A stretch of 64,000 bases of DNA from positions 15,753-79,752 of the IMG/VR virus record IMGVR_UViG_3300027780_000006. The stretch is one strand, 5' to 3'. Source of the DNA: a virus (taxonomy: Duplodnaviria; Caudoviricetes). Both the position numbers and the translations under genes were made by a program. Below the pieces are notes generated by a model, which saw only the letters and a program-made list of their open reading frames with translations, did no database searches and had not been told where the DNA came from. Each line of letters begins with the position of its first letter. Position 1 is the first letter of the stretch. Shown one piece after another: positions 1 through 64,000 of the stretch.

Positions 1-1
1 A

Positions 2-145
2 ACAATGAATTTAGGTTACGCACTCACACGAAATATAGCGTCAGGTAAATATTATTATGATTTAGAATTATTTAATTCTAGTGCTAATAGTATTACTAGA
101 CTTATTCAAGGTGTAGCGAGAGTTACAGCAGAAGTTACAAGATAA
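2..145 (+). CDS. C-terminal fragment of a virion structural protein (5' truncated by window edge)
   Basis: Open frame from position 2 (..GKYYYDLELFNSSANSITRLIQGVARVTAEVTR*); stop TAA overlaps the next ATG (TAATG). The YxYDLE..TRLIQG..VT.EVTR pattern is common in aquatic phage structural proteins. Confidence 0.7.
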   Translation, partial: TMNLGYALTRNIASGKYYYDLELFNSSANSITRLIQGVARVTAEVTR

Positions 146-525
146 TGGCACTTACCGTCACGATTACCCCTCAAAATACAAGTTTAACTGCAACTGCAAA
201 CACAACGACATTAACGGTTTCTAGCGCGGTAGCAGCTAGTGCAACAGATGCAAGCTCACTCACATTTGATAATCCAGTAGGAACCTTAGTAGGGCAATCT
301 ACGATTGAAGGTGCACTCAATTACTTAGCGAATCAATTTTTCGTACAAACCTCATCTCCAGCTTCCAGTACAACAAACTTGGCAGAAGGGGATTTATTTT
401 ATGACACTGACGATAATCAGTTAAAGATCTATAGAGAAACGTCTACGGGCGTATATAGTTTTGTTCCTATAATGATAGGCAACGACTCAACCGACTCAGA
501 CACTATAGACGCAGGGGCTTTTTAG
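145..525 (+). CDS. Tail-associated structural protein
   Basis: 126 aa, Ser/Thr-rich; GDLFYDTDDNQLKIY motif typical of fibre knob segments; ends IDAGAF like the neighbouring LDGGTF. Confidence 0.65.
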   Translation: MALTVTITPQNTSLTATANTTTLTVSSAVAASATDASSLTFDNPVGTLVGQSTIEGALNYLANQFFVQTSSPASSTTNLAEGDLFYDTDDNQLKIYRETSTGVYSFVPIMIGNDSTDSDTIDAGAF

Positions 526-543
526 CTCATTTAGGACAGAAAC

Positions 544-2100
544 ATGGCACAAACCATTAAAATCAAAAGAAGTAGTAGTTCCGCCGCTCCATCTTCCCTC
601 GGTGCTGGTGAATTAGCGTATTCATCAAATTCCAAAAAACTATTTGTAGGGCATCCCTCTACATCGGCAGTAACAACAATAGGCGGGGACTTATACGTCC
701 AAATGCTCGACCATACAGCAGGTACGCTAACAGCAGCTTCAGCAATAGTAGTAGATAGTTCATCTAAAATAGATGTATTAAAATCAGGTAACATAGTAGT
801 TACTGGTTCTAGTAATACTATTAGTACTAGTTCAGGCAATCTTACTCTAGCTCCCACAGGTAATTTAGTTATTACTCATGGCGGAACTATAGATTTAACA
901 GGTCAAGCAAATTCACTAACTCTATTAGACAATAACGCAGCAGCTTTAGATATAAACGAAGGCGGAACTTCATATTTAAAATTTGTTACTACTAATGGAA
1001 GTGAATCAACAACTGTAGGATCAGCATTAACAGTATCAGGACTAACTTCAGCAGCAGCTGTCAATATGTCTGGAAACTTAGCTATCGCTACAAACAAATT
1101 CACAGTAAATGCTAGTTCAGGTGATACTGTAATAGCAGGCGACTTAAATGTCGTTGATGTAACAGCAAGTGGTGATTTAGAAGTCACAGGTGGCACTACT
1201 CTTAACGGAGCAGTAAATATTGGTGACGCATCAGGAGATGCAATCGCAATTGCCGGTACAGCAACATTTACACCATCAGTAGACTTTGATGGTGGCTTTA
1301 CAGTTGCAGGGTCACAAACAGTTGACTTTGGAGGAAATAGACTTGCTAACATTGGCACTCCTACCCAAGCAACAGATGCTACAACAAAAGCATATGTAGA
1401 CAGCGTAAAACAAGCACTAGACATTAAAGAATCAGTAAGGGTAGCTACAGAAGCAGCTATTACTGGAACTTATGATAATGGTACTGGTGGTGTAGGTGCT
1501 ACATTAACATACGACTCCAACGGAGCTATAACTGTTGATGGACAAGCACTATTAATTAATAATAGAGTACTTGTTAAAAATCAATCAACCGCTACACAAA
1601 ACGGTATTTACTATGTAAGTACAGTAGGTAATGCAGGTGCAGCAGCAGTACTAACAAGAGCACTAGATGCGGATTCAAGTGCAGATGTAACAGGTGGACT
1701 ATTTACTTTCGTAGAAGAAGGTTCAACTAATGCAGATGCAGGTTTTGTTTTATCAAATGTTACAGGATCAGCAACACTAGGTACAGATGGTCTTACCTTT
1801 ACACAGTTCTCAGGAGCTGGACAAGTAGTAGCCGGAATAGGTTTAGCCAAATCAGGTAATACTATTTCAGTAAATGTTGATGATACTTCTATAGAAATAA
1901 ATTCAGATACTTTACAAATTAAAGGGTTAGACAACGCAATAGTAGAAGGTCAATTAATTTATGGAGCGAACACAGGTGGTTCGTTTACAACATTAAATAT
2001 TGGTTCTTATGACTCAACAAATTCAGTAGGACAAATGTTACAAGTCGGAGCAAACGGAACTGTAGCATGGTCAAACACATTAGACGGTGGAACATTCTAA
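544..2100 (+). CDS. Tail fibre protein with Mtd-like N-terminus
   Basis: MAQTIKIKRSS..GELAY N-terminus (major tropism determinant N-terminal-like); DATTKAYVD and RVLVKNQSTATQNGIY fibre motifs. Confidence 0.8.
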   Translation: MAQTIKIKRSSSSAAPSSLGAGELAYSSNSKKLFVGHPSTSAVTTIGGDLYVQMLDHTAGTLTAASAIVVDSSSKIDVLKSGNIVVTGSSNTISTSSGNLTLAPTGNLVITHGGTIDLTGQANSLTLLDNNAAALDINEGGTSYLKFVTTNGSESTTVGSALTVSGLTSAAAVNMSGNLAIATNKFTVNASSGDTVIAGDLNVVDVTASGDLEVTGGTTLNGAVNIGDASGDAIAIAGTATFTPSVDFDGGFTVAGSQTVDFGGNRLANIGTPTQATDATTKAYVDSVKQALDIKESVRVATEAAITGTYDNGTGGVGATLTYDSNGAITVDGQALLINNRVLVKNQSTATQNGIYYVSTVGNAGAAAVLTRALDADSSADVTGGLFTFVEEGSTNADAGFVLSNVTGSATLGTDGLTFTQFSGAGQVVAGIGLAKSGNTISVNVDDTSIEINSDTLQIKGLDNAIVEGQLIYGANTGGSFTTLNIGSYDSTNSVGQMLQVGANGTVAWSNTLDGGTF

Positions 2101-2103
2101 GAA

Positions 2104-2304
2104 ATGTCTCACGTAATTAAAATTAAAAGGTCAGAAACAGGCGGTAGTATACCATCAGCAGGTGATTTAGAAACATATGAACTTGCTATGAATGTTTCTG
2201 ACAAAACAATTTACACAAAGAACAGCTCAGGTCAAATTGTTACTATGTCATCTGCCGGTATAACCGAAGCAGAAGCACTAGCACTGAGCATAGCATTAGG
2301 ATAA
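2104..2304 (+). CDS. Small Mtd-N-like tail fibre accessory protein
   Basis: MSHVIKIKRSETGGSIPSAGDLETYELAMN parallels the N-terminus of 544..2100; ends ALALSIALG. Confidence 0.65.
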   Translation: MSHVIKIKRSETGGSIPSAGDLETYELAMNVSDKTIYTKNSSGQIVTMSSAGITEAEALALSIALG

Positions 2305-2308
2305 GATT

Positions 2309-2641
2309 ATGGCATCAGCATTTAAATCAGCATCATCAGCTAGTGTAGGCACTTCATTAACAAGTGTTTATACCTGCCCTTCAAGTACAACATCAACGAT
2401 TATTGGGTGTTATATTTGTAATCAGAGTGGTGGACAAATTGAAGCAACAGTAGAGTTTTTTGACGCAAGTTCAAGTACTCACGTAGCTTTAATGCATAGC
2501 ACTCCAATACCAAGTAACTCCACACAAGTAGTTATAGGTGGAGATGCAAAAGTGGTTTTAGAGGCTGGGGATATAATCAAGGTACAGAGTAATGTAGCAA
2601 ATTCAATCGACTGCGTACTCTCATATTTGGAGCAAACATAA
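2309..2641 (+). CDS. Small beta-rich structural protein
   Basis: 110 aa; VYTCP..IIGCYICN..KVVLEAGDIIKVQS pattern; tightly packed in the tail operon. Confidence 0.65.
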   Translation: MASAFKSASSASVGTSLTSVYTCPSSTTSTIIGCYICNQSGGQIEATVEFFDASSSTHVALMHSTPIPSNSTQVVIGGDAKVVLEAGDIIKVQSNVANSIDCVLSYLEQT

Positions 2642-2642
2642 T

Positions 2643-5600
2643 ATGTCACTCATAGGAAAAAGTAATGCATTAGTCTCCTCACTTGAGGCGAATGCAGTAG
2701 GTACTACTGAAATAGTAAGTAATTCAATTACAGCAAGTGAAATAGCAGCTAACGCAGTAGGCTCATCAGAAATAGCACTTAACGCAGTAGATACTCTACA
2801 AATTGCAACTAACGCAGTTGGAGCAGCACAATTACAAGGAGCCGCAGTAACCGCAGTAGGAGATAATGCTATCAACGCAGCAGCAATAGCAGCTAACTCA
2901 GTAGATTCTTCAGAATTAGTAAGTGGTAGTATAGATAGTATACACATCGGCACAGGACAAATAATTACATCAAAGATCGCTAATAATAATGTAACTTCAG
3001 GACAACTAGCAAGTAATTCAGTAGTAGCAAGACACATAGCTGCTAATGCTATAGGAACAAGTGAAATAGCCTTAAACTCGGTAGATTCATCAGAATTAGT
3101 AAGTGGTAGTATAGACACTATACATGTCGCGAACTTACAAATAACATCAGACAAACTAGCAGCTAACTCAGTAGTAGCCGCAAAAATAGCGGAAAATGCA
3201 GTAGGTACTAGTGAACTTGCTAATAACTCTGTAACTGCTACACAGATTCCTTCAGGAACAATAGTAGCAGACCTACTAGCCGCAAACTCAGTAGATTCAT
3301 CAGAACTAGTTACAGGTAGTATTGATACAATACATCTTGGAGACTTACAAGTAACATCTGGTAAAATAGCCGCTGGTGCAATAATAACTACAAAATTAGG
3401 AGCTAACCAAGTAACAGCAGCTAAGATAGCATCAGGAATTATTACTTCAGCCCATATAACAGACGGCACTATAGTGTCTGGAGATATAGCCGATAATACT
3501 ATAGCAACAGGTAAGATAGCGGATAACGCAGTAGATGGAAGTAAGATTGCTTCTAATAGTATTTTAACAAGACACATAGACGATGCACAGATTACAGCAG
3601 ATCAACTTGCTGCAAACTCTGTAGATACAGCAGAACTAGTAAGTGGCTCAATAGACGCCATACACCTAGCTTCTGATTCAGTTATAACAGCAAAAATACT
3701 AGACGCTAACGTAACAACAGCGAAGATAGCAGATAACGCAGTTACTGCCGCTAAGATTGCTGATGGAAGTATCACTAGCACTCAATTAGGTGCAAACTCA
3801 GTAGATACTGCAGAACTAGTATCAGGCTCAATAGACACAATACATATTGCAGACGACCAAGTAACAAATGCAAAACTTGCAGTAAATTCAGTCTCCGCAG
3901 TAGAACTAGCTGGAAATGCAGTAACAGCTACACAGATAGCAGCAAACGCTGTATCGGTAGCAGAACTTAAATCAGACGCATTAAGCGGACAGACAATGTC
4001 AGGTAATGTTACTTTCTCAGGAAACGTGACAGTATCAGGAACTTCATTCGCAGCTTCAGCTACAACAATTACAACTGGAGACTCTCTTATCTCAATGGCA
4101 ACTGGCAACGGAAGTTCAGATGCAGTTGATATAGGTTTCTATGGATTATACGATACTGGTGGTACAGACAAATATTCAGGTATATTCAGAAACGCAGATG
4201 ATTCTGGTAAATGGCAGATATTTAAAGACTTACAAGTACAACCAACTACAACTGTAAATACTTCAGGAACAGGATATGCAAAAGGTACGCTAGTAGCAGA
4301 TTTAGAAGGAAACGTAACAGGTAACTTAACAGGAACAGCTTCTGCAATAGCAGACAATTCAGTTACTTCAGCAAAAATTGCAAACGGTACCATAGTTGGT
4401 GTAGATATTGCAGCTGATGCAATAAACGGAACAAAAATTGCTGATGACTCTATAGATTCAGAACATTACGTAGATGGTAGTATAGATAATGCTCATATTG
4501 CAGACTTACAAGTAACAAACGCAAAAATAGCAAATAACACTATACAGACAGGTAAGATAGCAGATAACGCTGTAGATGGTACGAAGATTGCTCAAAATAG
4601 TATTTTAACAAGACATATCGATGACGCACAAATAGTACTAAGTCATCTAGCAGCTAACTCCGTAGACTCTTCAAAAATTGTCAATGGAACAATCGTAAAT
4701 GCAGATTTAGCAGATAACTCAATTACTTCGGCGAAGATTGTAAATGGTACTATAGTGTCCGGAGATATAGCAGCAAATACTATAGCAACAGGAAACATAG
4801 CAGACAACGCAGTAGACGGTACAAAAATAGCAACAGACAGTATAGTAGCAAGACATATAGCAGCTGGTGCAGTAGGCGCTTCAGAACTAGCATCAAACTC
4901 AGTAGATTCAGCAGAATTAGTGAGTGGTAGTATTGACACTATACATATTGCAGACGACCAAATAACAGCAGCTAAGATAGCAGATAATGCAATTAATAAT
5001 GTAGGTATGGTATCATCAGGATTAATTACCGCAGACTTATTAGCATCAAACTCAGTAGATTCAGCAGAACTAGTTACAGGTAGTATTGACACTATACATA
5101 TTGGAGCATCACAAGTAACAACAGCAAAGATTGCCAATGCTAATGTAACAAATGCAAAACTAGGAGATAACTCTGTAACAGCAGCTAAAATAGCCGCTAA
5201 CGCTGTCGGGTCAAGTGAGATTGCAAATAACTCTATAACAACTACACAATTATCAAGTGCAGCACTTGATGGTAAAAGCATGACCGGGAATATGGGGTTC
5301 GCTGGAGCTAATATCGGTCTTGGTAATGGCACTAGTGCTATAATTGAGGTAAAAGGTAAGTTAGGTATTCAAGATGCAAACCCAGTTCAAAAACTTCACA
5401 TAGACGAAGTAGCTGGTATGGATGTTGGTACAGGAGCTTCAACATCAACAACAGTATTTTCATTAGATACTTTTGCAGCAGCAACATTTAGAACTGCTAA
5501 GTACTTAGTACAGATAACAAATTCAACAGACGGTGATTACCAAGCGTTAGAAATAGCATTATTTCATGATGGTACCACAGTTTATTTAACACAGTACGCA

Positions 5601-5732
5601 TCTATATTTGACAACGGAGCACAAGCGACGTTTGATGCAGATATAAATACAGGTAATGTAAGATTAAGAGTAACTCCAGCAAGTGGAGATACTATGGCGT
5701 ATAAATTTATACGAACAACAATAGAGGTATAA
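2643..5732 (+). CDS. Long repetitive tail fibre protein
   Basis: 1029 aa of ~5-residue periodic repeats (IAANAV, SVDSSELVSGSIDTIHI, KIADNAVDGTKI), an internal non-repetitive segment, and a C-terminal beta domain (YLVQITNSTDGDYQALEI..NVRLRVTP). Confidence 0.8.
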   Translation: MSLIGKSNALVSSLEANAVGTTEIVSNSITASEIAANAVGSSEIALNAVDTLQIATNAVGAAQLQGAAVTAVGDNAINAAAIAANSVDSSELVSGSIDSIHIGTGQIITSKIANNNVTSGQLASNSVVARHIAANAIGTSEIALNSVDSSELVSGSIDTIHVANLQITSDKLAANSVVAAKIAENAVGTSELANNSVTATQIPSGTIVADLLAANSVDSSELVTGSIDTIHLGDLQVTSGKIAAGAIITTKLGANQVTAAKIASGIITSAHITDGTIVSGDIADNTIATGKIADNAVDGSKIASNSILTRHIDDAQITADQLAANSVDTAELVSGSIDAIHLASDSVITAKILDANVTTAKIADNAVTAAKIADGSITSTQLGANSVDTAELVSGSIDTIHIADDQVTNAKLAVNSVSAVELAGNAVTATQIAANAVSVAELKSDALSGQTMSGNVTFSGNVTVSGTSFAASATTITTGDSLISMATGNGSSDAVDIGFYGLYDTGGTDKYSGIFRNADDSGKWQIFKDLQVQPTTTVNTSGTGYAKGTLVADLEGNVTGNLTGTASAIADNSVTSAKIANGTIVGVDIAADAINGTKIADDSIDSEHYVDGSIDNAHIADLQVTNAKIANNTIQTGKIADNAVDGTKIAQNSILTRHIDDAQIVLSHLAANSVDSSKIVNGTIVNADLADNSITSAKIVNGTIVSGDIAANTIATGNIADNAVDGTKIATDSIVARHIAAGAVGASELASNSVDSAELVSGSIDTIHIADDQITAAKIADNAINNVGMVSSGLITADLLASNSVDSAELVTGSIDTIHIGASQVTTAKIANANVTNAKLGDNSVTAAKIAANAVGSSEIANNSITTTQLSSAALDGKSMTGNMGFAGANIGLGNGTSAIIEVKGKLGIQDANPVQKLHIDEVAGMDVGTGASTSTTVFSLDTFAAATFRTAKYLVQITNSTDGDYQALEIALFHDGTTVYLTQYASIFDNGAQATFDADINTGNVRLRVTPASGDTMAYKFIRTTIEV

Positions 5733-5733
5733 A

Positions 5734-5955
5734 ATGGGACAAAAATTAGATTTTAACATTGAAGACGCTGGAATAAAAATTGATGGTGTACAAGCCGTTG
5801 ATTCCAGTGGAGGCTTCCAAGGTGCAAGTATGGCAGCAACAAAACTTACAGGAACAATAGCATCAGCTAGGCTTCCTCATACAATCACTACTAGTGCACC
5901 ATCTGGCGTCGGCTCGACAGCAACTGGTCACATATGGTTTGTTTATTCGAGTTAA
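5734..5955 (+). CDS. Small tail fibre-associated protein
   Basis: 73 aa; GTIASARLP and TTSAPSG..GHIWFVY fibre-type motifs. Confidence 0.6.
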   Translation: MGQKLDFNIEDAGIKIDGVQAVDSSGGFQGASMAATKLTGTIASARLPHTITTSAPSGVGSTATGHIWFVYSS

Positions 5956-5958
5956 AAA

Positions 5959-8900
5959 ATGGCAATATATGTAAACGATTCTGGTACATTACGACAAGTT
6001 AAGTTCCTCGCTGTAAATGATGGTGGGGTAGTTCGTCGTGTCAATGAAGTTTATGTAAATGATAATGGTTCTTTAGCCGGACCTTTTACAGCAACTCATG
6101 AGACTAGTAGGAATACAGCTACAACAACAAGTACAATTTCAGGAGTACAAAATACTGTATTTAATACAAATACTGTTTTTGATACAGACTACAATACTAC
6201 TACCACATTTGATACGTCTAAAGTTACAACTTTCAATACCACACTAGCAACTGCTACAGGCGCAACAACCACATTTGATACAACTACAACGTTCAATACT
6301 ACGGTATCAACAACAACTGCGTATAATACTACAACAGCTTTTACTACAACGACTACCTTTACAACAACTCAAGGTACAACGACTGCGTTTACAACTACTA
6401 CAGCATTTAATACAACTACAACGTTTAATACTACATTAGCAACAACAACAGCTTTTACTACTACTACAACGTTTGATACTACATTAGCAACAACAACTGC
6501 GTTTACTACTACAACTGCGTTTACTACAACTACTACCTTTACAACAACTCAAGGTACGACAACTGCGTTTACTACTACAACTGCGTTTACTACAACTACA
6601 ACGTTCAACACTACATTAGCAACAACAACTGCGTTTAGTACAACTACTACATTCATTACTAACAAAAATACGATTACTTCGTGGAATACCACAACAGCGT
6701 ATACTACAGCATATGATACTGTAATTGGTACAAGTAGGACAACTTCATTTGCTACTATTACATCTTATATAGATAATACATCTTTCGGAACAAGTAAAAG
6801 TACAAATACTACACAATCCACCTCTACCTCTAGAAGTACAAATACTGCTCAAGGCACAAACACAGTTACAACCTTTGCAACTATTACAGCTTATATAGAT
6901 AACACTACATTTGCTACTATTACTACCTTTGCTAATAATACATCATTTGCGACTATCAGTACATATAATACTACTAGAACCAGTAATACCGCTAGAAATA
7001 CTAATACAGTTACAGCTTATATTAATAATACTTCATTTGCTACTATTACTACTTATACTACTACACAGGGTACAGCTACTTCTAGAAGTACTAATACGGC
7101 TCAAAATACAAATACAAGTAATAACACAAATACTTCTACGGCTTATATAGCAGTTACAACCTTTGCTACTATTACAGCTTATAGTACTACACAAGGTACA
7201 AATACAAGTAATAGCACAAATACTTCTACGGCTTATATAGCAGGTACTAATACTTCTAGAGGTACAAATACAAGTAATAACACAAATACAGCTACAGCAT
7301 ATATAGCAAGTACTTCATTTGCTACGATTACTAGTTACACTACTTCGCAGGGTACAAATACAAGTAATAACACAAATACAGCTACAGCATATATAGCAGG
7401 TACAGCTACTTCTAGAAATACAAATACTGCAAGGTCTACTGGGTTTACTAACTCAACTGGTTTTACAAACTCCACAAATTCGACATGGGTGCATAATACA
7501 AATACAACAGGAGCTACAAATACTTCGAGAATTACTACATATAATACTGATTATATAGTAAGTTTTGATCCAGAAGCCGGTACAAACTTTGATGACAGAA
7601 GTACTAGCCGTAGTACAGCGTTTACTAACAATACAAACTTCTTAAACAGTACTAGTGGTATATATGGAGTAAATACAAGTACTTCTAGAAATACAAATAC
7701 TTCTCGTAATACTGCATTTACTAACTCAACTGGTTTTACTAACAATACAAATACAAGTAATAACACAAATACTTCTACAGCGTATATTAATAATACAGCT
7801 TTCGGAACAAGTAGAAGTACTAATACGGCTCAAAATACAAATACAAGTAATAATACAAATACTGTTACAGCGTATATTAATAACACAGCTTTTACTAACA
7901 ATACAAATACCGCTAATAATACAGCTACTATTACAGCTTATATTAATAACACATCATTTGGAACAAGTAGAAGTACTAATACGGCTCAAAATACAAATAC
8001 AAGTAATAACACAAATACTTCTACGGCTTATATAGCAAGTACTTCATTTGCTACTATTACAGCTTATATTAATAACACATCATTTGGAACAAGTAGAAGT
8101 ACTAATACTTCACAGGGTACAGCTACAAGTAATAACACAAATACTTCTACGGCTTATATAGATAATACAGCTTTTGCAACAACTATAAGTACTAATACTA
8201 CTCAAAGCACTGCGACATCAGCAACTACTAATACTACTCAAGCCACTAATACTGCTAGAAGTACAAATACAGCACAAACTACGACTACAACTACTACCTT
8301 TGCAACTATAACGGCTTATATAGATAATACTACATTTGCTACTATTAGTTCTTATACTACTACACAAGCTACGAGTACTGCTAGAAGTACAAATACTTCA
8401 CAAGCCACAGCATATGAAACAGCGTATATTACATCTAGAGCATCTTCAAGATCTACAGGAACTTCACAAGCAACTCTAACTACATATAATACTGCTAGAG
8501 CTACAGCTTCAAGTAGAAGCACAACAACAACTTTTGCAACAACTCAAGGTACTGTAACAACAAGAGCAACGGCTTCAAGTAGAACAACAACAACAGCTTT
8601 TGATACTGATAGAGCTACAGCTTCAAGTAGAAATACAGCGTCAAGTAGAAGTACAACGACAACTTTTAATACTACTCTAGCTACAGCGTCAAGTAGAAGT
8701 ACAACGACAACTTTTGCAACAACTCAAGGTACTGTAACAACAAGAGCTACAGCATCAAGTAGAACAACAACAACAGCTTTTGATACTGATAGAGCTACAG
8801 CTTCAAGTAGAAGTACAGCTTCAAGTAGAAGTACAGTAAGTACTTTTAATACAACAAGAGCAACAGCAACATCGAATGTAACTGGATTTAATACTGTTAC

Positions 8901-9150
8901 AACTTTTGATACGACTAAGACAACAACTTTTGCTACAGGTAGAACAACAACAACAACAATTGCAACTACATTAGCAACAGAAACAAACAAAACAACTGAT
9001 CACTTAACAACAACAACTTTTGATACTTCAACAACAGTATTTGAAAGAATAACCGCCGCCCAAGCAGGAACCATATTTGACACAGAGGTTGCTAGTATAG
9101 CAGACTTTGGACTATCTTATTGGGATGGCTCAGACTGGAGCGAAACCTAA
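5959..9150 (+). CDS. Thr/Asn-rich low-complexity fibre protein (mirror-symmetric)
   Basis: 1063-aa ORF with adaptor-like N-terminus (MAIYVNDSGTLRQVK..VYVNDNG) and ~6-aa Thr-rich units. Last fibre gene of the late operon, where T5 has its L-shaped fibre gene. Confidence 0.8.
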   Translation: MAIYVNDSGTLRQVKFLAVNDGGVVRRVNEVYVNDNGSLAGPFTATHETSRNTATTTSTISGVQNTVFNTNTVFDTDYNTTTTFDTSKVTTFNTTLATATGATTTFDTTTTFNTTVSTTTAYNTTTAFTTTTTFTTTQGTTTAFTTTTAFNTTTTFNTTLATTTAFTTTTTFDTTLATTTAFTTTTAFTTTTTFTTTQGTTTAFTTTTAFTTTTTFNTTLATTTAFSTTTTFITNKNTITSWNTTTAYTTAYDTVIGTSRTTSFATITSYIDNTSFGTSKSTNTTQSTSTSRSTNTAQGTNTVTTFATITAYIDNTTFATITTFANNTSFATISTYNTTRTSNTARNTNTVTAYINNTSFATITTYTTTQGTATSRSTNTAQNTNTSNNTNTSTAYIAVTTFATITAYSTTQGTNTSNSTNTSTAYIAGTNTSRGTNTSNNTNTATAYIASTSFATITSYTTSQGTNTSNNTNTATAYIAGTATSRNTNTARSTGFTNSTGFTNSTNSTWVHNTNTTGATNTSRITTYNTDYIVSFDPEAGTNFDDRSTSRSTAFTNNTNFLNSTSGIYGVNTSTSRNTNTSRNTAFTNSTGFTNNTNTSNNTNTSTAYINNTAFGTSRSTNTAQNTNTSNNTNTVTAYINNTAFTNNTNTANNTATITAYINNTSFGTSRSTNTAQNTNTSNNTNTSTAYIASTSFATITAYINNTSFGTSRSTNTSQGTATSNNTNTSTAYIDNTAFATTISTNTTQSTATSATTNTTQATNTARSTNTAQTTTTTTTFATITAYIDNTTFATISSYTTTQATSTARSTNTSQATAYETAYITSRASSRSTGTSQATLTTYNTARATASSRSTTTTFATTQGTVTTRATASSRTTTTAFDTDRATASSRNTASSRSTTTTFNTTLATASSRSTTTTFATTQGTVTTRATASSRTTTTAFDTDRATASSRSTASSRSTVSTFNTTRATATSNVTGFNTVTTFDTTKTTTFATGRTTTTTIATTLATETNKTTDHLTTTTFDTSTTVFERITAAQAGTIFDTEVASIADFGLSYWDGSDWSET

Positions 9151-9151
9151 T

Positions 9152-9316
9152 ATGATAAAGAATAAAGCAGAAGATATTACACCAGATTATCTTAATAAAA
9201 AACTGGAATCAATGATGGCGGCTGTGTTCGATGTCATTGGTGAATCTGAAGAAAGAATGAAAAACTTAGAAAAACAACTTTTCGAGCTAAAGAATGCAAA
9301 ACAGAACAACAGTTAA
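9152..9316 (+). CDS. Small coiled-coil protein (possible fibre chaperone)
   Basis: Start moved to the ATG at 9152, just after the fibre stop codon; heptad-like EERMKNLEKQLFELK. Confidence 0.5.
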   Translation: MIKNKAEDITPDYLNKKLESMMAAVFDVIGESEERMKNLEKQLFELKNAKQNNS

Positions 9317-10196
9317 ACCTAAAAATCCGTTAAAAGCTATGACAATAAATGAGTCTTTGGGAGATGTCGCAACTCATTTTATGAAATCAGGTTCTTGTTT
9401 TAGACCAAAAGGTGATTTAGACAGCTTATCAATACTAAAAGAAAGATTAGTATTTGATAAAACTGAGGGGCTTGATTGGGAGTATGACCTTTGGTTTAAC
9501 ACCAATGAGTTACATAGTATTCGTAAATGGTTGTACACAGATTTTTTAGGAAAAGGAGTAGCTTGTAGAGTTAACTCTATAAAGATTAATACAAAATTAT
9601 ATAAAGCGATTATTGATTCAGATGTAAAGATTGATGAAGAAAGAATCGAAAAAATAAAAAATAATCTACAAAACAAGTATACTTTAAGATGGAATACAGA
9701 ATTTTATGATAAAGTTATTTTCTTACCAGGAAGTAATTTATTATGTAAAGGAACAGTAATAGATTACAGACGAGTACAGAAACTAGTAGATGAGGGGTAT
9801 GTAATAAAGCCTCATCCAATTACTGCTCATATTTATATAGCGGATTTAAGAAGACGATTTGGTACAGAAAAAGTACTAGACAAAAAAGAAGGTGGCTACG
9901 AATTATTATTAAATAGTAAAGAAGTAGCAGCAGCACCTAATAGCGAGATGGGATTAATAGCAATCCTTCTTCGCAAAAAACTTTCTCTTGTTAGCTACCC
10001 TAAAGTAGACCGAGAGAAAAACTTATTAACTTATGAGAGTTTCTATGATACAATATCAGGAAGTAACTCATACCTTGCACTTTGTAAGATATTTTCAGCA
10101 AAAAACTCTGGAATAATCTTTGAATTTGACGAAGATGCGGAAGATAGACTACAAGCGTATGTCAATAACTTTTGGGAATATAAAAAAATAAAATGA
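9294..10196 (+). CDS. KpsS/KpsC-like (GT-B) glycosyltransferase-like protein
   Basis: IKPHP and NSEMGLIAILLRKKL match the KxHP and NStvGlEAll.gK motifs of capsule-biosynthesis KpsC/KpsS proteins. Confidence 0.55.
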   Translation: MQNRTTVKPKNPLKAMTINESLGDVATHFMKSGSCFRPKGDLDSLSILKERLVFDKTEGLDWEYDLWFNTNELHSIRKWLYTDFLGKGVACRVNSIKINTKLYKAIIDSDVKIDEERIEKIKNNLQNKYTLRWNTEFYDKVIFLPGSNLLCKGTVIDYRRVQKLVDEGYVIKPHPITAHIYIADLRRRFGTEKVLDKKEGGYELLLNSKEVAAAPNSEMGLIAILLRKKLSLVSYPKVDREKNLLTYESFYDTISGSNSYLALCKIFSAKNSGIIFEFDEDAEDRLQAYVNNFWEYKKIK

Positions 10197-11140
10197 TAGA
10201 AGTAGTTCACCCCTATAAAAAAGTATGGAGTATGTATACTCTAGCATCACTCCTGCCCGACAAAGAAAAAATAAGGTTACATTTATACATACACGAAGAT
10301 GACTGGGCGGAGGCACCAGTAGAATGGATACTAGAAAACTTTCCTACTGTAAAGATTTATCAAACTTTTTGGTTAAAAAATCAATTAGCGACAACAATGT
10401 GTCATTTATTAGACCATTGGAAAGATAAAGGTGGTTTACATAAAAGAATAGTTTGGCTTGGTGGTAATAATATCATTAGTGGTAGATGGTCTGATAATCT
10501 ACCAGGACCAGACTTTTTTCAATCAGTTTCATACTTAGCACATAAAAGAGTATTCAGAAAGCATCCTAGATTTTTAGACTTCTACAGAATTTTAAGAATA
10601 GCAATTAATGAACAGAAACCAGAAAATATAAGCACAGAATTTGCATTATTGAATTACGACCTATTAAAAAACTTTGACCCAGCAGAATTATTTTGCCCTA
10701 CTGAAACAGATGAGCTAGAGACTAGAGTACCAGGGATGCCTGCAATAGACAGATTATTATATAAGTGTAGGGATGAAGCATTTGTTTCAAAATTACTTTC
10801 ATATCAACACAAATTTATGCCACTATACATGACAGGTCAAAATGATGTTTTAATAGAGAAAGACGCGATGGGTCCTCTGGACTGTATTAACTATAATGTA
10901 ATGCTTAGAAAATCTTTCCAACTTAATATAGAACATAAATGGTTAATCAAACCATATTTAGATTTACCTACAGGAGTGCAATTATCATTGCCATGGGATA
11001 TGTATTCCAATTTAATAAGTAGCATACCTGTTAATCACAGAAATGCTATTAATAATGAAATTTTATTATTGAAATCAGCAAAACAGAAAAGAGCTGCTGG
11101 ATCTTTATTAAAAGCTGGGTTTAAACTAGGAAAGATCTAA
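10193..11140 (+). CDS. Putative GT-A fold glycosyltransferase-like protein
   Basis: Rossmann-like start (YTLASLL..IRLHLYIH) and RIVWLGGNNII where GT8-like proteins have lylDaD; the DxD motif is degenerate. Confidence 0.35.
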   Translation: MIEVVHPYKKVWSMYTLASLLPDKEKIRLHLYIHEDDWAEAPVEWILENFPTVKIYQTFWLKNQLATTMCHLLDHWKDKGGLHKRIVWLGGNNIISGRWSDNLPGPDFFQSVSYLAHKRVFRKHPRFLDFYRILRIAINEQKPENISTEFALLNYDLLKNFDPAELFCPTETDELETRVPGMPAIDRLLYKCRDEAFVSKLLSYQHKFMPLYMTGQNDVLIEKDAMGPLDCINYNVMLRKSFQLNIEHKWLIKPYLDLPTGVQLSLPWDMYSNLISSIPVNHRNAINNEILLLKSAKQKRAAGSLLKAGFKLGKI

Positions 11141-11755
11141 AAATTCTTCTTTCAAGTCTGAAAGAATATTCCATTTTAATCTGCCCCTGTTTGCAAGCTC
11201 TCTAACTATTTTTGTTTCAGAGGGATTGTGAGGGGTCTTTTTCATACTATTCACCGGCATATGCCAACTAGCGGGATAATCTTCTCCAGTTGAGAAAGGT
11301 AACTTCTTAGCAAAGAAATCAAAACCAATAATCTCTAAACTTTCAAACTCACACTTATTTAGTATATACATAATAGCCAGGAAACCTGCGGAGGGTCTGC
11401 CTCCATCTGGCACCTTATTTATTGTACCAATCAAATCAAATATCTCTAGTATTTCTTCATCAGTAAACATATCAGTATAATCAAATCCTGGTAGTATTTT
11501 TGTATTGGGAGGTATGTCCATATGTATTCGACATCGGTTGAATAAAACTTTTACGTTTTTAAACTTTTTATAATACTGTTGTCTTAAGAAACCTGTAACC
11601 CACATATCGGTTTTTTTACCTATCGAGACGAAATTTTCATTCGTAGGTATACCTTTTCCAAATCTAACAATTGTGTCAAAACTGTCAATATATTGTCCAT
11701 TTTCGTACTGAAGCATTTCTACTGAATTTCCCACTAATATTACTCGTCCTAGCAT
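11126..11755 (-). CDS. GT29 (sialyltransferase)-like glycosyltransferase
   Basis: VILVGNS..IDSFDTIVRF..GKKTD resembles sialyl motif L; RPSAGFLAI..IIGFDFF resembles motif S; ends with H..E (PHNPSE). Confidence 0.7.
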   Translation of the reverse strand: MLGRVILVGNSVEMLQYENGQYIDSFDTIVRFGKGIPTNENFVSIGKKTDMWVTGFLRQQYYKKFKNVKVLFNRCRIHMDIPPNTKILPGFDYTDMFTDEEILEIFDLIGTINKVPDGGRPSAGFLAIMYILNKCEFESLEIIGFDFFAKKLPFSTGEDYPASWHMPVNSMKKTPHNPSETKIVRELANRGRLKWNILSDLKEEFLDLS

Positions 11756-11765
11756 AATTATATTC

Positions 11766-12365
11766 CTAATAGTTTGGTATTATCATACCAGATTTTTTGA
11801 TCATTTCTTTTAGAGATTGAACCTCTTGATAGTTTGCATGTGCTTGGATAGTTATTTCAGGTATCTCTATACCTGGGTGTGCTGTAATTAAGTAATAACA
11901 TACATTTGCAACGTCTTGCGAAGTTAAGCTAGGTATTTCCTCGTGGTTTAACAAACCTAAATTGATTGTAGTAAGTTTGTACCTTTTTTCTGAATTGTAT
12001 GTTAAATTATTACTTAAATGGTTTAAAGAAGATTTCTGAGCTGCGTATAGATATCCTTTAGATATGTTTGGTTGAGACGCACGAGAAGAAAAATTTATGA
12101 TTTGTTTTGTTTTATCATATCTCCAGGCTTCGTGGGCTATTGCTAATATTTTTGTTTGGTCGAAGTCATTGTGTGCAAAATTAATTAGCACATCTACATG
12201 GTTAGGATTAATATTATCAAATCCATACCAATTAACATCATTCATTAAAATATCCTCAATACGCGGAGTATCTACTTTAATCATTTTACCTTTGAATGGT
12301 GTTGCTTCTAATGTGTCTTTGATAGTTTTTGCGAGACCACTACTTCCTGTTATTGCTATTTTCAT
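11766..12365 (-). CDS. Short-chain dehydrogenase/NAD-dependent epimerase-like protein
   Basis: MKIAITGSSGLA Rossmann motif, DVLINFA, IINFSS and the YxxxK catalytic motif (YAAQK). Confidence 0.8.
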   Translation of the reverse strand: MKIAITGSSGLAKTIKDTLEATPFKGKMIKVDTPRIEDILMNDVNWYGFDNINPNHVDVLINFAHNDFDQTKILAIAHEAWRYDKTKQIINFSSRASQPNISKGYLYAAQKSSLNHLSNNLTYNSEKRYKLTTINLGLLNHEEIPSLTSQDVANVCYYLITAHPGIEIPEITIQAHANYQEVQSLKEMIKKSGMIIPNY

Positions 12366-13260
12366 AATATTCCTTTATAATGTCAAATGACTGTTTGCCG
12401 AATAGATTACCATCTACACTGCACTTGTTACAAGGAGACATACTTCTATCTCCTTTTATTAATTTTTTTCTTATTTTGTTCATTGGTTTACCAAACCATA
12501 CATTGTGTAATGTATCTTGCAGTAAATTTCCCACAACATGTTCCCTTCCCCAGTCATTTGAGCAAAATAGAACATCTCCATTCCAGTCAACAAACATTTT
12601 ATAGAAGGGATAATGACAAGGTTTCCCTTTCAAAGCAGTTACACTAGATTCTTCTATACCTACCCAATCGATGACCCCGCTACGGTTGTTAAGTAATAGA
12701 CCATGGTTTTCAAAGTCACCCCAATGCATGCGATATTTATACTTATCTTCAGGTATGTTTTTCATTACTTCTTCAAAGTGAGTCATTTGCTCTATACCAT
12801 CGTACAGATTAATATAAATTAAGTCTAACCCACTATATTCAAATAGTTCTTCTGCGTATGCTTGGGTTAATTTATCTCCATTAGTGTTACACTCTAAAGT
12901 TGCTAATGGGATTGTATGTCGAAAGATATGAACTATCTCTCTGAAATTTGGATTAAGTAAATTCTCTCCGAACCCACTTAAAGATATTTTACCACTAAAC
13001 CCTATTTTTCCTAATTCATTCCCTATTATTTCTGCACCTTTTATAGTTAAGTGTAGATTTCGATTAGGAAAAACTTCTGGGTTGTGTCGTGGACAGAATA
13101 CACAAGTTCTATTACACAACTCGGTAGTATTTATTTCAACAGTAAGGATAGAATCTAGTTCATTTAAGTTATCTTTCTTTGCCCAATGTTTCTTTTCTTG
13201 TTCACGTCTGTGTTCTAGAAAATCATATTGGTCTACTGCTGTTATTGGGATGTTTTTCAT
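12340..13260 (-). CDS. Radical SAM protein with SPASM/Twitch domain
   Basis: CNRTCVFC (CX3CX2C), GFGENLL, and C-terminal CHYPF..DWNGDVLFCSNDW..CNKC. Confidence 0.9.
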   Translation of the reverse strand: MKNIPITAVDQYDFLEHRREQEKKHWAKKDNLNELDSILTVEINTTELCNRTCVFCPRHNPEVFPNRNLHLTIKGAEIIGNELGKIGFSGKISLSGFGENLLNPNFREIVHIFRHTIPLATLECNTNGDKLTQAYAEELFEYSGLDLIYINLYDGIEQMTHFEEVMKNIPEDKYKYRMHWGDFENHGLLLNNRSGVIDWVGIEESSVTALKGKPCHYPFYKMFVDWNGDVLFCSNDWGREHVVGNLLQDTLHNVWFGKPMNKIRKKLIKGDRSMSPCNKCSVDGNLFGKQSFDIIKEYYENSNNRK

Positions 13261-13904
13261 TACAAAGTGTTATATAATTCTGTCCACTCTTTGCAATACT
13301 CCTCATGGTCGTAAATTCCCATCCACGGCCCTCCATCTGTAAAGTGTACCCCTTTAGCTCTACTACCAAAATCGTAATAGTTTACTAAAGCATTGTAAGC
13401 AGCAGGTAAAGAACCTACCTTACTAGCCCAGCTAAATCCATGTAAATGTTTAGCCGCAGCATTATTTACATACCATTCGTTTAGCATCGTACATTCTTTA
13501 TTGTTGAAATACATCAACGATGACCAATATTTTTTATTATATGGTTTGTTCAATTTATCATGCATTTTAGTGTATTGGTCAAACACTAAGTCAGCATGTT
13601 GTACACACATAACTTCTTCATTGTCTTTCTTAAAATGAGTTATTTCCTGGGGATCACATCTCCATAGAAAGTCACCATCACAGAATAAAGAATATCCCAT
13701 ATAATTAGAAAGATGAGGAACAAGAAATCTAGTAAAAGCAAATTCGGTATTACCCTTTTCCTTTCTAGTATAAAGTCCTTGTTCCTGTAACTCTGAAGTA
13801 ATCAAAGGTATAACTTCGTGTGTTGGGTTAAATCGTAAGATTGATGCCTTACACACTTCAAACATTTCAGGATATTGTGAATCGTACCCTACAAATATTT
13901 TCAT
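13260..13904 (-). CDS. GT8-like glycosyltransferase
   Basis: MKIFVGYD..TEFAFTRFLVP..FCDGDFL..WSSLMYFN..WN/HFTDGGPW motifs. Confidence 0.8.
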   Translation of the reverse strand: MKIFVGYDSQYPEMFEVCKASILRFNPTHEVIPLITSELQEQGLYTRKEKGNTEFAFTRFLVPHLSNYMGYSLFCDGDFLWRCDPQEITHFKKDNEEVMCVQHADLVFDQYTKMHDKLNKPYNKKYWSSLMYFNNKECTMLNEWYVNNAAAKHLHGFSWASKVGSLPAAYNALVNYYDFGSRAKGVHFTDGGPWMGIYDHEEYCKEWTELYNTL

Positions 13905-14104
13905 TATTCCCCTTTCAGTTGTCCACCTAAATCATTAACATATGCTTGCCTTGCTGTTTGTGCTATAGCTTGCTTATGCTTCCAATCTTCGATGTAAATA
14001 TCGCATTTGTTAATTGCTACTACTATTGATTGTTGTTCTGGTGTCAATGCTGAAATATCATATGCCACCTCATCAAGAGTAATAGTTGGATTTTCTTTGC
14101 TCAT
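13904..14104 (-). CDS. Small hypothetical protein
   Basis: 66 aa, translationally coupled to both neighbours. Confidence 0.6.
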   Translation of the reverse strand: MSKENPTITLDEVAYDISALTPEQQSIVVAINKCDIYIEDWKHKQAIAQTARQAYVNDLGGQLKGE

Positions 14105-15060
14105 TTAAATACGTCCTGCCAATTGCCTTGTGTACTCGCCTTAGCATACTCGGTAGCACGGTTTTCAAAAAAGTTGGTATGCTCAACTGCGTTGACTTGC
14201 ATGTCAATCCAAGGTAAAGGATTATCTGTACTATGAAATATTTTCTTCATACCGATACCTAATAACCTTCTATCAGCAATATATCTAATATATTCCTTGA
14301 CTTCTTTTGCTGTCAAATCTGGTATATCTGCTTTATCAAAACAAATATCAATAAAGTTATCTTCTAACTCTACTGTCTTTTCTGCAGCACAGTATATTTC
14401 GTATTTTAACTTATCAGTCCATAACTCGGGATTTTCCGAAATGAATGTTCTGAATAGTTTTGACAAGCCATCTACATGCAAGGATTCATCACGAATACTC
14501 CATGTAACAATTTGTCCCATTCCTTTCATTAAGTTATGTCTTGGGTAGTTAAGAAGAATAGCAAAACTACTAAATAGTTGTACTCCTTCTGTAAATGCGC
14601 TATACACCGCCATTGTTTTTGCCATATCATATGGAGTTTCCATACTGAAATCTTGTAGATATTCATGTTTCTCCATCATAGCATTGATATCAAAAAACTC
14701 TTGGTACATATCTTCTGACTTACCAAGTGTCTCTAGTAGTAAAGAATACGCTTCTTGATGTACTGCTTCCATAGCAGCAAAACTAACAAGCATCATTCTT
14801 ACTTCTGGTTGTTTAAATGTAGGCAAGTAGTGGTGGGCATATCCCCCACATACATCTACATCTGCCTGAGTGAAAAACTTAAAGATATTATCTAACAATG
14901 TCCTTTCGCCTTCACTTAATTTTTCTTTATAATCCTTTATATCATCTTGTAAGGTTACTTCTTCTGGCAACCAATGCATTTGTTGTTGTTTTTTATAATT
15001 CTCAAATGCCCAAGGATATTGAAAAGGTTTATAGTATTCTCTTTCTTTTAATAAACTCAT
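14101..15060 (-). CDS. nrdB: Ribonucleotide reductase class Ia beta subunit
   Basis: FFTQADVDV, MEAVHQEAY (radical Tyr), EGVQLFSSF and RDESLH diiron ligands. Confidence 0.97.
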   Translation of the reverse strand: MSLLKEREYYKPFQYPWAFENYKKQQQMHWLPEEVTLQDDIKDYKEKLSEGERTLLDNIFKFFTQADVDVCGGYAHHYLPTFKQPEVRMMLVSFAAMEAVHQEAYSLLLETLGKSEDMYQEFFDINAMMEKHEYLQDFSMETPYDMAKTMAVYSAFTEGVQLFSSFAILLNYPRHNLMKGMGQIVTWSIRDESLHVDGLSKLFRTFISENPELWTDKLKYEIYCAAEKTVELEDNFIDICFDKADIPDLTAKEVKEYIRYIADRRLLGIGMKKIFHSTDNPLPWIDMQVNAVEHTNFFENRATEYAKASTQGNWQDVFK

Positions 15061-16836
15061 TTATCCCTCGCAACTTAAACAGTCTGACTGTTCAAATATT
15101 ATTTCTCGTTTAGCTTGATTAGATACATTATCAGCTCTACTGATAGCTTCACTTCTCAAGTAATACAATGTTTTTAAATTTTTCGCCCATGCTAACATAT
15201 GGACATTATGTAAATCGCCTTTGTTAACATCAGGTGGGAAAAATAGGTTTACGCTTTGTGACTGACAAATATATTCTTGTCTTGCACTTGCGTGTTCTAC
15301 AATCCATGCTTGATTGATTTCTACGGCTGTTTTAAATACATCTTTTTCCCACTCATCGAGTATGTCAAGATGCTGTACACTACCTCTGTTTGCAACAATA
15401 CTTTTCCAAGTGTCATTGTATACATCACTATGTCCTATTTTACTCATTAACAACCTGTCTAAAAATTTATTTTTTACTAAATTACTACCTGTTTTTGTTT
15501 TTTGAGTATAGGCATTTGCTCTATATGGTTCAATACTTGGACTTGTGTTTCCACAAATAATACTAGAACTAGCGTTAGGGGCGATTGCTAATAGATGAGC
15601 GTTCCTCACAGAACAAGTATCATCATCTGGGCAAGCTCCACGCTCAACAGCTAGTATTCTAGTCGTTTCTTCTGCTTTACTTTTTATATATTGGAACATC
15701 TCAGAATTAGCCCCTGTTGCCATTGGGTTGTCAAAAGGTATATCATTCTTCTGCAAATACGCATGAAAGCCCATAGCACCAAGTCCAATACTCCTCTCCC
15801 TTTGAGCACTAAACTTAGCTTTTTCTAATTGTTCAGGAGCATTTTGAATAAAGTATTCAAGTACATTATCTAACATTCTTACCAAATCTGGTATAAATGC
15901 AGGTACTGCTTTCCACTCGTCATAATACTCCAGATTAACACTAGATAGACAACAAACGGCTGTTCTTTCTTCGTTTGTAGCGAGTGTTATTTCCGAACAC
16001 AGATTACTGTGATGTACTTTTAAACCTTTCTTTTTCTGAAAGTCGGGCAAATCTTTGTTCACCGCATCTTCAAACATTAAGTAAGGCTCTCCAGTTTCCA
16101 TTCTATTTTGAAGTATTTTAACCCATAACGCTCTCGCAGATACAGTTTTCTTTACTTCAAAGGAATGAGGATCTGTAAGATCCCAGCTATCGTCAAAATC
16201 AGGATACTTTGAAGCGGAGTGAATAAGCTCCATAAAAGCATCAGGAACAACGACAGCGTGATGGATATTAGTACACTTACGGTTAGTATCGCCACCAGTA
16301 GGCTTCCGTACATCTAAAAATTCCTCTATTTCGGGGTGACTCATATGTAGATAACCTGCGTAACTGCCCCGTCTAGTTACTCCTTGAGAAAAAGCCAGCA
16401 TTTCTGCGTCTACTACCTTTACAAAAGGTATTACTCCTGTACTCTCACTTCCTTTAGAAGTTTTAGAGCCAGATGCACGAACATCGTTCCAACTGCCTCC
16501 AATACCTCCTCCAAAAGAAGATAAGAAAGCATTTTCTACAAAATGACCTGTTATACCTTCTCTGCTATCTTCTACATAATTTAAAAAGCAACTAATAGGT
16601 AATCCCCTTTTAGTTCCTCCATTTGATAATACTGGCGTAGAAAACATAAACCAATGTTTGCTAACATAGTCATACAATCTTTGCGCGTGTTCATCATCGT
16701 CTGCAAAAGCTACGGCAGCTCTAGCAAAAGCTTCTTGAGGTGAAGTTTCATCACCTACCATATATCTGTCCTTTAGAGTTGCTTTCGCAAAATCATCTAA
16801 AAGGCTATCTCTACTGTAATCTATCTTCACTGACAT
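15061..16836 (-). CDS. nrdA: Ribonucleotide reductase class I alpha subunit (no ATP cone)
   Basis: STPVLSN, SCF, SNLCSEI, IAPNASSS, LYYLRS and C-terminal CLSCEG. Confidence 0.97.
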   Translation of the reverse strand: MSVKIDYSRDSLLDDFAKATLKDRYMVGDETSPQEAFARAAVAFADDDEHAQRLYDYVSKHWFMFSTPVLSNGGTKRGLPISCFLNYVEDSREGITGHFVENAFLSSFGGGIGGSWNDVRASGSKTSKGSESTGVIPFVKVVDAEMLAFSQGVTRRGSYAGYLHMSHPEIEEFLDVRKPTGGDTNRKCTNIHHAVVVPDAFMELIHSASKYPDFDDSWDLTDPHSFEVKKTVSARALWVKILQNRMETGEPYLMFEDAVNKDLPDFQKKKGLKVHHSNLCSEITLATNEERTAVCCLSSVNLEYYDEWKAVPAFIPDLVRMLDNVLEYFIQNAPEQLEKAKFSAQRERSIGLGAMGFHAYLQKNDIPFDNPMATGANSEMFQYIKSKAEETTRILAVERGACPDDDTCSVRNAHLLAIAPNASSSIICGNTSPSIEPYRANAYTQKTKTGSNLVKNKFLDRLLMSKIGHSDVYNDTWKSIVANRGSVQHLDILDEWEKDVFKTAVEINQAWIVEHASARQEYICQSQSVNLFFPPDVNKGDLHNVHMLAWAKNLKTLYYLRSEAISRADNVSNQAKREIIFEQSDCLSCEG

Positions 16837-17671
16837 AATTCTCCACTAATTGTATAATCTCTTTTGAGTTGCCGAGCACTGCTCCGTCAACATCATATGT
16901 TAAATCCATGAGTTTAATTCCTACTTCAAGTCCTTCATTTCCAAACTCATTTAAGTTTTGAATGAATTTATATTTTCCCTCGACAGGTAAACTCGCCATG
17001 ATATCAAAAATATCTCCATATTGTTGAATAATTTGGGTAGCCCTCTTTGGACCAATCCCATCAACACCTGGAACGTTATCTCCTTTGTCCCCTGTTAAGC
17101 ACTTATAAGTTAAGAAGTACTCAGGATCAAAATCATAATGCTCATCCCAATTATGAAGGGTTGTTTCTTTTCTAGTGACTGTTGAAAATCTACTTATATG
17201 TTCATCAATAAGTAAATCCCAGTCTCTATCCGATGAAATCATCCAGATATTATCAATACCTAGATTTTCTCTGTTTTGACAGATAAGAGCAGCTATATCA
17301 TCAGCCTCTACTCCTGCGTATTTAAGCGTAAGATATCCCTTGTGCTTAAGTCCACTCATTGTATTTTGAAACTCGGCTAAGAATTCTTGGAACTCTTGTT
17401 CTTCTTTCTCAGTCTGTTCTTTGTATCTCTCTTTTCTGTTTGCTTTGTATTCGGGGTAGATTTCTTTACGGTAGTTACTTCCGCCATCCCCTAAGACTAC
17501 TATCTCTCCGCAGTCATAAGACTTTGCCAATGATTGTACTGTTCTAATATAATCATGTTCAAAGTCATTTTTGCCCTGATGTTTCCATCTGAACGCCAAG
17601 TTGAGTCCATCAACTATTAATAAGTTCCCATTCGGGATCGACTCTCCATGGCTCGTAAATTTTATCGCCAT
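16811..17671 (-). CDS. D15: 5'-3' exonuclease/flap endonuclease (T5 D15-like)
   Basis: IVDG, EADD, SSDRD and GDKGDNVPGVDGIGPK (H3TH); T5 synteny. Confidence 0.93.
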   Translation of the reverse strand: MAIKFTSHGESIPNGNLLIVDGLNLAFRWKHQGKNDFEHDYIRTVQSLAKSYDCGEIVVLGDGGSNYRKEIYPEYKANRKERYKEQTEKEEQEFQEFLAEFQNTMSGLKHKGYLTLKYAGVEADDIAALICQNRENLGIDNIWMISSDRDWDLLIDEHISRFSTVTRKETTLHNWDEHYDFDPEYFLTYKCLTGDKGDNVPGVDGIGPKRATQIIQQYGDIFDIMASLPVEGKYKFIQNLNEFGNEGLEVGIKLMDLTYDVDGAVLGNSKEIIQLVENYVSEDRLQ

Positions 17672-18098
17672 TTGTAAACTTTAACTCCTGTGTTTCTAAA
17701 AATTGTTCGGCAAAGGTGACATAGCACCCCAACCAGTTTATGTACATATGTTTTTTGTAACATGGCTTTCTTGTCGTTGCCACGTACCATTGTGAATGAT
17801 TCTCCTTAAAAATGAGGAGAGGTTCTTGGTTCATCTCTGTTGCCTGTCTGCACAGCTTAGACCACCAACCCACAAAGGTGTTACTCTTTTGAGTAAAAAT
17901 TTTATGATTAAATGCCATATCTTTATAGAATTTAACCTCTATTGTAAAAAGATTAACTTTATGTTCTACCATTAAGTCTCCTTTTATCTTGCCGGAACCA
18001 GAGCCAGGAGTCTGTATAAACTCCTCGCCTATGATTCTTTTTAGCATTTCTGCTACACGTATTTCTGCATCATGACCTTTTCTTCTAGAATTAACCAT
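17610..18098 (-). CDS. D14: PD-(D/E)xK endonuclease/Holliday junction resolvase (T5 D14-like)
   Basis: NSRRKG..E, TPGSGSG, GD..IEVK; lies between D13 and D15. Confidence 0.8.
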   Translation of the reverse strand: MVNSRRKGHDAEIRVAEMLKRIIGEEFIQTPGSGSGKIKGDLMVEHKVNLFTIEVKFYKDMAFNHKIFTQKSNTFVGWWSKLCRQATEMNQEPLLIFKENHSQWYVATTRKPCYKKHMYINWLGCYVTFAEQFLETQELKFTNGDKIYEPWRVDPEWELINS

Positions 18099-18321
18099 CT
18101 AATAAAGCCTTGAGTTCCATGAATCCGCCTATCTTTTCTCCGTCTACAATAATCTGAGGAAACGTTCTTGCAGTAGGAAATAGTTCCCTAACTTCTGTTG
18201 GTTTAAAACCATCTCCCATCATTTTATATATTGTTTCGTCTACCTTTGGGTGAGACTCCGCTAATTTTTTTGCTTGTACACAATATGTACAATTTGGTAT
18301 ACTGTAAATTACTACTTGCAT
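18091..18321 (-). CDS. Glutaredoxin
   Basis: CTYC, TFPQI and IGGF motifs. Confidence 0.92.
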   Translation of the reverse strand: MQVVIYSIPNCTYCVQAKKLAESHPKVDETIYKMMGDGFKPTEVRELFPTARTFPQIIVDGEKIGGFMELKALLDG

Positions 18322-18343
18322 GTTGTTTCCTTTTGTATGATAT

Positions 18344-18372
18344 ATTATAACAAATATTTAATTCCTTGTCAA
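18344..18372 (-). promoter_or_regulatory. sigma70-type promoter (glutaredoxin-D14-D15-nrd operon)
   Basis: TTGACA-17-TATAAT. Confidence 0.85.
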
Positions 18373-18380
18373 GATTTAAA

Positions 18381-20186
18381 TTATCCTTCGAGGTAACTAA
18401 TATTATCTTCTTTTATAATTTCTATTTTCTCTAGTAATGGATGAGTCCAACCGTGTGATACCATATAAGTATTTAAATTTTCCTCTTTCAATAAAACTTC
18501 CACTACCTTTTCTTTACCAACTTCGTCTAAGGCTTGGTTTACCTCGTCTAAGAATAGAACATTTATTTGACTTCTACTTATAGATGCCATTAACTTTCTT
18601 ATTGCAACTAATGTGGCTATGTTGACTCTAGCTAACTCACCGCTAGACAGAGCAAGAATATCAATAATATTGCCATTATCCGAAACTTCCACATTTAATT
18701 TATCATTCTCCACTACAAAATTAATACTAAATCTGCCATCACTAAATTCTGCTAGATACTCATTTGTTAGTAACTCTAGTTCTTTTACTAATGATTCTAT
18801 TTTATAGGCAAGTAATCCGTTGGTACTGAAAGCCTTTTTGAGAGTTTCAAGAATCGCCAGTTGGCTTTCCGCTCCCCTAAGACTAGACTTACTATCATCA
18901 AGTTCTGATTGAAATTGTTGAGTTTGTTCCAATATGATTCCAACTCTTGTGTTGTGACGCTCTCTCTTTTCGTTTTCATCTATAACCTCTTGAAGAGACG
19001 ACCTACTATTGGTAATCTTTTGACGAAGGTTTTGAATTTGCTCTGCGATGTAGTCGGCATCCACTGCTCTTGTCGCGAGCTCATGGTCAATAGACCTGAA
19101 GACTTGTTCCCACTCTTCAATTCCTTTGGTTGCGTTCCTATATATTTTGTTTGCATTTTGTATCTCGCTTAATTCTGCTTTCTTTTCTAAATAAGTAAGC
19201 TTTGCTGTTTTTACAGCTTCTTTGTGCATCTCTACTTTATCATCACTAAGAGAAGTCTCTATGTCCTGACCACAAGTAGGGCACTGTCCAGTTTCATTTT
19301 CATACTGGAGTATCTGTTTTTCATGATGACTAACTGTAAAATTAGTTTCTCCTATTTCTCTTTCTAATTGTGAAGTATCTTGTGCTTTTGGACAAGTTTG
19401 TAAATCTTCTTTATACTGCTCTAAAGGTATGCTTTTTAGCTGCTCTTTGAGTGTTTCATTAAGATTTATTTTTTTATTCTTCTGAGAGATATTTTCAAAT
19501 TCTAATTGTAAAGAACGTAATTCTTCTTCGTCTACTTCATTAATATTTGGTAAAATTAACTTTTCCAAGATACTAGTATCTTCTAAAATATTGTCATCGA
19601 GCCATTTCTGAATTGTTGCAAGTTTCGCATTGGTACCTGTAATTTCATTTGCTTGTACACGTACGGCTTCTTTAAAAATCTCAAAGTATGAAACATACTC
19701 GTCTAGTTTTAAAAGGTCGATTAAGAACTTCTTCCTATTTGTATCGGTAGCTGTCAAAAACTGCAATGACGCATTAGTATTTTGGTACACTAATTGTGAA
19801 AAGGTTTTAAAATCAATACCCAATACTTCACCCAATGTCTTATAAGTATTAGACGCTGTGTGTGAGCTTATATCTTCACCATTCTTTGTTAGTTTACACT
19901 TAAGTGCAGCACGACGCATAACATCGATGCAATACTCCTCATCATCTACTGAAAAAGATAGAGATATATTATAACCACTATTAATATAACGATTTGCAAT
20001 ATCTGCTTTCTTAACATTTTTACTATTTTTATTAAATAATACTTCCTCTAATATGAGAGGGATTGAACTTTTACCAACGCCATTTGTGCCTACAAGTTGT
20101 GTAAGAGTGGCGTTATCTAAATCAAGCTCATTACCTTCTCCATATGAAAAGCAATTATCCCACTTCAGCTTCTTTAGAATAATCAT
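18381..20186 (-). CDS. D13: SbcC/Rad50-like recombination ATPase (T5 D13-like)
   Basis: GTNGVGKS Walker A, CPTC zinc hook, LSSGE signature and FLDE Walker B. Confidence 0.93.
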   Translation of the reverse strand: MIILKKLKWDNCFSYGEGNELDLDNATLTQLVGTNGVGKSSIPLILEEVLFNKNSKNVKKADIANRYINSGYNISLSFSVDDEEYCIDVMRRAALKCKLTKNGEDISSHTASNTYKTLGEVLGIDFKTFSQLVYQNTNASLQFLTATDTNRKKFLIDLLKLDEYVSYFEIFKEAVRVQANEITGTNAKLATIQKWLDDNILEDTSILEKLILPNINEVDEEELRSLQLEFENISQKNKKINLNETLKEQLKSIPLEQYKEDLQTCPKAQDTSQLEREIGETNFTVSHHEKQILQYENETGQCPTCGQDIETSLSDDKVEMHKEAVKTAKLTYLEKKAELSEIQNANKIYRNATKGIEEWEQVFRSIDHELATRAVDADYIAEQIQNLRQKITNSRSSLQEVIDENEKRERHNTRVGIILEQTQQFQSELDDSKSSLRGAESQLAILETLKKAFSTNGLLAYKIESLVKELELLTNEYLAEFSDGRFSINFVVENDKLNVEVSDNGNIIDILALSSGELARVNIATLVAIRKLMASISRSQINVLFLDEVNQALDEVGKEKVVEVLLKEENLNTYMVSHGWTHPLLEKIEIIKEDNISYLEG

Positions 20187-21105
20187 TAAAAACTCCTATA
20201 ATATTTGGTACTTTTGATTCGTCCAGACTTAAAATTTCTTGAAGATACATTATTAGTTCTTCTGAAATTGTCATATCTTGATGTAAATTAAGAGTTGCTT
20301 CCATCTCTCGTCTTACAACTTTTTTATCAAGTAGTTCAGTATTCTTAACTTTAGCTAAGTCTTGAACATCCCCTTCTAATTCATATATAGTATGGTGAAA
20401 TTCGGTCTGAACCATATCCTCTGGGTTACTAGTATTGGTACGAATGAGTTGTGGTAAATCAAATCTACCCCACTTCCAATCTGTACCTTCTATTAGTAGA
20501 TACCCCGTTTGGACCTGATTTCTATGAAATGATGTTGTCATTGGACTGCCTGGGTACACAATATTTCTTTGAGTATTCTCGTGAGCATGTAAATCTCCAG
20601 CAAACACAACTTTAAACTTATCAAATCTTTCTAAATCTACTTCTGGTACTACATGAGGTGGTATTTCTCCACGAACATGAGTGTATAAAATCTCTGCATC
20701 AATATTTTCTATTGCATCTTTTCTATGTAAGTCTGCGTAAGGTAATATTGCCCAGTTATCTTCGTAATATGTAGTGTCAATAACTTCCACTAAGGGATTG
20801 ATACTACTTGTAACTTTCTTCAAATTACTGAAAAAAGTTTTGTTCTTTCGGGTTGCTTCATGGTTTCCGTCATAAATGATTGTTCTTACATTAACTTTCT
20901 TTATAAAATCAAAGTATAAAGTTAACTCATCCATGCTAGGGACTCGATCAAACAAGTCCCCACCAATGATGTGTAAGTCACAATTATTTTCCGCAATAAC
21001 TTCCTCTATCTGTTCAAAGAACATATTGTAGCGAGCACAAGCCCATGCTACAGGTACATTTTTCTGACCTAACTTAATATGCCAGTCTGCGGTAAATAAT
21101 ATCAT
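20155..21105 (-). CDS. D12: SbcD/Mre11-like nuclease (T5 D12-like)
   Basis: ADWH, GDLFD, GNHE and GDLH motifs; start set at MILFTADWH (ATGA overlap with the peroxiredoxin stop). Confidence 0.92.
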   Translation of the reverse strand: MILFTADWHIKLGQKNVPVAWACARYNMFFEQIEEVIAENNCDLHIIGGDLFDRVPSMDELTLYFDFIKKVNVRTIIYDGNHEATRKNKTFFSNLKKVTSSINPLVEVIDTTYYEDNWAILPYADLHRKDAIENIDAEILYTHVRGEIPPHVVPEVDLERFDKFKVVFAGDLHAHENTQRNIVYPGSPMTTSFHRNQVQTGYLLIEGTDWKWGRFDLPQLIRTNTSNPEDMVQTEFHHTIYELEGDVQDLAKVKNTELLDKKVVRREMEATLNLHQDMTISEELIMYLQEILSLDESKVPNIIGVFNDYSKEAEVG

Positions 21106-21623
21106 CCTACGAAATCCTCTCCAGGTTGCCATTCACATCCTGTAAGTCCACCAGCTTTTAAAGCTTGTAGTGTTCTAAGAACTTCTTGAGCATTTCTGCC
21201 TGTGTCAAGTGCGTTTACACTTACATGTTGCACAATATCATTTCTATCAATGATATATGTAGCTCTATAACAAACACCTTCATCCTCATCTACTATTCCT
21301 AGTTTAGAAGATAACCCTAGTCCGCAATCAGCAGCTAGGGAGTGATGTATGCCATCTATAAGTTTATTAGTTTGTTTCCAAGCTAGTTTACAAAACTCAT
21401 TATCGCCACTTATACCTATTACATTAGCATCATCTACTAATATATCCATCCCCAAGATTTCTGTTGGGCATATAAAGGTAAAGTCTTTTGGGTAGAAATA
21501 GATAACTGTGAAATCATGTTTTAATGGCTCGTAGTGTTCAGTAACTGAAACGTCTACAAACTCATTATTTTCATCCACACCCTTCAAATTAAAATGAGGG
21601 AATCTTTCTCCTACTCCGATCAT
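21102..21623 (-). CDS. ahpC: Peroxiredoxin (AhpC/TSA)
   Basis: FYPKDFTFICPTE peroxidatic Cys, RATYIID, and C-terminal GCEW. Confidence 0.9.
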   Translation of the reverse strand: MIGVGERFPHFNLKGVDENNEFVDVSVTEHYEPLKHDFTVIYFYPKDFTFICPTEILGMDILVDDANVIGISGDNEFCKLAWKQTNKLIDGIHHSLAADCGLGLSSKLGIVDEDEGVCYRATYIIDRNDIVQHVSVNALDTGRNAQEVLRTLQALKAGGLTGCEWQPGEDFVG

Positions 21624-22249
21624 GATACGTCGAATTCTGAGTCTACAGTCTCCGCAGCACCGTCTTGATTATTAATTCTTCTAAGTAGTTCCAACTGAGC
21701 ATCTGCTGTTGGTCTTGAAAGAACATCATCCATAGATTTAAGGTCTGCGACTAAAGCTTTTTCTTCGTCGTTTAATTCACGATTTTTGCACTTTAAAACT
21801 TGAAGCTGGTATTCCACGTTAAATACTTGTGGTCCAGTTTTCTTTCTTTTAAAATTAATGTCATAACCTGTTACTGGGTCTGTTGGATCACCTAAGTCTT
21901 CCATAGCCACAATAATTTGGTCAAACAATTTTCTTTTAAGATTCAATACTTTAACTGACATATCTGAATAATCTATACATTGGACCGCATAAGACCAGCC
22001 ACACTTTAAGTCTGGGTAGAAGTCTTTTACATGGTCGTGTTCGATATTGTTAAAGGTCTCAGAATTTCTGTCGAATGACAAACATTCCATAGGAATATTC
22101 TTGTTATTCTCACCTTTAATCCAGTAGACATATCTAGGTAATAAATCGCCCACTAGTCTTACCTTGTGGTCTTCTTTATCAGCGTAGTTATAAGTTGATA
22201 TTTTATCTTTTTGGGCTGAGCCCTTGGTTACATTAAAGCCTATTGCCAT
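21620..22249 (-). CDS. D11: T5 D11-like ssDNA-binding protein
   Basis: RLVGDLLPRYVYW..ECLSFDR motif, acidic C-terminus and T5 position. Confidence 0.8.
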   Translation of the reverse strand: MAIGFNVTKGSAQKDKISTYNYADKEDHKVRLVGDLLPRYVYWIKGENNKNIPMECLSFDRNSETFNNIEHDHVKDFYPDLKCGWSYAVQCIDYSDMSVKVLNLKRKLFDQIIVAMEDLGDPTDPVTGYDINFKRKKTGPQVFNVEYQLQVLKCKNRELNDEEKALVADLKSMDDVLSRPTADAQLELLRRINNQDGAAETVDSEFDVS

Positions 22250-22261
22250 AATTTTTCTCCG

Positions 22262-22648
22262 TTATATTGTCTCCTCAAACATAAAGTGAATCCTGCCATC
22301 CTTTACATCGAGCAGTCTGTTTTTAGTTATAATTTCTTCTGACACTGGTAGCATCAGAAGATCTAGTGTGGAGTCTTTGGTTTGCCTATACTCATAGTAA
22401 CTGCGGAACGATGCGACTCCTGCATATTCCACTACTTCTTTATCTGAGTAGCTGCGACCGACATTCAATAATTTCTCAGGATTCAAGAGAAACGATTGAC
22501 CGCCATAGTAGTGTTCATAAAATTTAAACACTCGGTCATTATAGTTTTTTGGTGTGAGTTTAAAAGTAATAATTCGCAGGATTGTGATAGTATCTAACAC
22601 ATTTCCTTTGCTTACTTTGAGTATTTCATTCCAATTAAATAATAACAT
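22262..22648 (-). CDS. Conserved T5-like hypothetical protein
   Basis: 128 aa between D10 and D11, as in T5. Confidence 0.6.
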   Translation of the reverse strand: MLLFNWNEILKVSKGNVLDTITILRIITFKLTPKNYNDRVFKFYEHYYGGQSFLLNPEKLLNVGRSYSDKEVVEYAGVASFRSYYEYRQTKDSTLDLLMLPVSEEIITKNRLLDVKDGRIHFMFEETI

Positions 22649-22677
22649 ATTATATCAAATTTATAAGATTCTGTCAA
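22649..22677 (-). promoter_or_regulatory. sigma70-type promoter (D11-D13)
   Basis: TTGACA-17-TATAAT with upstream AAAATAGTTC. Confidence 0.85.
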
Positions 22678-22680
22678 GAA

Positions 22681-23583
22681 CTATTTTTCATTATCTTCGT
22701 AGGGACGACTACTTCTAATTTTTCCAATATCATCCGCTGCCATTGTTGCGTGAACGCCTTGCGCTGCCATATCTATAAGCTTTCCTTGATAAATATAACT
22801 ACCACAATGCATTAGTTCAATCATAGGTAGAGTCCAAATATCTATCCCTAGCTTTCTAACATTTTCGCAAAACATATAATCTTCACTTAGATATCTGTTT
22901 TGATCATTAATTATGCAATCAAAATAAGCATGGATTTTTTCTCCTGTTTTAAAGTCTCCTTCCCTTAAATGGTCTGGAGTATATTCTAGTTCAGGGTGGG
23001 CTTCTGCATACTCTTCAAATACACTTCTGTGTATCATCATAAATCCAGTACCTGCTTCTCTAACTTTTACAGGTTCAAATATAGGAGCTCTACCTTCTGG
23101 GTATTCTTCATGATCTGGATTAAATACCATATCCCCTGCTACTTTTTCTAGTGCCATAGGGTTTTCATCATAGTTTCCGCTTTTAGCTGCTCTTAATACT
23201 TTTTCCCATGCAATAGTCTTTTTAGGGTATAGCCCTGTCATAACTCTGTATTTATCTGTATCTTCTGCTACTAAATGAGTCATATACATTAAATCCATAG
23301 CTTTCCAAGATATATCACTATCTATAAATAATAAATGAGTTGCTGAAGATTTTAGAAAATTAGCAACACAATAGTTCCTTGCTCTAGTAACTAAAGACTC
23401 ATTAAATAGATAGTATAATTCCATTGGAATACCATAATTCATCATTTGAGAAGTTGTGTCCATTAAAGACTTGGTATATAATCCATAGCACTGTCCTCCG
23501 TACATAGGAGTAGCTAGATAGATATGCATTTTTCTCATTGCTTCTAAATTTAATTGAATGTTTTTTGTTTCTGTTTGTGTCAT
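22681..23583 (-). CDS. GT2-like glycosyltransferase
   Basis: ATPMYGG, ESLVTRARN, THLLFIDSDI (DxD), GTGFMMI and SEDYMFC. Confidence 0.8.
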   Translation of the reverse strand: MTQTETKNIQLNLEAMRKMHIYLATPMYGGQCYGLYTKSLMDTTSQMMNYGIPMELYYLFNESLVTRARNYCVANFLKSSATHLLFIDSDISWKAMDLMYMTHLVAEDTDKYRVMTGLYPKKTIAWEKVLRAAKSGNYDENPMALEKVAGDMVFNPDHEEYPEGRAPIFEPVKVREAGTGFMMIHRSVFEEYAEAHPELEYTPDHLREGDFKTGEKIHAYFDCIINDQNRYLSEDYMFCENVRKLGIDIWTLPMIELMHCGSYIYQGKLIDMAAQGVHATMAADDIGKIRSSRPYEDNEK

Positions 23584-24860
23584 AGTATGGCTACCTCATA
23601 GCCTTGTCTCATATAATATCCCAATCGTGCATTTGCTTGACGGGATGCTGTTTTTCCTTTTAAGTTAATATCTACAATGACAGGTTGTATCTTGCCATCC
23701 ATTTTTCGGACTACTCTACCGATAAGCTGCGTTAGTAAAGGTTCATTATTTACTGGTGTTCCTAATACTAAACAGCTTAATTCATTTAATGATATACCTT
23801 CTGAAAAAATAGATTGAGTGCCGAACAATATATTTTTATTTGTTCTCACTTCTTCCATAGCCTCATCTCTTTCTTCAAAACTCATATCACCTGTTATTGA
23901 TACTGCTTTGTCTCCTACTAGAGCTGAACATCTTTTTAGAAAATGTACTCTATCTGAAACAACCAATACCTTATGTCCTTGTGCTGCATATTTTGCAGCT
24001 ATCATACTCACACTATGGACATATTCTTCATTGTGAGTAAGGTCGTTAATTCGTTCTGCCCAAGGCGTAAACGAACCATCTATAAATCTTATATCTGTTC
24101 TATAGATATCTATTTTAGGTATCATATAGTTTTCTTTTGGCGGTTTAAAAACATTGTGCCCAAAGTAATCTCTAAATACTACATGCCGTCCGTCTTTTCT
24201 TTCTAGTGTTCCTGTTAAACCTATCTTAAATCTACAAGGCATTTCATCTACTATACGAGTAAATGTTGGACTCGATACATGATGCATTTCGTCTAATATA
24301 ACTGTTCCGAATAAATGTTTTATATCGTCAATTTTTCTGTATAAACTCTGAATATTCCCGATTACGATAGGAGCATCAATATCAAACTTACCACCACCTA
24401 TAACGCCTGCTTTAATTCCAAAGCATTTTTCTACTTCTTTTTCCCACTGCGATCTTAATGAAGTTGTATGGGTAACAACTAGTGTTTTCTGTTTAAGTTT
24501 TGCTGCTATAGCCAAACCTGTAAATGTCTTTCCCCAACTTACCCAAGCGTTAACTATACTATTGTCATCGATCTCGTCATAAACCGCCTGTTGGCTTGGT
24601 CGTAAATCAAACTTAAACTTAGGAAAGTCTGCTTCCACACTAACCCTTTTATCGAAAACTTCAAAGTCTTCTGGGATTAAATCTATTCTTCCTACTGGTA
24701 TAGAAATTAACCCGTCTCTAATATACCTTATTGTTTTAAAAACCATAGGAGGGTCTTGAGGCATACGAGGAGGTAAAGTATATGTTAACTCCTTTTCTAT
24801 TTTATTAAAAAGAGCAGGTGTACCCATTATTTGTATTCTATTTTTTATTACTGCTTTCAT
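23580..24860 (-). CDS. D10: Superfamily 2 helicase (T5 D10-like)
   Basis: LRPSQ, SWGKT, DEMH, GLTGT and QLIGRVVR. Confidence 0.92.
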   Translation of the reverse strand: MKAVIKNRIQIMGTPALFNKIEKELTYTLPPRMPQDPPMVFKTIRYIRDGLISIPVGRIDLIPEDFEVFDKRVSVEADFPKFKFDLRPSQQAVYDEIDDNSIVNAWVSWGKTFTGLAIAAKLKQKTLVVTHTTSLRSQWEKEVEKCFGIKAGVIGGGKFDIDAPIVIGNIQSLYRKIDDIKHLFGTVILDEMHHVSSPTFTRIVDEMPCRFKIGLTGTLERKDGRHVVFRDYFGHNVFKPPKENYMIPKIDIYRTDIRFIDGSFTPWAERINDLTHNEEYVHSVSMIAAKYAAQGHKVLVVSDRVHFLKRCSALVGDKAVSITGDMSFEERDEAMEEVRTNKNILFGTQSIFSEGISLNELSCLVLGTPVNNEPLLTQLIGRVVRKMDGKIQPVIVDINLKGKTASRQANARLGYYMRQGYEVAIL

Positions 24861-25245
24861 TTATTCTATTCCTTAGCGTACTACTAGAGAAGGAATGTTG
24901 TCTACTTGTAAAGTAAACATCTTTCACTAAATCTGCCCCGGTAAAACCTTTGTTTTTATAATCTTCTCCTACAAATCTAATATCTATCTTAGTAGCTTCT
25001 AATAAGTCTCGTAAACTTTGTTCTGTATCATAGGGTATAATTTCGTCTATATACTTTACTGCTCTAAGTTGGATATATCTTTCGTATACGGACTGTACGG
25101 GTTGATTTTTCTGCTGTCTATCAATGCTCGGGTCTGTTTGCAGTCCTACTATAAGATACTCACAATTTTCACTAGCCTCTTTTAACATAACTACATGTCC
25201 TGCATGTAATAAATCAAAAGCGCCACAAGTAAATCCTACTATCAT
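24838..25245 (-). CDS. Cytidylyltransferase (TagD/RfaE-like)
   Basis: GAFDLLHAGH (HxGH), GLQTDPS and SFSSSTLR. Confidence 0.9.
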   Translation of the reverse strand: MIVGFTCGAFDLLHAGHVVMLKEASENCEYLIVGLQTDPSIDRQQKNQPVQSVYERYIQLRAVKYIDEIIPYDTEQSLRDLLEATKIDIRFVGEDYKNKGFTGADLVKDVYFTSRQHSFSSSTLRNRINESSNKK

Positions 25246-26747
25246 AATGAGTCTAAGAAGTCTAAATCTTGTCTATGCCATATGTCTTGTAGTTTGTCTA
25301 CATTATTATTCCAAGGACTTGACCACCCTGTTTTGTTCTTTCTTTCTCTAACATGTTTTGGTAGCATATCCCCAAGAACTTCTCGTAATAAATATTTATA
25401 AGTACCTTTGTGCCAGCCAGGATGTTGTTTAAATTTTTCGACTCCACTATGCTGAAATATATATTGAACATAATTTTGAGATAAAAATACTGGTCTTGAT
25501 TCCATTCCAAACATACCACAAGTTTGGTCTGTGGTTAATATGTTCTGTTCAGAAGTAGCTAATAAATCAATAAACAATCCATTATTCCATGAATCTGTTT
25601 TGGAAAACACACCACTAGGGAACCAGTCATATTTTTTTACTCTTTTTACACTTTCGTTGTCGTAGCCTGGCTCGAATCTCTTCTTATGATGTATATAACC
25701 TGTATAAAGTTCATCAGCACTATCTCCTGTAAGTATTACTTTACAACCATCTCTACTAGCTGCCTGACATAATTTATATCTAGGGGCTTGTCTGTTTCTA
25801 TCTACCCAAGTATAGTGTGTGTTTGCTATCCAAGACTTACCAAGATGCCCCACTTCTAGTTGATGTAGTTGTACAAGTTTATAAGGTACCCCCCACTCTT
25901 TACAGGTCTTTACAGCCATTCTTGACTCTTCTCTAAACCCGTCTTGATCGTTTATAGAACCCTTGCTTTCATCATATTCTAATATGTATGCAGTTAAATC
26001 AATATTCATATCTTTCACTACAGAAAGCGCAAAGGTACTATCCAATCCTCCACTAAGAAATATTCCTGTTTTTTGTTTATTCTTAGCAACTTTTTGTATA
26101 GAGCTTATAGTTTTTTCTCTAAATGCTTTCAAGTCAAACTTCTTAGACCTTATTTGATAATCTTGCCATAAATTTTTTCTAGAAAGGTTCATTGTTTTTA
26201 AATCAACCGTTACTATTTCACCAGGACCTACTTTAGCAATATTATGATAAGGAGTACGGTTGCCTATCCAAAGAGGATTAAACATAAAGTCTTTATCTTG
26301 CTTCTTGTCTCTTTTCTTTATTATAAAACTTTTGAGACTTGTTGAAGCTGCAAAATGTTTTCCTTTTCTATAGAACCATAAAGGTTTTGATCCAAATTGA
26401 TCTCTTACTAGGGTTAGTGTTTGCTTTTTAGGGTTATATATAGCTATACTACCGTGCCAATTAGTATACTGCAAAAAAGCTAAGCCATAGGTTTCATACC
26501 CATTAGCTAAGAATTGTGTATCATTTGGTTTTATTGAGTCGTACATTTCACCATTGAATACTATTATATTTCCTTTTTTTGTTACTAAAGGCTGTGCTTG
26601 AGCTTCCCCACTAATATCTAGTAGAGCGTGTCCCATTGCGATTTTGTCATCCGCCCAGAACCCTACAGAGTCTGGCCCACGAAATCTTTGTTTCTCTAAC
26701 ATGGTTACTACCATATTTTTATTTTGTGTTACTACGAATCCGCACAT
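25242..26747 (-). CDS. asnB: Asparagine synthase (glutamine-hydrolysing)-like amidotransferase
   Basis: MCGF N-terminal Cys, RGPD, FNGEMY, RDQFGSKPL, LSGGLDS and ESRPVFL. Confidence 0.88.
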   Translation of the reverse strand: MCGFVVTQNKNMVVTMLEKQRFRGPDSVGFWADDKIAMGHALLDISGEAQAQPLVTKKGNIIVFNGEMYDSIKPNDTQFLANGYETYGLAFLQYTNWHGSIAIYNPKKQTLTLVRDQFGSKPLWFYRKGKHFAASTSLKSFIIKKRDKKQDKDFMFNPLWIGNRTPYHNIAKVGPGEIVTVDLKTMNLSRKNLWQDYQIRSKKFDLKAFREKTISSIQKVAKNKQKTGIFLSGGLDSTFALSVVKDMNIDLTAYILEYDESKGSINDQDGFREESRMAVKTCKEWGVPYKLVQLHQLEVGHLGKSWIANTHYTWVDRNRQAPRYKLCQAASRDGCKVILTGDSADELYTGYIHHKKRFEPGYDNESVKRVKKYDWFPSGVFSKTDSWNNGLFIDLLATSEQNILTTDQTCGMFGMESRPVFLSQNYVQYIFQHSGVEKFKQHPGWHKGTYKYLLREVLGDMLPKHVRERKNKTGWSSPWNNNVDKLQDIWHRQDLDFLDSL

Positions 26748-27283
26748 TATACTTCTCTGAACTCCCCTCTATTGAATATACTCATATCTTTTTTTATTTT
26801 GTGGCAATCAAATGCTAAACTGATTCTGTATTTTTTACTTGTATTTGGTTTTACTTCATGAAATAACTTACAACCAAACCATTGTAAGTCTCCGGGAGTA
26901 CTAGGAACGTTTCCTATCCAATCGTACTCTGTACCTATACTTTCCTCCCCTGAGATGAATAAGTTACCACATTTAAAAGAACCTTCTTTAGTTGTACAGT
27001 GTTTGTGTCTTGGAACTCCTTCTCCTTCTCGCAATAAATTAGCCCAGCACTGTACTACATGAGGTGTTTCTAAAATATATTTTAGTTTAGGTACTAAGAA
27101 ATCAAAGTCATCTAGCCAGTTATAAGATGCAAATTTATTAGTGAGTCCTGTAAACCCATTTTTCCATCTAGTAGGTAAACTAAGAACATATTTTTCTTTG
27201 GCTATTACTGTTTGTTCTATTTCTTTTATTTCTTCAGGAGTAATCCAGTTACTGTATGTTATCACTTCTTCTCCTTTAACCAC
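26747..27283 (-). CDS. 2OG-Fe(II) oxygenase-like protein
   Basis: WANL..HKH..LFHEV..RISLAFD. Confidence 0.75.
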   Translation of the reverse strand: MVKGEEVITYSNWITPEEIKEIEQTVIAKEKYVLSLPTRWKNGFTGLTNKFASYNWLDDFDFLVPKLKYILETPHVVQCWANLLREGEGVPRHKHCTTKEGSFKCGNLFISGEESIGTEYDWIGNVPSTPGDLQWFGCKLFHEVKPNTSKKYRISLAFDCHKIKKDMSIFNRGEFREV

Positions 27284-27783
27284 ATTACAAAACTTAATTT
27301 TCTACCCTCTACTAAATCAGATACTCTATGCATCATAGTAGATCTGTAAAATATAGCATCTCCTTTTTTTAAATTTAAAATAGGATTTGCTTTTAATTCA
27401 AAGTTTGCTCCTTCGTATTCCCAGGGCTCTGATAAATTAATAGATACAGAAACATCAGATATACTAGGTTCCGCATGCCACTCTAGCCCTTGCCCCGGAG
27501 TACTGTACTCCATAATATGTGCGTAAATTTGCGGTGCTTTAGGAAACTTAAGATCTAAATTATAGTATTCATTTGCCATATTTCTTAAAGGTCTTAGGTG
27601 TTTAGTCATACCTCTTATGGTATAATATATTCTATTCACCATATGTATGTCTCTTTTATTTTTTGTTTTTAAACCTACTTCCAATGTAGGATTAGCATCA
27701 AATATTCTTGTGAAAGCAGCGTAATCTTCGCACTCATGGGAAGATAAAAAGTTTTTTACTATAAAGTAATCTTGTTTTTTCAT
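27262..27783 (-). CDS. 2OG-Fe(II) oxygenase (PKHD-like)
   Basis: WHAE, YEGANFEL, GDAIFY..HRV..RKLSFVMW. Confidence 0.8.
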   Translation of the reverse strand: MKKQDYFIVKNFLSSHECEDYAAFTRIFDANPTLEVGLKTKNKRDIHMVNRIYYTIRGMTKHLRPLRNMANEYYNLDLKFPKAPQIYAHIMEYSTPGQGLEWHAEPSISDVSVSINLSEPWEYEGANFELKANPILNLKKGDAIFYRSTMMHRVSDLVEGRKLSFVMWLKEKK

Positions 27784-27968
27784 TTCTTTTTCCTGTTCTC
27801 AAACCAAACTCCAGTCACGAATATTAATGCCCATGGCCATAAGTTAATGAACCATGTGTTATTTAAAATTGATTCTATCATTTCTTTTTCCTAAATTGTT
27901 TGTTGGCATTACGCTGGAAACTCCACTCAAAGAATTTACTAATTGCGTTGCTTATCATTTCTTGTAAT

Positions 27969-28529
27969 TTAAACATCTTTCATAGTCCTACTTGCTTGAC
28001 TTTGTATAATAATCGGGTCTAAAGTGAGAAAGGGAGCATGGTATTTTTCTATATAGTTCCACTCTGCTGATAGAGTATTAAATTTATAATCTTTAAGTTT
28101 GTTTAGTACTTCCCCTAGTGTTTGTTGGTCCCAAATCATGGAGTCTTCCTTTTGGTGTTCTTCCCATTGCTTAACTAAATCTAAATTATTTAAATTGTAT
28201 GGTATGTAAATAGTAGCTGAAATAAGTTCATTTACTTTTTTACCTTCGTGTTCCCATTGAAGAAGGTAAAACATCATAGTATCTCCAAATAACTCATGTA
28301 AGGGAAGTTCTCTTAATATCATAGCATCCGCGTCTAAATAAAGTATATCGTCTTCATACTCTTGCATAGCTCTAAAAATTACCTCAGGCTTTTGGGCACA
28401 ATTCTTTTCCCAACAACCTCTATCTTCGACTTCATATATAGTATAATCATACCCAAATTTTTCAATACTAGCTGTAAGGTTTTTAACTATATGCGAATAA
28501 CTTGGAGTATAAAAAGCTACTATTCTCAT
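27969..28529 (-). CDS. Nucleotide-diphospho-sugar transferase-like glycosyltransferase
   Basis: KPEVI..ILYLDAD (DxD)..WDQQTL. Confidence 0.75.
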   Translation of the reverse strand: MRIVAFYTPSYSHIVKNLTASIEKFGYDYTIYEVEDRGCWEKNCAQKPEVIFRAMQEYEDDILYLDADAMILRELPLHELFGDTMMFYLLQWEHEGKKVNELISATIYIPYNLNNLDLVKQWEEHQKEDSMIWDQQTLGEVLNKLKDYKFNTLSAEWNYIEKYHAPFLTLDPIIIQSQASRTMKDV

Positions 28530-28792
28530 TATTCGCCCTCTATCCTATGCCAACTATTTATTGTTTCTACATCAATATCATCCCATCTTTGAAATTCTAC
28601 ATCATAGGCTAGGCATTTATCCATTTGATTTGCACTCTGTTTAAAAGTTAACCCCTTTCCGTCTGGTATATACATAGGACACGTTGTTAACTCTCTTTCT
28701 TTCAATTCTCCACTAAGTAAACTTGTATAGTTCACTAGGCAAATGCCGTCCTCTAAAGATCTCATTAGTTCCTCTACGTCAGCTCTATCCAT
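28529..28792 (-). CDS. Small hypothetical protein (possible WYL/Sm-like fold)
   Basis: VNYTSLLSGE..RELT..YDVEFQRWDDI pattern. Confidence 0.45.
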   Translation of the reverse strand: MDRADVEELMRSLEDGICLVNYTSLLSGELKERELTTCPMYIPDGKGLTFKQSANQMDKCLAYDVEFQRWDDIDVETINSWHRIEGE

Positions 28793-28973
28793 TATCTTCT
28801 CCTATATCTGGCATATTATCGCCATATCTTTCTCTGCATTCTTCTTCAAATTCTGAATCAAAATATGTAGAGTGTTCTGTTATTGTTTCTTTCTTCTTTT
28901 TGCTAAATATCTTATCCCAATTATCTCTGTAAGCTTCTTCATTTCCGCCTCTGCGTTTAGAACCTTTACTCAC
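28785..28973 (-). CDS. Small hypothetical protein
   Basis: 62 aa, coupled to neighbours (MSKGSKRR..YRDNWDKIF). Confidence 0.55.
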   Translation of the reverse strand: MSKGSKRRGGNEEAYRDNWDKIFSKKKKETITEHSTYFDSEFEEECRERYGDNMPDIGEDNG

Positions 28974-29202
28974 AGTGCTCTATACCATGATAAGTTTTGT
29001 AGCATTTAACCTCTACAATTGTGTCTACCCCCGCATCCCAATGTCTTATTACATTTGCTATAATAAAGCAACAAGTAATAAGGTTAAGTAAGATAATACA
29101 ACTACGCATAATAGCGACAACATCAGCTTCTCTATCGTATCCAACTTTTTCTCCTAGGGACTTTGCCCATAATCTCCATAAATTCATTATACCTTTCTCC
29201 AA
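28966..29202 (-). CDS. Small membrane protein
   Basis: Hydrophobic stretch CIILLNLITCCFIIANVI. Confidence 0.55.
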   Translation of the reverse strand: MEKGIMNLWRLWAKSLGEKVGYDREADVVAIMRSCIILLNLITCCFIIANVIRHWDAGVDTIVEVKCYKTYHGIEHCE

Positions 29203-29660
29203 GTATCTTTTTTCTTTTCTTCACAATACTCCCAAATTTTCCATGGAAGCCCCGATAAATGCAACACTCCTGCCCAGCTACAGTTAGAAGGGGGAGGTCT
29301 GCGTTCTTTAAATGGAAAAGGAATACCCTTTAACCATACAATAGTAGCAACATCTTTCAGTTGACGCTTTAATATCTTATGATAAATAAGCTTAGCATTT
29401 CTACTTTTTTCTTTTATTACAATATTTCCTTTACTATCTATAAAGGTTGTTCCTCTATGCTTTAACATACCGATTTCATCTTCAATCATATATCTTAAAG
29501 GATAGATACTTTTCATTGGCGTTTGTAATCTTCTAATCCCTAGCTCCTCGCCTTGCATGTTCTTGTCATCTAGTACTTGGTCATCTAACCAAAGTATGCC
29601 ATCTAGTTCTTCTACATTATCACTATGTATTACATAAATTGGGTAATAAACTTTTTGCAT
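29187..29660 (-). CDS. Conserved T5-like hypothetical protein
   Basis: 157 aa in the polymerase-D10 interval; YYPIYVI..LGIRRLQTP. Confidence 0.55.
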   Translation of the reverse strand: MQKVYYPIYVIHSDNVEELDGILWLDDQVLDDKNMQGEELGIRRLQTPMKSIYPLRYMIEDEIGMLKHRGTTFIDSKGNIVIKEKSRNAKLIYHKILKRQLKDVATIVWLKGIPFPFKERRPPPSNCSWAGVLHLSGLPWKIWEYCEEKKKDTWRKV

Positions 29661-30166
29661 GTATCCTCGTACGATGTATCAAATAACGATATTTTAAATA
29701 GTATTCTTTCTTTATCATTATTTTGTACCATATGTTCTGCTTGTGTATTTAAAATAGCACTTTTATACTTAAAATTTCCATTTCTAAAAGATACTTTAGC
29801 TGAATTATCATTTATAATCCAATTAAAAGCACACTTTGTACCCCAGTCTTTATGCCATTTTATTTTTGTGTTAGGAGCAATATAAACAAATTTCATATTA
29901 AACTTACCTTGTATATTTACTCCAAAGTGACTTTTTGCAATAGGAAGCAACTCTGGGTAGTTTATATGTGCAAAAGTATACCCCTCAACTCTTTCCTCTT
30001 TATTACCATGATGATAGAACTGTTTTCTAGTCTCCTGCATAGCTTTATCCATTAGCCATTCTTTATCAACATCCAAGTCAAAAGGTAATATATTATTTCT
30101 TATTGCTTGAAGTAACTGTTGTTGTTTACTATTTAATGTCATACATTTCCTTAAATCTTTCTCCAT
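29630..30166 (-). CDS. Cupin/2OG-Fe(II) oxygenase-like protein
   Basis: WHKD..EHMV..RILFKIS (HxD...H...R). Confidence 0.65.
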   Translation of the reverse strand: MEKDLRKCMTLNSKQQQLLQAIRNNILPFDLDVDKEWLMDKAMQETRKQFYHHGNKEERVEGYTFAHINYPELLPIAKSHFGVNIQGKFNMKFVYIAPNTKIKWHKDWGTKCAFNWIINDNSAKVSFRNGNFKYKSAILNTQAEHMVQNNDKERILFKISLFDTSYEDTCKKFITQFM

Positions 30167-30650
30167 CAGGAATCATAACCCAGTTAGGTCTACCTGCATC
30201 ATCTAGATAAGGCTCTTTAGTAATAAGTTTCCAACCTAAACCTATAATATGTTGTGCAAATCTCTCTTCCATAACTTCACACATTGTCATGTGACTTCCT
30301 GTGTACTTCATAGCAGCTGCTATAGCATGTCTTTGTTCTTCTTTTGGGTCTCTATAGCCGGGTACCCATACTTGTCTACGCCATGCAGGGTAACTATAAG
30401 CTTCTCCATCATCACCATAGAAAGTTTTAAGAGTACAATACTGAGTTGCGCCCACCATTGCCTGAGGGTGCATTCCTTGAACACTATCATAATGCATCAG
30501 ATACCAGCCATTGTGGTCATAGTACTGTTCTAAATCTTGATAACAAGTTCCATTGTTTACTATAAAACCTTCAATTCTTAACTGTATTATTCTATATAAT
30601 TCTTCTTTTGTTAGTTCTTCCCATGTTTTACTTACGCAAATTATGCTCAT
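30129..30650 (-). CDS. ElaA-like GNAT-fold protein (paralog 1)
   Basis: ELYRIIQLRIEGFIV..CYQDLE matches the ElaA N-terminal motif. Confidence 0.65.
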   Translation of the reverse strand: MSIICVSKTWEELTKEELYRIIQLRIEGFIVNNGTCYQDLEQYYDHNGWYLMHYDSVQGMHPQAMVGATQYCTLKTFYGDDGEAYSYPAWRRQVWVPGYRDPKEEQRHAIAAAMKYTGSHMTMCEVMEERFAQHIIGLGWKLITKEPYLDDAGRPNWVMIPDGERFKEMYDIK

Positions 30651-31326
30651 AGTTTAATCCTTCCTGTATTTTTAATCTTGCTTGTTTAGCTACTCTAAGT
30701 GCAGAGCTCCATTCTGTACATTTACTACACTTTTTACATTGTTTATAATTATTTTCTTGTTTTATAGGAGAAACACAAGTCCAAATTTTCTTTACTAATT
30801 CTGGGTGCTCTTGCATAACTATACCTATAATTTCTGATTTAGTAAGATACTCTAATGGAAATAATGATATTGGCATATTTATAAAAGCATCCCACTTTAC
30901 TCCATGCATATCATGTTGGTAACTCCATCTACTTGCAATTATTCTTTGTAGATATCGTATCTGTACTCTTTGTTGCATACTATCTTCTGCATTACCCCCA
31001 TTTATAAGGTACTTAAATCTAAGACTAGGATTTCCTAAAACTAATTTAATTACATTTGTAAAAGCAAAGTCAGTAATTGGAACATTTAAATTATCCATTG
31101 GTATATCATTATATACTACTTTAAAGGGTACATTAAAATACTCTGCTATATCTTGTGTTGCTCTTGTCATTCCTTTTACAGCAGGATTATCTCTATCTAC
31201 AACTTCTGTAAATAAAAAGGGTTTATACCCTTTACCCACTGCCCAGGCAACAGCCGCAGCTGTTTCAATACCACCACCTGATGGCATTATACTATCAATA
31301 CCCGAATTTTTCAAAGTCTCTTTCAT
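30628..31326 (-). CDS. QueC-like PP-loop ATPase (paralog 1)
   Basis: SGGGIET PP-loop variant, PLEYLTKSEI, and Zn motif WTC..CKKCSKC. Confidence 0.7.
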   Translation of the reverse strand: MKETLKNSGIDSIMPSGGGIETAAAVAWAVGKGYKPFLFTEVVDRDNPAVKGMTRATQDIAEYFNVPFKVVYNDIPMDNLNVPITDFAFTNVIKLVLGNPSLRFKYLINGGNAEDSMQQRVQIRYLQRIIASRWSYQHDMHGVKWDAFINMPISLFPLEYLTKSEIIGIVMQEHPELVKKIWTCVSPIKQENNYKQCKKCSKCTEWSSALRVAKQARLKIQEGLNYEHNLRK

Positions 31327-31960
31327 AGTAGTCTCTAACTAAAATTTTATTCTCTTTTGTCCACTCACCCTTCCAAATAGGTGCGCTAGTGTTTTTATAC
31401 GTCTTTTTAAGTCCTACTGCTTCCCAGATAGTACCATCTTCTAATTTATGTACTTCTACTTCTCCGCCTGCAATATAAAGGAACTGATGCTTTAATAAAA
31501 GACTTGCATCAAACATTGGGTTTACGCATGACAGCATTTGTATGTACTCCTCAGGATTATCTAAAGATTTTGCCCAGTGTCCTTCTCTTAACGCACCAAT
31601 TGCACGAGGTACCCACTTTACAAAAGAAGTGTCTACTAAACCTAGACTAGAAAGATGTTTCCATATACTAGCGAATCTAGTAATAGGATTTCTTACTTGA
31701 GTAATAAACTTATAATCTCTATATACGGGGTAGTATTTATCATAGCTTGCATGCATATTATAGAGTGTTTGACGCTCATTATCTCTGCCAATAATCCTAC
31801 TTATTTTAGCTTCTAATCCTGCACTCCATGTCTTAGCTGCTATTACTTTTCCTCTATCTGGCAAAGTATGTATGTAAGCAGTAGACACACTAGTGCCCCC
31901 ACATTTAGGTATATGTATAAAACAAGTTTTTAAATTCTCAAAGACCATAAAGCTTTTCAA
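31295..31960 (-). CDS. Sulfotransferase family 2-like protein
   Basis: FIHIPKCGGTS (5'-PSB) and VRNPITRFAS (3'-PB). Confidence 0.8.
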   Translation of the reverse strand: MKSFMVFENLKTCFIHIPKCGGTSVSTAYIHTLPDRGKVIAAKTWSAGLEAKISRIIGRDNERQTLYNMHASYDKYYPVYRDYKFITQVRNPITRFASIWKHLSSLGLVDTSFVKWVPRAIGALREGHWAKSLDNPEEYIQMLSCVNPMFDASLLLKHQFLYIAGGEVEVHKLEDGTIWEAVGLKKTYKNTSAPIWKGEWTKENKILVRDYYERDFEKFGY

Positions 31961-34199
31961 ACTTTCCTAAACTATAGTCATCTGCAACATCAAAGTCACA
32001 TCCAACTGGGGAGCCTGGAATCATTAATCCTCTGTCTTTTTGAATACATAGTCTCAATTTGATACTATAATCTTCTACTAAATCTTCTCGTACTTCTGCT
32101 AGAACTGAATCATGAACAAGTGCAAATATCTTAGCATCCATTCCTGTCTCAACAATATGCTTTTGCATATCAATCGCACCTAATAAATTTATATCACTAG
32201 ACACAGATTGAACGAGGGCATTTACACCACTACGAACTTCGTGAGATGCAATACCTTTATCTTTACTGAAAACATTTGGTAGTCTTCTCTTTCTTCCAAA
32301 ATGAGAATAGACATAGCCATTGGCTTGAATAAAATCTTTAGTATCATCTAACCATTGTTTTAACTTAGGAAAAGCCTCGAAGTAATCATCAATAACTTCT
32401 TTCGCTTGACCTGGTGAGAAATATTCTCCACTATCCTTCGTGACCTGTTCACTAATTTTTTTCGGACCTGCTCCATACATAATACCAAAGGTAACGGCTT
32501 TTGCCTGTTGTCTTTTGGCAGGATAGAACTCTGCAACTTCTTCTACGTTTCCTGGTAGTCTGAATACTTGTTTAGCAATAGTACTGTGGAAATTACCACC
32601 TGACTTAAATACATTCTGTAACCCTAAATCTTTGGCAAGTATTGCAGCACAGTAAACCTCTGCTGTTGTTAGATCCATTGCAACTATCTTATACCCTGTT
32701 TTTGCTTTTATACAACCTTTTACAGTCGGATTATCTCTTGGAAGCTGTTGCATATTTAGTTTACCACTAGATGACAGCCTTCCGGATGTAGTTCCGTGTA
32801 GGTTAAAATTTGTACGAAGCCTTGAATCTCTATCTAAGTTAGGTATAATTTTATCAAGGTAAGTAGTTTTAATCTTAACTTTCTGTCTTATCTCAAGAAT
32901 ATGTTTAGGAACTTCGTGTTCTTCCGCAAGTTGTCCGAGAACTTCCGCGTCTGTGCTGTGAGCTCCAGTACCTGTTTTCTTACCCGTTGGGGTCAGATTT
33001 AAATAGTCAAATAGTAACTCTCTAAGTTGAACTGTTGAATTGGGGTTGAAGTCTGAGCCTTTAGCTGCTTCAAATGTTTTAATTTGGGGGAACTTATATA
33101 GTTCGGCTACTGCACTATCTATATCTTCTTGCATACGCTTTTGACCAAACTCTAGTCTAGTCTTATCGAAAGGCACACCATTGCTTTCTGCATCTTTTAA
33201 GAACCTTACTCCTTCAATAAGTAGATTCTGATATACCCAGTAAAGTTTACTGTTAGACTTAAGAGGTGCTTCAAACTTTTCAAATAATAGGAAAGTGACG
33301 ATAGCATCCATTGCTGCATATGATTTCATAACTTCAAAAGGTATCAAGTCATAGCTAAAATCTCCTTTAAGTATTCCATGGGTTTTACAATAACTTTCTC
33401 TCCACTGATCTAATTCTTGTTCATAGTCTCCATAAGGAGTATGTTTTATTGCTAACTGTTTAAGACCATGCTTTCCAGGTTGTTCATCAAACATATAGTG
33501 CATCATCATTGTATCTTCAAATCTTGGAAACTTAAAGTTGAAATGGTACTCAAACCATTGTATATCAAACTTACTATTATGAAAGACTATTCTTTTAGTA
33601 TCAAATATCTTTTGCATAAGTTGTTCGGCTTCTTCATCTATAGCTTCGCAATCTACATAGACTCCATGGTCAGGTTCATATGACATAGAGAACCCTAACA
33701 TATACCCATCTCTACAATATAATGCAGATGTTTCACTATCTAGTGCGACATAATCTTTTGGGTCTGCTAGTGCTTTATTAAGATAAGTTATTAAGTCACT
33801 TGTTTCCGTAATTCCATAACATTTATCTTCACCTAATCTTTCTTGTTTTAATTCTCCGCTTACATACTTAGTTATACTCTCGATTGCACGCTCGAATTCT
33901 GTCTTTGCTTCTGGTTTGAACTTAATCATTGCGGGATTAATTAAACCTAAAAACTTAGAATCGCAAACTTTTCCATTGAACTCTGTTACCGATGTCTTTT
34001 TTGTATACATTTTGAAGGCTTCTGAACCTACAAGAATGAGCCAATCATACGCATCGATATCTATTTCTATATCTACATCTTTTTTTAAAACTTTTTTAAC
34101 ACTAGAATTTGAACATAGTGCATATCTATCTACCTCAAAATCGAAATATCTATCCCAGTTAGTTGATGATGCTTTTGTTTCTATTAATCCTATTTTCAT
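31938..34199 (-). CDS. polA: DNA polymerase family A (T5-like)
   Basis: DSET exonuclease I, GRLSS..NMQQLP, DLTTAE (motif A), RQQAKAVTFG (motif B, Phe762 type) and VHDS (motif C); start set at MKIGLIE after an SD. Confidence 0.97.
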   Translation of the reverse strand: MKIGLIETKASSTNWDRYFDFEVDRYALCSNSSVKKVLKKDVDIEIDIDAYDWLILVGSEAFKMYTKKTSVTEFNGKVCDSKFLGLINPAMIKFKPEAKTEFERAIESITKYVSGELKQERLGEDKCYGITETSDLITYLNKALADPKDYVALDSETSALYCRDGYMLGFSMSYEPDHGVYVDCEAIDEEAEQLMQKIFDTKRIVFHNSKFDIQWFEYHFNFKFPRFEDTMMMHYMFDEQPGKHGLKQLAIKHTPYGDYEQELDQWRESYCKTHGILKGDFSYDLIPFEVMKSYAAMDAIVTFLLFEKFEAPLKSNSKLYWVYQNLLIEGVRFLKDAESNGVPFDKTRLEFGQKRMQEDIDSAVAELYKFPQIKTFEAAKGSDFNPNSTVQLRELLFDYLNLTPTGKKTGTGAHSTDAEVLGQLAEEHEVPKHILEIRQKVKIKTTYLDKIIPNLDRDSRLRTNFNLHGTTSGRLSSSGKLNMQQLPRDNPTVKGCIKAKTGYKIVAMDLTTAEVYCAAILAKDLGLQNVFKSGGNFHSTIAKQVFRLPGNVEEVAEFYPAKRQQAKAVTFGIMYGAGPKKISEQVTKDSGEYFSPGQAKEVIDDYFEAFPKLKQWLDDTKDFIQANGYVYSHFGRKRRLPNVFSKDKGIASHEVRSGVNALVQSVSSDINLLGAIDMQKHIVETGMDAKIFALVHDSVLAEVREDLVEDYSIKLRLCIQKDRGLMIPGSPVGCDFDVADDYSLGKFEKLYGL

Positions 34200-34573
34200 T
34201 TTTCCTCTTTGTTCATGTAATTTGCTAGTTTTGTATCGCATTGTTTGTAGTTTCTATAGAAACCTTCTATCTCTTGCAACTCTATTTGTAATGTGTGCCA
34301 CCAAGACTTATCCATTATAGTTTTCTCAGCAATTGCTTTCTTCTTATGTTGAATTAGTACTTTTATAGCTAATGGGTTCCATGTCTTTCCACCTTTCTCC
34401 CACAGGGAAGGTTTATAATAAGTAAGAGCATATTTTTGTTTTGCTTTTCTTATAGCGACAATACTTCTGCGAAGGTGTTCCGCACAAAATTCTATGTCCC
34501 AATCATTCGCGACACATATTTCGTAATCGTATTCTGTCCAGCGTTCGTTAGCACTGGTTATATTATTCACCAT
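34196..34573 (-). CDS. Hypothetical protein (possible HTH)
   Basis: WTEYDY..CAEHLRRSIVAIR; between primase and polymerase. Confidence 0.5.
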   Translation of the reverse strand: MVNNITSANERWTEYDYEICVANDWDIEFCAEHLRRSIVAIRKAKQKYALTYYKPSLWEKGGKTWNPLAIKVLIQHKKKAIAEKTIMDKSWWHTLQIELQEIEGFYRNYKQCDTKLANYMNKEEK

Positions 34574-35411
34574 ATAATTGTTTCTTTAATCTTTCTATCT
34601 GGTCACGGTTTAAGTTACCAGGGTCTGTGTTTAGGGGTAAAGTTACTACCCTTGCTGACATTTCTAAGGACTCGGCTAAACCTTTGGCTGCTTCTGCAGC
34701 TCTATTACCTGCCTCATCTCCATCAAACATGATGTCGACTCCTTGTACTCCCTGCATTTTTAGTAAGGATAATTTTACCCAGTTGACTTGTTGTGTGCCA
34801 AAACAGCAAACAGTATTCTTAAGACCTTTGTCCCATAAGTTTAAAGCATCGAATATGCCTTCTACTAGAATAACTCTGTTCTGTATAAGCTTAACCTTGG
34901 CAGGGCAAAAGGGCATTTCCGCCCCGCCAGGATAGATATAGTACTTTGATTGTCCCATACTAGCTTCACTGATTAATCTTCCGATTAAGGCAACAGTTTT
35001 TCCTGTGATGTTACGGATTGGAAAGATAATTCTGCCTTCAAACTTAGGAGTGTTCCAAGTAAACGCATCCCATATACCTAGAGTCTGCTCTGATATATTT
35101 CTAAGCGGTCCACCTGACCATCTTATTCTCTCTTTAGGTAATTGAATACCTACTGTTTGAGACTTAACTTTCGTTATTGCTTCACGAATACGATGAAGCC
35201 TTACTTCCAAAGGGCTAGAAGGGGCTCCATAGTATGTAAACAAATTTCCTTTAAAACCACAGGAAAAACAGTTGAATACTCCTGTCACTCTATCAATTCT
35301 CATTGACGGGTGGGAATCATCATGTTCTGGGTTTAAGCAGAGTACAGTAGCATCCTTACCACTTATTTGATAATTTACTCCTTTCTCTTGTAAAAGTTCT
35401 TCTGCTGTCAT
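34563..35411 (-). CDS. DNA primase
   Basis: CLNPEH..CFSC zinc finger; TOPRIM EGIFD and FDGD. Confidence 0.93.
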   Translation of the reverse strand: MTAEELLQEKGVNYQISGKDATVLCLNPEHDDSHPSMRIDRVTGVFNCFSCGFKGNLFTYYGAPSSPLEVRLHRIREAITKVKSQTVGIQLPKERIRWSGGPLRNISEQTLGIWDAFTWNTPKFEGRIIFPIRNITGKTVALIGRLISEASMGQSKYYIYPGGAEMPFCPAKVKLIQNRVILVEGIFDALNLWDKGLKNTVCCFGTQQVNWVKLSLLKMQGVQGVDIMFDGDEAGNRAAEAAKGLAESLEMSARVVTLPLNTDPGNLNRDQIERLKKQLYGE

Positions 35412-35421
35412 AATTATATAT

Positions 35422-35450
35422 AGTATATCAAATTTTTAACCCGGTGTCAA
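35422..35450 (-). promoter_or_regulatory. sigma70-type promoter (primase-polymerase)
   Basis: TTGACA-17-TATACT. Confidence 0.8.
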
Positions 35451-35468
35451 GAATTATTTTTCGTTGTT

Positions 35469-35966
35469 TCACTTGTATTTTGGGTCATTTCTATCGTGTT
35501 TCCACTTTAAAGTATCCCCTATTCTTTCAAATTCTCTCATATCTACTCCGTCAGGGTCTACTTTATCTTCGTAGTACATGGATTTCCAAGCTAACTCTGC
35601 CATCTGGAACCAGACAGCTACTGCTTTATCCCTAAAATCTTCATCTCCCCATAGATAATATAAAAGCCACCACTCCTTATCGAAGCGGCATACTCTTATT
35701 TGTTGGTCGTGTATTTCCGGTAGGTCCACCGCGGCCCTCATTCTTTGAGAGCCTGCAATGGGGTACCAGTTGGGCATACACAGGATGGGAGATTTGACCC
35801 CGTGCTGCCGCAGACTGTTCGTTAATTTTTCATTGGGTGGAACATTAGCAATATTTTCTTTTACTTTGTCTTGTTCTAACATCCATCCAATAGTTCTCAC
35901 ATACCATGTATGTGGTGGGAGAGGGATTAATTCAGCAGTTTCTCTACTTACTCTATCATCCGCCAT
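35469..35966 (-). CDS. ParB/Srx-like protein
   Basis: SLRQHGVKSPI..IAGSQRMRA. Confidence 0.5.
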   Translation of the reverse strand: MADDRVSRETAELIPLPPHTWYVRTIGWMLEQDKVKENIANVPPNEKLTNSLRQHGVKSPILCMPNWYPIAGSQRMRAAVDLPEIHDQQIRVCRFDKEWWLLYYLWGDEDFRDKAVAVWFQMAELAWKSMYYEDKVDPDGVDMREFERIGDTLKWKHDRNDPKYK

Positions 35967-36118
35967 TATTCATCTCCTTGTATCTTTGTGTCCATTCATC
36001 TTCATAGATTTTTCTAAATTCTTCTAATGAAGGAATAGGTACGTGTTGTAGTTTGTGCACTTCTCTTATATGTCGAGTATATGCAATCATTAATTGTTCT
36101 TCTGTGTATAGTATCATA

Positions 36119-37489
36119 TTACCAAGGTACGTCGTTAACCTCTTCTCCTGTTTTTCCCATAGTTTCTTTCAGCTCGGCTTTCTCATCTGGGTCCATTGCT
36201 GTGTGTGGCCCGATTTTAAGTGTACTCCAATTCATCTCACTCGTGAATCCTGCAACTCTAGCATTACGCCTTTTTTGGCAGGAGAATTTCATAGCTTCTG
36301 ATTGGTCGAAGTGATCTATACTATAGAAAGCATCTACAGCATTATCGACATTGGTTGAGAATTTAGCAGAACCGTCTGCTTTCGTTTGAATCGCTGTCAC
36401 AGTAGTAGTATTATACTCTTGTGCCAACTGTTTAAAATATTTAGATATTTCTATCTGTTCTGTCCAGTCATACTGACCTGCTTTAACATTGCCTGTTCTT
36501 TTTACTTGGTTTAAGTAATCAATAATAATTACACCTGGATTATGTAACTTCATTAAATTCTGCCTTACAACACTAGCAATTTTTGCTGTGGTAAGTGCAG
36601 GGTCATAATAAATTTCTATTTGTGGTTTGCTGTAGTCAATTCTATTTCTGACTAGCTTTGTATGAAACTCTTTAAAGTTTGATTTGTCTAAGTTTTTATA
36701 GTCTGCTAAGACTGTTTCTCCATCTGTGAATCTATTAGCCCACCAAGCTCCTACTTTATTCCATTCATGTGGCTCTAAATTTTGATGTATTAATCTGTTA
36801 CAATCTACTTCGGTTTCGATTGCTACTATTCTTTGTAGAATGTCTTTGCTATTCATTTCTATTGTAAAGTACAAAGCGCTACGACCTTGTTTTCTTATTG
36901 CACTAGCTATGTTACAACACACTAAAGACTTACCACCACCTGACTTAGCACCAAGTAGTATAAGCTCATCTGATTTGAATGAGTACTCTAGGTCGAAGTC
37001 TTGATTCAAGCCTAAAGTAATTCGTTTTTTGTATTCTTCTTCATCATCAAATAATTCTATCGTTTCCATACTCTCATTTGCATCCTGAGTATCTACTTTA
37101 TCTTCTACAGACACGACAATTTCTTGAAGTAAATCAATGTTTTCTCTTGCGTCTGATATTGCGATTTGGTTTTCTACGTAGCCTTCGATTGAAGATAGAA
37201 TTTCTGATTGTGTATATTGATTCTTGAGATAATCTAACAATAGGGATGCATCGACATCTGTTTCTACAGTTTCGATAGCGTAAAGTTTTTCTTGCATATC
37301 AGAAGAACGAACTTCAAGTTTAAGTTCTTCAAATGTTGGTAGATTTTTATATTTGTCAACGTGTTTGTCAACAACTTTCCACATCTTTCGGTATTCACCT
37401 TCAGGTAGATAATGTTGTTTTAATCCGTTCCAAGTATCAAAATCGCCAAGCGACAAGATTTGCTTCAGTAATGCACTTTCTAGTGTCAA
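36119..37489 (-). CDS. D6: DnaB-like replicative helicase (T5 D6-like)
   Basis: GAKSGGGKS, FTIEM and IIIDYL; upstream of primase. Confidence 0.9.
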   Translation of the reverse strand: MTLESALLKQILSLGDFDTWNGLKQHYLPEGEYRKMWKVVDKHVDKYKNLPTFEELKLEVRSSDMQEKLYAIETVETDVDASLLLDYLKNQYTQSEILSSIEGYVENQIAISDARENIDLLQEIVVSVEDKVDTQDANESMETIELFDDEEEYKKRITLGLNQDFDLEYSFKSDELILLGAKSGGGKSLVCCNIASAIRKQGRSALYFTIEMNSKDILQRIVAIETEVDCNRLIHQNLEPHEWNKVGAWWANRFTDGETVLADYKNLDKSNFKEFHTKLVRNRIDYSKPQIEIYYDPALTTAKIASVVRQNLMKLHNPGVIIIDYLNQVKRTGNVKAGQYDWTEQIEISKYFKQLAQEYNTTTVTAIQTKADGSAKFSTNVDNAVDAFYSIDHFDQSEAMKFSCQKRRNARVAGFTSEMNWSTLKIGPHTAMDPDEKAELKETMGKTGEEVNDVPW

Positions 37490-37519
37490 ATTGAATCTCC
37501 CAAGACAATTTTATATTAA

Positions 37520-37555
37520 TAAAAAGCGATAGGCTACTGAAAGCAACCTATCGCC
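37520..37555 (-). terminator. Rho-independent terminator after D5
   Basis: GCGATAGG/CCTATCGC stem followed by a U-tract. Confidence 0.85.
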
Positions 37556-37571
37556 AAGATGAAATCAGGTA

Positions 37572-38288
37572 TTAGCCGATATCTTTTTTAGCAGCTCCGT
37601 TATAGTCTGAGCTTTGTAGACCTCTTCTAGTAAGCATTGTTTTCACGCCTCTTACTGTTTTGCCGATTGTATCAGCGATAGACTCAACAGTCATGCTGTT
37701 AATATCTAAGTCTGCTAAAGGATCAGCTTTGCTAGAACCTTTAGTTTCTTTTTGCTTAGGAATCGCGTTGATTTCCCCAGCTCTAAGAAGTGATAAAGCT
37801 TTTCCTCTGATAGAGTTTACACTTCTACCTAGAGCTTCTGCGATATCTTCAATGAAAGCACCATCGTTTACTAATGAAACGAATTGTCCTTCTTCATCCT
37901 CGTTGTAAGACTTTACAGTCTCAACTTTAGGAGCAGGTTTAACATGCTCTGTAAGTTGCATAGAAAGGATTTTACCTTGAATTGACTTAGCAGTAAATGC
38001 TCCGCCTTCAAAGTTTGCAGCGATGTCTGCATATGTGTATGAGCCAGAGTTATCTGTTACAAAGTTACTTAAAGTAGCTTCTTGCTCATCTGAGAAAGAT
38101 TTAGAAGCTGATGCTGAAGCTAGTTCAACGTCAAAACCCATCTTTCTTAATTTACTAGATACACTTCTTACTGAAGTTTCTAGTTGCTCTGCTGCTGAAG
38201 CAACAGTAGTTTGAGATATAGGGCTCTCATCCCCAACAAAAGAAGTCAATTCTGAAGTTCTTTCATCTGTCCATTTTGGTAATGCCAT
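37572..38288 (-). CDS. D5: T5 D5-like DNA-binding transcription regulator
   Basis: MALPKWTDERT with repeated HTH units (IADTIGKTVRGVKTMLTRRG); T5 position. Confidence 0.8.
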   Translation of the reverse strand: MALPKWTDERTSELTSFVGDESPISQTTVASAAEQLETSVRSVSSKLRKMGFDVELASASASKSFSDEQEATLSNFVTDNSGSYTYADIAANFEGGAFTAKSIQGKILSMQLTEHVKPAPKVETVKSYNEDEEGQFVSLVNDGAFIEDIAEALGRSVNSIRGKALSLLRAGEINAIPKQKETKGSSKADPLADLDINSMTVESIADTIGKTVRGVKTMLTRRGLQSSDYNGAAKKDIG

Positions 38289-38292
38289 TTTA

Positions 38293-39045
38293 TTATTCCT
38301 CTAATAAATGTTTTAGGTTTGTTATTATTACGACACCGCGTTCTTGCGCCGCCATTGTTTTTGCTGACTCGATTCCTGACTCATTAACCAAATGAGTACA
38401 GTCTTTAGTTAGACTTGATTTTACGATAAATCCATATTGACTAAGCACTTGCTCTGCATGAGCTTTAGTCGGATAACTTTTCAGTCTACCACTAATGCAT
38501 ATAACACCCTTGACCTGTTTCTTTTCTAGTATTTTATTTTTCCAGTTGAAAGGCAAGTTGTTGTAGTTATTTGGGTAGTATTCAGTTTCTAACCAGTTAA
38601 TTAAATTAGTAGTTGCTTTTGGACCAATACCCGCTTCGGAGCATTTTATCTCGCTTATATCTTCAATATGAGATATAGTATTGCATAGTTTTTGAGAAGC
38701 TGATTGACCAATAAGTGGAATCGAAAATGCCGGTATTAATTTTACTAGCGGAGTTTCTTTAGACTTTTGAATCTCAATATAGAGTTTCTCTCCTAATTTA
38801 ACTGAACCTAATCTTGACTGTAAATCTTCTACAGTTAATGAATACAATTCTTCGTAATCTTGGATTTCCAGCTTACTTACAGCTGCAGGACCAAGCCCTT
38901 TAATTTTTAGACTAGAAGCGAAGTTGACCACTTTCTTATCCCATTGTGAAGGGCATGAGTCGTTTTTACAGAATAACTGGTCATTAACGAACTCTAACTC
39001 ACTATCACATGAAGGGCAGTTAGTCGGTGGTATAATTTTTCTCAC
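38293..39045 (-). CDS. NAD-dependent DNA ligase subunit B (Zn finger, HhH, BRCT)
   Basis: CPSC..C..C, IKGLG, IPLIG, GIGPK HhH motifs and BRCT-like C-terminus. Confidence 0.9.
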   Translation of the reverse strand: MRKIIPPTNCPSCDSELEFVNDQLFCKNDSCPSQWDKKVVNFASSLKIKGLGPAAVSKLEIQDYEELYSLTVEDLQSRLGSVKLGEKLYIEIQKSKETPLVKLIPAFSIPLIGQSASQKLCNTISHIEDISEIKCSEAGIGPKATTNLINWLETEYYPNNYNNLPFNWKNKILEKKQVKGVICISGRLKSYPTKAHAEQVLSQYGFIVKSSLTKDCTHLVNESGIESAKTMAAQERGVVIITNLKHLLEE

Positions 39046-39074
39046 TTACGGTTTCCTTTCTAAATATATAACAT

Positions 39075-39103
39075 ATTATACAAAAAGTTTGGGCATCTGT
39101 CAA
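39075..39103 (-). promoter_or_regulatory. sigma70-type promoter (ligase B-D5)
   Basis: TTGACA-17-TATAAT. Confidence 0.85.
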
Positions 39104-39226
39104 GAACTATTTTTATATTGGTAACTATAAAATTTACATCACCTTTATAGTTAGTCCTCATAGATGTGAGTATCCTCGATGTATTTTCCACGATGTTTAA
39201 TCTGAAACCATAATGCTTTAACTTTT

Positions 39227-40045
39227 TTAGTTAAAGACTTTATCCATTTTTTTATCATATATATCCTTTATAATTCTGTCCGCCATTAGCCTGTTTCCTT
39301 CGTGTAACGGATGGTCTCTTGGTCCAAATGGGACTTTTTTTCTGATGCACATGTCATAAAAAGCTTCTTCTTTCATATGCGGTAATAATTCTTTGTAGTG
39401 TTTTCCATTAAGGGTTTGCTGCTTCCATGTAATGTTAGCACCTTCTTTTTTCTGTTCGTTTAGTGTTCTCCATACGGGTTTTATTTGTCCATCACTCATA
39501 TTATAAAATAAGTAAGGAACTTTTTGAAGTTCTAACATATTCTTTACTGCTAGCATATAATTTAAAGTTTCTATTAAATTAGAGGGAGCGTTCCGGACAC
39601 TTCTTCCATAATTATTTACTCCTTCCCACTGAGGTCTATTCATGTCTGGGTGATAGTGCATCTCTGAATCGTCGCTTACAGTGAAATCGTCCATAGCCAT
39701 TCTATGTCTTGTCCAAGCAGCTTGCCTCCAAGTATTATTAGCACGATTTAAATATTCAAATCTGTTTATATTTGACCAAACTATGATAACCATTTTAGGT
39801 CTTGCTGCGACAATCTTTACTGGATCGGCTGCCTCCTTACCCCAGACTTGATCATTTGCAGTAATTCCTTGGGGATGCATAAAATCATCTATCATATTCC
39901 TAAAAATTCTGTCGTTGCTTCCTCCTACTTTGGAGTGCCTTAACATATCTTGTCCAAAATGATTCGATACTATCCAAGCAAACTGGTCTTGAACTCTTTC
40001 TATTTCCATGCCTTGTACAAAGCTACATCCATTCCAATAAATCAA
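39227..40045 (-). CDS. SGNH-hydrolase-like protein
   Basis: NGCSF, GGSN and C-terminal DHP..GNRLMA. Confidence 0.65.
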   Translation of the reverse strand: MIYWNGCSFVQGMEIERVQDQFAWIVSNHFGQDMLRHSKVGGSNDRIFRNMIDDFMHPQGITANDQVWGKEAADPVKIVAARPKMVIIVWSNINRFEYLNRANNTWRQAAWTRHRMAMDDFTVSDDSEMHYHPDMNRPQWEGVNNYGRSVRNAPSNLIETLNYMLAVKNMLELQKVPYLFYNMSDGQIKPVWRTLNEQKKEGANITWKQQTLNGKHYKELLPHMKEEAFYDMCIRKKVPFGPRDHPLHEGNRLMADRIIKDIYDKKMDKVFN

Positions 40046-41370
40046 AATACTTTTACTCCATACTTATGCTGAAAGTCTAATGCCTGCTCCCAAGTGTTAA
40101 CCATAGGTTCACCTTTAATATTCAAACTGGTGTTTAATAACATAGGTACTTTAGTAATATCATAGTACACCTCTAGTATACGTCGTAGTGCTGAGGTGCA
40201 GTCTTTGCGAACCACTTGTACTCGTGCTGTCCCATCAACATGTGTGACCGAACTATAGTCGTGTTTTGCTTTTGCCACGAATTGCATATACTCATTAGTA
40301 TACCCTTCAAAATATTCATCTACGTATTCCTCTAATATTGCTGGAGCAAATGGTCTAAATTTCTGTCTGCGTTTAATCGCATTGACTGTATCTTTGATAT
40401 CGAACCTAACATCTCCTAGTAAACTTCTGTTACCAAAAGCACGAGGTCCGAACTCAGCTTTGCCATTAGCTATTCCAACTACTTTATTACTTATAATTTC
40501 TTTTACTACTTCTACTGGATTTATTTCTTGATCTATATTATGTCCTAAAAAACAATCTTTGAAGTTTATATGCTCTTTTCTGTGAGCAAGTATACAACCT
40601 AATGCACTCCCAGCGTCACCTGGGCTTGGAAATATCCACATATCATCAAACATTGGTCTTATTTTTGAATTTGCCACGCAGTTTAATGCTACTCCACCTC
40701 CATAAACTAATTTTCTTCCGTACTTTCTAGCCTCTAACATTATGTTATGTATCTCATGTTCTAAAAACAACTGAGCTGAAGCCGCTATATCTTCAGGAGT
40801 TTGCCAAAACCATTTGTTAATACTAATTCCTTTGTGTAGATTCGTATTTATTATATCACCCATATCAATACTAGGAGTGCCATAAGCTGCCATACCCATT
40901 GTAATGTATTCATCTTCGTTTGGTTTTAATCCGATGCGTTTCGTGATAGCACTATAGAATAGACCTAAACTACTAGGGTATCTTTTGCTCCAGACTTTCT
41001 TTCTATCTTTCCAGATAGTTGCTGTATCATACTCACCGATTGCATCTATTACAACGCATACTACATCATCTTTAAAAGGAGCAGTATAATATCCTGCTGC
41101 CATATGACTCTCATGGTGTCCTACAAATTCATCATACTCATTCCCTTCATGGGGTTTCATATGATGTTGTTCTCGTCTTTCGTTTTTTAACTTAATATCT
41201 TCATAAAAAACACTAACATCGTGGTCAGTAGTTTTTAAATAGTCAGGTACCCATCGAGTATTCTTTACACGAGTATACCTCTCTGCATGTGTTGCAAATA
41301 AAATTTCATTATTTCTCATGACTGCTACTCCAGCGTCATGAAACCCTTCACTAATCCCTAAATATTTCAT
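40042..41370 (-). CDS. Carbamoyltransferase (NodU/CmcH family)
   Basis: GISEGFHDAG, HHESH, DAIGE, GGVALNC, GDAG, GPRAFGNRS and NTSLN. Confidence 0.92.
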   Translation of the reverse strand: MKYLGISEGFHDAGVAVMRNNEILFATHAERYTRVKNTRWVPDYLKTTDHDVSVFYEDIKLKNERREQHHMKPHEGNEYDEFVGHHESHMAAGYYTAPFKDDVVCVVIDAIGEYDTATIWKDRKKVWSKRYPSSLGLFYSAITKRIGLKPNEDEYITMGMAAYGTPSIDMGDIINTNLHKGISINKWFWQTPEDIAASAQLFLEHEIHNIMLEARKYGRKLVYGGGVALNCVANSKIRPMFDDMWIFPSPGDAGSALGCILAHRKEHINFKDCFLGHNIDQEINPVEVVKEIISNKVVGIANGKAEFGPRAFGNRSLLGDVRFDIKDTVNAIKRRQKFRPFAPAILEEYVDEYFEGYTNEYMQFVAKAKHDYSSVTHVDGTARVQVVRKDCTSALRRILEVYYDITKVPMLLNTSLNIKGEPMVNTWEQALDFQHKYGVKVF

Positions 41371-41734
41371 GCTTTTTGGGGAAGTCCTCCAATATTTTTG
41401 AGTCCATGCAGAAACATTCGGTGTGACCACCGAACTTATGTGCTGTTTTATGTCTGTCAATTTCATATTTCTTGTGTAGTTTCTGTTCCCATCTCCAACA
41501 ATCGTATATCGTCCCGTTCCAAATTCTCTGTATTCTTATTTCGTAATTGGTAAAGCCACGCCCTCGTCGAACGACGTCTTTGAATGTTGTTCCTTTTGCG
41601 ATTCCTACTTTTATTGTTTCTCGTTCCCATGTTACTGTATTCACAAGGACAATTCCGTAGAGCAATCCTGCTTTCTCTTTTTCAAGAGGATGGTTATCAA
41701 AATAAGTGTGATTATAAATCCCACCAGCACTCAT
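41351..41734 (-). CDS. GIY-YIG/T5orf172-like nuclease-fold protein
   Basis: LYGIV..IKVGIA..R..EQKLH..GHTECF. Confidence 0.5.
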   Translation of the reverse strand: MSAGGIYNHTYFDNHPLEKEKAGLLYGIVLVNTVTWERETIKVGIAKGTTFKDVVRRGRGFTNYEIRIQRIWNGTIYDCWRWEQKLHKKYEIDRHKTAHKFGGHTECFCMDSKILEDFPKKHEIFRD

Positions 41735-42402
41735 ATTCGTAAGTCGCCTTCTTGTTGTTTATGTACTGACTTCCACGCTGCTTTTTTAGCATACGCAAGT
41801 TCTATACATTTAGTACAAACTTCACAAGGTTTTTTGTTTATCGTTTTGGTACAACTATGTACTAATTCCAGTAAGTCTGGTTTAGCTTGTATCAATGCTG
41901 CCACAATCTCTGATTTCTGCATCCATTCAAAAGGGAATAGATTAATAGGCAGTTGTAATATATGGCGAGGATGAATCCCGTGTGGGTCTAGCGTCCTGCT
42001 CCATCCACAGGCTAAAGCACGGAATGGAAATTTTAATTGTAATCTTTGTTTGAATGAATCATCTGAGTTAGCACCCCATATAATGGCTTTCCATTTAATC
42101 TTTCGATTACCTTGAATTAATGTGCATATAGCTGATTGATGTTGAAGAACAGGATAGTTATTAACTTTCCAGTCTTGGGGCATGTTTGCTTCGTCTACTA
42201 GAAGTCTTACTTTCATTAGGTCAGCTTGTTTTTGAGCCGCTTCGAGCTGTGCGTCTGCGCTCTCCCCCCAAACTTTATTATATAAATGTAGAGCCACAGG
42301 ATTATATCCTTTAGCTTTAGCGTACCATAAGGCAGCTGCACATTCTAGTCCACCACTAAGGTTGACTATTGAGTCTACATCATGTTTAAGGTTTTCAACC
42401 AT
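41731..42402 (-). CDS. QueC-like PP-loop ATPase (paralog 2)
   Basis: NLSGGLEC, PFEWMQKSEI and HSC..CEVCTKC. Confidence 0.72.
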   Translation of the reverse strand: MVENLKHDVDSIVNLSGGLECAAALWYAKAKGYNPVALHLYNKVWGESADAQLEAAQKQADLMKVRLLVDEANMPQDWKVNNYPVLQHQSAICTLIQGNRKIKWKAIIWGANSDDSFKQRLQLKFPFRALACGWSRTLDPHGIHPRHILQLPINLFPFEWMQKSEIVAALIQAKPDLLELVHSCTKTINKKPCEVCTKCIELAYAKKAAWKSVHKQQEGDLRI

Positions 42403-43151
42403 TTTATTTTATTCTTATCTCTCGAAGTCGGTAATCTGTTGCATGTTGCACAGATTGGGTTATATTTTCTATTGCCTTTGGCTAATTCTTCTTTTAACTT
42501 CTGTAACTCAGGGTTATTTTTCCATACATCAAAAAAGTTGTCTGTGTTTATATTACCAAATACATTAGTGTCTGTCCAGTCATTACAACATAGTTGTATA
42601 CTGCCATCCCAATGTACCCAGCCTTTTGTCATAGGTAATATACATACTTCATTAATTGCTGACCTATCGGTGGCAATACGATTGTATATATCACTTCTAT
42701 TTGATACTTGAATAGGCGTTTCGCCCCATTCTTCAGGTTTCATATTCTGATCCCAGTATCTATGTTGAGCTCTAGGCATAATCTTTTTTCTTTCTTCCAT
42801 CTGTTCTTTAGATTTATAACTGTTAATTATAAGACTATCAAACAAATCAAAAGTAGCCATACGCTCCGCTAATTTATATCCATTAGTTAGGATTCTTGTT
42901 CTATACGTTCTATTTGGATTGTGCAACATTCGAGCTAAAGTGCCGAAATCAGGGTGTAAGGAATTTTCTCCTCTACCTGTGAAACACACATATCCTTCAA
43001 ACCCCTCTAAGCTAGAAACAAACTTGCCGAATGTTCTAATACTCATATAGTGCTTGGCATTTGGATAACCACTACTACGAGGACAATAGTTACAGGTCTC
43101 ATTACAAAGACCAGTAACATCTATATTAATAAGTATCGGGTTCATATACAA
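42375..43151 (-). CDS. Radical SAM protein with SPASM/Twitch domain (paralog 2)
   Basis: CNETCNYC, GRGENSL and CILP..WDGSIQLCCNDW..CATC. Confidence 0.9.
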   Translation of the reverse strand: MYMNPILINIDVTGLCNETCNYCPRSSGYPNAKHYMSIRTFGKFVSSLEGFEGYVCFTGRGENSLHPDFGTLARMLHNPNRTYRTRILTNGYKLAERMATFDLFDSLIINSYKSKEQMEERKKIMPRAQHRYWDQNMKPEEWGETPIQVSNRSDIYNRIATDRSAINEVCILPMTKGWVHWDGSIQLCCNDWTDTNVFGNINTDNFFDVWKNNPELQKLKEELAKGNRKYNPICATCNRLPTSRDKNKIKWLKTLNMM

Positions 43152-43602
43152 AAATCCAATTGGTTCTTCCAGCCGAATCTATATTTGTACCAACTTCTTT
43201 AAATCCAAAGTCTAAGAAAGGTTGTTTACCTCCCTCATAAGTTATTTCACACATCATTCTGGGACTGCCCCATTGTTTCATACAAAATTCTTTCCCTTTA
43301 GTTAAATCTCTTTTGGTACACCCACCTTTGTAATCAGACCTCCAAGCTTGTCTACGAAAAGCAGGATATCTGTAAGATACTCCGTTATCTCCATAGAAAG
43401 TTTTTCTGTCGCATAGTGCATTTACTCCAACCATAACACCTTTATGATACCAAAGCATCCAATACTGGTGTTTGTCGTACTTATCTTCTAAGTCCTGGTA
43501 ACATACTTTGTTACGGACAATAAAACCATCGACTCTTAACTGTAGGGCATCATAAAGCTCATCTACAGTTAAGTAAGTATAGTGTTTTATTTTAGAAATC
43601 AT
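43126..43602 (-). CDS. ElaA-like GNAT-fold protein (paralog 2)
   Basis: ELYDALQLRVDGFIV..CYQDLE; shares KTFYGD.G..Y.YPA.RRQ.W and D.AGR.NW with paralog 1. Confidence 0.65.
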   Translation of the reverse strand: MISKIKHYTYLTVDELYDALQLRVDGFIVRNKVCYQDLEDKYDKHQYWMLWYHKGVMVGVNALCDRKTFYGDNGVSYRYPAFRRQAWRSDYKGGCTKRDLTKGKEFCMKQWGSPRMMCEITYEGGKQPFLDFGFKEVGTNIDSAGRTNWIFVYEPDTY

Positions 43603-44540
43603 ACTCTTTTTACAATTCTTGGGATTATCTCCCCACTTCTTATTACTTCTACATTACAACCTATTTCTAAGTCAAGAGCTTCAATATATGCAATGTTATG
43701 CAGTGTAGCTCTTGATATGGTTGCTTCTCCTATCACACAAGGTTCGAGTATAGCGACTGGTGAAACTGCACCTGATTTACCGACATTCCATTCAACATCT
43801 AATAATCGAGTAACAACTCCTGCTTGCCTAGTTTTTAGAGCAAAGCTACCTCTAGGGTGGTGTGCGGTGTAGCCTAACGATTCAAAATATATATTAGAGT
43901 CGACTCTTACCACTTTACCGTCCTGAGGGAACTGGCTATAATCACTTTGGGTGACTGTGTTTAGTCCCATACTCGCTAACATACCCATATCTCCTATCCA
44001 ATCTGGACAGATGGCTGGTGAACAGCCGTAGGCTATGAAAGTCAAGTCACGAGACTGAAATTCTTTTGTACTTTTTAAGTTCAATGCACCTGCTGCATAA
44101 TTTCTAGCATTAGGTATTTCCTTTGGAGCTACAATCTCACCTGTAATTTGGGTAAGTTGAGTTCTAAAGATTTTATTTGGAACTATAGTTTTAATTTTAT
44201 CAGTAATATCTAGCCCTTCTTTGCCATCGCCACGTGTTAACGCCTGAGATAATACGCCATCTATATAAGTTATAGATACAGCTGCACCGTCCAGTTTAGG
44301 AGTCATAATAGTTGCTTTTGTGGTGTCCCATTTTGGTTCCTCATCTTCTCCGATAAAGACCTTTTGTAATGAATACATTGGGAAAGGGTGTTTGAATCTT
44401 TGTTCTCCTACTTCTACATAGCCTACTTTATTTTGTAGTACAGTGTTTTCTGTAAGTCTGTCGTATACCTCGTCCGGCAATATAGGATTGCCTTCAGCAT
44501 ACTTCTGATTACAATATTCTAGGTATTCTGTCTTATTCAT
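43599..44540 (-). CDS. ligA: NAD-dependent DNA ligase subunit A (adenylation + OB)
   Basis: MYSL, KLDG, TRGDG, GE, RNYAAG, DGKV and ATLHN. Confidence 0.93.
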   Translation of the reverse strand: MNKTEYLEYCNQKYAEGNPILPDEVYDRLTENTVLQNKVGYVEVGEQRFKHPFPMYSLQKVFIGEDEEPKWDTTKATIMTPKLDGAAVSITYIDGVLSQALTRGDGKEGLDITDKIKTIVPNKIFRTQLTQITGEIVAPKEIPNARNYAAGALNLKSTKEFQSRDLTFIAYGCSPAICPDWIGDMGMLASMGLNTVTQSDYSQFPQDGKVVRVDSNIYFESLGYTAHHPRGSFALKTRQAGVVTRLLDVEWNVGKSGAVSPVAILEPCVIGEATISRATLHNIAYIEALDLEIGCNVEVIRSGEIIPRIVKRV

Positions 44541-44546
44541 ACATAT

Positions 44547-44575
44547 ATTATACAGAAAATTTAAGGATTTGTCAA
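44547..44575 (-). promoter_or_regulatory. sigma70-type promoter (ligase A, leaderless)
   Basis: TTGACA-17-TATAAT; ATG 6 nt downstream. Confidence 0.85.
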
Positions 44576-44591
44576 GTATTATTTTTGTGAG

Positions 44592-44894
44592 TTATAAATA
44601 AATCTTATCTAATACATCCTTGAAATGAGTTTCAAGAACTGTTTTGACTTCGGAGATAGATAGAATCTCAACTAACCCCTCAAACAGAGCCTTGCTATTA
44701 TTAAAGTCTATAGGCATAGCTAAGCCGTCCCGTGTCGGTTTCCATTCTTCGTCAAAGTCTAGGTAATATTTCCTAATATGTAGGTATTCTATATTTCTAA
44801 AGCTATTTACAGTAAGGTAAACTCTCTCGTGTTTTTCTTCATTGTAATGTATTAGCTTTTCATATACAGGGGGCGCATTATGTAGTTCTATCAT
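44592..44894 (-). CDS. PC4-like ssDNA-binding protein
   Basis: LTVNSFRNIEYLHIRKYY..WKPTRDGL PC4 motif. Confidence 0.8.
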   Translation of the reverse strand: MIELHNAPPVYEKLIHYNEEKHERVYLTVNSFRNIEYLHIRKYYLDFDEEWKPTRDGLAMPIDFNNSKALFEGLVEILSISEVKTVLETHFKDVLDKIYL

Positions 44895-45150
44895 TCTTCA
44901 ATATCGCTGATAAAGGAACAATGGAAGTAACATTCTCAGGTGCTAAAAGCCTGTAGCTATCACAATCCCAACAAAAAAGTAATACTTGATTATTGTTTGG
45001 TGTAGCCCTATTCTTTTTAGTCTGAATATGCTTATTGTCAAAATCCATAGTGCAAACATTATATTTCATTCTGCGACTATTTTGACTACGATAGGTAATG
45101 ATGGCGTCGCCCGCATTACTGACGTTCTTTATAAAATCATCTTTTTGCAT
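44878..45150 (-). CDS. Conserved T5-like hypothetical protein
   Basis: IITYRS..CTMDF..FCWD..SYR; adjacent to D3 as in T5. Confidence 0.55.
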   Translation of the reverse strand: MQKDDFIKNVSNAGDAIITYRSQNSRRMKYNVCTMDFDNKHIQTKKNRATPNNNQVLLFCWDCDSYRLLAPENVTSIVPLSAILKNDRTT

Positions 45151-45225
45151 GAGTTTCCTTGTAGGTAGTTAAAGTCCTTTAGCGTCCTATCAATGGTATT
45201 ATCTTGCAAGGTCAAATCTATAGAT

Positions 45226-45260
45226 AAAAGAAGACCCAGCCCTTACGAGCTGAGTTCTTC
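45226..45260 (-). terminator. Rho-independent terminator after D3
   Basis: GAAGAACTCAGC/GCTGGGTCTTC stem followed by TTTT. Confidence 0.8.
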
Positions 45261-45271
45261 AAGGGGTAAAG

Positions 45272-45745
45272 TTAGTCGTTCAGTTCGTTAATTAACTGTG
45301 CGAAATACTGAGCAGCCTTACCAGTAAGCTTACTGATAATTGCAGTGTCTGGTTCTTTACCTGCGTCTGTGATTGCTGAAGCTAAGTCATCCTGAGCACC
45401 TGCTACAGAGACTCTAGTTCCACCACCAGTTCCGCTAGATTTAGTTCCAGCCGCTGGAGTTTTCTTTACATAAACTCCTGCCTTTGTTAAAATCATTCTG
45501 ACTCCATTTGGGCTCTCACCTAATTCATCAGCTACAACTTTAACTATTTCCATACTCGTTTCGGGAGTAGGTTCTTCTGCAGTATACATCTCTACTGCCT
45601 GAGCTTTCATTTCGTCTGTCCAAGCCATTTTTCTTTTCCTTGTTAATTTAAATTTTAGTTCATATTCGGCAAGAGTCATAGTATTTTTATAACCTGGGCA
45701 CCAACCTGTGGTATCCAGCATTTGTGTATAAAACCTATCGCTCAT
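45272..45745 (-). CDS. D3: T5 D3-like DNA-binding protein
   Basis: MAWTDE..ADELGESPNGVRMILTKAGVYVKK core starting at 45628; an in-frame 39-aa extension has its own SD (AAGGA). Confidence 0.75.
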   Translation of the reverse strand: MSDRFYTQMLDTTGWCPGYKNTMTLAEYELKFKLTRKRKMAWTDEMKAQAVEMYTAEEPTPETSMEIVKVVADELGESPNGVRMILTKAGVYVKKTPAAGTKSSGTGGGTRVSVAGAQDDLASAITDAGKEPDTAIISKLTGKAAQYFAQLINELND

Positions 45746-45769
45746 TGCTTATTTCCTTAATATAAATAT

Positions 45770-45798
45770 ATTATACTAAAAGTTTAAGCAAGAGTCAA
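45770..45798 (-). promoter_or_regulatory. sigma70-type promoter (D3)
   Basis: TTGACT-17-TATAAT. Confidence 0.8.
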
Positions 45799-45808
45799 GA
45801 ACTAAATT

Positions 45809-46165
45809 CTATATGCTATACCCAAAAGTAGTAATATCTTCCCTGTACATTAGTGCAACACTACTTTTAGACTTTAGTGTGTACCACTGCTCCCACATAG
45901 GTGCTACAAATAAGTTATCCAAAATAGAAGTATCTTCCACAACTAACTCATGTTCCTGTAGTTCATGCTTCCAATCTTCTAACCTTATTAAAATATCGCT
46001 ATCTTTATACATTTCCTTCTGTGAAGTCATTGTATATTTTTGTAGCCAATTATCTAGACCTATATAATTAAGACTATTATGGTACTCCGTTATTACTCTT
46101 TCGTAAGGGTTTCTAACTACTCCAATTTTAATTTTATTCGAGACCAGAGATAAATTCTGATTCAT
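45809..46165 (-). CDS. Short sulfotransferase-like protein (lacks the 5'-PSB motif)
   Basis: VVRNPYERVITEY..IRLED. Confidence 0.5.
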   Translation of the reverse strand: MNQNLSLVSNKIKIGVVRNPYERVITEYHNSLNYIGLDNWLQKYTMTSQKEMYKDSDILIRLEDWKHELQEHELVVEDTSILDNLFVAPMWEQWYTLKSKSSVALMYREDITTFGYSI

Positions 46166-46297
46166 ATCTCAACTCCCGAGCTAATGCTCTGCAGTCTTCA
46201 ATTGCATGACTTAACATAGGAGGTTCTACTTCTCCTAGTTTATCTAGCTTCTCTATAAGTGCTTTTAGTTTAATAGCACAGTGTATTCTTTCGTGTG

Positions 46298-46546
46298 TCA
46301 TCCTAATAATCCTGTTACAAAGTTTCTAATGAATCTCTCTCTATGTTTGCCAACATCAAGTGCGGCATACATTAATAATGGCGTGAGAGGTAAGGCTAAA
46401 ATCAGCACTATACCAATCACAAATTTTTTATGTTTAAGGACTACATTGTCTTTATCCACTAGGGTTGCTATTTCAAAAGCTGGTATAACCAATTTCCAAA
46501 TTACTATGACCCATCCAGATAGCCAAAATGCTATTAAATAATCCAT
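46298..46546 (-). CDS. Small membrane protein
   Basis: Two hydrophobic segments. Confidence 0.6.
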   Translation of the reverse strand: MDYLIAFWLSGWVIVIWKLVIPAFEIATLVDKDNVVLKHKKFVIGIVLILALPLTPLLMYAALDVGKHRERFIRNFVTGLLG

Positions 46547-46577
46547 ATGTTTTCCTTATTCTCATTTTATGAGTTCT

Positions 46578-47231
46578 TTACAAATATTGTTGTAAGTGTT
46601 TTAGACTACCTAGTTCATACGATAACGCGTGACTATAGTAACCTGCTTTGCTCCCGTCTAGATGTGGAAAGAAACTCTTGCTCAAATCACAAGGCGTTAC
46701 CACCCATAATTTATAACATTGTGCTCCATATTTTTCCATATACATCGGGTCTTTGTGTACATCAAGTACTTGTGCCATATGATTCCTTCTAGCGCACCAT
46801 ACTTTTTCTCCTATTTCAAAAGAATCAGCTATGCACTGGTCTGGTATCATTGCCTCTTTGTGTCCTGCATAATCTGTTTCAGGTAACTTCTGAGGCACAC
46901 CTAATCTTTCTATAATACCTTTTACAAAGGCTGGCGACCTATAAAGACCTTGTGCTATTGTAGTAACATTGTCGCCATCAATATATCTTTGAACTACCAT
47001 TTTTATTTCTTGGGAATTTGCACCTTTTCCTTTGTTTTGTGCTTTTCTTCTGTCCCTAAACTCTACAGTTTCGATATGGTTGTCAATTATATTTTTTAAT
47101 CTTGTTGTGTTGTACGCTATATTCAGCATACCACACGCTTCTTTTTTAGTGATGGGCTTCTCCCCATCTAGGGCGGCTATAACCTTAGCTATATTCGCTT
47201 CCGTCAAGTTTTCGTGTTTCTTGATTCTCAA
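46578..47231 (-). CDS. HTH-containing hypothetical protein
   Basis: ITKKEACGMLNI and VTTIAQGLYRSPAFVK HTH-like segments. Confidence 0.55.
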   Translation of the reverse strand: MRIKKHENLTEANIAKVIAALDGEKPITKKEACGMLNIAYNTTRLKNIIDNHIETVEFRDRRKAQNKGKGANSQEIKMVVQRYIDGDNVTTIAQGLYRSPAFVKGIIERLGVPQKLPETDYAGHKEAMIPDQCIADSFEIGEKVWCARRNHMAQVLDVHKDPMYMEKYGAQCYKLWVVTPCDLSKSFFPHLDGSKAGYYSHALSYELGSLKHLQQYL

Positions 47232-47490
47232 TTTCTACCCCTAGTAATATTATTGCATAATGTATTATCTTTAATAAGTCAGCAGTATTCTTGCCGTCTT
47301 TCTTTCCATAGCGTTGGGCATATTTTATAACATTGCCTATGCAAAATCCTTCGCCATGTCCTGCATCAAAGATAAACTCTGTTGATTGTATTTTACTCAT
47401 ACTATAGTGTTTACTATAGGTTGACTGAATATATTTTGTTATAAGTGCAATGGTCTCATCTTCGTTAAATTTTGCGTCGTGCCATTCCAT
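47185..47490 (-). CDS. DUF3310-like protein
   Basis: HY..GFCIGNVIKYAQRYGKK..DLLKIIHY. Confidence 0.7.
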   Translation of the reverse strand: MEWHDAKFNEDETIALITKYIQSTYSKHYSMSKIQSTEFIFDAGHGEGFCIGNVIKYAQRYGKKDGKNTADLLKIIHYAIILLGVEIENQETRKLDGSEYS

Positions 47491-48131
47491 TATAAATTGT
47501 TCTCCGTTGTAAAAAATCCGACTTGCACTAATCTTCCTGTATCTTTGTTATGTCCAAAAGAAGCATTCATTGGTGCATGCCAGTAGTTTGCTGGGTAAAT
47601 AACACATCTATTGTATACATTCCCAACATAAGTATGTAGTTCCCAGTTTGGGTTGGAGGCTTTCCACTCTCCTTTAAAACCTGCATTAGTATCTATTTTT
47701 AAGTCGTCAGACTTAGTTACAAGCCCTGTTTTTTTACTTCTAAATAAACCAGTACCTGTTCCAATAAGTGCTTTAGGTTGTAAATATACTATACATGCCC
47801 AAGCTCTGCCTCCCGACTTTTTTAAGTCACTCTCAAACTTACCTGCTTGATCGTGGTGAATCCAATTAAGAAACTCGTTTTCTTTTTTTAATCCAAGAGT
47901 AAATGCTCCATTCGAGTTTTTAGCTGGAAATTCTATTATTCTAGCACCTATAGTTTTTTCTAATTTGTTCTTTAGAAATAGTCTATTCTCACTTGAGAAA
48001 GTGCCTACTGTCCTGTCCCCAGGAAAGTGCATTTTTTTACCTCTACGTCCAGGGTAGAAATACATCTTTAGTGCATTTTCTCTAACCTCGTCTGGGTTTG
48101 GGTAAAAGTTATCTACTATATGTATGGTCAT
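47490..48131 (-). CDS. 2OG-Fe(II) oxygenase-like protein (DUF6445-like)
   Basis: VDNFYPNPDEVR, IHHD, VYL.P..GTGLF, YNRCVIY..WH..RLVQVGFF. Confidence 0.75.
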   Translation of the reverse strand: MTIHIVDNFYPNPDEVRENALKMYFYPGRRGKKMHFPGDRTVGTFSSENRLFLKNKLEKTIGARIIEFPAKNSNGAFTLGLKKENEFLNWIHHDQAGKFESDLKKSGGRAWACIVYLQPKALIGTGTGLFRSKKTGLVTKSDDLKIDTNAGFKGEWKASNPNWELHTYVGNVYNRCVIYPANYWHAPMNASFGHNKDTGRLVQVGFFTTENNL

Positions 48132-48354
48132 TTTTAGACAATTCTTCTAATACTTCAATACCACCCTCTAACTTAGCTAGATATTCTTTCTTCTTCGCTA
48201 GTTGAGCTTTAATTGTTACTATCTCTGCTTCTACCGCATCGATCTGTATTTTTAAATTTTGTTTTAATACTTGACTGTGTTCCATTGTTTCCATTGTTGG
48301 TTCCTTTACTCCTATAAGTGCGTTTAGGAATGATTGTTTAGTGTCTTTTGCCAT
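48109..48354 (-). CDS. Small coiled-coil protein
   Basis: Heptad pattern; coupled to neighbours. Confidence 0.55.
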   Translation of the reverse strand: MAKDTKQSFLNALIGVKEPTMETMEHSQVLKQNLKIQIDAVEAEIVTIKAQLAKKKEYLAKLEGGIEVLEELSKNDHTYSR

Positions 48355-48526
48355 TTAGTCTTACTCCATTAAGCATATGGTATTCATCACCATTACTTTT
48401 CCTGACCACTATTGGTCTTTTTAATACTTGGAACTGTCTGTACTCTAACAATTTTTTATTGATTTCTTCGTCAGAAGTTCCCTTTTTAAACATTAAGGCA
48501 TGTTTGCCTATCATTACTTTTATCAT
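48338..48526 (-). CDS. Small hypothetical protein
   Basis: 62 aa; coupled to neighbours. Confidence 0.55.
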   Translation of the reverse strand: MIKVMIGKHALMFKKGTSDEEINKKLLEYRQFQVLKRPIVVRKSNGDEYHMLNGVRLNGKRH

Positions 48527-49119
48527 CTAGTTATTCTCTTTTCATAATCAGCAAAATCTTCATTCCACCAATCTGGCTTATCTCTATATTTCCACTCTGC
48601 AAAGGTTGCTTTGTCTAGGTGGTAATAATCTCGATACGATTGAATTACATCATCTTCGTTTTTTAACTCGTCTGGCATAGCCATAAGAAAAGGAGTCTGT
48701 CCTAACCTAGGCATATTCTGTGGCTCAGGTAGTTTATTTACTACTTCTACTATAGACTTGTGTTGTTTGCCATAACGATAGTGGTACTCATCATTGAGCG
48801 CGTTAGCGTAACAATGAGTCCACTCAAAGTTATCTAAGCTCGACCTAACCCATATTGTGCAAGGATGGTTATACATCATTGGTAAATAAGGGGTAAGAGG
48901 TCGCTCTTCCATAGGAAGATGTTTAATCTTAGCTTTCTTACTGTTTAGTACTTCTCGTTCGTCCTTGTCAAGCGCACGAGGTACAAAGCCTAGTACTGAG
49001 TCGACCCATATTGCTGTACACAGTAACTGTGCTGCCTCTAAAGGCATTTTAACAATATGCTTGTCAACATGGTACTCAGCTGATTTGTCTAAGTCTTCGT
49101 CTAAATAAAATAAATTCAT
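48523..49119 (-). CDS. Pyrimidine-dimer DNA glycosylase-like protein
   Basis: MNLFYLD..HVDKHIVKMPLE..HPCTIW..YRDYY. Confidence 0.7.
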   Translation of the reverse strand: MNLFYLDEDLDKSAEYHVDKHIVKMPLEAAQLLCTAIWVDSVLGFVPRALDKDEREVLNSKKAKIKHLPMEERPLTPYLPMMYNHPCTIWVRSSLDNFEWTHCYANALNDEYHYRYGKQHKSIVEVVNKLPEPQNMPRLGQTPFLMAMPDELKNEDDVIQSYRDYYHLDKATFAEWKYRDKPDWWNEDFADYEKRITR

Positions 49120-49240
49120 TTATTTCCAGCACTTATACTCGCCACATAATCCATCTTCATTTTCTGTAGTTCCACAGTAATGGCATGGTTTATCTGACTT
49201 GGTTGGTTTATGTTTAGTTTCTGTTATTTTCATATAGTAT

Positions 49241-49269
49241 ATTATACTAAATTTATCAACAGGTGTCAA
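49241..49269 (-). promoter_or_regulatory. sigma70-type promoter
   Basis: TTGACA-17-TATAAT. Confidence 0.85.
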
Positions 49270-49272
49270 GAA

Positions 49273-49650
49273 CTATTTTGAGTTTATCTTATCTTTTGCT
49301 GTTCCAGCATAAAGACCAAACCACGCAGCTCCTGCCCCAACAACTACTGAAATTAACCCTGATTGCTCAAAGGTTGGTGTCGGTAGTTCCATAAACCAAA
49401 TAGTACACTTATAAAGTAATACTATGTATACAGTTAAAAACATTCTAGGGAAGATTCTCCATGAATCTACCATTTGCGATAACCATATCCATTTCTGCCA
49501 TGGATTATCAGGTTCTTTGTCGTTCTCTAGTTCCATAATCTTAGCTTTTAATTCACCAATTTCTGAAACCATAGCCATAAACTTATTAAGGTCTATTTCA
49601 ACTTCGTTTCTCGACATATCGCCGCTAAACTGTTCACTCGGTTGTGCCAT
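49273..49650 (-). CDS. Membrane protein with two TM helices (holin candidate)
   Basis: RIFPRMFLTVYIVLLY..SGLISVVVGAGAAWFGLY; start set at MAQPSEQ after GGAGGA. Confidence 0.5.
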   Translation of the reverse strand: MAQPSEQFSGDMSRNEVEIDLNKFMAMVSEIGELKAKIMELENDKEPDNPWQKWIWLSQMVDSWRIFPRMFLTVYIVLLYKCTIWFMELPTPTFEQSGLISVVVGAGAAWFGLYAGTAKDKINSK

Positions 49651-50383
49651 TGTATATATCCTCCGGCTTCCAATTATACCAATTACTTCTAGCTCCTGTC
49701 TCCGAATGTGACTTATTGCCCTCATAAGGTTCCCTGAAGTGATAACTGATTGATATTCTTGGGCTTAGAGTATCAACTTTGTGATACTGCTTTCTCGGTA
49801 TATACAATAAATCTCCATCATCTAGATCAACAGTCTCCATTATAGTAAAATCATTATGATTTCTTGGATCGTGTTGACCTTCAGGGGCAAACTCATTGTA
49901 TATATACCATCTAATCTTTCCACTAACATGGAAAAGAAAGTTGTCTGTGGAGTCCGCATGGATATTAAAAGTCTTTGCTTCTTTATTATTAGAACAGTAT
50001 ATATTAGCACATCCTATGCCATAAAACTTTTCAAATTCCTGCGTTTGTTTCCACATTGTTTTGTTTAAAAATTCAGACAAAGTAATAATAAAACTACTAC
50101 CTGTCCTCCATAACTTTAATATTTGTTCTCTAGTTTTCTTTTCTGGTGACTTTTTCTTACACCACTTTCTTCCATTTGGAAGTACTATTTGTAGTTGTGG
50201 TGTTCTGTCCCACGCTTGTATGTTATACTGATTAAGATAGTTTTCAAACTCCTCCCAAGTAAAGTGGTCTTTAAATATATTGTCTTTTGACTTAATTATA
50301 AAGTGCTTCTTACCTTTGTATTCTTCCATAAATCTTTTTATCCCTATTGGGGATAATAATTTATCTAATGATAGTACGCTCAT
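49634..50383 (-). CDS. JmjC/cupin-4 oxygenase (RoxA/YcfD-like)
   Basis: NIYCS..HADSTDNFLFHVSGKIRW..GDLLYIPR..H..SISY. Confidence 0.8.
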   Translation of the reverse strand: MSVLSLDKLLSPIGIKRFMEEYKGKKHFIIKSKDNIFKDHFTWEEFENYLNQYNIQAWDRTPQLQIVLPNGRKWCKKKSPEKKTREQILKLWRTGSSFIITLSEFLNKTMWKQTQEFEKFYGIGCANIYCSNNKEAKTFNIHADSTDNFLFHVSGKIRWYIYNEFAPEGQHDPRNHNDFTIMETVDLDDGDLLYIPRKQYHKVDTLSPRISISYHFREPYEGNKSHSETGARSNWYNWKPEDIYNGTTE

Positions 50384-51224
50384 TTTCCATTTTCCTTATA
50401 ATATCGGCATAACGCCACCATATCTCCATTAAATCCTGTCTCCAATGGGTTGCTTTTGAAAAGCAATTGTACCTTGGGTGCCAGGGTTGGTAAGATAATC
50501 CTGTTAAATGTAGTTGCCACATATATTCGGCAGAAAACTGCTCTTTCTTCCAAAAGTCCCCTCTGTCTTCGTCACTTACACTTTTACTAGGGTCTGCTCC
50601 ATCGAAAGAGTTCCATCTAGGGTCTATAACATTTACAAATTCTTTTGATTGTTTTTTATGTGGCATACCTAGTTTTTCACCAAACTTGTACTTATAGCTA
50701 GTATTGTTATTTTTGCTCCATTTCTGCATAACATCTATACTATCCATATATGGTTTTGCTTTTTCACAGTCGTATATCATAACACTATCACACCACCAGC
50801 CTCTGCCCTTTCCTTGGCTTCTGCCTAATTTTCCATTATCTGATAAAGCATCCCATACAAACCCGAAAGGTTTATCGTCAAGGTTCGTATCAAATAGATG
50901 TCCTATATTTCTAAAATTAATCATATCTACATCTGTATATAAAGCTCTGCCCTTAAAGTTACATAATTCTGGAACTGCATATCTAAAACAGGTAAAAGGT
51001 GTACCCCAGGTACTTCTATCCCAGTCTGGAAACATAGATGGTCTCAAAAAAGTTATTTCTATATTTCTGTCTACAGGCAAATTTTTATAAATGGAATAGA
51101 TATATATCTGTTCCATTAGGAAATCTTCCTTTTCGCTCGTTCCTATAAATAATCTAATTGTATCTGACATATAACAACTTTGCTCCGGTTTCGCCTTGAA
51201 TTTGGTGAAAAAATCTATTTCCAA
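50361..51224 (-). CDS. GT8-like glycosyltransferase (paralog 2)
   Basis: TPFTCFRYAVPELC..ALYTDVDMI..WNSFD..LHLT..QPW. Confidence 0.75.
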   Translation of the reverse strand: MEIDFFTKFKAKPEQSCYMSDTIRLFIGTSEKEDFLMEQIYIYSIYKNLPVDRNIEITFLRPSMFPDWDRSTWGTPFTCFRYAVPELCNFKGRALYTDVDMINFRNIGHLFDTNLDDKPFGFVWDALSDNGKLGRSQGKGRGWWCDSVMIYDCEKAKPYMDSIDVMQKWSKNNNTSYKYKFGEKLGMPHKKQSKEFVNVIDPRWNSFDGADPSKSVSDEDRGDFWKKEQFSAEYMWQLHLTGLSYQPWHPRYNCFSKATHWRQDLMEIWWRYADIIRKMENERTIIR

Positions 51225-51657
51225 TTAGTATACTATGGTCTTCAATTATTTTATTTTCAGTTATTTTATTTTTACTATAATCAAAAAGCTCTCTATCAGG
51301 AATATCATAAGCAAGATCTAAACGATGCTTATCTTCACTAACGAGAACATATAAAGGAATATCTGTAAGATTAATAATCAGGGAAGGGGTTTTGCAAGTT
51401 AAATGAAAGGATTTCTCTTTTATTTCTATTACTGCTATATTTGTGGGTTTTTGATTGTTTTTGGTTAGTTCTTCTACATAAGTATCAGAATTGTTGTACC
51501 ACCCTGGGTTTGTACAATTATAATTTTCAAATTTTATTATTTGTTTATACAAAGGTACGGTATGAGCATGAGGAAACAGTGTGTCTCTCATGTCAAGGGG
51601 GTAGTCTAAAATGTCAAGAGCGAGAGCTTTTAACTCGCTACTAATAGCTTTTTTCAT
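51154..51657 (-). CDS. Hypothetical protein (possible degenerate cupin)
   Basis: 167 aa; late FHQI..AKLLY resembles the end of a DSBH fold. Confidence 0.45.
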   Translation of the reverse strand: MKKAISSELKALALDILDYPLDMRDTLFPHAHTVPLYKQIIKFENYNCTNPGWYNNSDTYVEELTKNNQKPTNIAVIEIKEKSFHLTCKTPSLIINLTDIPLYVLVSEDKHRLDLAYDIPDRELFDYSKNKITENKIIEDHSILIGNRFFHQIQGETGAKLLYVRYN

Positions 51658-52317
51658 TTAATATGGTGCTCCTGCACCTCTGAAGAATCCTACTATAATA
51701 TCTCTTTTACCTGATACTAGTGGTCTAGATTCGTGTTCATGTATTGATGTAAATATTGTAAGAGAGCCTTTCTTTCTAATTGTAGGAAAAGAATGTCTAA
51801 ATGTTTCTCTTTGTTTTAAAAATTCAGGGGGGCAATTACTATCTATAAATACATCAGGAGTAGTATAACTCTCAACTATCTCTAAATCACCGCCCTCATA
51901 CTCATGACTATGGCTCAGTTGAATACTAAGACTTATCTTTCTAGTTGTCATACCCGTATGGATTTCTTTTAACCCAGGTCTGTAATCTCTATGAGCTCTA
52001 AAGTGCATGCCAGGTTCATCATATCGAACCATATTTATTTCGTGCTTATTTCTTTCATCATAAAGGTGAAACCTATATGAATTATTATTATATAAGTCTA
52101 CAGCTTTCTTTAGTTTATCGTAGAATGGAAACTCTATCCGACTTCTTTTTTTACACTTGCGTATTTTGGAGTTATAACCACTCCATCGTGTTGCCGCTAA
52201 AGGCCACTTCCTATCCTTGTTTATCTCATAAAGCTGAGTTATTTCTTCATCAGATAAAAAATTAGGTATATGCCCTACTATATCGTGCTTATCATGTATA
52301 CTAACTTGCAGGTTCAT
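51658..52317 (-). CDS. 2OG-Fe(II) oxygenase (PKHD-like)
   Basis: AHRD, RKISLSIQLS, YEGGDLE, HES..GKR. Confidence 0.85.
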   Translation of the reverse strand: MNLQVSIHDKHDIVGHIPNFLSDEEITQLYEINKDRKWPLAATRWSGYNSKIRKCKKRSRIEFPFYDKLKKAVDLYNNNSYRFHLYDERNKHEINMVRYDEPGMHFRAHRDYRPGLKEIHTGMTTRKISLSIQLSHSHEYEGGDLEIVESYTTPDVFIDSNCPPEFLKQRETFRHSFPTIRKKGSLTIFTSIHEHESRPLVSGKRDIIVGFFRGAGAPY

Positions 52318-52654
52318 TTATTATAATTCCATTTTGTAACTGTAGTTGTAAGATATGAGCGTGTCTTACATTGTCTACTATAAAGCAGCTAACAGTATAA
52401 TATCCTAACTCCTCTATTATAGAGAGTCTTTGATTGCCATTGTACGCTAATAATTGTTTTTTTGTGTCGTACTCTACAATATTTTCTACATTTCTAATAG
52501 CTTCATCATAATTTATACGACTATTTGGCATTACTATAATGGGATTAGTCAAACCCTCACTTGTAATATCATGTTTTAACGCTTTATACTGGTTTCGGTG
52601 CAGTACTTCAACGTGCGGAGCGATAAAGTCAACTGCAATCTGCATAGTTTGCAT
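52301..52654 (-). CDS. ParB/Srx-like protein
   Basis: DITSEGLTNPII..NGNQRL. Confidence 0.55.
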   Translation of the reverse strand: MQTMQIAVDFIAPHVEVLHRNQYKALKHDITSEGLTNPIIVMPNSRINYDEAIRNVENIVEYDTKKQLLAYNGNQRLSIIEELGYYTVSCFIVDNVRHAHILQLQLQNGIIINEPAS

Positions 52655-52881
52655 ACTTAGATTAACTAAACCCCTGTCTGGGTCAAAATACTGTATCGTT
52701 TGTGAACTATTATTTTTAGCTATCAGTTCTATTTTGTATCTCCAATTTTTCGAGTCTACACTCTAAAAGTTCGCACCATTCTTCTAATTCTTCAAATCTC
52801 ATCTGTATTGTAGGGTTAGTTTCTAGTATATCACTACCCTGCTCCATGATTTTTAAGTATCTCCACTTTGCTAAAAAATTA

Positions 52882-53499
52882 CTAAGCACTGTTCACTAAA
52901 GTACAGGCTTCATCCCATGCTTTCCTGTTAGTTGATGGAATTGCCATCTCTATAACACATCTAGGTTTTTTACCAAAGTTTCTATCAGCCATCCAATCGG
53001 TATTACCATTCATCTCACCTATTAAACAAGTCCAGTCTCCATTTTGTGTTGAATGTTGGTCAGGTATCTTTTTATACCTTTTATCTGCTACAAACCTTGT
53101 TTCTCCTCTGTCGACATTGTGAATAAATCTAATGAATAACTTTGGTTTCCCTTTACTATTCTGCCATCCATTCCATCCCCAGTAAGGTACCATAGCAGCA
53201 TAAGTGTCCCAATACCATTTACTTGTTCCTGTATATTTTTTAAAACTACCTAGAAATACATCCCTAAAAACTTTTAGGTCATTTGCAGTATCTATAACAG
53301 CATTTCTACCTACCCAATCAATAGTATTACTAATTTCTATTTTTCCATCATTGGCAGTAATCTTTGCTCTGAGAGCACCCATACTTACATTTGGAGATGG
53401 GAACTGATTATAGGTTGCTGGTTGGTTATAAATACTTTGAGCCATATTATCTAATCTACTTATAACTTGTAAATTTTTTATTTTAAGTGCTTTTATCAT
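52882..53499 (-). CDS. Hypothetical protein (possible cupin-like)
   Basis: 205 aa, Trp-rich; late W..N..RCVIE pattern. Confidence 0.45.
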   Translation of the reverse strand: MIKALKIKNLQVISRLDNMAQSIYNQPATYNQFPSPNVSMGALRAKITANDGKIEISNTIDWVGRNAVIDTANDLKVFRDVFLGSFKKYTGTSKWYWDTYAAMVPYWGWNGWQNSKGKPKLFIRFIHNVDRGETRFVADKRYKKIPDQHSTQNGDWTCLIGEMNGNTDWMADRNFGKKPRCVIEMAIPSTNRKAWDEACTLVNSA

Positions 53500-53867
53500 T
53501 TTAGTGCTTCTGGGTCTGTTACTTTTTCATAGTAAACTACGACCTCTTTGAGTTCTGTAATATAACGCTTTAATTCTTGCATATTATACGACATTAACTC
53601 ATAATCTGGTATTGACATGGCTACAAATACTACTTGTCCATGTTCTTTAGTTAATCTTTCGTGAAACTCATCAATGTTTTTGTCACTAACAACATACCAT
53701 AAAGGTATTTTTAAATCTATCTCTCTAGGCATTATTGGCTGTGCTATGTTTCTATCCATAGGCTTTGCTGTTATTTCTATCTGTTTAGTTGGTAGTAGAC
53801 TGCAACTCGACGCCATTATCAAGACTGTCGATAGTACGGCTAATTTCTTCGATTGACTCAAATACAT
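53496..53867 (-). CDS. Lipoprotein, o-spanin (Rz1)-like
   Basis: Signal peptide with lipobox ASSC; overlaps the i-spanin-like gene. Confidence 0.7.
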   Translation of the reverse strand: MYLSQSKKLAVLSTVLIMASSCSLLPTKQIEITAKPMDRNIAQPIMPREIDLKIPLWYVVSDKNIDEFHERLTKEHGQVVFVAMSIPDYELMSYNMQELKRYITELKEVVVYYEKVTDPEALK

Positions 53868-54180
53868 TTTTAGTTCCTTTATTTATCTTTGGTTCTAGTA
53901 AGCCCGGTTTTGCGGCTGCTAGTTTGGTTAAATTATGTCTTTTAAAAATGTCTAGGTATCTATTCATTTCTAACTGTGTTTGCTGGGACTTCTGTTGAAG
54001 TGCTCCTAGCTGTTGTGTTTGCAGAGCAAAGTCGTTCTGCATATTACTAATTGCCGCTTCTTGTGTAGCAACTGCACCTTCTAGTGCCATATTGTTTGCT
54101 GTTAGTACTTGATTTTGTTGGTATAGGTAATAACTACCTAGTCCTAGTACTAATATAATTCCGATATAAAGTTGGTTCAT
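53785..54180 (-). CDS. i-spanin (Rz)-like protein
   Basis: N-terminal TM helix followed by coiled coil; downstream of the lysozyme. Confidence 0.7.
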   Translation of the reverse strand: MNQLYIGIILVLGLGSYYLYQQNQVLTANNMALEGAVATQEAAISNMQNDFALQTQQLGALQQKSQQTQLEMNRYLDIFKRHNLTKLAAAKPGLLEPKINKGTKNVFESIEEISRTIDSLDNGVELQSTTN

Positions 54181-54428
54181 AGTTCTTTTATCCTGTAGTT
54201 GAGCCCTTCAGCTCCTCGTATTTCTACTATCTCACCTTCTTCGGTTTTGAACTTAAGATATTTATCTTGTTTCTTATAAAAGTGTGATACTGTGAAAGTT
54301 TGGTCGTCTTCGTCGCCATAGGTAGAATTATAACTTACAGTTAGTTCGTGATAGGTTAGAAATAGATTTTTAAACCAAAACCAGAGTTGTTTTAGTTTTT
54401 CCCAGTTTTCCTGTTGTTTTTTAGACAT
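54177..54428 (-). CDS. Small hypothetical protein
   Basis: 83 aa within the lysis cassette. Confidence 0.55.
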   Translation of the reverse strand: MSKKQQENWEKLKQLWFWFKNLFLTYHELTVSYNSTYGDEDDQTFTVSHFYKKQDKYLKFKTEEGEIVEIRGAEGLNYRIKEL

Positions 54429-54864
54429 GTTCCCAGATTGCTCCTTGATAGAGCAATGCTTCTGCTTCTCGTCTACGAATTAGCCCGTCTAGTACTTTCC
54501 CACCTGCTTTGTTCCACCTTTTGATTTGAGCAGGTACTCCAGCATGATCGCCAGAGTTGATGACTTTCAACATTGTTGAAGCTTGTAGATTTCCATTACC
54601 GAGATTGAACACCCAAGATACCAGTGCGTCGAACTGATTTTGAGAAAGTGGAACCGTTACCGCTGTGTTCACATAAGTTTCGTACTCCTTCATCTCGTGG
54701 TCAAACATATCATCTGCTTGTTGTTGTGTTATTGTTTGTCCTCTTTCGACATTTTTGATGGTACCATAACCTATAGTCCATACTCCGGCGGCACACCTAT
54801 ATGCCTCTAGTTTGCATCCTTCAAACTTCTTGATTAATGCTTTCCCTTCTGCTGATATGTTCAT
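54421..54864 (-). CDS. Lysozyme (GH24) endolysin
   Basis: IKKFEG..YRCAAGVWTIGYG, QFDALVSWVFNLG and GLIRRREAE; start after AGAGGA. Confidence 0.93.
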   Translation of the reverse strand: MNISAEGKALIKKFEGCKLEAYRCAAGVWTIGYGTIKNVERGQTITQQQADDMFDHEMKEYETYVNTAVTVPLSQNQFDALVSWVFNLGNGNLQASTMLKVINSGDHAGVPAQIKRWNKAGGKVLDGLIRRREAEALLYQGAIWEHV

Positions 54865-54908
54865 AGTGTGTTCCTCTCTCATTTTTAAGTACATAATTTT
54901 ATATATAA

Positions 54909-54932
54909 AGTGGGGAAGCTTGCACTTCCCCT
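54909..54932 (-). terminator. Hairpin downstream of the hsp20 unit
   Basis: GGGGAAG/CTTCCCC stem; weak U-tract. Confidence 0.55.
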
Positions 54933-55074
54933 GTTGTTTTGTTTTCAATAAACTAAGTCAAAGGTGCGACTGCTAGAAAGACCACTGTGCTGACTGCTAC
55001 TAATAGTAACATCTCCACTGCATCTTCTACATCTACCCTGTTTAATTCATCTCGAACTTTAAAAGCTAATGCTT

Positions 55075-55455
55075 TCATGTTATCTCCAATATTTTCCTTT
55101 TAGAGTTTGGAGTCCGAGTTAGTTGTATTGTTAATAATCCGTCTTGTAGACCTACATCTGTTACTTGTAAGTCAGGATTAAGAATAAATCTTCTCTCAAA
55201 GCTTTTTAAACTTAGTCCCTGATGTAGGAATTTCTCCCCTTCATCTAGTTTTGTTGTTTTATTACCCTTGATATGGAGTTCTTCGCCATCAGCGATAATC
55301 TCCAGTTCTGTTTTATTCCAACCTGGTACAGCAATGTCTATTTTAAAGCCACCACTACTTTCAATTAAGTTATATCTAGGATAAGAACTCTCCGTATAAG
55401 ACGGCATAAGCCCATTATCTAATCCAAGCCAAAATTTAGTTAAATCAATACTCAT
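55075..55455 (-). CDS. Small heat-shock protein (Hsp20)
   Basis: YPRYNLI, IAVPG, LHQGLS..FERRF and GLLTI. Confidence 0.93.
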   Translation of the reverse strand: MSIDLTKFWLGLDNGLMPSYTESSYPRYNLIESSGGFKIDIAVPGWNKTELEIIADGEELHIKGNKTTKLDEGEKFLHQGLSLKSFERRFILNPDLQVTDVGLQDGLLTIQLTRTPNSKRKILEIT

Positions 55456-55545
55456 TATATTTTTCCTCCAAATAATCTTTTCAGTATTACTTTGTCTTGC
55501 CTTTCGGTCAAGACGCCAAAATGTAAGCGAGTTATTTCACTTACA
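55456..55545 (-). promoter_or_regulatory. Structured hsp20 5' UTR (possible RNA thermometer)
   Basis: Two clear hairpins plus a weak AU-rich hairpin reaching the GGAGG SD. Confidence 0.45.
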
Positions 55546-55550
55546 AATAA

Positions 55551-55579
55551 ATTATATCAAAATTTAACCTTAATGTCAA
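55551..55579 (-). promoter_or_regulatory. sigma70-type promoter (hsp20)
   Basis: TTGACA-17-TATAAT. Confidence 0.85.
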
Positions 55580-55582
55580 GAA

Positions 55583-55729
55583 CTATTTTTCGTTGTCAAA
55601 CTCGATTATACCTTCTGTCTCCAGAAAGTCTATCGTTGACTCTATTCCTAACTGTCTTCCAATGTTATATGAAATGCCGATAAGGCAGATTGTGATTATA
55701 ATGTAGTTTACATCTATATTTTCTATCAT
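55583..55729 (-). CDS. 48-aa membrane peptide (below the ORF-track cut-off)
   Basis: MIENIDVNYIIITICLIGISYNIG..; the ATG lies 6 nt after a TATAAT box. Confidence 0.6.
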   Translation of the reverse strand: MIENIDVNYIIITICLIGISYNIGRQLGIESTIDFLETEGIIEFDNEK

Positions 55730-55735
55730 AGCAAT

Positions 55736-55764
55736 ATTATATCAACTTTCTCAGTATTTGTCAA
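55736..55764 (-). promoter_or_regulatory. sigma70-type promoter
   Basis: TTGACA-17-TATAAT; divergent from the promoter at 55812. Confidence 0.85.
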
Positions 55765-55811
55765 GAACTATATAAATGAGTCAAAATAATTCAACCCTCA
55801 AAAAATAGTTC

Positions 55812-55840
55812 TTGACAGGAGTTAAAAAATAGTTCATAAT
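55812..55840 (+). promoter_or_regulatory. sigma70-type promoter (methyltransferase)
   Basis: TTGACA-17-CATAAT. Confidence 0.75.
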
Positions 55841-55846
55841 AACAGT

Positions 55847-56428
55847 ATGAAAACAATATCCGAAGAATACAGACAAGTATTAATACAAACACATAAAAAG
55901 TATAAAGGCACGTGGGGAAACTCAGGACTAAGACTATGGAGCAACGCCTTTCTAGGAATAATGCGTTTTCAAAAGTTCAATAGAGTACTAGATTATGGTG
56001 CAGGTTGGGGGATGGTCAAAGATGGCTTATCAAAAACACATCCTCATATTGAAGTCATAGAATATGAACCATCTAGAGCAGAAGTGGCAGCCTCCCCCGA
56101 ACCTTGTGAAATGGTTATTTGTCATGATGTACTAGAGCATGTTGAACCAGAATACCTAGATAATGTAATAGCAGACTTAAAAAGAGTAACTCTGAAGTGG
56201 GGGCATTTTTCTGTGTCTACTAAACCTGCTGTAGCAAGACTATCAGATGGGCGAAATGCTCACTTAATAGTAGAAAATTTCGAGTGGTGGATAATGAAAT
56301 TAGCTCCGCACTTTTATATTCGACGAGCTAACCATCCCAATAGAAATCGAGTTGCAGGAGAGTTTTGGGTTGAAAGAAAGGATGAGCTTGACTTAAAAGC
56401 TATAGAGCTACAGAAAAATAGTTCTTGA
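55847..56428 (+). CDS. Class I SAM-dependent methyltransferase
   Basis: VLDYGAG, EYEP and DVLEHV. Confidence 0.88.
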   Translation: MKTISEEYRQVLIQTHKKYKGTWGNSGLRLWSNAFLGIMRFQKFNRVLDYGAGWGMVKDGLSKTHPHIEVIEYEPSRAEVAASPEPCEMVICHDVLEHVEPEYLDNVIADLKRVTLKWGHFSVSTKPAVARLSDGRNAHLIVENFEWWIMKLAPHFYIRRANHPNRNRVAGEFWVERKDELDLKAIELQKNSS

Positions 56429-56453
56429 CACGAATAAAAAATTCATTTATAAT
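56425..56453 (+). promoter_or_regulatory. sigma70-type promoter (HTH-bS21)
   Basis: TTGACA-17-TATAAT. Confidence 0.85.
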
Positions 56454-56459
56454 ATACTT

Positions 56460-56648
56460 ATGAAATGGACTGATAACGAAAAACAATTTTTGAAACGAAA
56501 CTACAATGATATGTCAACGGAAGACATTGCATCCAAACTGGGTCGCAATCCGTCAAATATCGCCTCACAGATATACTATCTAAGAAAAAGAGGTTGGACA
56601 TTCAACTCTAAGAAAGACAAACGAGAGGAAGTAAATGCCGAGCATTGA
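56460..56648 (+). CDS. Small HTH DNA-binding protein
   Basis: WTDNEKQFL..EDIASKLGRNPSNI. Confidence 0.7.
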   Translation: MKWTDNEKQFLKRNYNDMSTEDIASKLGRNPSNIASQIYYLRKRGWTFNSKKDKREEVNAEH

Positions 56649-56886
56649 TTGTAAAAATATGCCTGTTGAAAAGGCAATTCGTATCTTCCGTAGAAAGTGT
56701 GATAACGCTGGGATTAAAGAAGAATGTCGAGAAAGACAACATTTTGAGAAACCATCAGCAGTTAAATATGAGCATAGAAAAGCAACTAAAAGGAAACGTA
56801 CTAGAGACTTACAAAAGGAGCAAGACCTTTTTGCAACGAGAAAAACATTTAGAACTGCTCCAAAAAAGAAAAGTCGAAGAAGTTAA
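56635..56886 (+). CDS. rpsU: 30S ribosomal protein bS21 homolog
   Basis: EKAIRIFRRKC..GI..E.RERQHFEKPS bS21 signature; extended basic tail. Confidence 0.85.
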   Translation: MPSIDCKNMPVEKAIRIFRRKCDNAGIKEECRERQHFEKPSAVKYEHRKATKRKRTRDLQKEQDLFATRKTFRTAPKKKSRRS

Positions 56887-56998
56887 AGTCCTCACGAAAT
56901 ACCACCCAAGAACAATCACCAACTAAAGTCTTAATATATTTTATTATAACTACATCCCATACCAATACGATAATCCATACCCCTAGGAAAAACACTTC

Positions 56999-57027
56999 TT
57001 GCTTTATGATAAAAGTTGTGATATAAT
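56999..57027 (+). promoter_or_regulatory. Orphan sigma70-type promoter
   Basis: TTGCTT-17-TATAAT with TG extension; no long ORF downstream. Confidence 0.6.
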
Positions 57028-57314
57028 AAATGTATAATTAGATAATGAGCTAATACAAACTACCGATTATGGATGTTACTTCTAATCTGTGAATCGACTG
57101 ATAGGAAGCGTAAGCGGACTATCAAGGAGTCACTAATCATGAAGAAAAACTATCCATTAATTGTATAAACATATCAACTAAGATAAACCAAGCATAATCT
57201 AAAACATCTAAAATGACTTACTCAAGTCATAACAACTCTAAATAACTAACAATTACTAAAAACTTCTCTTTAATTTGCTCAACCCCTTCCAACCAAAATT
57301 TTTTAAGCAGGTAC

Positions 57315-57340
57315 AAAAAAGCCACTACTTGAGTGGCTAT
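57315..57340 (-). terminator. Rho-independent terminator of the early cluster
   Basis: AGCCACT/AGTGGCT stem followed by T6. Confidence 0.8.
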
Positions 57341-57372
57341 ATCTTGTTTCTTGAAACTTGTACTATTTCTAG

Positions 57373-57579
57373 CTAAGCGTTGGGACTTCTTACGATGTTA
57401 GAATCTTGTAGTATCCTTAGACGTTGAGTCTCTATAGTCGTACGATAGTCATCAGCGAATTTTAATCTCATTTGAAAACCCGTTGGGGTTTCGGTTAAGC
57501 CAAGACACTCTGCATAATGTCCATGCTTATCCACTAGGTCAAAGTTTCTCGGGTCTTTTGTTAGTTTTGCTACACGCAT
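57373..57579 (-). CDS. Small hypothetical protein
   Basis: 68 aa, followed by a terminator. Confidence 0.55.
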   Translation of the reverse strand: MRVAKLTKDPRNFDLVDKHGHYAECLGLTETPTGFQMRLKFADDYRTTIETQRLRILQDSNIVRSPNA

Positions 57580-57896
57580 TTTATAATCTCCAGTTGGGTT
57601 TCAATATGTTTCAGTGCTTCTTTCGGAGCTTTCTCTAGTCCTATTAATTCATTCGAGGTTGTTCCTAGTTCCTCTGCTATGCTTTGCACCAGCTGGGACT
57701 TGGTGACTGGCTTTTCACCCGCTTTGGTTACGTACTCGGTTTTCTTGTACACACCTTCTCTTGACAATTTTCCAATTATCGATTTAACACTCTTGTTCAT
57801 GTCCTGAGCTAAAAGCTCTACTGTTTCTCTAGTAGGTGTTTCAATATATTCTTTTATCATTGTACTTACCTGTTCTTCTGTATAGTTTAATGCCAT
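57570..57896 (-). CDS. A2/D3-family DNA-binding protein (paralog)
   Basis: NYTEEQV..KSVKSIIGKLSREGVY..VTK; clearly paralogous to 62502..62816. Confidence 0.7.
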   Translation of the reverse strand: MALNYTEEQVSTMIKEYIETPTRETVELLAQDMNKSVKSIIGKLSREGVYKKTEYVTKAGEKPVTKSQLVQSIAEELGTTSNELIGLEKAPKEALKHIETQLEIIKCV

Positions 57897-58019
57897 GCAT
57901 CCTCCCATTTTATTATTTGTTGTTTAACTCTATGGGTTGATATTCCCCACTCCTCTGCTGCTACCTCTATAGCTTCTTCAGTTCCGTACTGACCTTCCCA
58001 TTCCATAAACTGGTCTTCT

Positions 58020-58304
58020 TTAGTTGTGTCTTGTATACTCACCTATTAAAGCCTCCCCTGTTAATACTTCACCGAAATTTTTCACTGAACCATCTCTGTA
58101 TTCTCTTACCACTAGTCCACTCCAGTACTCGACATCTAATACACTTTCTGTGTTATTAGTATCGTCATACCACATTGAACCAAGACTATGAGCGTGTAGA
58201 CCTTTAACTTGTTTAGCCCACTTCTCTGCTTTTAATAAAAGTCTTTGTTGTTCTACTCTATCATTGTGCTCAGTCATACCACTCTCCTGTTTGAAAGAAC
58301 TCAT
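58020..58304 (-). CDS. Small hypothetical protein
   Basis: Co-oriented in the packed early cluster. Confidence 0.55.
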   Translation of the reverse strand: MSSFKQESGMTEHNDRVEQQRLLLKAEKWAKQVKGLHAHSLGSMWYDDTNNTESVLDVEYWSGLVVREYRDGSVKNFGEVLTGEALIGEYTRHN

Positions 58305-58887
58305 AAACTAAGTCGTCTGCGTACTCTTGACCATCAAACTCTTCTCCGTCTGCATCAGTATGCATCTTATCCCAGAAGTCATCATCAATTTCACACCCTG
58401 CTCTTTCTTCAATCTTAGCAGTTAATTGGTCTCCGTCAATTTGGCACTGGTCATAATCTACTTCAGCATCGCTTACTGTTATAGTATCATGCCCAAAGAA
58501 GTTTCTGAACTCATCTTCGTATGTCATTGTTAAAGACACGTCGCTTTGGTACTTGTCTGCTACAGCTCTCGCTAGGTGTTCAAACATTTCTGCTGGTTCA
58601 CCCCAAGCAGAGTAGCCATATAAACTGTACTCATCTACTTCCTCTAGGGCACACCACTTCGCTCCGACATTACTAGAATACCAATCGTATGAAGACTCAT
58701 CAGTATACTTAGGTTCTATACTTGCCATGAAAGGTTGTTCTTCTAACTCTTTAATAAAAGTTGTTTCTGTAGTACCTTCTCCATCCCAATTAGCTACTGT
58801 ACGCTGCTCTGTCTCTATCAGAGGTGAGTCCCCTAAGAAATTAAAGTCATCACTACTTGTTATTGTAAAATATACATGATTTGCCAT
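58270..58887 (-). CDS. Acidic hypothetical protein (DUF1281/YubB-like)
   Basis: MANHV.., YDWYSSNVGAKW, SAWGEP, YEDE. Confidence 0.55.
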   Translation of the reverse strand: MANHVYFTITSSDDFNFLGDSPLIETEQRTVANWDGEGTTETTFIKELEEQPFMASIEPKYTDESSYDWYSSNVGAKWCALEEVDEYSLYGYSAWGEPAEMFEHLARAVADKYQSDVSLTMTYEDEFRNFFGHDTITVSDAEVDYDQCQIDGDQLTAKIEERAGCEIDDDFWDKMHTDADGEEFDGQEYADDLVYEFFQTGEWYD

Positions 58888-59288
58888 TATATGTCCCCCT
58901 GTTGTCTGTTTTCTGACCTTGCTACCTCGAAACCATTCGGGTATCTTGCCTCTAGTTTTTTAATATTTTCATCCATTACTTCGTCAGGAGTATAACCTAA
59001 TGCTATACAACCTTGTATCCAGTACCATAAAATATCGCCTAATTCTCTTTTCATATGAAAGCGTTCTGCTTCATTAAATTCTTTACCTTGAAAGATTACT
59101 TTCTTCATAATCTCAGTAAATTCTCCACTCTCAGCTAACATTCCTATTGCTGATGTTAGTACTCTCGGTACGTTTACAGTTCCTTGACTTTGTAAGTCAC
59201 TTGCTCTTTTGATGAAAGCAGTGTAGTCTTTGGACTCATTTGAAGTACAGGCATCAACAAACTTTGCGTAATCGTTAATCTTACTCAT
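58887..59288 (-). CDS. mazG: MazG-like nucleotide pyrophosphohydrolase
   Basis: ESGEF.EIMKK, RELGDILWY and NIKKLEARYP. Confidence 0.88.
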   Translation of the reverse strand: MSKINDYAKFVDACTSNESKDYTAFIKRASDLQSQGTVNVPRVLTSAIGMLAESGEFTEIMKKVIFQGKEFNEAERFHMKRELGDILWYWIQGCIALGYTPDEVMDENIKKLEARYPNGFEVARSENRQQGDI

Positions 59289-59545
59289 TATGCTATACCT
59301 CCACTAATATCGGATATGAACTTCTCTGCTTGTTGTAGAGCGTCCCATTTTTTTCTATCTAAAATCAACTCATCATCTAAAAATGACTGTCCATCCTCCA
59401 GAGTAATATACATATGTATTGTATTCCTTGTTGAAGGGTGTGATTGATACTTTGGTTTTGTATTCGGTGGGTATGCTATGCTTTTTATTTTACTACCATT
59501 CGCGAACATACCAATCGCGTAGTGTCTGTTATATTTATTTTCCAA
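59288..59545 (-). CDS. Small hypothetical protein
   Basis: Coupled in the early cluster. Confidence 0.55.
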   Translation of the reverse strand: MENKYNRHYAIGMFANGSKIKSIAYPPNTKPKYQSHPSTRNTIHMYITLEDGQSFLDDELILDRKKWDALQQAEKFISDISGGIA

Positions 59546-59810
59546 TGTATTTTACCTCTTTGTTTGGAATAACTTGGTAAGCACCTTTGTTATATGCAAT
59601 GCTTACTGTGTATTGTTTACTTACTTCTTTCTTAAATGATTTATCTGCTGGAGTCTTGTACTCTCCTACAGGCATACTAGGTATCTCTACTGTAGGCTTC
59701 ATCGTTTTCTTACTTTGAGCTACAAAGTCTGGCTGTTTTGCCTTTGTATATAGCTTCTTTACTTTTCTTTTACGACCATACTGGTCATACATCATTGAAC
59801 CTTTAATCAT
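59535..59810 (-). CDS. Small basic hypothetical protein
   Basis: AYNKGAYQVI motif. Confidence 0.6.
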   Translation of the reverse strand: MIKGSMMYDQYGRKRKVKKLYTKAKQPDFVAQSKKTMKPTVEIPSMPVGEYKTPADKSFKKEVSKQYTVSIAYNKGAYQVIPNKEVKYIGK

Positions 59811-60021
59811 CTTCGTACTTTAACTCCTCTGGCAGTTCAATACCATTTAATTCGCACAACCTGTTTAGCATTAATTCATACTCACAAGTCAGGTCGCACA
59901 CCATATCGTTTAATTCTGCCAAATCGTTTAGACACAATTTGATTTCAGTTTCGCACTCTTGAAGTGCTGCCCGTAATTTCTTTGCTTCGGTGACTGTGGG
60001 GAACTGTAATAAAATTCCCAT
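59803..60021 (-). CDS. Small coiled-coil protein
   Basis: Heptad pattern. Confidence 0.55.
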   Translation of the reverse strand: MGILLQFPTVTEAKKLRAALQECETEIKLCLNDLAELNDMVCDLTCEYELMLNRLCELNGIELPEELKYEDD

Positions 60022-60231
60022 CAGTCATTCCCAAGTGCGAACACTACTACTAGCATTACGCACATTGTTATCAGTGTGTAGATACTTATCTCAAACACTA
60101 TCTTCCTTGACCTCTGTACTTTTTGAATGAACGCTTTTTGTTTTTGTTCATATTTAAACTTACTCTGCCGTGGCTATCGCCCTGTGAAGTTTTCTTCACT
60201 ACACTAACGTGTTTTGCTTTGCCTCCCCACC

Positions 60232-60453
60232 TCATGATGTCACCTCTGGAGCATACCACTCAATCTTGATACCTCTACGAACTAATTCGTTTAAGCACTT
60301 TTGTCTTACTTTAGGTTTTGTTCTTGTCTCATTGACAGTCTTGAACAACTCCTCTTTGGTAACTTGTTTTATGTAGTAGTGTCTAGTTGGCAGTTTTCCT
60401 GCTGGTACACCTTTTCTGTACACTTTTTCACTTTCTTTAAATTTTACTGGCAT
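60232..60453 (-). CDS. Small basic hypothetical protein
   Basis: 73 aa; coupled to the upstream gene. Confidence 0.6.
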   Translation of the reverse strand: MPVKFKESEKVYRKGVPAGKLPTRHYYIKQVTKEELFKTVNETRTKPKVRQKCLNELVRRGIKIEWYAPEVTS

Positions 60454-60854
60454 TACGCACCTCCTTTTAGGTTTAATTCTGCTTGTTGTTGTTTGAAGTC
60501 GCCATACTTTTGGAATACATCATTCTTTCCGATGTATAAGTTTGCGTTCTCCCATTTGTTGTTTTGTTTTTGTACTGCATCGTTAATGCGTTCTTTTAGT
60601 ACATCTATTAGTCTTTCATGTATGCAGTCTAACATATCAGTGTATGTAGGGTCTTCCAAGCTGTCGTATGCATAGTGCATAGACTCTCTCATTAGTGACT
60701 CTGAAACATCATGAATGTCTACTAGTAGTTCTTCGGGTTCTGATACATCGAAGCCTTGGTAGTAACTAAGTGTTTCTCTCACATCTTCTGTTGTAAGAAC
60801 ACCATATACTAAGGCATTGTGTCTTTCTTCCCACTCTTTTAGTTCGTTCCACAT
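60453..60854 (-). CDS. Hypothetical protein
   Basis: Start after GAGGA, downstream of the promoter at 60891-60919. Confidence 0.6.
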   Translation of the reverse strand: MWNELKEWEERHNALVYGVLTTEDVRETLSYYQGFDVSEPEELLVDIHDVSESLMRESMHYAYDSLEDPTYTDMLDCIHERLIDVLKERINDAVQKQNNKWENANLYIGKNDVFQKYGDFKQQQAELNLKGGA

Positions 60855-60890
60855 TATAATTTTATCCTCTTGTTTTTTGTTTATAAGCAT

Positions 60891-60919
60891 ATTATACAGA
60901 TATTTGACCTATTTGTCAA
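60891..60919 (-). promoter_or_regulatory. sigma70-type promoter (early small-gene cluster)
   Basis: TTGACA-17-TATAAT. Confidence 0.85.
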
Positions 60920-60970
60920 GAACTATTTTTAATTAAGGAGGGAATTTTGATGTTGTAGTTTGGAAGGAAT

Positions 60971-61005
60971 AAAAAAAGGCAGATGAAAGTTAATTCAACT
61001 GCCCC
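60971..61005 (-). terminator. Rho-independent terminator of the large ncRNA candidate
   Basis: GGCAG..TGAA/TTCA..CTGCC stem followed by T7. Confidence 0.85.
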
Positions 61006-62048
61006 AAAAACTCATCAATAGATTGGTTTTTATGCTTCGCACGAAAGGTAATTAATCTTCCGTACTTGCGAAATAGACTTACTGCAACCGAACAGTGACT
61101 CTAAGAGTTTAGACTTGTCTAACTCAATCCCGAAGGTGTTACTTCATTCGCGTTGACGATACTGCTATTCGCTGATTTGTCTATCGTTACTCACTATACT
61201 ATGTACATAGTAGCTTATCACAATAAATGCTAACTGCCCCCATCTATACTTCCTGTCTACAATTATGTGCCGTTACTCCACTTATTCAGCTCGAAAGCCT
61301 ACTGTATGTGGCGACTCCTACTTGTAGTTCCCTCGAGACTGCTACTAACTTCTAAGAAGTCTTCACTTTCTGTCAATGGGACACTATGGTTGTATATAAA
61401 CCGCAGGTTAGCGTGAAGTCTCTCAATCAGACTCCTTGCCCACTTTACAGCTATTATTTAAAGATGGCTACTGTGCTGCCATCACGAGATATTATGGGTG
61501 TATCTACGCGTCAATCACCTGTCGAAAAGTCTTGTTTAGGAGTTACTCTTACGACTATGCAGTCCTCTCCGTTGTTACGATTTCCTCTCGCTGTTCAGTT
61601 CAGCACTCAATGGCTTGGCGTGACATACTGCTTATCGCTCAACTTACGTACTGCACTAGTGCAATAACTATCGTTCCTTGGAACGCTGTAAGACTTATCG
61701 AATATGTTCGTTTCAAAGTCCTGTCCACCCTCATTGTGCGGCGGGGTCACTTCCCATTTTTACATGTTATCCTGTGAGCCATCGGGTTATCATGCAGTTT
61801 ACTTGATTTAAGGAGTCTCTCTACTGTTGAACAATCTCCTGACCCTTATTCTAGTCAAGGGATTAACTACCGAACAAATACCAGTGAGTCGGACCGGCCT
61901 CTACATCTATGGGGAGAGGTACACCCTAATTTTTAAACCTAAATTAGAAGGTAGAAAAAGAACTCTCGTTTATTTATTCGCTCGCTCCGAGGAGGTCAAT
62001 GCTAAATCATTAATTTTTGCGATTAATGTCCTTTTTCTTTGTTTCTGA
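60971..62048 (-). ncRNA. Candidate large structured non-coding RNA (~1.07 kb)
   Basis: Perfect TTGACA-17-TATAAT promoter, intrinsic terminator, no ORF of 60 aa or more on the transcribed strand, and many hairpins. Confidence 0.7.
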
Positions 62049-62054
62049 ATATAT

Positions 62055-62083
62055 ATTATACTCAATGTCTAACCATTTGTCAA
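62055..62083 (-). promoter_or_regulatory. sigma70-type promoter of the large ncRNA candidate
   Basis: TTGACA-17-TATAAT. Confidence 0.88.
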
Positions 62084-62211
62084 GAAGAATTTTGATTTAT
62101 TTACTACTTGGTAGTTCATACTTCAAACTCAATCCCAACGGGGTAACACCATGTTCTCTATGATGCGAGTCAAGATTGCCTTTGCTTTCTCTTTTCTCTG
62201 AATATACATAT

Positions 62212-62240
62212 ATTATATACGCTTTCTTACCATTTGTCAA
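62212..62240 (-). promoter_or_regulatory. Tandem sigma70-type promoter
   Basis: TTGACA-17-TATAAT; shares TTGACAAATGGT and the ATATTCAGA leader with the promoter at 62055. Confidence 0.85.
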
Positions 62241-62270
62241 GAACTATTTAGGAGAACTTACAAATACTTT

Positions 62271-62398
62271 ACATTTTAAGGTGGGAGTTCAATTCGAATG
62301 AACCTTTCGAAAGTGAGGACAAGAGTCGAACTTGCTACTTTCTTTTTAGATGTGCTTCCGTAGTCACTTCCTGCTTTCGTGTTCCCACTTTAAAATGT
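62271..62398 (-). ncRNA. Candidate tRNA-like RNA with two T-loop hairpins
   Basis: 15/16-bp closing stem, plus GTTCA-TTCGAAT-TGAAC and GCAAG-TTCGACT-CTTGT hairpins. Confidence 0.55.
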
Positions 62399-62501
62399 GA
62401 TGATTAGGTCATCACTCCAGTCTATAGGCGACTAGCCCACTCTATAAATCTCATAAGGAGGTGGATTGAGAGTATCAGTCCACCTATTCCCATTAACTCC
62501 A

Positions 62502-62816
62502 CTAGGATTGAATTGCGTCTGCTAATTTCTGTAGGTCTTGTTTACCTGCTTTTACTAGAGTCGGTACTTCTATGTCGAAGTGTGCTGCTATCATTGTTAC
62601 TAACTCTGATTTGCTTACTACTGTTTCGCCACTTTTAGTCGTTCTAGGTTGTGCTTGGTATACTCCCTCTCTGCTTAGTTTAGCAATAATACTTCTTGTA
62701 GTTTTGCCGAATTGTTCTGCTAATGAGTCTACAGTATCTCTGTTTGGTTCAGCGATGTACGCCTCTACCATTTTTGCTACCATTTCGTCTGTGTAATTTT
62801 TTGCTGTTGTTGCCAT
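62502..62816 (-). CDS. T5 A2-like pre-early DNA-binding protein
   Basis: NYTDEMVAKMVEAY..TTRSIIAKLSREGVY resembles T5 A2; start at MATTAK downstream of the promoter at 62859-62887. Confidence 0.65.
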   Translation of the reverse strand: MATTAKNYTDEMVAKMVEAYIAEPNRDTVDSLAEQFGKTTRSIIAKLSREGVYQAQPRTTKSGETVVSKSELVTMIAAHFDIEVPTLVKAGKQDLQKLADAIQS

Positions 62817-62858
62817 ATTTTTGCCCTTTAATGTTTGTTTGTTTTTGTTTATAAGTAT

Positions 62859-62887
62859 ATTATACTCAAAGTCATCAAGAATGTCAA
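62859..62887 (-). promoter_or_regulatory. sigma70-type promoter (A2-like gene)
   Basis: TTGACA-17-TATAAT. Confidence 0.85.
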
Positions 62888-62975
62888 TAACTTTATCAAA
62901 AAACTTTGCTACAATTGATTGTTTTGCGAAGTAGTTTTGGGTTATCTCTTGTGTGTCTTTTTTCATAATACATAT

Positions 62976-63004
62976 ATTATAAGCGCTTTGGGTCTATTTG
63001 TCAA
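62976..63004 (-). promoter_or_regulatory. sigma70-type promoter
   Basis: TTGACA-17-TATAAT. Confidence 0.85.
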
Positions 63005-63110
63005 TAGTAAATGCGAATTATTTGTAAATTAACACAAAACAATGTCGGGGGCTGGGACGCGAACTGTGTCGGGTATTGTCCAAATTTCCCCAAAAAACGC
63101 AAGAAAACTC

Positions 63111-63139
63111 TTGATACACCCGCAAAAGTGTGTTATAAT
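63111..63139 (+). promoter_or_regulatory. sigma70-type promoter
   Basis: TTGATA-17-TATAAT with TG extension. Confidence 0.75.
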
Positions 63140-63364
63140 ATAAATATCTTACTAGTATCAGTTTTGTACTTCACTTTGGCACTTTCGGCGCAAGTACATC
63201 ACTTTCGCACTTCGTTTTGGTACTTCGGCGCACCCGTTACGGGGTTTTACGCAGTTTTCTCATGGGAAAGTGGTCCTAAGATGCCCATTTTGCGGGGTTT
63301 GTGTAAATTTTCGCCAACTATTGACAAGGATATAAAATTTCTGGCGATATTTTTGAAAAAACTA

Positions 63365-63393
63365 TTGACAAGCTCGGCAAAGTGTGATAAAAT
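63365..63393 (+). promoter_or_regulatory. sigma70-type promoter
   Basis: TTGACA-17-TAAAAT. Confidence 0.75.
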
Positions 63394-63444
63394 CGGCGCG
63401 ATTGAGGTGAAGCAAAAATAATTGAAGAAACTTCGCTTTAGCTA

Positions 63445-63473
63445 TTGACCAAAGCGGGTTTCTCCTATATAAT
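63445..63473 (+). promoter_or_regulatory. sigma70-type promoter
   Basis: TTGACC-17-TATAAT. Confidence 0.8.
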
Positions 63474-63497
63474 ATGTTTATATTTAGGAGAAAGAAA

Positions 63498-63656
63498 ATG
63501 GAAAAAACAAAAAAAGTGGTTAAAAAAGCAGAACCAACAAAAACTGCTTTGGTCAGAGCATTAGAGGAAAAAATCGGAACAGATGTCGGTTTCTTAAACT
63601 CCCTCGAAAGAGCAAACAAAGAAACAATCGTCCGCTTAGCGAAACTCTTCAGCTAA
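63498..63656 (+). CDS. 52-aa basic pre-early protein
   Basis: Own promoter (63445-63473), SD AGGAG and terminator. Confidence 0.75.
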   Translation: MEKTKKVVKKAEPTKTALVRALEEKIGTDVGFLNSLERANKETIVRLAKLFS

Positions 63657-63672
63657 AGTGACAAAAGTCAAG

Positions 63673-63694
63673 AACCCGCGAAAGCGGGTTTTTT
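63673..63694 (+). terminator. Rho-independent terminator
   Basis: AACCCGC-GAAA-GCGGGTT followed by a T run. Confidence 0.9.
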
Positions 63695-63783
63695 ATTGCC
63701 TTTGGATGATAGTAAGTACTCACTATCAGTGCGGCGGGGTAGACTATCAAGGGAAAGTTTTTCCAAAAAAGTGAAAATAATCC

Positions 63784-63812
63784 TTGACCCCGCAGAAATT
63801 TTGTGTTATAAT
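63784..63812 (+). promoter_or_regulatory. sigma70-type promoter
   Basis: TTGACC-17-TATAAT with TG extension. Confidence 0.8.
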
Positions 63813-63837
63813 CGGCGCCTTCGGCTTATTTTATATA

Positions 63838-63951
63838 TCGTTTCGTTACTGCACTTTCGGCGCTACCGCGCGTAGACTTAGACACTTCGTTTCGTTACTG
63901 CACTGCGGCGCAGGTCCAGGAGATATCGTTTCGTTACTGCACTGTCGGCGC
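63838..63951 (+). repeat. Three direct repeats TCGTTTCGTTACTGCACT-(2-3 nt)-CGGCGC-type
   Basis: The 18-nt core is identical at 63838, 63887 and 63926, each followed within a few nt by CGGCGC. Confidence 0.9.
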
Positions 63952-64000
63952 TTCGGTGCAGTCAAAAAAAAAATAAGATCCTAAAAAAAGCTGAATAAGA

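Follow-up and report, generated by a model that had tools for sequence, protein, structure and literature searches.

Phage tail fibres are usually viewed as parallel trimers with N-terminal attachment and C-terminal host recognition, and to our knowledge the short needle of T4 gp37 is the only well-known fibre element in which the chain runs out and back; PDB 2XGF represents this distal long-tail-fibre needle (D10-D11). Insect antifreeze and bacterial ice-nucleation repeats are parallel solenoids with a TxT Thr ladder and a constant coil (12-16 aa).

D10 of gp37 comprises residues 811-881 plus 1010-1026, and D11 comprises residues 882-1009 (PMC6957217), so that the distal tip lies mid-sequence and both segments return to the proximal collar. 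The needle holds seven Fe ions bound by His, with HxH motifs coordinating the iron line in the trimer core (PMC6957217). Side fibres of the lambda Stf/T5 LtfA type are parallel trimers with a C-terminal receptor-binding or chaperone domain (RBPseg classes, PMC12143355).

The window analysed here (the whole stretch of DNA, 64,000 nucleotides) encodes a 1063-aa Thr-rich protein that very probably folds back at a tight central turn, the halves of ~475 residues zipping into one long two-stranded beta ribbon, a reading that comparison of relatives of 668-3108 residues supports down to the single residue. The fuller assignment, in which the whole shaft is a single intrachain beta-hairpin and the protein serves an uncultivated siphovirus, a distant relation of T5-like phages, as a side tail fibre, is considered probable. 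Fold-back architecture on such a scale has not been described before; a literature search (not exhaustive) returned no fold-back or mirror-symmetric Thr-rich fibre.

Comparative evidence suggests that the protein shares with the gp37 needle, a thin beta-structured receptor-binding fibre, an out-and-back chain with its distal tip mid-sequence, a resemblance drawn from sequence. The gp37 arms have roughly 60 residues at the end of a 1026-aa chain, whereas here the whole shaft would be involved, with about 300 to 1500 residues per arm; in addition, the three His of the fibre protein (47, 512, 1015) form no HxH motif, its Thr-Thr ladder with aromatic/Arg-Gln-Lys rungs is absent from gp37, and no sequence similarity to gp37 was detected (Pfam, PHROG, PDB sequences). 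On these features (no HxH, no sequence match), the fibre protein is not a gp37 homolog. Its TxT arrays, predicted flat Thr ladder on one face, and repetitive, Thr-rich, Pro-poor composition recall the antifreeze and ice-nucleation solenoids, but its spacing is irregular, each position has its partner in the opposite half in mirrored order, and Pfam gave no match. With siphovirus side fibres (lambda Stf, T5 pb1/LtfA) it shares a position distal to a J-like central fibre, great and variable length, repeat richness and a conserved attachment end; unlike in lambda Stf and T5 pb1, conservation is equal at both termini, with the variable part at the midpoint of the chain, and no S74 chaperone domain was detected (Pfam). 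Tentaclins, which are C-type lectin plus Ig-domain proteins, proved unrelated.

Fibre gene and genomic setting

The fibre gene (P0001), an uninterrupted ORF at 5959-9150 (+) of 1063 aa plus stop, takes the place of the side fibre in a siphovirus tail module. The genes run from a chaperone through the tape measure and minor tail proteins to a J-like protein of 2472 aa (L073), and then to two fibre-like genes and the fibre ORF, which is thus on the same strand as the central fibre/J gene and distal to it, as side tail fibres are. The DNA polymerase shares 46% identity with the enzymes of T5-like phages. The features referred to below are as follows.

544..2100 (+), fibre- or decoration-like protein, 518 aa, upstream; PHROG matches to tail fiber and head decoration families
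2643..5732 (+), repetitive tail-fibre protein, 1029 aa, upstream; phrog_892 (E 1e-104) and phrog_28766 (E 1e-68), both annotated tail fiber protein
5959..6147 (+), N-terminal base module, aa 1-63
6148..6738 (+), N arm, outer block, aa 64-260
6739..7566 (+), N arm, inner block, aa 261-536, hexads of ATITAY/INNTSF/GTSRST/NTSNNT type
7567..7584 (+), central turn D537-P-E-A-G-T542, putatively a chignolin-type pi-turn, at the symmetry centre
7585..8412 (+), C arm, inner block, aa 543-818, predicted partner of aa 261-536
8413..9003 (+), C arm, outer block, aa 819-1015, Arg-rich RATASSR/RSTTTTF units
9004..9147 (+), C-terminal base module, aa 1016-1063, ...FERITAAQAGTIFDTEV...SYWDGSDWSET
9294..10196 (+), 300-aa gene, predicted to have a retaining beta-Kdo-glycosyltransferase-like fold, always adjoining the fibre gene

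The protein consists mainly of Thr (36.9%), Asn (11.1%), Ala (10.8%) and Ser (10.7%), with just two Pro (42, 538) and no Cys. Three ~14-aa 'IYVNDxGTLRxV' units span aa 1-45 of the N-terminal base module, and aa 3-45 resemble phrog_13729 (function unknown; E 3.8e-8). The N-arm outer block carries Phe at each 6 or 10 residues, with Arg absent between aa 52 and 259, and ends with the junction motif AY..AYDTVIGTSR; the C-arm outer block begins with the junction motif TAYETAYITSRASSR. Invariant residues of the C-terminal base module (alignment A3) are E, R, G, T, EV, W, DG and W.

Tandem arrays of 180 nt occupy aa 107-235 and aa 843-970 (the mirror image of the first being 844-972), and 156-nt arrays occupy the mirrored positions aa 382-490 and aa 592-692. 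Repeat sub-periods are 16 and 22 aa (6+10, 6+6+10), aromatic spacings run 4, 6, 8, 10 ... 42, and residue types alternate strictly for about 475 residues per arm. In the DNA of the gene no long inverted repeat was found, self-complementarity being limited to short TCTAGA-centred words, which rules out a DNA palindrome as the cause of the mirror symmetry.

The original prediction had placed a non-repetitive loop at the chain midpoint, nested between TTQG/NTTLA outer blocks and ATITAY/INNTSF/GTSRST inner blocks. The blocks lie where it located them, the loop segment, SFDPEAGTNFDDR, begins at residue 535 of 1063, and the symmetry proved far stronger than block-level, given the arrays of equal period at mirrored positions and the residue register described below, which with its pair rule argues for the antiparallel pairing of the two halves that had been proposed.

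Homolog search

Whole-protein homology searches were empty because Thr bias defeats them: the whole fibre protein matched no family in Pfam or PHROGs at E<=0.01, nothing in cultured phages (megablast, tblastn), and no homologous protein. A family profile search of PDB sequences gave no match (best E 1.5, an unrelated protein), the end modules gave nothing significant against cultured phages (best E 0.09 and 0.3), and the C-terminal domain profile, run against 1.84 billion representatives, returned fragments and one spurious repeat protein (P0006), with no new full-length members. Relatives were therefore sought through the adjacent 300-aa gene, which led to 70 related viral loci, about 66 of them with a syntenic fibre homolog. 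From these viral contigs, 39 distinct complete homologs of 668-3108 aa were obtained; they are related sequences from about ten clades and are therefore not 39 independent tests.

Mirror register and pairing rule

Residues were scored as large (aromatic and Arg, plus Gln, Leu, Lys, His and Met) or small, and position i was compared with position 1079-i. Over ~470 ungapped pairs of the 1063-aa protein, phi was 0.84, compared with 0.30 +/- 0.03 (maximum 0.44, n=300) after hexad-block shuffling of the C arm, and with 0.65 for the best direct (non-mirror) register among 500 offsets. A constant coil length with a direct (i, i+n) register was not found, aromatic spacing being irregular and the direct score lying below the mirror score. 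With a narrower score (aromatics against aromatic/Arg only), c-L values of 0, 6 and 16, where c is the sum of paired positions and L the length, were inseparable in this protein; the wider class resolved them.

Across the family, the best ungapped mirror register was i + j = L+15..18 in all 39 homologs as well as in the 1063-aa protein, with a mirror phi of 0.76-0.96 in most clades and 0.40-0.59 in two. In this homolog set, second-best mirror registers gave phi of about 0.5, direct registers 0.5-0.78 and block-shuffle controls 0.2-0.35, and chimeric pairing of arms from relatives differing by indels lowered phi to 0.4-0.8. In clade L057-L068 the register is held over the proximal ~350 residues only and then lost, and where it is lost, 21-aa units are present in the N arm only; L070/L072 have a lower mirror phi of 0.59.

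Large residues facing one another under this register follow a strict rule. In the 1063-aa protein, exactly one aromatic and one Arg/Gln/Lys make up 64 of the 66 large-large rungs, and a single both-aromatic rung was observed against 15.5 expected. The longest homolog (L054, 3108 aa; mirror phi 0.89 over ~1490 pairs) keeps the one-aromatic rule in 220/221 rungs, with no both-aromatic rung against 47.9 expected, and 11 clade representatives keep it also. Between the large-residue rungs the stretches are filled by a Thr-Thr ladder, and the rung spacing, although irregular (4, 6, 10...), is reproduced exactly in the opposite arm. Under c = 1079, the junction motifs pair as Y248-R831, Y252-R827 and R260-Y819.

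Mirrored indels and conservation

Indels in one arm are matched by indels of equal size, in reverse order, in the other: L005/L006 differ by [-10, -4 | -4, -10], L018/L010 by [-2, +4 | +4, -2], L022/L023 by [+8, +4 | +4, +8], and L037/L038 by [-20, -6 | -6, -20], while L004/L010 (98.6% identical) differ by 42 aa in each arm. Mirrored sizes include 2, 4, 6, 8 and 10 residues and are nearly all even, and arm lengths remain equal within 1-2 residues in homologs of 756-3108 aa. Such pairs had been proposed in advance as a test of antiparallel pairing, which they bear out. Against this rule, three contig pairs, each >=99.9% identical, differ by unpaired indels of 20-40 aa; these concern L036, L057/58 and L067/68 and may be real variants or short-read assembly collapses.

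Mean pairwise identity of the N-terminal module is 93% in its own clade and 69-87% to other clades, and that of the C-terminal module is 96% in its own clade, compared with 45% within the clade for the turn flanks. A hypervariable central loop had also been anticipated; this holds for the apex residue and ~20 residues on either side, between conserved termini, but not for the turn scaffold itself, F-D-P-E-x-G-T, which is conserved.

Central turn

The centre of the protein reads F536-D-P-E-A-G-T542, and its aromatic-flanked six-residue D-P-E-x-G-T motif agrees, in sequence and register, with a chignolin/GB1-type turn. In chignolin (GYDPETGTWG), the pi-turn spans Asp3-Thr8 (PMC9054626). The motif thus matches the designed autonomous hairpin nucleator (chignolin/GB1 C-terminal hairpin), and the Asp3...Thr8 pairing predicts that D537 lies opposite T542, which is the arm register: 537+542 = 1079 = L+16, a value that the arms and the junction motifs each give independently. 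Chignolin differs in being a designed 10-residue peptide, whereas the fibre turn would cap a natural ribbon of ~475 pairs.

In clades with the D-P-E-x-G-T turn, the landmark 2P-L stays at 10-13 over L = 756-3108; it is 15-17 in two other clades, with L036 an outlier at -19. When L is subtracted from the sum of the N-junction and C-junction positions, 11 proteins give 16 and the L042 clade gives 17; in that clade insertions of up to ~40 aa are accommodated at the centre. Some clades have other acidic/Gly turns in place of D-P-E-x-G-T, and in the L004 subgroup the arm register is one residue off the turn register, which is probably a bulge. Ahead of residue 544 the aromatics of the 1063-aa protein fall on even positions, and beyond 555 on odd ones; such a parity shift at the loop was rejected as a family feature, since in the L004 subgroup the centre is even in length and there is no net flip.

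Proposed architecture and alternatives

In the proposed hairpin, the chain would extend for about 475 residues, reverse at D537-P-E-A-G-T542 and come back antiparallel, each residue i lying exactly opposite 1079-i. This would bring the two conserved end modules (N-terminal, aa 1-~63, and C-terminal, aa ~1016-1063) together at the virion-proximal end and leave the central turn as the distal tip, where the hypervariable region may recognise the host. One face of the ribbon would carry the Thr-Thr ladder, with about every third rung an aromatic plus Arg, Gln or Lys, and the other face small residues only. Three hairpins are likely to form a gp37-like six-stranded tube, a trimer, with the small-residue face, as a guess, inside. 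From about 474 paired residues, the ribbon is estimated at roughly 140-160 nm, slightly under the upper bound of ~180 nm first proposed. Length would change by tandem duplication, selection retaining only changes equalled at the mirror position. An AF2 monomer model (25-sequence alignment) had a mean pLDDT of 31 and no hairpin.

Register covariation (i against c-i) and mirrored indels would likewise arise if two or more fully extended antiparallel chains paired head to tail about a two-fold axis at the chain midpoint, without fold-back, giving a fibre of double the length that bears an N/C module at both ends. This intermolecular arrangement is judged improbable, as the centre is a canonical autonomous hairpin turn whose D/T pairing gives the exact arm register, the central insertions of up to ~40 aa in the L042 clade are expected of a free tip but not of the inside of a zipper, and it is not obvious how a fibre whose ends are identical would sit on a tail.

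Two beta-solenoid or beta-helix rods, one per half, lying side by side and joined at the tip, would need equal arm lengths, and hence favour mirrored whole-coil indels, without residue-by-residue pairing; the 16- and 22-aa sub-periods are indeed typical solenoid coil lengths. Mirrored indels of 2-10 residues, nearly all even, are however far below coil size, and the single-residue register, the exclusive aromatic/Arg-Gln-Lys pairing, the exact copying of irregular rung spacing in the partner arm and the inferior direct-repeat registers make this arrangement very improbable.

The default for phage fibres, a parallel trimer (triple beta-helix or beta-spiral) whose mirror symmetry is a low-complexity repeat by-product, has in its favour that period-6 Thr-rich repeats yield many partial self-matches. 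Block-shuffled and direct-register controls nevertheless fall far under the mirror score. Nor does a by-product of repeats explain why indels are paired, why c-L stays constant while length varies 4.6-fold, or why the C terminus is conserved and the centre variable; contradicted already by indels, register, shuffle controls and pair rule, this reading is extremely improbable. Next to no credence is given to a disordered, heavily glycosylated, mucin-like Thr-rich tether without defined structure, which would suit the 37% Thr, 11% Ser, glycosyltransferase-like neighbour and low AF2 confidence, but not the near absence of Pro (2/1063) or the strict residue-type alternation over about 475 residues per arm, disorder imposing neither residue-level covariation nor compensatory indels.

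If the hairpin is correct, it would represent a new design for long, thin rods of protein, the entire shaft being one hairpin with arms of up to ~1500 residues and a legible pairing code. It would also be an unusually clean natural case of compensatory protein length evolution, its mirrored indels resembling compensatory changes in RNA stems. The rules it suggests (Thr:Thr ladder, aromatic:Arg/Gln rungs, chignolin cap) are simple and testable by design, which makes the fibre of interest for engineering protein nanomaterials and as a demanding benchmark for structure prediction. For phage genome annotation, a host-range determinant may lie at the midpoint of a fibre gene, should the distal tip serve in host recognition.

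Adjacent glycosyltransferase-like gene

The AF2 model of the 300-aa neighbour (pLDDT 79.5) shows the modified GT-B fold common to WbbB and KpsC. Foldseek top matches were WbbB/KpsC/KrkA (E 5e-5 to 1e-3, prob 1.0), and VIA gave Z 8-9 over 216-228 residues, the greater part of the model, the top 15 matches all being retaining beta-Kdo glycosyltransferases. Sequence identity to WbbB/KpsC/KrkA is 11-15%. Retaining beta-Kdo glycosyltransferases are defined by an invariant QXXXD with a nucleophilic Asp (PMC10148158); none is conserved by sequence in the neighbour, which offers as candidates an invariant D139 just ahead of a strand and a Q-x-x-x-E136 that is conserved in part.

The model makes the gene product a candidate fibre-modifying enzyme or assembly factor, and because this always-adjacent gene has a beta-Kdo-transferase-like fold, glycosylation of the fibre is possible; the acceptor would then be a protein, unlike the glycan acceptors of WbbB/KpsC/KrkA. 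A more elaborate reading, possible but doubtful, combines a two-stranded beta ribbon, free-standing or trimer-bundled, in register over about 300 to 1500 pairs (about 0.1-0.45 micrometre), with a Thr:Thr and aromatic:Arg/Gln/Lys code, RNA-stem-like evolution via compensatory mirrored duplications, and an exposed Thr ladder to which the co-inherited CMP-sugar-transferase-like enzyme adds an ulosonic or nonulosonic acid sugar. A ribbon of that many pairs would be by far the longest continuous beta-hairpin known. In the neighbour, K172-P-H174-P175-I-T (KPHPIT) is invariant in 18 sequences and appears to match the HP motif of WbbB (GT99), KpsC (GT107) and KrkA, whose His protonates the CMP leaving group.

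Fibre locus and homolog set

The fibre gene was placed in the window together with its neighbours as follows.

544-2100 and 2643-5732: two fibre-like genes, between a J-like gene and the fibre ORF
5959-9150, plus strand: fibre gene, open, 1063 aa
9294-10196, plus strand: 300-aa gene, always directly 3' of the fibre gene, with homologs in L003-L072 (viral-contig loci)
10193-11140, plus strand: 315-aa ORF, same direction as the fibre gene and the glycosyltransferase-like 300-aa gene, zero matches in Pfam and PHROG searches
11126-13904, minus strand: cluster of ORFs by the fibre locus

The source IMG/VR record (79.7 kb, CheckV completeness 76%, window at bases 15753-79752) carries, 5' of the fibre gene, a tail assembly chaperone, a 1355-aa tape measure, minor tail proteins, and the J-like central fibre (2472 aa, locus L073), and the remainder of the window is a replication module on the minus strand. 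The gene order after the tape measure, J-like fibre and two fibre-like genes, together with a window DNA polymerase ~46% identical to T5-like siphovirus polymerases, places the fibre gene where a siphovirus tail module carries its side tail fibre. Thr makes up 36.9% of the protein and Asn, Ser and Ala ~11% each, with Pro at 42 and 538 only and zero Cys. Its N-terminal module (window 5959-6111, aa 1-51) consists of three tandem ~14-aa units and is matched by phrog_13729 (function unknown, 190-aa profile, E 3.8e-8), so that this putative attachment module also occurs in shorter phage proteins.

Direct searches with the whole fibre protein (Pfam, PHROGs, cultured-phage nucleotide and translated, homologous proteins, PDB sequences) gave no relatives owing to its compositional bias, and none of the cultured phages searched was found to carry it. 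Relatives were reached using the 300-aa gene as a handle, giving 70 viral-contig loci, nearly all with a Thr-rich ORF directly upstream of that gene. All of these ORFs are conserved over ~45 aa at the N terminus (three IYVNDxGTLRxV units) and over ~45 aa at the C terminus, with a middle region of widely differing length. Roughly ten clades make up the 39 distinct complete homologs (668-3108 aa); the tests below are therefore replicated without being 39-fold independent.

Protein-level symmetry

The original prediction put a non-repetitive central segment near residue 535, with inner and outer repeat blocks nested around it; in the translated ORF, SFDPEAGTNFDDR begins at residue 535 and the blocks are arranged as predicted. 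The regularity exceeds what reading the sequence alone had revealed, in residue parity and in mirrored DNA arrays. Aromatics occupy only even positions over ~60-544 and only odd positions over 555-1021, with Thr on the same parity and Ile/Val/Leu/Ala on the opposite one, and tandem DNA arrays of equal period lie at mirrored places (180 nt, aa 107-235 and 843-970; 156 nt, aa 382-490 and 592-692). No long inverted repeat was found in the DNA of the fibre gene, so the symmetry is at the protein level only. Every 'inverted repeat' detected there traced to self-complementary TCTAGA, repeated many times over window 6825-8396 within ACTTCTAGAAGTAC (coding T-S-R-S-T), probably a by-product of codon usage and nothing more.

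Mirror register and pair chemistry

Residues were split into two classes, large (F, Y, W, R, K, Q, L, H, M) and all the rest, and phi was calculated as the correlation of this code between mirror partners i and c-i. The best ungapped register was c = L+15 to L+18 (L, protein length) in every homolog tested, with phi of 0.76-0.96 in most clades (window protein 0.84, L015 0.96) and a lower 0.59 in L070/L072. The longest homolog, L054 (512-9835, 3108 aa), held one ungapped register over ~1490 pairs at phi 0.89. Phi was ~0.5 for the next-best mirror registers and 0.52-0.78 for the top-scoring of 500 direct ones. Hexad-block shuffling of the C arm (second half) reduced phi to 0.30 +/- 0.03 (maximum 0.44) in the window protein, and to 0.23 +/- 0.02 in L054. 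Chimeras joining the N arm of one protein to the C arm of an indel-differing relative dropped to 0.4-0.8; those of relatives without indels retained 0.91. Local register in the window protein was c-L = 16 in almost all 70-aa segments.

Laid out as a hairpin, the window protein has two unlike faces, one with 114 Thr-Thr pairs interspersed with F-R (16), Y-R (10), F-Q (10), Q-F (8), R-F (5), L-F (4) and similar pairs, the other with small residues only, Ile lying across from Asn, Ala or Ser. In all 11 clade representatives, one partner of each large-large rung is aromatic, never both or neither save rare exceptions. This rule was obeyed by 64/66 rungs in the window protein (both aromatic, 1 observed, 15.5 expected; neither, 1 and 15.5) and by 220/221 in L054 (both, 0 and 47.9; neither, 1 and 48.9). 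Such exclusive complementarity is what would be expected of side chains touching across two antiparallel strands.

Members of the L057-L068 clade (1371-1426 aa; e.g. L058:97-4374) have units of 21 aa, an odd length, restricted to the N arm (...NTGLAAVNT...), and their centre is rich in aromatics and free of Pro (FTYSYFSYFGG...). Their mirror register is proximal only, to ~aa 400, and is lost beyond; the distal third may be of different build.

Arm lengths and mirrored indels

Every homolog has its irregular centre at 0.48-0.52 of its length. For clades with a D-P-E-x-G-T turn, 2P-L (P, position of the turn Pro) was 12 or 13 in eleven distinct proteins (756-1063 aa), 11 in L034 (1191 aa), and 10 in L054 (3108 aa). 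Junction motifs served as second landmarks (...IGTSR, N arm; TAYETAY.TSR, C arm), and the sum of their positions minus L was 16 for 11 proteins, with a further clade giving 17; since they agree with the turn landmark, outer and inner blocks are each length-matched on their own. The outer block of the window protein exceeds that of the L004 subgroup by 60 aa in both arms. As the original prediction anticipated, indels in pairwise alignments of close relatives were paired across the arms.

Paired indels between close relatives (size in aa at distance from the centre)
L005/L006: N arm, -10 at -102, -4 at -72; C arm, -4 at +71, -10 at +100
L018/L010: N arm, -2 at -78, +4 at -57; C arm, +4 at +53, -2 at +77
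L022/L023: N arm, +8 at -221, +4 at -31; C arm, +4 at +25, +8 at +211
L037/L038: N arm, -20, -6; C arm, -6, -20
L004/L010 (98.6% identical): N arm, one of 42; C arm, one of 42

Sizes were even in nearly all cases, which preserves the in/out alternation of the strand. Unpaired indels (20-40 aa, within repeat arrays) occurred only in pairs at least 99.9% identical (L034/L036, L057/L058, L067/L068), consistent with repeats collapsed in short-read assembly or with uncompensated intermediates of very recent slippage. Register in L036 was +16 outside its deletion and -14 (16 minus 30) inside, as expected for a single loop-out.

Central turn and probable fold-back

The symmetry centre of the window protein is F536-D-P-E-A-G-T542, which matches the designed hairpin peptide chignolin (GYDPETGTWG, pi-turn from Asp3 to Thr8; PMC9054626). 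A turn of this type predicts D537 to lie across from T542; their sum, 1079 = L+16, is the constant obtained independently from arms and junctions. Turn and arm registers also coincide exactly in L014 and L019, and differ by one residue in the L004 subgroup, probably through a bulge. Clades without D-P-E-x-G-T have other acidic/Gly turns. In one clade (L042:1791-5204, L043:6409-9858, L051:6430-9843), an insertion of ~40 aa rich in Tyr, Gly and Trp (YYYNRITTVYWSSGGNYYSNWGGG) sits precisely at the hairpin tip and may be a small extra receptor-binding knob. Within the window protein's clade, identity is 93% at the N terminus, 96% at the C terminus, and ~45% over the 20 residues on either side of the turn. 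The original prediction had raised hypervariability of the central loop as a check; these flanks and the residue at the apex (A, G, N, Q or F) are hypervariable, and the rest of the turn scaffold is invariant. A variable midpoint with conserved ends is the opposite of an ordinary fibre, and fits a fibre that folds back and brings both termini together in a virion-proximal module.

On the comparative evidence, each half of the chain is the antiparallel partner of the other, in register to the single residue, with a hairpin-forming turn at the centre and the match upheld by selection through compensatory indels. An antiparallel zipper between molecules, with no fold-back, predicts the same covariation, but is improbable, as it leaves unexplained both the canonical hairpin turn whose own pairing fixes the register and the insertion tolerance at the centre; these two features point to pairing within one chain. 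Two solenoid rods side by side are very improbable, being contradicted by mirrored indels of 2-10 residues and by exclusive pairing at residue level. An ordinary parallel trimer and a disordered mucin-like tether both have a negligible chance of being correct given the mirrored indels, mirror register, block-shuffle controls and rung pair rule.

In the fold-back fibre, 474 pairs at 0.30-0.33 nm each would give a ribbon of ~140-160 nm, the distal hypervariable region would touch the host, and hairpins would bundle, most likely as a trimer by analogy with the T4 gp37 needle. Either face may be the buried one: the small residues would fit well inside the narrow core of a six-stranded tube, and the strictness of one aromatic per rung could also be a sign of a packed interface. 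The L054 ribbon, if extended, would be near 0.45 micrometre. An AF2 monomer model (pLDDT 31) was uninformative on the fold. The gp37 needle (D10, residues 811-881 plus 1010-1026; D11, 882-1009; PMC6957217) is a small-scale precedent for the out-and-back principle; the fibre protein has no homology to gp37 and lacks its HxH/iron motif. In the families, structures and literature searched, no fibre is described with a shaft made wholly of a single hairpin in perfect register. We regard the protein as a phage fibre of out-and-back topology, notable for its scale, explicit pairing code and compensatory length evolution.

Adjacent genes

The 300-aa protein was modelled confidently by AF2 (pLDDT 79.5), and its best structural matches were all retaining beta-Kdo glycosyltransferases (WbbB, KpsC, KrkA), at Foldseek E 5e-5 to 1e-3 and VIA Z 8-9 over 216-228 residues (generic GT-B enzymes, Z ~6). 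An invariant KPHPIT corresponds to the HP motif of these enzymes; their defining nucleophile motif, QXXXD (PMC10148158), has no clear counterpart recognisable by sequence in the 300-aa protein. With its predicted beta-Kdo-glycosyltransferase-like fold, the protein could glycosylate the fibre Thr ladder, modify the host surface or glycans, or aid fibre assembly. In mycobacteriophages, virion proteins are glycosylated by phage-encoded enzymes. The minus-strand cluster encodes a 209-aa GT29-like fragment (Glyco_transf_29, sialyltransferase, E 1e-6), a 306-aa radical-SAM/SPASM protein, and a PglD_N/SDR-like ORF (weak match), which may together form a sugar-modification pathway.
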